From Armatimonadota bacterium (GTDB taxonomy: Bacteria; Armatimonadota; Zipacnadia; Zipacnadales; UBA5352), in the NCBI GenBank assembly GCA_034722055.1, contig JAYENL010000279.1:1-21244 (forward strand): a DNA stretch of 21,244 nt. Reading direction: 5' to 3'. Below, in pieces: positions 1-21,244 of the stretch; positions within the stretch are counted from its first letter, which is position 1; each line of letters starts with the position of its first letter. Under the pieces are notes generated by a model that had not been told where the DNA came from, did not search any database, and worked only from the letters and a program-made list of their open reading frames with translations. The position numbers and the translations under genes were made by a program.

Positions 1-6
1 TCAGGA

Positions 7-252
7 GCGGTAGCGACTGACCGCGCAGGTTCCACCCCGGCCCACTGGAGACCTTCGGTCTCACGGGCTTCCAGCCCGACCATCAGCGCAGGCGCCCCCG
101 CCTGCGCGCCGTTTAGCCCCTCGTAGAGCTATCTACCGGGCCGGGGTGGAACCTGAGGCCTATTCGCTGGGAGACTTCTACGAAGTCTCAGTCACAGGCC
201 TCACCGGGCGCTGCGCGCCCGGCGGCCCCTCCACCGGACACGGTGGGTTTTT
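7..252 (-). other. Highly structured non-coding element (branched multi-hairpin; folded ssDNA or ncRNA, family not recognised)
   Basis: Perfect 18-bp inverted repeat 26-43/138-155 encloses four hairpins (48-62, 64-78, 86-107, 123-136). Further hairpins at 154-203, 204-222 and 231-246. No credible ORF. Stems extend by G.T pairs only on the minus strand. Confidence 0.7.
231..252 (+). terminator. Possible intrinsic terminator for a plus-strand transcript entering from the left
   Basis: CCACCG-gaca-CGGTGG followed by GTTTTT. Confidence 0.45.
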
Positions 253-312
253 GAGGCAACCAAGCGGCGACTGTGCCCGTCGTGAAGGTACGCGGAATTG
301 CGGAAGTGAGCG

Positions 313-1635
313 CTAGTCGGCCGGCCTCCCGCGCAGGTCCACCGTGGCCTGCGGCGCGCCCTCCGGGCCCTCCAGGCTGGAGCGCTCCACGATGCTCACG
401 CGCACCGGCAGGCCCAGCATGGCCGCCAACTCGCGCTCCAGCTCCCCGCGTCGCTGACCGAGGGCAATCAGCCCCTGCTCCGTCCCCGCCTGCTGAGCCG
501 GCACCGCCACGCGGATCTCAACGTCGTCGAAGCGCTCCCGCCCCACGACCACCTGGTGGTCGGTGGCGGTGCCCAGGACGCTCTCCAGCGCCTCCCCGAT
601 GGCCTGCGGCTGCAGGGAGATGCCACGCACCACCAGGACGTCGTCGATACGCGTCGAGGGGCGGCTGATGCGGGCGAAGGTCCGGCCGCACTCGCACGGC
701 TCGAGGGTCATGGTGCAGATGTCCCCGGTGCGATAGCGGATGACGGGGAGGGCCTCCTTCTCCAGCGAGGTGATGACCAGCTCACCCTCGTCTCCGGGCG
801 GGACGGGCTCGAGGGTCTCGGGGTCAACGACCTCGGCCAGGAAGTGGTCCTCGCTGACGTGCAGGCCCGCGCGGGCCCCGCACTCCATGGCGAAGCCGGG
901 CCAGGCCGCGGTCCGCAGCCCGAAGGTGTCCAGCGCGGCCACGCCCAGCCGCTGCTCGAGCTCATCGCGCGTTGACTCCGGCCAGGGCTCGCCGCCGAGG
1001 AGCGCCATCTGCAGCCACAGCCCGCGCGGCCCCACCGCCAGCCGATCCAGCTCGTCGGCCAGGTGCAGGGCGTCGGAGGGCATGGCCACCAGCACCGTGG
1101 TGCGGTAGTCGTGCATCACCTGCACCTGCTTGGGGTAGTCGCCGCCGGGAACGGAGATGACCGAGGCACCGATGAGCTGAGCGCCGCGCATGAAGCCGAA
1201 GCCGGCGTCGAACATCCCGGTCTCGAAGGGGATCTGCACCACGGAGTCCTCGGTCACTCCCGCGGCGGTCATCACCCGTGCCGCCAGCTCCCACCAGTGC
1301 TGCAGGTCGTTGCGCGTGTAGGCCCTCACCGCCGGTCCGTGGGTGAGCCCCGGCGCGGTATCGATGCGCACCACCTCGCGCAGTGGCACGGCGAGGAAGC
1401 CGTAGGGGTAGCCCTCCGCCAGGTCCAGGCGGCTGGTGAGCGGCAGCCGCGCCAGGTCCTCCAGGGAGCGCACTCCGTCGGGCACGAACTCCAGGGGCGC
1501 GAAGCGCTCGCGGTAGAAGGCGATGTTGCGCATGGCGCGGTTCAGCGTCACCTGCAGCCGCTCGAGCTGAAGCTGGGTGATCTCCTCGCGGGGCACCGTC
1601 TCCTGATCGGGGTCCCAGATGCGCTGCCCAAGCAT
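313..1635 (-). CDS. Phenylacetate-CoA ligase (PaaK)-like protein with degenerate catalytic motifs
   Basis: PaaK-type segments: LQLERLQ, YPYGFLAVPLREVVRI, EC..GLH..EDHFLAEVVDPET, GELVITSLEKEALPVIRYRTGD, CECGRT. RBS GGGAGG upstream of the ATG. Confidence 0.85.
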   Translation of the reverse strand: MLGQRIWDPDQETVPREEITQLQLERLQVTLNRAMRNIAFYRERFAPLEFVPDGVRSLEDLARLPLTSRLDLAEGYPYGFLAVPLREVVRIDTAPGLTHGPAVRAYTRNDLQHWWELAARVMTAAGVTEDSVVQIPFETGMFDAGFGFMRGAQLIGASVISVPGGDYPKQVQVMHDYRTTVLVAMPSDALHLADELDRLAVGPRGLWLQMALLGGEPWPESTRDELEQRLGVAALDTFGLRTAAWPGFAMECGARAGLHVSEDHFLAEVVDPETLEPVPPGDEGELVITSLEKEALPVIRYRTGDICTMTLEPCECGRTFARISRPSTRIDDVLVVRGISLQPQAIGEALESVLGTATDHQVVVGRERFDDVEIRVAVPAQQAGTEQGLIALGQRRGELERELAAMLGLPVRVSIVERSSLEGPEGAPQATVDLRGRPAD

Positions 1636-1659
1636 TGCTCTTAGCCTCCCGCCGCGGCG

Positions 1660-2394
1660 CTACTCCCAGATCTCCGTGTAGCCCTTGCCCAGATACGCCC
1701 GCTGCACCTCGGGGTTGTCCAGCAGGTCCCGCGCTGTGCCCTCCAGCACGATCCTGCCCGTCTCCAGGACGTAGCCGCGGTCGGCGATGCGCAGGGCCGC
1801 CCGGGCGTTCTGCTCCACCAACAGCACGGTCATGCCCTCGTCCCGGAGCCTGGTGACCTCGGCGAAGAACTGCTGGGCGATGATGGGGGCCAGGCCCAGC
1901 GAGGGCTCGTCGAGCATCAGCAGCTTCGGCCGGGACATCAGGCCCCTGGCCAGGGCCAGCATCTGCTGCTCGCCGCCTGAGAGGCTGCCCGCGAGCTGCG
2001 ACCGGCGCTCCTCCAGCACCGGGAAGCGCTCGAACTGCTGCTGCAGGTCGGCCGCGACATCCGCCCGACCCGCCTGGCCCCACCGCGAGTAGGCGCCCAG
2101 CAGGAGGTTGTCGGCGGTCGTGAGCCTGTCGAAGACCTGGCGGCCCTCCGGGACCTGGCAAATCCCGGCGCGCACCAGGCGCCCCGGCGGCCAGTTGGTG
2201 ACGTCCCGGCCGTCGAAGAGGATCGTTCCCGACTGGGCGGGCATGAGTCCGGAGATGACCTTCAGGGCGGTGCTCTTCCCGGCTCCGTTGGCGCCGATGA
2301 GGGTGACGATCTCGCCCTCGTCAACGTGCAGCGACACCCGGCGCAGGGCCCGCACGCGGCCGTAGGCGGCATCCACGCTGGTCAGCCGCAGCAT
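1660..2394 (-). CDS. livF: HAAT ABC transporter ATP-binding subunit (LivF-like)
   Basis: Walker A GANGAGKST, QVPEGR, signature LSGGEQQMLA, LLMLDEPSLGLAP, LVEQNA. Start overlaps the upstream stop (TGATG). Confidence 0.93.
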   Translation of the reverse strand: MLRLTSVDAAYGRVRALRRVSLHVDEGEIVTLIGANGAGKSTALKVISGLMPAQSGTILFDGRDVTNWPPGRLVRAGICQVPEGRQVFDRLTTADNLLLGAYSRWGQAGRADVAADLQQQFERFPVLEERRSQLAGSLSGGEQQMLALARGLMSRPKLLMLDEPSLGLAPIIAQQFFAEVTRLRDEGMTVLLVEQNARAALRIADRGYVLETGRIVLEGTARDLLDNPEVQRAYLGKGYTEIWE

Positions 2395-3164
2395 CAGTCG
2401 GTCACCTCCCCCAGGTACGCGGCCAGCACCCTCTCGTCACTGCGAATCTCCTCCGGCGTCCCCTCCGCCAGCGGCTCGCCGCGATCCAGCACCAGGATCT
2501 CCTCGGCGACGCTCATCACCAGAGACATGTCGTGCTCCACAAGCAGGATGGTGACGCCGCTGTCCCGAATGCGCTGGATAGTCTCGGCCAGGCGTTCGGT
2601 CTCGCGCATGTTCAGCCCCGCCGCCGGCTCGTCCATCAGCAGGAGCTGCGGCTCGGCGGCCAGTGCGCGGGCGACCTCCACCATGCGCCGCTGGCCGATG
2701 GACAGCGCGGCCGCCTGGCGCCCGGCCAGGTCCATCAGTCCGGCCCTTGCCAGCGCCTCCATCGCGACCTCCCGGTACCTCCGCTCCTCGGCGCCGGCCC
2801 CGAACAGGCGGAGGGCGGCGCTCAGCATCGTGGCGCTGCCCTGGAGGTGGTGGCCGACCATCACGTTCTCGAGCACGGTCATCTGATCGAACAGTTGGCT
2901 GGTCTGGAAGGTCCGCCCGATGCCCAGTGCAGCCACGCGGTGGGAGGGCATGCCCAGCAGCTCCCGGCCTCGGAACCGCGCCCGGCCCGCGTCGGGGGGC
3001 AACACGCCGGTGAGCAGGTTGAAGATCGTGGTCTTGCCTGCCCCGTTGGGGCCGATGAGGGCCTTGATCTGGCCCTCGTGCACCGTAAAGCTGACGTCCT
3101 TGACGGCCTCCAGGCCCCCGAAGTCCTTACACAGGCCCGCGACCTCCAGCAGCAGCTCACTCAT
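2394..3164 (-). CDS. livG: HAAT ABC transporter ATP-binding subunit (LivG-like)
   Basis: FGGLEAV, GPNGAGKTT, GIGRTFQ, LLMDEPAAG, LVEHDM, AYLG. Start at ATG 3164 (alternative GTG 3173). Confidence 0.93.
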   Translation of the reverse strand: MSELLLEVAGLCKDFGGLEAVKDVSFTVHEGQIKALIGPNGAGKTTIFNLLTGVLPPDAGRARFRGRELLGMPSHRVAALGIGRTFQTSQLFDQMTVLENVMVGHHLQGSATMLSAALRLFGAGAEERRYREVAMEALARAGLMDLAGRQAAALSIGQRRMVEVARALAAEPQLLLMDEPAAGLNMRETERLAETIQRIRDSGVTILLVEHDMSLVMSVAEEILVLDRGEPLAEGTPEEIRSDERVLAAYLGEVTD

Positions 3165-4194
3165 CGCGCTCACCGCTGCGCCGCGCGATCCGCTCCCGCA
3201 GCCAGTCCGCCAGCGATCCCAGGGCCCGGGCCACGCCCCCGGGCATCACAACCATCATGAACATCAGCAGCAGGCCGTAGGCGATGATGTCGTAGTCGGC
3301 GTAGGGCCGGAGGACCTCCTCGATGAAGGTGATGGTCGCTGCGCCCAGCACCGGCCCCCACAGGGTCCCCTGCCCGCCGAGCACCACCATCACCAGCAGG
3401 GCGATGGACTTGTGGAAGTCAAAGGGGGTCGGCGAGAGGAAGCGCATGGACGAGTGCGCGTAGAGCGTGCCCGCTATGGAGGCGTAGGCCGCCGAGATGA
3501 CGAAGGCGCGCACCTTGAAGGCGGCGGTGTCCACGCCCAGGGTCTCGGCCGCCAGCTCGCTGTCGTGGAGCGCGCGCAGGGCCCGGCCCGGCCGCGACGC
3601 CACCAGGTTCGAGAACAGCACGCTCAGCAGGCAGCCCCAGCCCCACACGAAGTAGAAGTAGTGCACGTCCATGTCCGAGCGCAGCTCCCAGCCCGCCAGC
3701 GTGATGGATGGGATATTCATCAGGCCCTGGGGCCCGCCGGTCATCTCCGACCACTGGCGGATGACCACGGACACGATGATCCCCACCCCCAGCGTGGCCA
3801 TCGCCAGGTAGTGGCCCTTCAGGTGCAGCGTGGGCTTGCCCACCAGCCACGCCACCGCGCTGGTGATCACGATCGCCGCCAGCATCGCCAGCCACGGATT
3901 CCAGCCGTAGGTGGCCGTCAGGATGCCCGAGGCGTAGGCGCCGATCCCGTAGAAGGCCGCATGGCCCAGCGACACCTGCCCGGCGTAGCCCATAAGCAGG
4001 TTCAGGCCGGTTGCCAGGATGAGGTTCAGCCCGACGACGGTGAGGATGTGCAGGTAGTAGGCGTTGCGCACCACCAGCGGCAGCAGGGCAACGGCCGTGA
4101 AGAACAGCACCAGTTGGATCTTCTCCGCGCGGCGGCGCCGGGCCATCGCCTGCGCCTCATCACGGGCCGGCGGCTGTTGGGGCTCGGCGGCCAC
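3157..4194 (-). CDS. livM: HAAT ABC transporter permease (LivM-like)
   Basis: GLNLLMGYAGQVSLGHAAFYGIGAY, LKGHYLAMATL, TGGPQGL, GRALRAL, MVVLGG. GTG start overlaps the upstream TAG. Confidence 0.92.
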   Translation of the reverse strand: MAAEPQQPPARDEAQAMARRRRAEKIQLVLFFTAVALLPLVVRNAYYLHILTVVGLNLILATGLNLLMGYAGQVSLGHAAFYGIGAYASGILTATYGWNPWLAMLAAIVITSAVAWLVGKPTLHLKGHYLAMATLGVGIIVSVVIRQWSEMTGGPQGLMNIPSITLAGWELRSDMDVHYFYFVWGWGCLLSVLFSNLVASRPGRALRALHDSELAAETLGVDTAAFKVRAFVISAAYASIAGTLYAHSSMRFLSPTPFDFHKSIALLVMVVLGGQGTLWGPVLGAATITFIEEVLRPYADYDIIAYGLLLMFMMVVMPGGVARALGSLADWLRERIARRSGERDE

Positions 4195-5075
4195 TACAGC
4201 TCACCCCCACCCTCTTCGCCCAGGAATCCGCTGGGCTTGATCAGCAGCACCGTGATCAGGACCACGAAGGCTATGGCGTCCTTATACTGGGAGCTGATCA
4301 GCCCGGCGCCCAGCGCCTCCAGCACGCCCAGCAGCAGCCCCCCGATGATGCCGCCGATGCTGTTGCCCAGCCCTCCCAGGATCGCTGCGCAGAAGCCCTT
4401 GAGGCCCAGCATGGTGCCGATGCTGTACTGCGTCATGGTGATCGGCGCCAGCACGATCCCGGCGATGGCGCCCACGGCCGCCGCCAGGCCGAAGGACCAC
4501 GAGATCATCCGCGACAGCTCCACGCCGCAAAGCTGAGCCGCCGGGGCGTTGATGGCGCAGGCCCGCATGGCCTTGCCGATGACCGTATGCTCGAAGATCA
4601 TCCACATCGCCACGGCCACCACCAGAGTCGTGCCCAGCACCCACAGGGACTGGGGCGTGATGGCGGCGCCGAAGACGGAGATGGGGGACTCGCCGCTGAA
4701 GGCGGGCACGGGCCGCTCCTCGGGGCCCCAGATGACGCTGGCCACGCCGCGTATGAAGATTGACGCACCGACCGTGATGATGATGAGGACGACGATGGAG
4801 GCTCTGCGCGCCGGGCGGATGGCTGCGCGGTCCAGCGCCAGCCCCACCACTGTGGTCCCCGCCACCGCCAGCAGCGCCGCCAGCCACAGCGGGAGATTCC
4901 ATGCCGACATGGCCGCGGCGGTGATCATCCCGCCCAGCATCACGAACTCGCCCTGGGCGAAGTTGATGACCCCGGTGGCGTTGTACACCAGCGAGAAGCC
5001 CAGGGCGATCAGGGCGTAGATGCCGCCCGTGGTCAGCCCGGAGAGGGAGAACTGCCAGACCTGGACCGCCGTCAT
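4194..5075 (-). CDS. livH: HAAT ABC transporter permease (LivH-like)
   Basis: YALIALGFSLVY..GVINFAQGEFVMLGG, GKAMRAC, KGFCAAILGGLG, KPSGFLG. Confidence 0.92.
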   Translation of the reverse strand: MTAVQVWQFSLSGLTTGGIYALIALGFSLVYNATGVINFAQGEFVMLGGMITAAAMSAWNLPLWLAALLAVAGTTVVGLALDRAAIRPARRASIVVLIIITVGASIFIRGVASVIWGPEERPVPAFSGESPISVFGAAITPQSLWVLGTTLVVAVAMWMIFEHTVIGKAMRACAINAPAAQLCGVELSRMISWSFGLAAAVGAIAGIVLAPITMTQYSIGTMLGLKGFCAAILGGLGNSIGGIIGGLLLGVLEALGAGLISSQYKDAIAFVVLITVLLIKPSGFLGEEGGGEL

Positions 5076-5106
5076 CTCAGTCCGCGCTCCATCGCCGCCA
5101 CGAAAC

Positions 5107-5210
5107 GAGCGGGCCGCTCCCGTGCTCCGGGACCGGCCCGCTCCATTGCTGTCCTCTGCAGACGCGGTCCGGCGCCATTTCCACAGCCGGGCCGCCGACT
5201 CCTGTCTGCA
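5107..5210 (-). terminator. Two intercistronic stem-loops after the binding-protein gene (mRNA stabiliser or partial terminator)
   Basis: First: GAGCGGGCCG 5107-5116 / CGGCCCGCTC 5134-5143 with inner TCCCG/CGGGA, followed by GTTT on the minus strand. Second: TGCAGAC 5157-5163 / GTCTGCA 5204-5210 with inner 5164-5173/5186-5195. Confidence 0.6.
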
Positions 5211-5235
5211 CCATCGATCCCACGGATTGTCGCTG

Positions 5236-6462
5236 CTACTCTATCAGCGTCCAGTCGCCGTCCTGGATCTTCACCATCACGAAGGCGTCCGGGCTCAGCC
5301 CATAGTGCTGATCGGGGCCGAAGTTGAAGACGCCGCCGATGCCCACGAAGCCCTCGGTGCTCTCGATGCCATCGCGGATGGCTGCTGGCTCCGCGCCCTC
5401 CTCCTCGATGGCGTTCTTCACCAGCATGACGGCGTCCCAGGCGTGGCCGCCGAAGGTATCGGCTGGCTTGCCGAACTCCTCCTCGTACTGCTCCGCGTAC
5501 TCGAGCAGGAGCTGTTTCTGGGGATCGTCCTCGGGAAGCTGCTCGGCCACCAGGAGCTTGCCGCAGGGCAGGACAATGCCCTCGGCCGCCTCACCCGCAT
5601 CGTCGATGAACCGCCGGTTGGCGACGCCGTGGCTCATGACCAGCGGGATCTGCATGCCGAGTTGGCGCATGTTCTTGGCGATCCGGGCGGGGGCGGGACC
5701 GATGCCCCAGCACACGACCGCCTCGGCGTCGGTGCCCTTGATCTTGGTCAGTTGCGCGGTCATGTCGGTGTCCGCGTCATCGAACTGCTGCTTGGTCACT
5801 ATGTCCAGCTCGGCATCGGGGGCCTTCTTCTCGAGCTGTATCAGGCCCTGCTCACCGAAGCCGCTGCTGGCCGTGAGCGTCGCGATCTTCGTGATCCCCT
5901 GCTCCCCAAGGTACTCATAGATCACGTGCACAGCGTCCTCGTCGCTCTGTGGAGTGTTGAAGACCCACTTCTTCACCGGGTCGGTGATGGCTCGGGCCGC
6001 CGCGCAGGAGATCAGCGGCACCTCCGCCTGCTCGACCGCGCTGATGATGCCCAGCGTGGTCCCGCTGCGGCTGGGCCCGACGATCGCCACCACATTCTCT
6101 CTCTCGATGAGCTCCTTGACAGCCTTCAGGCCCTCCTCCTCCAGGCCCTTGGTGTCCCGAATGATGATCTCCACCGTCCGTCCGCTGATCCCGCCCTCGG
6201 CGTTGATCTGCTCCTGCAGCATCTCGGCAGTGTTCGCCTCCGGCTGACCCAGCGCCGAGGCCTTGCCGCTGAGGTCAAAAATGGCCCCGATCTTGATGGC
6301 GCCTTCCTCCCCGGCCATCGTCTCGAGTGGCGGCTCCGCTTCAGGCGGCATCGCCTCAGGCGGGGCCTCCTCCTTGGGCGGACAGCCGCACAGCGTCACT
6401 ACGAGCGCTCCCAGCCCCACCACCACCAGCAATGGCCAGGTCCGTCTCATCACTCTGCGCAT
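5236..6462 (-). CDS. ABC substrate-binding lipoprotein, periplasmic binding protein type 1 (LivK/aromatic-acid-binding-like)
   Basis: Signal peptide with lipobox LCGC; IKIGAIFDLSG; INAEGGISG; DTDMTAQLTKI; SHGVAN. Strong RBS AAGGAGGGAGG favours ATG 6462 over the ORF-track start at 6495. Confidence 0.9.
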   Translation of the reverse strand: MRRVMRRTWPLLVVVGLGALVVTLCGCPPKEEAPPEAMPPEAEPPLETMAGEEGAIKIGAIFDLSGKASALGQPEANTAEMLQEQINAEGGISGRTVEIIIRDTKGLEEEGLKAVKELIERENVVAIVGPSRSGTTLGIISAVEQAEVPLISCAAARAITDPVKKWVFNTPQSDEDAVHVIYEYLGEQGITKIATLTASSGFGEQGLIQLEKKAPDAELDIVTKQQFDDADTDMTAQLTKIKGTDAEAVVCWGIGPAPARIAKNMRQLGMQIPLVMSHGVANRRFIDDAGEAAEGIVLPCGKLLVAEQLPEDDPQKQLLLEYAEQYEEEFGKPADTFGGHAWDAVMLVKNAIEEEGAEPAAIRDGIESTEGFVGIGGVFNFGPDQHYGLSPDAFVMVKIQDGDWTLIE

Positions 6463-6515
6463 CAAAACGCCTCCCTCCTTCGATCTCGATGCCATGACTC
6501 ACACGGTAACACGGG

Positions 6516-6544
6516 AGTCTATAACCGTGGCGCTGTATTGTCAA
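6516..6544 (-). promoter_or_regulatory. Sigma70-type promoter of the ABC operon
   Basis: TTGACA (6544-6539), 17 bp spacer, TAGACT (6521-6516). Confidence 0.75.
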
Positions 6545-6615
6545 AGGCTCTTTAGCGAAACAGTGGGGGAATGAGGCCGCGCCGGGGGGATCGGCGCGTG
6601 ACGCTGATCGGTGAC

Positions 6616-8268
6616 TCAGGCCATCTCTCCATCGATGAGGCGGACCGGAAGCTCGTCCAGCGGCTGGCCGTCGGCCGTCTGCAGGATGAGCACGTGGCGC
6701 GAGAACGGGATCTCCACGCCCTCCTCGTCGAAGGTGGCCTTCACCCGGCGGCGCAGCTCGCAGGCGACCTCCCAGTGCTTGCCCGGCTCAACGGGCACCA
6801 GCAGCCGCAGCCCGACATCGGAGGCGTTGAAGCCCAACACCCGCGTGGTGGGCGGTCCCGTGATCTCGGGAATGTCGTTTCTCGCGTCACGGGCGATCTC
6901 CTCGAGCACGGCCAGCGCCCGGCTGACGTCACCCTCATAGGCCACGCCCACGTCCACGACCGCCTTGACGTAGCGCTTGGAGTAGTTGATGACCTCGTTG
7001 ATCTGACCGTTGGGTAAAATCGCCAGCGAGCCGTTCCGCCTGCGGATGGAGGTCTGCCGCAGCGTCAGCGCCTCGACGGTGCCCTCGATGCCACCGATCT
7101 CGACGAAGTCGCCCACCATGTACTCGCCCTCGAAGAGCGTGAAGAAGCCGCTGATGACATCCTGGACGAGGTTCTGGGCGCCGAAGCCGATGGCCAGACC
7201 CGCGATTCCGGCGCCGGCCAGGATGGCCGTGACATCCACCCCCAGTTGCTGCAGAGCCATGACGCCGGCCACGAAGTAGATGACGTAGCGCAGGAGGCTC
7301 CCCAGCAGCGGCAGCATCGTCTCCCGGCGCTGGCGAATGGTGCGCGTGTCCGTCTCATCGCCCACGGCGAGGCGCGCGATGACGCCCATCCCCACCGCCA
7401 GCGCGAGCTGCGCCAGGATGATGATGCCCACGGCCCGAATGAGGTTGTTGGAGAACTCGAAGGCGGCCGCGCCCAGGGGAGCGGTGCGGATGACATAGGC
7501 GGCGGCCGCAACGTAGACCGACCACCGCAGCGCACTCTTGATGGAGTCGAGTATCCGCCGCACCTGGCGCCGACCGCTGTCCTCGAGAGCGGCGTCCTCG
7601 TCGCGCCTCAGCCCCTCGTAGATGGCATCGATAGACACGTCCAGGGCGTCGCTGATCAGTCGAACCAGGCCCCAGACCACGGCCAGCGAGAAGATGAAGC
7701 CGATCCAGTAGGCGACGGCCCCGGGCAGGTTCAGCGCGCCCGCGATGAGGATGGCGCCGGCGTACCACAGCCCGGCCTCGATGAGGTGTCGCAGGTTCGT
7801 GCCCAGCGTCTCGACCCGGCTGTCCGCAACGCGGACCGCGCGGGCCGCCTGCAGGCGCTCCACCGTCCAGTCCCGGAACTGCCCGCCCAGCCACGAGAGG
7901 AGCTTGAGCAGCACCAGAACGGCCGCGATCTCGCCCGCCGCAAGGCCTGCCCGCCTGGGCGAGATCCTCGAGAGCTGGTGCATGATCAGGTCCGGCCCCG
8001 AGTGGCCCATCGCGGTCAGCCAGGCGTTGTAGCCGACGACGCCGAGGGCCGCCAGGCCGGCCAGGATCCTGATGTAGCGGGCGACCTGATCGGCCACCTC
8101 CTCCCGCCGCTCATCGCCCATCATCTGCCGGCCCTCCACCGGCTCCATCTGCGAGAGCGCCATGAGCACGAGGCGGCTGAGCCGAATCGCCAGCCAGCTC
8201 ACCACCCCCAGGACGATGAGCTCTGCCAGGGTCAGCGCGGCATTGGGCATCAGCAGCTCTGGGCTCAT
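6616..8268 (-). CDS. MscS-family mechanosensitive channel with extended N-terminal membrane region
   Basis: AILAGAGIAGLAIGFGAQNLVQDVISGFF, VGDFVEIGG, LPNGQI..VINYS, GVEIPF. RBS GGAGGAGG. Confidence 0.9.
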   Translation of the reverse strand: MSPELLMPNAALTLAELIVLGVVSWLAIRLSRLVLMALSQMEPVEGRQMMGDERREEVADQVARYIRILAGLAALGVVGYNAWLTAMGHSGPDLIMHQLSRISPRRAGLAAGEIAAVLVLLKLLSWLGGQFRDWTVERLQAARAVRVADSRVETLGTNLRHLIEAGLWYAGAILIAGALNLPGAVAYWIGFIFSLAVVWGLVRLISDALDVSIDAIYEGLRRDEDAALEDSGRRQVRRILDSIKSALRWSVYVAAAAYVIRTAPLGAAAFEFSNNLIRAVGIIILAQLALAVGMGVIARLAVGDETDTRTIRQRRETMLPLLGSLLRYVIYFVAGVMALQQLGVDVTAILAGAGIAGLAIGFGAQNLVQDVISGFFTLFEGEYMVGDFVEIGGIEGTVEALTLRQTSIRRRNGSLAILPNGQINEVINYSKRYVKAVVDVGVAYEGDVSRALAVLEEIARDARNDIPEITGPPTTRVLGFNASDVGLRLLVPVEPGKHWEVACELRRRVKATFDEEGVEIPFSRHVLILQTADGQPLDELPVRLIDGEMA

Positions 8269-8310
8269 GGCGGCGGTCCTCCTCCGCGGAGATGCGCGTG
8301 GGGTCTGGCC

Positions 8311-9510
8311 TCAGTCCTCCACCCCGCGGATCATCGAGGCCACCTTGGCGGGCAGCCCGAAGATCTCGATGAAGCCGCGGGAGCTGGACTGGTCGAAGAC
8401 ATCCTCCTCCCCGTAGGTCGCCAGCGAGAAGTCATACAGCGACTGCTCGGACTTCCGGGCGACGGCCTCAGCGCGGCCCTTGTAGAGCTTGACCGTCACC
8501 TCGCCGCTGACGGGCTTCTGCGTCTCGGCCATGAAGGCGTCCAGGGCTACCCGCAGCGGCGTGAACCACAGACCGTAGTAGATCAGCTCGGAGTACTTCA
8601 GCTCCAGGTGCTGCTTGAGGTGCGCCGTCTCGCGATCCAGCACCAGGCTCTCCAGGTCGCGATGCGCCTCCAGGATGATGGTGGCGGCGGGGGCCTCGTA
8701 GAGCTCGCGGGACTTGATGCCCACCAGCCGGTTCTCCATCATGTTCGTGCGGCCCACGCCATGGGCGCCACCCATGGAGTTGAGCGCGCTCACCAGCTCC
8801 ACCCCCTGCATCGCCTCCCCGTTGAGCGCCACAGGAATGCCGCGCTCGAAGCCGATGGTCACGTACTCCGGCTCATCGGGCGCCTCCAGGGGGCTGACCG
8901 TCCACTCCCAAGCGTCCTCCGGCGCCTCCTGCGCGGGGTCCTCGATGGCCCCACACTCGATGGACCGGCCCCAGAGGTTGGTGTCGGTGGAGTAGGGGCT
9001 CCCCTTGTCCACCGGGACCGGGATGCCGTGCTTGTTGGCGTAATCGATCTCCTCGTCGCGCGTCATACCCCACTCGCGGGCGGGCGCAATGATCTCAAGC
9101 TCCGGCGCCAGCGCGGCGTAGCTGACCTCGAAGCGGACCTGGTCGTTGCCCTTGCCCGTGCAGCCGTGGGCCACGAAGCGGGCGCCCTTCTGCTTGGCCA
9201 CCATCACCTGCTTCTTGGCCAGCAGGGGGCGCGCCAGCGCCGTGAAGGCCACGTACTTGCGCTCGTAGGTGAGATTCGCGGCGATGGCGCGGGTGATGTG
9301 CTCCTCGAAGAACTCCTGCTTGGCGTCCACGACGATGGACTCCGCTGCGCCGACGGCCTCGCCCTTGTCGCGGATGCCCTCGTAGTCGGCCTCCTCGCCG
9401 ACGTCCACCGCCACCGCGATGACGTCCACGCCGTAGGTCTCGGCGATCCAGCGAATGGCCACAGAGGTGTCCAGCCCCCCGGAGTACGCCAACACGCAGG
9501 TGTCGGCCAT
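8311..9510 (-). CDS. argG: Argininosuccinate synthase
   Basis: VLAYSGGLDTS, HGCTGKGNDQVRFE, YSTDTNLWGRSIE, ENRLVGIKSRELYEAPAA. RBS GAGGAG before ATG 9510. Confidence 0.97.
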   Translation of the reverse strand: MADTCVLAYSGGLDTSVAIRWIAETYGVDVIAVAVDVGEEADYEGIRDKGEAVGAAESIVVDAKQEFFEEHITRAIAANLTYERKYVAFTALARPLLAKKQVMVAKQKGARFVAHGCTGKGNDQVRFEVSYAALAPELEIIAPAREWGMTRDEEIDYANKHGIPVPVDKGSPYSTDTNLWGRSIECGAIEDPAQEAPEDAWEWTVSPLEAPDEPEYVTIGFERGIPVALNGEAMQGVELVSALNSMGGAHGVGRTNMMENRLVGIKSRELYEAPAATIILEAHRDLESLVLDRETAHLKQHLELKYSELIYYGLWFTPLRVALDAFMAETQKPVSGEVTVKLYKGRAEAVARKSEQSLYDFSLATYGEEDVFDQSSSRGFIEIFGLPAKVASMIRGVED

Positions 9511-9588
9511 GATATGCTCTCCTCTCACGGGGCCCGTGTCCCAGGCGGCCGATGCTCGACCGGCTCGCCGCCGACGCGCCCCGTCTCG

Positions 9589-10911
9589 TTAGCTGCTCAT
9601 CTCCAGCATCTCGGGTACGCTCATCCGCCCAACCGGGTCGCTGGCGAGACACGCCAGCACATAGGGCCCCTCGGGCATCACGGCAATCCGGGCCTCGGCG
9701 CCCTGGCGTTTCAGCGCGCGCTCGACGGCCTCCTCGACGCTCTCGGCGGACGCGAAGGGCGTCCGCCTGCTGTCGGCCTCCGGCAGTTCCGAGACGTTGA
9801 TGACGGTGCACCGGCGCAGGACCTTCTCCACTGCGTGGAGCTGCCAGGTGTCGATGCGGATCTCCGCACCGGCCAGCGCCTGCCGAATGACCTCGTGCAC
9901 GTCATCGTCCGTGATCAGCCGGGCGAAGTCCTCGCTGCCGAGGCCCTCGGCGTTCTGCTGCGCGATGACGATGGTGCCGCCATCGCGGCAGATGGCACCC
10001 GCCGCCACGATGCCCTTGGTGCCCTGATAGAGCGTCAGGTCAAGCGGGTAGCCGCCCCCGCTGGTGACCACGATGTCGGCGGGCTCATCCAGCACGATCT
10101 TGGTCTGCTGCTCGCAGCGAGCCATGGCGGCAGCGTGCGCCCGGCGCATCTCGCCGGCGAAGACGCCGGTAACCGCGCGCTGCTCATCGAGCGTGACGTT
10201 CACGATCATGTCCGCGCCGCCGGCCAGGTCCGCCACCGCCAGGGCCTCCTCGTGGACGGGGTTGTCCACGAGGTTCCCGGCTCGGGCGTCGGCGGGCTCC
10301 AGCAGGTCCGGGCCGTGGAAGCGCATGATGGTCTCGCGGCCGGCGATGCCCGGACAGATGGCCTTGCGCCCGCCGGAGTAGCCAGCCATCAGGTGCGGCT
10401 CCACCAGCCCGGTGAGTATCTTGAGGTCCGCCTCCACGTAGCGCCGATCAATCAGCGCGGGAATGCCCCGGTCAGTGACGCCCACCTGCACCTGCTCGTC
10501 CTCGTTGCGCGCCACGTGGTTCACGATCCGGCAGCCGCTGGTGAGGACCTGCTCTCCGAGCATCTCGCGCAGCTCCTCGTCGGTGTTGGGCCGGTGCAGG
10601 CCGGTGCCCACCAGGAGAGTAACGTCCTCCACCGAGAGCCCGACGTCGGCCAGCGTCTGCAGGATCGGCGGGAGGATGAGCCAGTTCGGCACCGGTCGCG
10701 TGAGGTCGCTAACCACGATGCAGGCGTTGGAGCGCCCCCGCGCCAGCTCGCTCAGCGGCGCGGCGCCGATTGGCTCCGCCAGCGCATCGCGCGTCGCGGC
10801 CATCGGATCATCCACTACAGGCAGCGAGCGCTGCCGGAGCACGTGCGCCACGTGCTCGTCCGGCAGCTCGACCTGCATTCCCTCGCGTCCGTAGCGGAGT
10901 GTGGTGATCAT
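9589..10911 (-). CDS. larA: Nickel-pincer-dependent lactate racemase (LarA) family 2-hydroxyacid racemase/epimerase
   Basis: SDLTRPVP, GTGLHR, EPHLMAGYSGGRK, RFHG, GGYPLDLTLYQGTKG. The LarA catalytic and cofactor-binding residues appear present; substrate unknown. Confidence 0.88.
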   Translation of the reverse strand: MITTLRYGREGMQVELPDEHVAHVLRQRSLPVVDDPMAATRDALAEPIGAAPLSELARGRSNACIVVSDLTRPVPNWLILPPILQTLADVGLSVEDVTLLVGTGLHRPNTDEELREMLGEQVLTSGCRIVNHVARNEDEQVQVGVTDRGIPALIDRRYVEADLKILTGLVEPHLMAGYSGGRKAICPGIAGRETIMRFHGPDLLEPADARAGNLVDNPVHEEALAVADLAGGADMIVNVTLDEQRAVTGVFAGEMRRAHAAAMARCEQQTKIVLDEPADIVVTSGGGYPLDLTLYQGTKGIVAAGAICRDGGTIVIAQQNAEGLGSEDFARLITDDDVHEVIRQALAGAEIRIDTWQLHAVEKVLRRCTVINVSELPEADSRRTPFASAESVEEAVERALKRQGAEARIAVMPEGPYVLACLASDPVGRMSVPEMLEMSS

Positions 10912-10923
10912 GGTGAGAGAGAG

Positions 10924-11325
10924 TCACTCAACACGGTAGCGGCTTCGCGGCCCGTCCAGATGCAGATGCCACGCGGCGAGGATGTCGCGGCCAAGGAGCA
11001 CTTCGGCTGGGCCCGCTACGCCGAGAGCTAGGGTGTTCTTGAACAGCCGCCTCACCCCATCGGGCCAGCGGTCGTCAGTTACGTGCAGTGTGACCTCGTA
11101 CAAAGGCCATTCGCGCTTCCGGCCATCGTAGGATCGACACGAGACAACGCGTCCGGTTCGGATCGCGCCGACCTGATCGAGCAGTGCTGCCGGAACCACC
11201 GTACGAGTGGCACCTGTGTCGATCTTGGCGAGAAGCGGGTCAGTCACGCCTAGCAGATGCTCAAGCTCTACTCGTAGGCCGGGGAACGGCGGGAATTCCG
11301 ACTGCGAGTAGCAGATGGGGCTCAT
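10924..11325 (-). CDS. Retropepsin-like (clan AA) aspartic protease
   Basis: AKIDTGATRTVVP catalytic motif and C-terminal LLGRDIL. ATG 11325 overlaps the upstream TGA (ATGA). Confidence 0.85.
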   Translation of the reverse strand: MSPICYSQSEFPPFPGLRVELEHLLGVTDPLLAKIDTGATRTVVPAALLDQVGAIRTGRVVSCRSYDGRKREWPLYEVTLHVTDDRWPDGVRRLFKNTLALGVAGPAEVLLGRDILAAWHLHLDGPRSRYRVE

Positions 11326-11936
11326 TGCTCGCATACCATGCTCCTCGGCGCCTCCATCTGCATTCCGAGTTGCTCAGGCTCAGGCAGCGGATCCCCAGCT
11401 CGGATCACGAAGAGCGACGTTGGCCGGTCGAGCTGCTCCAGACCCTCGCGCGCCGCTTCGTTCGCGCTGTCGCCGACCCCAATCACCTCGCCGCGGTGCA
11501 TTGCGATGTAGCAGCCCGGGTACTCCCTGCCGAGGCTGTCCCGCTCGCGCTCATAGGCTTCGTGATCGTCGCGCCACGTCCAGGCGTCTGTATCCCCACC
11601 AGCGCCGGTCTCGCCGGGTTCGTTTATCTCCCGCACAACCGCCTCGAGGAAGCCCTTGATCCGCTTCCGAACGGTCCCTTCCGCTATGCTGAAGGAATCC
11701 GCTAGGTCAGCCTGCGTCGCGCCATCGAAGTACGCAATGCACATCAGCACGGAGTCGCTGCTGACCTCTCCCGTGATCAGCAAACGCCTGGTCGCATCAA
11801 TGATGTCGGCCTCCAGCCCGCTGAGATCCAGACTCGAAGATGGCAACTCCTGCTGTGCCAACTCGTTGACAGCGCGTCGAAGCTTAGCTCTCCCGTAGGT
11901 TTCCAGTGTCTTGCTCAGATCATCCGTTCCTGGCAT
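11322..11936 (-). CDS. Sigma70-region-4-like HTH fused to a C-terminal DUF5678-like domain
   Basis: HTH: YFDGATQADLADSFSIAEGTVRKRI. DUF5678-like: AYERERDSLGREYPGCYIAMHRGEVIGVGDS..FVIRAG. RBS GGAGGT before ATG 11936. Confidence 0.72.
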   Translation of the reverse strand: MPGTDDLSKTLETYGRAKLRRAVNELAQQELPSSSLDLSGLEADIIDATRRLLITGEVSSDSVLMCIAYFDGATQADLADSFSIAEGTVRKRIKGFLEAVVREINEPGETGAGGDTDAWTWRDDHEAYERERDSLGREYPGCYIAMHRGEVIGVGDSANEAAREGLEQLDRPTSLFVIRAGDPLPEPEQLGMQMEAPRSMVCEQ

Positions 11937-11977
11937 CGCTGCACCTCCGTTCGCCGCCCCACGCCGCACTCACGTGC

Positions 11978-12005
11978 ATTATACCCGCGCGCGCCGCCTA
12001 CGCAA
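11978..12005 (-). promoter_or_regulatory. Sigma70-type promoter of the HTH-DUF5678/protease module
   Basis: TTGCGT (12005-12000), 16 bp spacer, perfect TATAAT (11983-11978). Confidence 0.65.
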
Positions 12006-12042
12006 AGAGCGGCCTTACCCCGGCGGGGACGTGCGCCGCTCT
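12004..12042 (-). terminator. Stem-loop downstream of leuB (probable terminator)
   Basis: AGAGCGGC 12006-12013 / GCCGCTCT 12035-12042 with inner CCCC/GGGG; only a short T run follows. Confidence 0.5.
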
Positions 12043-12064
12043 CTAATGCGCGCATCTGCGGCCG

Positions 12065-13114
12065 TCACTGCACCAGCGACGCCACCAGGTCGCCGCTGTC
12101 TGTGGTGGAGACGCCGCTTCTGGTGGAGAGGTCGCCAAGCTTGCCGGAGCCGAGGGCGGCGATGACGGCGTGCTCGATGGCCCTTCCGCACTCGACCTCG
12201 CCCAGATAGTCCAGCATCATCCCCGCCGCGGCGATGGCCGCGATGGGGCAGATCACGTTCTGGCCGGTGTACTTGGGCGCGGAGCCGTGGATGGGCTCGA
12301 ACATGGACACGCCCTGGGGGTTGATGTTCCCCGACGCCGCCACGCCCATCCCGCCCTGGATCATCGCCCCCAGGTCGGTGATGATGTCGCCAAACATGTT
12401 ACAGGTCACGATGACGTCGAACCACTCCGGGTTCTTGACCATCCACATGCAGCAGGCGTCCACGTAGGCGTGGTCGGTCTCGATGTCGGGGTACTCCTCG
12501 GCGACCTCCGCGAAGGCCCGCTGCCACAGGTCGTGGCCGTAGGTGAGGACGTTGGACTTGTCCACCAGTGTGACGCTCTTCTCCTCCCGCCTGCTGGCCG
12601 TCTCGAAGGCGTATCGGATGCAGCGCTCCACGCCCATGCGGGTGTAGACGGCCTCCTGCACCGCGATCTCATGCTCGGTGTCTTTGCGCACCGTTCCACC
12701 GACGCCGGCGTAGAGGCCCTCCGTGTTCTCGCGGACCACGATGAAGTCGATGTCCTCGGGGCCCTTGCCCTTCAGCGGCGTCTCCACGCCCGGATACAGC
12801 TTCACAGGGCGGAGATTGATGTACTGATCCAGCTCGAAGCGCAGGCGCAGCAGGATGCCCTTCTCCAGGATCCCCGGCGCAACATCGGGGTGACCGACCG
12901 CGCCCAGGTAGATGGCGTCCATCTGCTGCAGCTCCTCCATGACCGAGTCCGGAAGCACCTCCCCGGTCGCCAGGTAGCGGTCGCCCCCGACATCGTACTG
13001 GAAGGTTTCGTATTGCACGCCATGGATGTCAGCCGCCGCCGCCAGGACCTTGAGGCCCTCGGCCACCACCTCCGGCCCGACCCCGTCGCAGGGCAGCACC
13101 GCAATCCTGTACAT
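12065..13114 (-). CDS. leuB: 3-isopropylmalate dehydrogenase (isocitrate/isopropylmalate dehydrogenase family)
   Basis: [69 protein letters not shown]. Confidence 0.85.
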
Positions 13115-13182
13115 GCTCGGATTCTCCTCAGTAGCGAGACCGCCGGCTGGAGCCGGCGGCCGGGTTCCGCGGAAACAGGTGG

Positions 13183-13211
13183 ATTATAGCAGAAGCATCA
13201 TACGGTGGCAA
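13183..13211 (-). promoter_or_regulatory. Strong sigma70-type promoter of leuB
   Basis: TTGCCA (13211-13206), 17 bp spacer, TATAAT (13188-13183) with extended -10 TG. Confidence 0.8.
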
Positions 13212-13294
13212 AAGCGGGGCGGGGCGCCGACGAGCGGAGTGAGTGTGATGGGCAGTGCTGTGGGGAAGCGGTGCCTCGGCGGATGCAGAGGTTG

Positions 13295-14212
13295 TCAGGC
13301 GTCAGGAGTTCCAGAGGGCTTCACGCCGCGAACGCGGAGCGCCTGCGGTCGCACCTCGCACAGGAAGCTGTCCGCCTCTCCCGCCGTCTCGCCATCGAGG
13401 TGGACCTCCGCACCGCCGTCCACCGAGAGCTCGAATGTCGGGGCGGCATGCTCCATCACGGCGGCGGCATCCTCCGGCGACACGCGCTCTCCGCGGACCC
13501 AGGACCACAGGGCGGCCAGATTGGGTCGCTGGCGGACGATCAGAGTGTGCAGCTTCCCGTCCGCGGGGTCGGCCACGCGGCGGCCCGGCATCTGCAGGTA
13601 CGACCTCAGGGGGACGTTGGAGAAGATCGCGGCGAGCATGTCGCCCTCGTAGATGACCTCGCCCTCGGACCGGAGTGTGCAGGAGTAGGGCTGAGCGCGG
13701 CCTGCCGCCCGCAGCCCCGCCACAGCGTAGGCCAGGTAGCCCAGCCCGGACTTATCGTCCTCGACCTCGCGCGCCACCTTGGCCTCAAAGCCCACGCCTG
13801 CGCGGATGCTGAAAAGGTGGTCGTTGCAGGCGCCCACGTCGATGCTCACGACCGGCTGCTGCAGCATCCATCGAGCCTGTGCGACCGGGTTGGCCGAGTG
13901 GCCGATGATCTCGACCAGGCTGTTCCCGGTGCCGGCCGGGATCGGCCCCAGCACCGCTCCAGCCTCGATGATCTGGTGGAGGCACTGCTGGATGGTCCCG
14001 TCGCCGCCGATCACCCAGATCTCCCTGAAGCCCGTGTCCAGCGCCTTCTCCACGGCCCATGCGGCCCCGTGCAGCGTGGTCTCAAAGGTCGCCACCTGGA
14101 TGCCATGCTCCCGAACCATGGGCGCGATGTGGGTGTACAGGCGATCGCCGCCACCTCCACCAGAGTGGGGGTTGACGATGAACGCCAGCTCCTCAGGACC
14201 GTCCCAGGCCAT
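13295..14212 (-). CDS. Diacylglycerol/lipid kinase family protein (YegS/BmrU-like)
   Basis: IVNPHSG, IGGDGT, IPAGTGN, GVGFEA, DPADGKL, VHLDGE. Real start is likely ATG 14212; the ORF-track extension to 14506 overlaps the divergent gene. Confidence 0.88.
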   Translation of the reverse strand: MAWDGPEELAFIVNPHSGGGGGDRLYTHIAPMVREHGIQVATFETTLHGAAWAVEKALDTGFREIWVIGGDGTIQQCLHQIIEAGAVLGPIPAGTGNSLVEIIGHSANPVAQARWMLQQPVVSIDVGACNDHLFSIRAGVGFEAKVAREVEDDKSGLGYLAYAVAGLRAAGRAQPYSCTLRSEGEVIYEGDMLAAIFSNVPLRSYLQMPGRRVADPADGKLHTLIVRQRPNLAALWSWVRGERVSPEDAAAVMEHAAPTFELSVDGGAEVHLDGETAGEADSFLCEVRPQALRVRGVKPSGTPDA

Positions 14213-14402
14213 TACCTTCCGATCTCCTGACGCGGGAGCCCCCACGGACGCCGTAGCCTCCGCGCACCCTTCAGCTCGCGCCCCAATCACCGCGTCACAG
14301 TTCGACGTCCGCGGGCCGAGCCCTGCGCGGCGGGAGGTAAGTGCCGCCGAGGGGCAAAGTATACAGCAGTCGTGACCACGCTGCGAGGGAGAGGGATGCG
14401 AG

Positions 14403-15680
14403 ATGACTGCGGCCGGCAATGAGACCGTGTTGGAGACCAGGACTGGGATCGCCAACGCCGTGGAGCGCGTCTGTCTGGAGGCGCCCCTGCCGGTGGATGT
14501 ACACACCCACCTGTACTCGGCGCGCTTCGGCGACCTGCTGCTGTGGGGCTTCGATGAGCTGGTGACCTACCACTACCTCATCGCCGAGGTCTGCCGCACC
14601 AACCGGGCTGTGAGCCCCGACCAGTTCTACGCCATGTCCAAACGGGAGCAGGCCGACCACGTCTGGCAGTCGCTCTTTATCGACGAGAGCCCCGTCTCCG
14701 AGGCCCGGCGCGGGGTGCTCACCTGCCTGCAGGCCTACGGGCTGGACGTGGAGGGCCGGGATATCGAGGAGTATCGGGAGTTCTTCGCCTCCACCACCGT
14801 CGAGGAGCACATCGACCGGGTCTTCAAGATGGCCAACTGCGAGAAGGTGGTGATGACCAACGACCCCTTCAACGACACCGAGCGCGCCATCTGGCTGGCG
14901 CAGGGCGCTGAGACTGACGAGCGCTTCCTGCCCGCCCTGCGCATAGACCCCCTCCTGGTCACCTGGCACGAGGCCCAGCCGCGGCTGGCCGAGTGGGGCT
15001 ACGACGTGCACATGGACCTCGGCGGCGACACGCTCGCGGAGGTCCGCAGGTTCCTGATGGACTGGGGGGAGCGGATGGATCCCGTCTACATGGCGGCCTC
15101 GCTGGGCTTCAACTTCTCGTATCCCGACCACGAGCACCCCAGCACCCCCATCATCGACGAGGCCATCGCGCCCGCATGCGTGGAGCTGGGCATCCCCTTC
15201 TCGCCCATGCTGGGCGTCAAGCGCCAGGTGAACCCGGCGCTGGAACTGGCCGGCGACGCGGTGGGCAAGTGTGACATCGGCACCGTGGAGCGGCTCTGCC
15301 GCAGCCACCCGGACTGCAACTTCTTCGTCACGCTGCTGTCCCGCGAGAACCAGCACGAGCTGTGCGTGGCCGCCCGGAAGTTCCCGAATCTGATGCCCTT
15401 CGGCTGCTGGTGGTTCCTCAACGACCCCAGCATCATCGATGAGATCACACGCGAGCGCGTCGAGCTGCTGGGGCTGAGCTTCGTGGCTCAGCACTCTGAC
15501 TGCCGCATCCTCGACCAGCTCGTGTACAAGTGGAGGCACTCCCGCCGGTCCATCGCTGAGGTGCTCACGGACAAGTACATCGACATCTTCCTGGCGGGCT
15601 GGCGGCCGACGGTGGAGCAGATCGAGGCCGACGTCCGCGGCCTCCTGGGGCAGAACTTTTTGGATTGGGCGGGCCTGTAG
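14403..15680 (+). CDS. uxaC: Uronate (glucuronate) isomerase, divergent Bacillus halodurans Bh0493-like subfamily
   Basis: DVHTHLY metal motif, LLLWGFDELVTYHYL, MTNDPF, FGCWWFLN, QHSDCR..QLVYKW. RBS AGGGAGAGG. Confidence 0.85.
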   Translation: MTAAGNETVLETRTGIANAVERVCLEAPLPVDVHTHLYSARFGDLLLWGFDELVTYHYLIAEVCRTNRAVSPDQFYAMSKREQADHVWQSLFIDESPVSEARRGVLTCLQAYGLDVEGRDIEEYREFFASTTVEEHIDRVFKMANCEKVVMTNDPFNDTERAIWLAQGAETDERFLPALRIDPLLVTWHEAQPRLAEWGYDVHMDLGGDTLAEVRRFLMDWGERMDPVYMAASLGFNFSYPDHEHPSTPIIDEAIAPACVELGIPFSPMLGVKRQVNPALELAGDAVGKCDIGTVERLCRSHPDCNFFVTLLSRENQHELCVAARKFPNLMPFGCWWFLNDPSIIDEITRERVELLGLSFVAQHSDCRILDQLVYKWRHSRRSIAEVLTDKYIDIFLAGWRPTVEQIEADVRGLLGQNFLDWAGL

Positions 15681-15711
15681 ACGAATCCGGCGCGCCAAAC
15701 ACACGTGGACT

Positions 15712-15816
15712 ATGGAGGGCGCCCCACGCGACGGTGGCACTGCCATTGTATGGCGTCCTGGCTGGGCGCCTCTCGCACGCCCCTCCGGTGGCAGACCCCG
15801 CACGGGCGCCCTCCAT
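15712..15816. repeat. 105-bp element with perfect 13-bp terminal inverted repeats and nested stems
   Basis: ATGGAGGGCGCCC 15712-15724 / GGGCGCCCTCCAT 15804-15816; inner CTGCCATTG 15740-15748 / CGGTGGCAG 15786-15794. Confidence 0.7.
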
Positions 15817-15817
15817 G

Positions 15818-15857
15818 CGCGATTCGCGTTGCATTCTACGCGATTTACGCATACAAT
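15818..15857 (+). promoter_or_regulatory. Promoter of the MNT-HEPN pair with an adjacent palindrome
   Basis: TTGCAT 15829-15834, 17 bp spacer, TACAAT 15852-15857. CGCGA-T-TCGCG palindrome at 15818-15828. Confidence 0.7.
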
Positions 15858-15874
15858 GCTCCCGGTGAGTGGTC

Positions 15875-16528
15875 ATGGCTGAGACGGCTACAACCTGGGG
15901 CGAGCGTGCTCTCGGGGAGCTCTTCGGCTCAGAGGTGCGGGCGGCGGTGCTCTCCTGGGTCTGCGCGCATGCCGACGAGCTGATCGTGGGCGCCAAGCTG
16001 GCGCGAGAGCTGGACCTGTCCCCGAGCGCCGTCGGCGCGGAGCTGGCGCGGCTGGAGCGGCTGGGCATGCTCCAGGCACAGGAGCCGATCGGGCCCGCGA
16101 AGCCCTATCGCGTCAACGAGGACTTCCCGCTGCTGCACGGGCTGCAGTCGATGTGCCTCTACGCCACCGGCGTGGTGGCAGTGCTGCGGGAGCTGTTCGC
16201 GGATGCCGACGGCGTGGAGGTGGCGGCGATCTTCGGCTCCCTGGCCCGCGGCGACGACCGCCCCGACTCCGACGTGGACCTGCTGGTGGTGGGGGCGATC
16301 GAGGGCCGCCAACTGGCCTTGCTGGTACGCGACGCCCGTACCCGCACGGGGCGGCGGATTAATCCGGTGCGCTATTCCGTCACCGAATTCGCGGAGAAGA
16401 CGGGCGAGAAGGGTGCGTTTCTCGACCGCGTGATGTCAGGCCCCAAGACCCTTGTCAAGGGAGACACCGATGCCCTACGAAGACTTGCTCGAAGCGGGCA
16501 GGATACGGCGTCACCGGTCCACGGCTGA
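15875..16528 (+). CDS. Winged-HTH plus minimal nucleotidyltransferase (MNT), putative antitoxin
   Basis: N-terminal HTH (LARELDLSPSAVGAELARLERLGML); GS-x10-DxD motif (FGSLARGDDRPDSDVDLLVVG). Start ATG 15875 or GTG 15869. Confidence 0.88.
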   Translation: MAETATTWGERALGELFGSEVRAAVLSWVCAHADELIVGAKLARELDLSPSAVGAELARLERLGMLQAQEPIGPAKPYRVNEDFPLLHGLQSMCLYATGVVAVLRELFADADGVEVAAIFGSLARGDDRPDSDVDLLVVGAIEGRQLALLVRDARTRTGRRINPVRYSVTEFAEKTGEKGAFLDRVMSGPKTLVKGDTDALRRLARSGQDTASPVHG

Positions 16529-16910
16529 CCAGTTGATTGCTCATCTCGACATCGCCCACACGCGACTTGAAGACGCGTCCGTCGAGGGTATGTCGGCGGA
16601 AGGGACGTTCCTGTTCGCCTATGATGCGGCCCGTGCGGCCGCGGAGGCTGTCATGGCTGTGGAGGGCTATCGCGCGGCATCCGGGGCCGGCCGTCACGAG
16701 ATTGTCTTCGAGTTTCTCAGGCGAGCCGAACGGAGCCGCTGGGCTGATCTTGCTGTCGAACTCGATGAGGCGCGGGAGAAACGTAACTACGCTGAGTACG
16801 AGAGGGCCGGGCTGATCACTCGGACTGAGGCCGACGACCTACTACGGAGGGCGCGCGAGTTCGTCAATGAGGTAGCTCGCTGGCTTCATGAGCGAGGCAT
16901 AGGGAGCTGA
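16470..16910 (+). CDS. HEPN-domain protein, putative toxin
   Basis: All-helical pattern with AYDAARAAAEA, GYR..HEIVFEF, REKRNYAEY. RBS AAGGGAG before ATG 16470. Directly follows and overlaps the MNT gene. Confidence 0.82.
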   Translation: MPYEDLLEAGRIRRHRSTADQLIAHLDIAHTRLEDASVEGMSAEGTFLFAYDAARAAAEAVMAVEGYRAASGAGRHEIVFEFLRRAERSRWADLAVELDEAREKRNYAEYERAGLITRTEADDLLRRAREFVNEVARWLHERGIGS

Positions 16911-16911
16911 C

Positions 16912-17042
16912 TCCAGTGGCCGATGTTGCCGGCCCAGGGCACAGGATCGTCGCCAACCACTGGCGGCCCGGCTGGCAGTGGGCGCGCTACTGTGCGAGGG
17001 CCGCGCCGCGTGTTGCCCGAGGACCTGCCCCGCGTAGCTCAG
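16912..17042 (+). pseudogene. Decayed fragment of a moxR 5' end
   Basis: 16912-16957 matches 17865-17910 at 40/46 nt. 16984-17001 (ALLCEG) matches 17962-17979 (ALLCDG). 17010-17042 (VLPEDLPRVAQ) matches 17983-18015 (VLLEDVPGVAK). Contains a deletion and frameshifts. Confidence 0.85.
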
Positions 17043-17111
17043 GAGTTTGATGGGCGATGCCTTTGTGTACAATGGTATATGATGGTGTTTAGCATTCTGC
17101 GGAGGTGTCCG

Positions 17112-17390
17112 ATGGAGGAGCAGGACGTTCTGACCGCTCGCGAGTGCGCGGAGCTGCTGGGCTTTTCTGAGGAGCACGTGCGCGTCCTGGCCCGCACGCA
17201 GAGGGTGCCCGCAGCCAAGATAGGGGGCCGGTGGCGCTTCTCCCGGCGCCAGGTGCTGGAGTGGCTGGAGGCCAGGGCGGTGCCCGAGGCCCTCGTGGAG
17301 GAGGAGCTGGCGGCCGAGGCCGAACGGCGCCTGGCGAGCAGCGAGGGCAGGCGGCCCTTTGAGGATGCCGTGGCGGACGTGGGCGATTGA
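17112..17390 (+). CDS. Excisionase-type HTH (HTH_17-like) protein with acidic C-terminal tail, putative antitoxin
   Basis: VLTARECAELLGFSEEHVRVLAR..VPAAKIGGRWRF. RBS GGAGGT 17101-17106 before ATG 17112. Confidence 0.82.
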   Translation: MEEQDVLTARECAELLGFSEEHVRVLARTQRVPAAKIGGRWRFSRRQVLEWLEARAVPEALVEEELAAEAERRLASSEGRRPFEDAVADVGD

Positions 17391-17671
17391 GGTACGAGCT
17401 GTGGATCGAGCGGGCAGCGGAGCGGGAGCTCCAGGACCTGGAGCCGGAGCTGCGAGGCCGCGTCATCGAGCGCATCCGAGGCCTGGCGGATGATCCCCGT
17501 GGCCCGAACACGAAGGCGCTGGCCGGCGGACTGCGGGGCCTGCGGCGCCTGCGCATCGGCGACTGGCGGGTGTGCTATCAGATCGAGGAAGAGGCGGCGG
17601 CAGTGACAATCATCGAGATCGATCACCGCCAAGACATCTACAGGCGGCTCCTGCGACGCCGCCGCGGGTAG
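17387..17671 (+). CDS. relE: RelE/ParE-family toxin (RelE-like mRNA interferase)
   Basis: YELWIERAAERELQDL, LADDPR, RRLRIGDWRVCYQI, VTIIEIDHRQDIY. TTG start overlaps the upstream TGA (TTGA). Confidence 0.88.
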   Translation: MRYELWIERAAERELQDLEPELRGRVIERIRGLADDPRGPNTKALAGGLRGLRRLRIGDWRVCYQIEEEAAAVTIIEIDHRQDIYRRLLRRRRG

Positions 17672-17868
17672 TGGTCACTTGCTCAAGTCGTCAGATGTTG
17701 ATGAGGGGCGGAGGCGGCGGGGCGGTCGTTGTAGGACCGAGCAGCACACCGGGCCGCCGGCTCCGTAGCGCCTTGAGGTGCTGATCGCCATGCATGTCGC
17801 GCAGGCGCTGTTCGCATATCTGATTGTCATCTTCTGACGCCGCTCTTGCGAACGCGGAGGGAAGTCCA

Positions 17869-18813
17869 GTGGCCGATGTTGCCAGCCTGGGGCACAGGAT
17901 GGTCGAGAACATCGAGCGCGTGATCGTGGGCAAGCGCCGGCCGGTGCGGCTCACGCTCATCGCCCTGCTGTGCGATGGACACGTGCTGCTGGAGGACGTG
18001 CCCGGCGTGGCCAAGACCATGCTGGCGCGGTCGCTGGCCACCTCGCTGGGCTGCTCCTTCGCTCGCATCCAGTGCACGCCGGACCTGCTGCCCTCCGACA
18101 TCACGGGCGTCTCGGTCTTCAACCAGAAGTCCGTGGAGTTCCAGTTCCAGCCCGGGCCAATCCTCAACCAGATCGTGCTGGCCGATGAGCTCAACCGCGC
18201 CACGCCGCGCGCCCAGGCGGCGCTGCTGGAGGCCATGGCCGAGCGCCAGATCACCGTGGACGGCGTAACGCGCGAGCTGCCAGAGCCCTTCTTCGTCATC
18301 TCCACGCAGAACCCCATCGAGCACGAGGGCACCTTCCCGCTCCCCGAGGCCCAGCTCGATCGCTTCCTGATGCGGCTCTCGATCGGCTACCCCTCGTTCA
18401 CGGACGAGAACAAGATGCTGGAGCGTATCAAGCTCGCCCACCCGCTGCGGGAGCTGGGGCAGGTGGCCGAGGGCGCGGAGATCGTGCAGGCCCAGCGTGA
18501 GATCCGCGAGATCTTCGTGCACGAGAAGGTCCGCCAGTACCTGGTGCGGATAGTCCACGCCACGCGCCGGCACGATGAGCTGGCGCTGGGAGCCTCGCCG
18601 CGGGCGTCGATCGCGCTGTATCGCACCTCCCAGGCCCTGGCGGCGCTGGAGGGTCGGGAGTTTGTGCTGCCCGATGACGTGAAGTACGTGGCCGAGGCGG
18701 TGCTGTGCCACCGCGTGATCCTCTCATCCGAGGCCCGGCTGCGGGGGCGGCTGGTGGAGGACATGATCGACGAGCTGGTGGGCAGCATCCCCGCGCCGGT
18801 CGAGAAGGCGTGA
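17869..18813 (+). CDS. moxR: MoxR-family AAA+ ATPase
   Basis: HVLLEDVPGVAKT, RIQCTPDLLPSDITG, LADELNRA, TQNPIEHEGTFPLPEAQLDRF, GASPRAS. RBS GGAGGGA before GTG 17869. Confidence 0.95.
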   Translation: MADVASLGHRMVENIERVIVGKRRPVRLTLIALLCDGHVLLEDVPGVAKTMLARSLATSLGCSFARIQCTPDLLPSDITGVSVFNQKSVEFQFQPGPILNQIVLADELNRATPRAQAALLEAMAERQITVDGVTRELPEPFFVISTQNPIEHEGTFPLPEAQLDRFLMRLSIGYPSFTDENKMLERIKLAHPLRELGQVAEGAEIVQAQREIREIFVHEKVRQYLVRIVHATRRHDELALGASPRASIALYRTSQALAALEGREFVLPDDVKYVAEAVLCHRVILSSEARLRGRLVEDMIDELVGSIPAPVEKA

Positions 18814-18898
18814 GCGGGTGGGCTCAGGATAGATCGCGCACCTGTCAACGACGCGCGGGCAAGAGCGCTCGTGTTGCGGAACGTCAACGGCACTCACG

Positions 18899-20185
18899 AT
18901 GAGCTACGCCATCAACTGGCAACGGGTCGTGCTGCTGCTGGCGGCGGTGGGGTTCCTCTTCGCCGCCGTGGTCATGCGGCTGAGCTTCTTCGCCTTCGCC
19001 CTCTACGCGCTGGGCGCGGTCAGCCTCGTGGCCTACCTCATGACGTGGTCGGCGCTGGACGGGCTGGCGACAGAGCGGCACGTCACCGGCCGAGACGCAG
19101 AGATCGGCGACGACGTCGTCGTCACCGTGCCCGTCCGCAACGACAAGCCCCTTCCCACCATCTGGCTGGTGGCCGAGGACATCCTCCCGCGGGGCCTGGA
19201 GGTCGCCGGCACGTGGGCGCGCGCGGTGCTGCTGATGCCCTTCGCGTCGATGCGCCTGCAGTACCGCCTGCGCTGCAGCCGCCGGGGGTACTTCCGGGTG
19301 GGGCCGGTGATGTTCGAGACCGGCGACTTTTTCGGCCTGACGCGCCGCTTCGCGACCGGCTCGCATCCCACCTACCTCACCGTCTACCCCCGCGTGGTGC
19401 CGCTGGAGCAGTACGCCATCCCGACCTCGCGCCCCATGGGCGAGACGGTGGTCAAGCGGCGGATGGTGGAGGATCCCACGCGCCTGGCGGGCGTCCGGGA
19501 GTACCGCACCGGCGACCCCCTCCGACGCATCCACTGGAAGGCCACCGCCAGCACCGGCGAGTTGCACTCGCGCGTCTACGAGTACTCCACGCTGGTAGGT
19601 GCGAACATCATCCTGGACTTCGGCCGCGCCGCGTGGGACGGCGACCGGGCCCGCTCGGAGCTGGCGGTGACGGCCGCGGCCTCCATCGCCTCGCACCTCA
19701 CCGACCGCAAGCAGCAGGTGGGGCTGGTCACCAACGGCGGCGACGCCTCGGACATCATGCCCGAGCAGATCGAGCGCATCTCGGCCCCCACCCGGCAGCG
19801 CATCTACCAGATGCTGGCCGAGCGCGAGCGCACCGACCGCCTCTCCCCCGTCCGCATCCCGGTCCGGCGCGGCGAGCACAACCTGCATCTGATCATGCGC
19901 TCGCTGGCCCGGCTGCGGCTCTCAGATGCGCTCACGCTGCCGGAGCTGATCACCGAGGAGTACGAGGGATGGCCGCGGGAGGCGACAGCGCTGGTCATCG
20001 CGCCCGGCGTCTCCCGGGAGCTACTGCCGCGGCTGGTGGAGCTGCGGAACTCCGGCTTCACGGTGGCCTGCATGATCGTGGCCAACGAGGCCAACTATGG
20101 CCGAGTTCGGGGTATGCTGGAGTCAGAGGGCATTCGGCCCATGCACGTGGGCAGTGAGGAGGAGATCGGTGTCATCGGCCTCTGA
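18899..20185 (+). CDS. DUF58-domain membrane protein
   Basis: Two N-terminal TM helices, RRGYF..GP, LTVYP, GVREYRTGDPLRRIHWKATA; the usual MoxR partner. Confidence 0.9.
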   Translation: MSYAINWQRVVLLLAAVGFLFAAVVMRLSFFAFALYALGAVSLVAYLMTWSALDGLATERHVTGRDAEIGDDVVVTVPVRNDKPLPTIWLVAEDILPRGLEVAGTWARAVLLMPFASMRLQYRLRCSRRGYFRVGPVMFETGDFFGLTRRFATGSHPTYLTVYPRVVPLEQYAIPTSRPMGETVVKRRMVEDPTRLAGVREYRTGDPLRRIHWKATASTGELHSRVYEYSTLVGANIILDFGRAAWDGDRARSELAVTAAASIASHLTDRKQQVGLVTNGGDASDIMPEQIERISAPTRQRIYQMLAERERTDRLSPVRIPVRRGEHNLHLIMRSLARLRLSDALTLPELITEEYEGWPREATALVIAPGVSRELLPRLVELRNSGFTVACMIVANEANYGRVRGMLESEGIRPMHVGSEEEIGVIGL

Positions 20186-20234
20186 GCGGCAGGCATCCCC
20201 GGACCAGCAGCGGCCCGGGGAGTGGGAGGAGCCG

Positions 20235-21244
20235 GTGGAGGGCGGCGCTGAGGAGCCTCAGCGGCGCGAGCCGCTGCCGCAGTTCGACTGGCTGACCGAG
20301 GTGGCCATCCCGATCTGCGTCTTCGGCCTGCTGGGCAGCCTGCTGTACTACCTCATTGAGGTGCGTGCCACACTGGCCGGCCCTCACGCCGTGGGCCCGC
20401 TGCGATGGGTGGTGTTCTGGTTCCTGCTGGCCTGCATCGGCATCGCGCGCATCCGCACCAAGTACGGCGGCGCGGCCATCGCGGGCTACTACTCGGCGCT
20501 GCTGGCGGGCGCCATCGCGCTCTTCGTCTACGTCTATACCGGCCGCGCGGGAGCCTTCTACGGCGGTGCGGACCAGGGCCAGTGGCTGGCGCTGCTGTTC
20601 AACTGGGCCCTCGTGGGGGTCGTCTGGTGGGCCGCCAGTGCCGTGACCCGCGAGGCCACGCTGGAGGAGAACGTCGAGACGCAGCTTGAGGGCGGCCTCT
20701 GGACGCTGCTGGCTGAGGAGTGGCGCTACCCCGACGATGAGGGTCGCGAGCCGGATGAGGAGGTGGATCACGCCCAGGTGCGCCCGCGGCACCCCGGGAG
20801 GCTGGTGCTGTGGGTGTCGCTGGCGGCACTGGTGCTCTTCGCGGTGGGCCAGAGGACCATCGGCGGGGAGGGGGAGCACGCGCGGGTGGCCTTCTGGTGC
20901 ATGGGCGCCTACGTGCTCTTCGCGCTGCTGCTGCTGGCGCTGACGAACCTGTCGGCGCTGCGGATGCAGGTGCGTCGGCGGGGGATCTCGCTGGCGCCGG
21001 CCGTCACGCCCGCCTGGATCGCCGCCAGCGCCATCGTGGTCATCCTCATCGTCATCTTCTCCGCCTCCATGCCCCGCCTGGCGACTCCGGGGGCTGAGCC
21101 GCGGTTCGTGCAGGTCCCGCAGTGGCTCACGGACAACCGCCGGCCGGGGATGGAGGAGGGTCCCGCCCAGGGCCTCGGTCCCGAGGGCCGGGCGCCCGGT
21201 CAGGGCGAGGACCGCGGGGCCGGCCGCGAGGAGGGCGGCGAGCG
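20235..21244 (+). CDS. Multi-pass membrane protein of the MoxR-DUF58 operon, possibly DUF4129-containing (3' truncated by the window edge)
   Basis: RBS GGGAGGAG then GTG 20235; reads MEGGAEEPQRREPLPQFDWLTEVAIPICVFGLLGSLLYYLIEV...RHPGRLVLWVSLAALVLFAVGQ; many hydrophobic segments. Absent from the ORF track, apparently because no stop is reached. Confidence 0.75.
   Translation, partial: MEGGAEEPQRREPLPQFDWLTEVAIPICVFGLLGSLLYYLIEVRATLAGPHAVGPLRWVVFWFLLACIGIARIRTKYGGAAIAGYYSALLAGAIALFVYVYTGRAGAFYGGADQGQWLALLFNWALVGVVWWAASAVTREATLEENVETQLEGGLWTLLAEEWRYPDDEGREPDEEVDHAQVRPRHPGRLVLWVSLAALVLFAVGQRTIGGEGEHARVAFWCMGAYVLFALLLLALTNLSALRMQVRRRGISLAPAVTPAWIAASAIVVILIVIFSASMPRLATPGAEPRFVQVPQWLTDNRRPGMEEGPAQGLGPEGRAPGQGEDRGAGREEGGE

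Follow-up and report, generated by a model that had tools for sequence, protein, structure and literature searches.

The Left End of the Window

The window, a stretch of 21,244 nucleotides, is contig C279 read from its first base and belongs to an Armatimonadota genome (G000) whose assembly is 92.7% complete. Its first 315 positions are followed by a host gene for a phenylacetate-CoA ligase-like (paaK-like) protein, which matched TIGR02155 with 351.8 bits, below the cut-off of 646.3. An earlier note had described positions 7–252 as a branched element built to fold as minus-strand single-stranded DNA. We found this region to be a portion of a repeated element of ~410 bases, likely selfish DNA and not a new RNA. 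The full element is a noncoding, multicopy sequence of 409 bp, and window positions 1–315 are its right part. It has two layers: an outer layer of ~30-bp IS630-type ends, and an inner layer of two inward-facing branched REPs, 80–96 nt long, with the foot GGAG (not GTAG). The features are given in Table 1.

Table 1. Features of the element and its host gene in the window
Feature	Positions	Strand	Remarks
REP unit A, 3' part	1–43	+	80 nt in full; from unit catalogue and fold
Tail of unit A (conserved); arm of 18-bp stem	26–43	+	
Nested mini-hairpin TGAGAC...GTCTCC with C-GAA-G loop	47–63	−	Inverted or absent in other copies
Nested GTAG-type REP, tag lost here	64–80	+	Tag intact in copy on C271
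Second GTAG-type REP-like hairpin	84–108	+	43 matches
Filler hairpin	123–136		Variable in alignment; 4 exact copies
REP unit B, 96 nt	138–233	−	From catalogue and folds; same type flanks C193 RAYT
TGAGAC-type module with C-GTA-G loop	170–190	−	Tip of second hairpin of unit B; 14 copies
Terminator-like hairpin and T run	230–252	+	Overlaps foot of unit B
Right linker, REP foot to transposon end	234–284		No match to IS630 elements tested
Right terminal repeat, IS630 type	285–313	−	Identity to IS630 3' ends
Duplicated TA target	314–315		With 313 forms paaK-like stop codon
Phenylacetate-CoA ligase-like host gene, 440 aa	313–1635	−	Outside element

Boundaries, Copies, and Insertion Site

A BLAST search of G000 with window positions 1–320 (E ≤ 1e-3) returned 172 pieces, and near-full copies were 94–97% identical. 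Alignment of the copies placed ~100 extra bases on the left side and the right limit at window 315–316, with flanks that diverged immediately beyond the element ends. The limits of 7–252 were therefore too narrow, since the element runs to 315 and ~100 nt to the left of the contig start. The left 100 bases were found on the end of contig C68, and window 1–29 is an exact overlap with the C68 tail. C68 was taken as the left neighbor because of synteny in the related genomes G001, G014, and G008; C252, which shares an exact 127-nt end overlap, was rejected as a repeat overlap.

A weight matrix of the ends had 148 matches in G000 and 1 in the reversed genome. Closed pairs of ends less than 600 bp apart numbered 31 (129–526 bp); they lacked a transposase gene, and 28 of the 31 had a REP foot inside. 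Contig depth summed over a full copy was ~40–50 times that of the flanks in run X1, from one study that is possibly the source. Among the joints listed (contigs, and four runs of one study), none skipped a whole copy. Elsewhere in G000 (C69:23267–28576), a left and a right end lie 5.3 kb apart; these are probably two partial copies, less probably a composite transposon. The window itself holds a lone, decayed right end of this family at 17668–17700 (+; score 23.7), which begins on the TAG stop of a ParE-like gene; a partner end or REP unit was looked for there and none was found. The adjacent region, 15869–17671 (+), contains two toxin–antitoxin-like pairs in tandem, a nucleotidyltransferase with a weak HEPN match followed by HTH_17 with ParE.

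The insertion site was read from G001, a genome of the same genus that is 83% complete and has a paaK-like orthologue 91% identical to that of the window. In G001 the paaK-like stop codon directly adjoins a convergent gene, the G000 orthologue of which ends C68. The same gene order, without the element at the junction read out, was also present in G014 and G008. The empty site of G001 has one TA, whereas in G000 a TA stands on both sides of the 409 inserted bases; this duplication was read at a single clean empty site in another species, where the base after the TA differs. The sites of the copies on C242, C314, and C4 were also element-free in G001, with flanks too diverged for a duplication to be read cleanly, and the flanks of two further copies had no match when searched in G001 (83% complete). 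The target TA is part of the paaK-like stop codon, and the last base of the element restores the stop.

The TA was retained in 62 of 95 strong ends, and CA (12) and TG (10) were found at others. A 4-bp CTAG duplication was considered and rejected, because several copies have unlike bases outside the TA at their two ends. CTAG occurs 596 times in G000 vs ~17,900 expected, and is thus ~30-fold rarer; shell ends frequently read CCAG or CTGG. We presume that this pairing of CTAG scarcity with CCAG or CTGG at the shell ends recalls very-short-patch repair.

Two Branched REPs that Probably Fold on Opposite Strands

The units begin GGAG-GGGCCG and finish AGGTTCCACCC-CGGCCC. G000 contains 172 of them, 66–129 nt in length, and TGGAG stood at the foot of 122 of 129 units. 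Units start 62–64 nt and 83–87 nt inside the two element ends, and REP doublets in this genome comprised 41 inward vs 2 outward arrangements. In the element at the window, the GGAG foot, basal arm, and C-GAA-G hairpin of unit A occupy the 37 nt left of the window, at the end of C68; its tail has 100 exact matches in G000 on either strand. Unit B is contained in the window, with its GGAG foot at 232–229, a basal stem formed by 228–223 with 143–138, a C-GCA-G hairpin at 204–222, a long hairpin at 156–201, and the conserved tail at 138–155. The sequence GGAGGGGCCG occurs 673 times in G000, 559 of them closed by CGGCCC within 130 nt.

The coordinates, loops, and mismatches given in the earlier note were all confirmed in the sequence. 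Positions 26–43 and 138–155 are perfectly complementary (18 of 18), the minus-strand loops C-GAA-G (54–56), T-GGA-A (70–72), C-GTA-G (179–181), and C-GCA-G (212–214) are present, and the pairs 44/137, 162/195, and 203/223 are A.C on the plus strand and G.T on the minus strand. The A.C was kept across aligned copies in 34 of 35 at 203/223, 23 of 32 at 44/137, and only 11 of 33 at 162/195. The interpretation drawn from these features was supported in part. The 18-bp stem was not supported as the organizing helix; its arms are the tails of two inverted REPs, and it competes with the basal stem of each. Two of the four GNA loops lie in TGAGAC modules, one in a GTAG REP, and one in unit B proper. 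The T-GGA-A loop falls on the untagged strand of the GTAG-type REP that contains it. Folding of the minus strand alone was likewise not supported: foot and GNA loop are found on the plus strand in the left REP and on the minus strand in the right REP.

Positions 1–260 were compared with 200 shuffles on both strands, with DNA and RNA parameters. The native sequence surpassed all 200 as DNA (minus strand −86.3, z −8.3; plus strand −82.5, z −7.9) and as RNA (plus strand −150.1, z −7.9; minus strand −156.5, z −6.8). Over the entire 415-nt stretch the strands were nearly equal as DNA (plus −131.0, minus −133.9). Single units gave a strand preference: the GGAG strand folded better in 134 of 155 units as DNA and in 94 of 155 as RNA.

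The loops were similarly strand-specific. GC-GNA-GC was present in 122 of 155 distinct units on the GGAG strand and in 6 on the opposite strand, with a free middle base (C 59, A 48, T 37, G 19), and the tandem GA motif was present in 87 of the same 155 units on the GGAG strand vs 1 on the opposite one. With stems of at least 4 bp there were 60 GNA and 16 TNC loops, vs 6.8 and 3.8 in shuffled sequences. When 3-bp stems were allowed, TNC loops outnumbered GNA loops on the GGAG strand (136 vs 61) because of one invariant small tail hairpin.

The basal stem formed in 115 of 155 predicted folds; it is invariant within G000 and covaries, with changes on both sides, between RAYT loci. In 59 units of 77 nt, compensatory double changes were present at 9 of 20 pairs, and in 17 units of 79 nt at 2 of 27; these counts ignore relatedness, and the 59-row set includes some A-type rows. 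In the 59-row set 1152 of 1180 cells paired (shuffles 1074, maximum 1089), and G.T cells numbered 40 vs 5 A.C.

In DNA, d(GNA) loops with a closing C:G pair have very high stability (PMC3201870), and RAYTs recognize single-stranded REPs strand-specifically (PMC8266576). Because the C-GNA-G loops are on each REP's own strand, the left REP would fold on the plus strand and the right REP on the minus strand. From the loop strand bias, the fold preference, the covariation, and the known strand-specificity of RAYTs, we conclude that the reading of a structure shaped for single-stranded DNA holds, but for each unit separately, with the two units on opposite strands.

Nested Modules and a Terminator-like Site

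The modules at 47–63, 64–80, 84–108, and 170–190 were added, inverted, doubled, or missing across copies. TGAGAC...GTCTCC modules number 109 in G000, where they have varied loops and lie inside other repeats, and 49 have the sequence of 47–63. The family of 64–80 has 96 copies, 86 of them preceded by NTAG, of which 82 read CGTAG. The tag of 84–108 is ATCAG in the subfamily of the window and AGTAG in 11 other copies. In most B units the place of 170–190 is taken by a shorter GNA loop, and the 77-nt B units lack the module. Neither a crude motif scan near copies nor tblastn with the six Y1 proteins revealed a RAYT that could serve the nested GTAG REPs or the TGAGAC modules.

At the counterpart of the proposed 231–252 terminator in a full copy, a terminator-like stem and T run were called. 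The T5 run was kept in 7 of 30 aligned copies, and the site is restricted to the youngest subfamily. The same count speaks against a reverse-transcribed product that ends at this terminator. The failure to match a known RNA was reproduced, with no Rfam hit at gathering score for the window and none at E ≤ 1 for the full copy.

A RAYT Gene Flanked by the Same REPs

Units of types A and B point inward on both sides of a Y1 gene on contig C193 of G000. The encoded protein of 172 aa matched the RAYT model NF047646 with 92.6 bits (cut-off 80). In 20 aligned RAYT proteins H75, H77, Y136, and P141 were invariant; N140 was present in at least 90% and is D in the C193 protein, which has Y---DP instead of the class 2 signature Y---NP. 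The residues named for foot recognition in RAYTs (W94, Q95, E/D100, and R104) are present in it as W115, Q116, D121, and R125. Of the options in the earlier note, an HUH recognition end was supported. An enzyme to the left of the window was not supported: the neighboring protein on that side, 833 aa long, had no Pfam match, the RAYT lies on C193, and no YxDD motif of a reverse transcriptase was seen in the long frames of the last 6.8 kb of C68.

RAYT homologues were present in 15 of 17 other genomes of the family. GGAG-footed hairpins, ranging from plain stems to branched forms, stood at 27 of 34 RAYT loci, and 7 of the 34 had the subtype and tail described here; plain GGAG hairpins occur beside sister RAYTs. 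The RAYTs with this subtype cluster (3 changes vs a shuffled mean of 6.4; 0 of 500) in a test that omits L041, which has a stop in its match. A single origin was not adopted, since this clustering falls short of one clade. G000 has five related RAYTs, 33–46% identical, each with its own GGAG REP subtype, and a sixth, more distant Y1 gene (C324) with another type of repeat. Long BIME-like tandem arrays of GGAG REPs lie beside the RAYTs L049 (G008:C59) and L046 (G002:C85).

Among the matches listed, four Armatimonadota RAYT loci (L104, L105, L108, and L109) had GTAG feet. In named genomes, at least 4 of 80 listed loci contained GGAGGGGC[CT]G anywhere, and GGAG plus a stem was near the gene in 4 of 24 checked, among the matches listed. 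GGAG plus a stem also stood beside the RAYTs L152, L153, and L161 in two Chloroflexota genomes and one unclassified bacterium (among the matches listed); the foot may therefore not be confined to the lineage of the window.

IS630-type Ends and a Second Type of Shell

Complete IS630 elements of ~1.15 kb in relatives (L062 and L063) have CTAGTGCT ends, and the transposase of L062 contains Pfam domains DDE_3 and HTH_32. The right end in the window was identical at 24 of 32 positions to the 3' end of L065 and at 22 of 32 to that of L062, and 289–309 reads Y-A-E-L-R-K-stop, which resembles the end of an IS630 transposase gene. Against the linker profiles the IS630 ends scored 20.6 and 12.8 bits, and the profiles aligned to IS630 termini solely over positions 1–34 (13 IS630 loci tested). 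The match to these 13 loci comprised ~30 terminal bases, and the interior was not found to be a deletion product of a parent IS.

No intact transposase with matching ends was found in the G000 assembly (92.7% complete). Remnants of the matching type were present as fragments on C123, C134, and C82; C137 carries a complete IS630, but with different ends. That element (L007, G000:C137:4414–5641) has CTAG ends and two frames whose overlap lies at an A/G run, an arrangement like that of a programmed frameshift. Other arrangements included an IS630 with different ends that starts exactly where the left end of a shell has its TA (L008, G000:C226:5036–6251), an IS630 3' end duplicated in tandem over 16 bases (L065, G015:C243), and an IS630 remnant that abuts the right end of a shell (L068, G001:C291).

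Of the 172 units, 112 were in IS630-type shells (>8 bits vs the linkers; the linker profiles had been trained on 75 of these units), 21 lay behind a second type of end, 36 had no recognized shell, and 3 were too close to a contig end. The second end type was present in 11 of 18 family genomes, and in G016 it bounds a 462-aa Tn5-like transposase; because its autonomous partner is Tn5-like, the idea that it is another IS630 was rejected. A match to an IS50-like transposase was not found in the G000 assembly. IS50 makes a 9-bp target duplication. Seven of 18 closed short copies of the second shell had 7–9 of 9 flanking bases duplicated in register, compared with 0 of 31 IS630-type copies, and 16 of the 18 had a REP foot inside. 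Second shells carry different GGAG REP subtypes in G003, G010, G013, and G015.

Within the order, 9 of 67 genomes had matches to IS630-type ends, and such shells hold REP doublets in G001 and G002. IS630-type MITEs of another family, 110 bp long, had one GGAG hairpin each at 7 of 8 loci inspected in G031, G050, and G054. A REP was looked for in the IS630-type shells L224, L226, and L230, and none was seen. We also considered whether the RAYT gene is packaged in IS630 ends. This was rejected: the C193 spacers, which look similar to shell linkers by eye, did not score above 0.5 bits, compared with shuffle maxima of 8.0 and 3.4.

Origin and Spread of the Element

With the anatomy, boundaries, copies, empty site, target duplications, RAYT association, strand bias, and compensatory changes demonstrated, we consider it highly probable that the 409-bp element consists of IS630-type ends around an inward pair of branched GGAG REPs and was pasted into place by an IS630 transposase acting in trans. 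Each REP would fold on its GGAG strand as single-stranded DNA, with a foot, a 6-bp basal stem, two hairpins, and a tail, and would be a putative substrate of the C193 RAYT, recognized in single-stranded form. The REP doublet would have come between two IS630 ends, and the smaller REP modules would have joined later. The composite may then have spread as double-stranded DNA by cut-and-paste, with DDE transposases supplied in trans; such spread would explain most copies of this REP in G000. A separate capture of the same kind would have taken place with IS50-type ends. Insertion driven by the RAYT, repair following the excision of an IS, and deletion between neighboring elements would all be fitting routes of capture. 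Because 133 of the 172 REP copies lie in the ends of two unrelated DDE families, each with its own target duplication, DDE enzymes likely did most of the copying of this REP.

It is conceivable, and we put it forward with some doubt, that the RAYT itself places GGAG REPs between the ends of unrelated DDE ISs in this order of bacteria and so creates MITEs. The doublets would afterwards owe their spread to transposases borrowed from IS630 and IS50, and two enzymes would act on each copy, the first on its single-stranded and the second on its double-stranded form. The proposal draws on the presence of REPs in both types of shell, in different subtypes and in several genera, and on the 110-bp MITEs with one GGAG hairpin. 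If true, it would join REPINs and MITEs, at present regarded as separate classes, and give REPINs a route of spread without the RAYT.

An element pasted by DDE transposases can be set against a large REPIN moved whole by the RAYT through single-stranded DNA, its IS-like ends being passive, captured flank. In its favor, doublets mostly face inward, the genome has a RAYT that appears intact whereas an intact IS630 of the matching type is missing from the assembly, and 36 of the 172 units have no recognized shell. However, a REPIN would not account for copies that end at TA or CTAG, 62–87 nt outside the REP feet, or for the TA duplication at insertion; the shells of a second IS family carry their own 9-bp duplication, and the spacers beside the RAYT gene do not resemble the shell profiles in score. 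We regard such a REPIN as improbable. We think it quite improbable, too, that the host retains the element chiefly for regulation at the 3' ends of genes, as a terminator or mRNA stabilizer. The terminator-like site and the position of the window copy between convergent genes fit that role, and 19 of 55 TAG/TAA ends are the stop of a frame of at least 150 codons, compared with 20% of control TAGs. Yet G001 has an empty site, the two genes are neighbors in G014 and G008 with no element at the junction read out, few copies keep the T run, and flank orientations are mixed (8 of 30 convergent); moreover, TA-rich targets such as CTAG are so scarce that this alone could favor stop codons.

The remaining possibilities were suggested by the strong folding and the DNA-type loops: a DNA made by reverse transcription, retron-like or otherwise, a single-strand origin, or a structured RNA of a new kind served by its own enzyme nearby. 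Set against these are the lack of an Rfam match, a left neighbor without a Pfam match or a visible YxDD motif, and dozens of dispersed copies with unrelated flanks. Absence from the orthologous site largely refutes them, and we give them almost no credence. The element is likely selfish and is not a new RNA. Its REPs widen the known range to a GGAG foot with a branched body, in which the conserved foot, basal stem, and tail point to recognition elements.

Comparison with Known Systems

The inner layer is like the REP/REPIN/BIME systems with RAYTs of E. coli, Pseudomonas, and Stenotrophomonas (PMC2817692, PMC6006769, PMC8266576) in its tetranucleotide foot and stem, in the inverted copies that flank an HUH/Y1 gene, in the inverted doublets dispersed between genes, and in the foot-recognition residues, which are present in the C193 protein. 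It differs in the foot, GGAG instead of GT[AG]G; in its branched body of 66–129 nt instead of a single hairpin of 20–40 nt; and in its C-GNA-G loops, tandem GA motifs, and location mostly inside transposon ends. Canonical RAYT-linked feet are GT[AG]G, and those of class 3 are CnGA (PMC6006769); two consensus rows in the Quentin table start with GGAG, and neither is the REP family of the window. A report on REPs of Armatimonadota was not found in the accessible literature, of which figures or supplements may hold GGAG examples. The TIRtrons, or TIRYT elements (PMC3733652), are also similar, with long inverted repeats beside a tyrosine transposase gene and dispersed families. Their GGGGWSAS motif is absent here, where units read GGGGCCGC, and the proteins here lack the long C-terminal extension of subclass 2.1.

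How REPs spread is described as still open in PMC8266576, and REPINs are described as distinct from MITEs and as copied by the RAYT (bioRxiv 10.1101/2021.07.10.451892). The papers surveyed (including PMC3184786, PMC3189936, PMC3337134, and PMC4690160) document ISs that insert into REPs; a report of REP doublets carried inside MITEs was not found in the accessible, mainly nonsubscription literature.

The outer layer is like the IS630-derived MITEs Correia and RUP (PMC2817692): short, noncoding, present in many copies, with IS630-type ends, a TA target, and a CTAG preference at that target. TA duplication by the IS630 family has been demonstrated for ISY100 (PMC2170065), and the CTAG preference is named in the reference list of that paper. 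The element differs from these MITEs in that ~30 terminal bases match the IS and the interior is the REP doublet of another system, with nested REPs. The second shell resembles miniature elements of the IS50/Tn5 type (IS4 family) in its Tn5-like IS ends and 9-bp duplications; it is not the shell of the window, yet it carries the same GGAG REP doublets. The element is thus an IS630-type MITE that carries an unusual REP doublet, and both kinds of component are already known.
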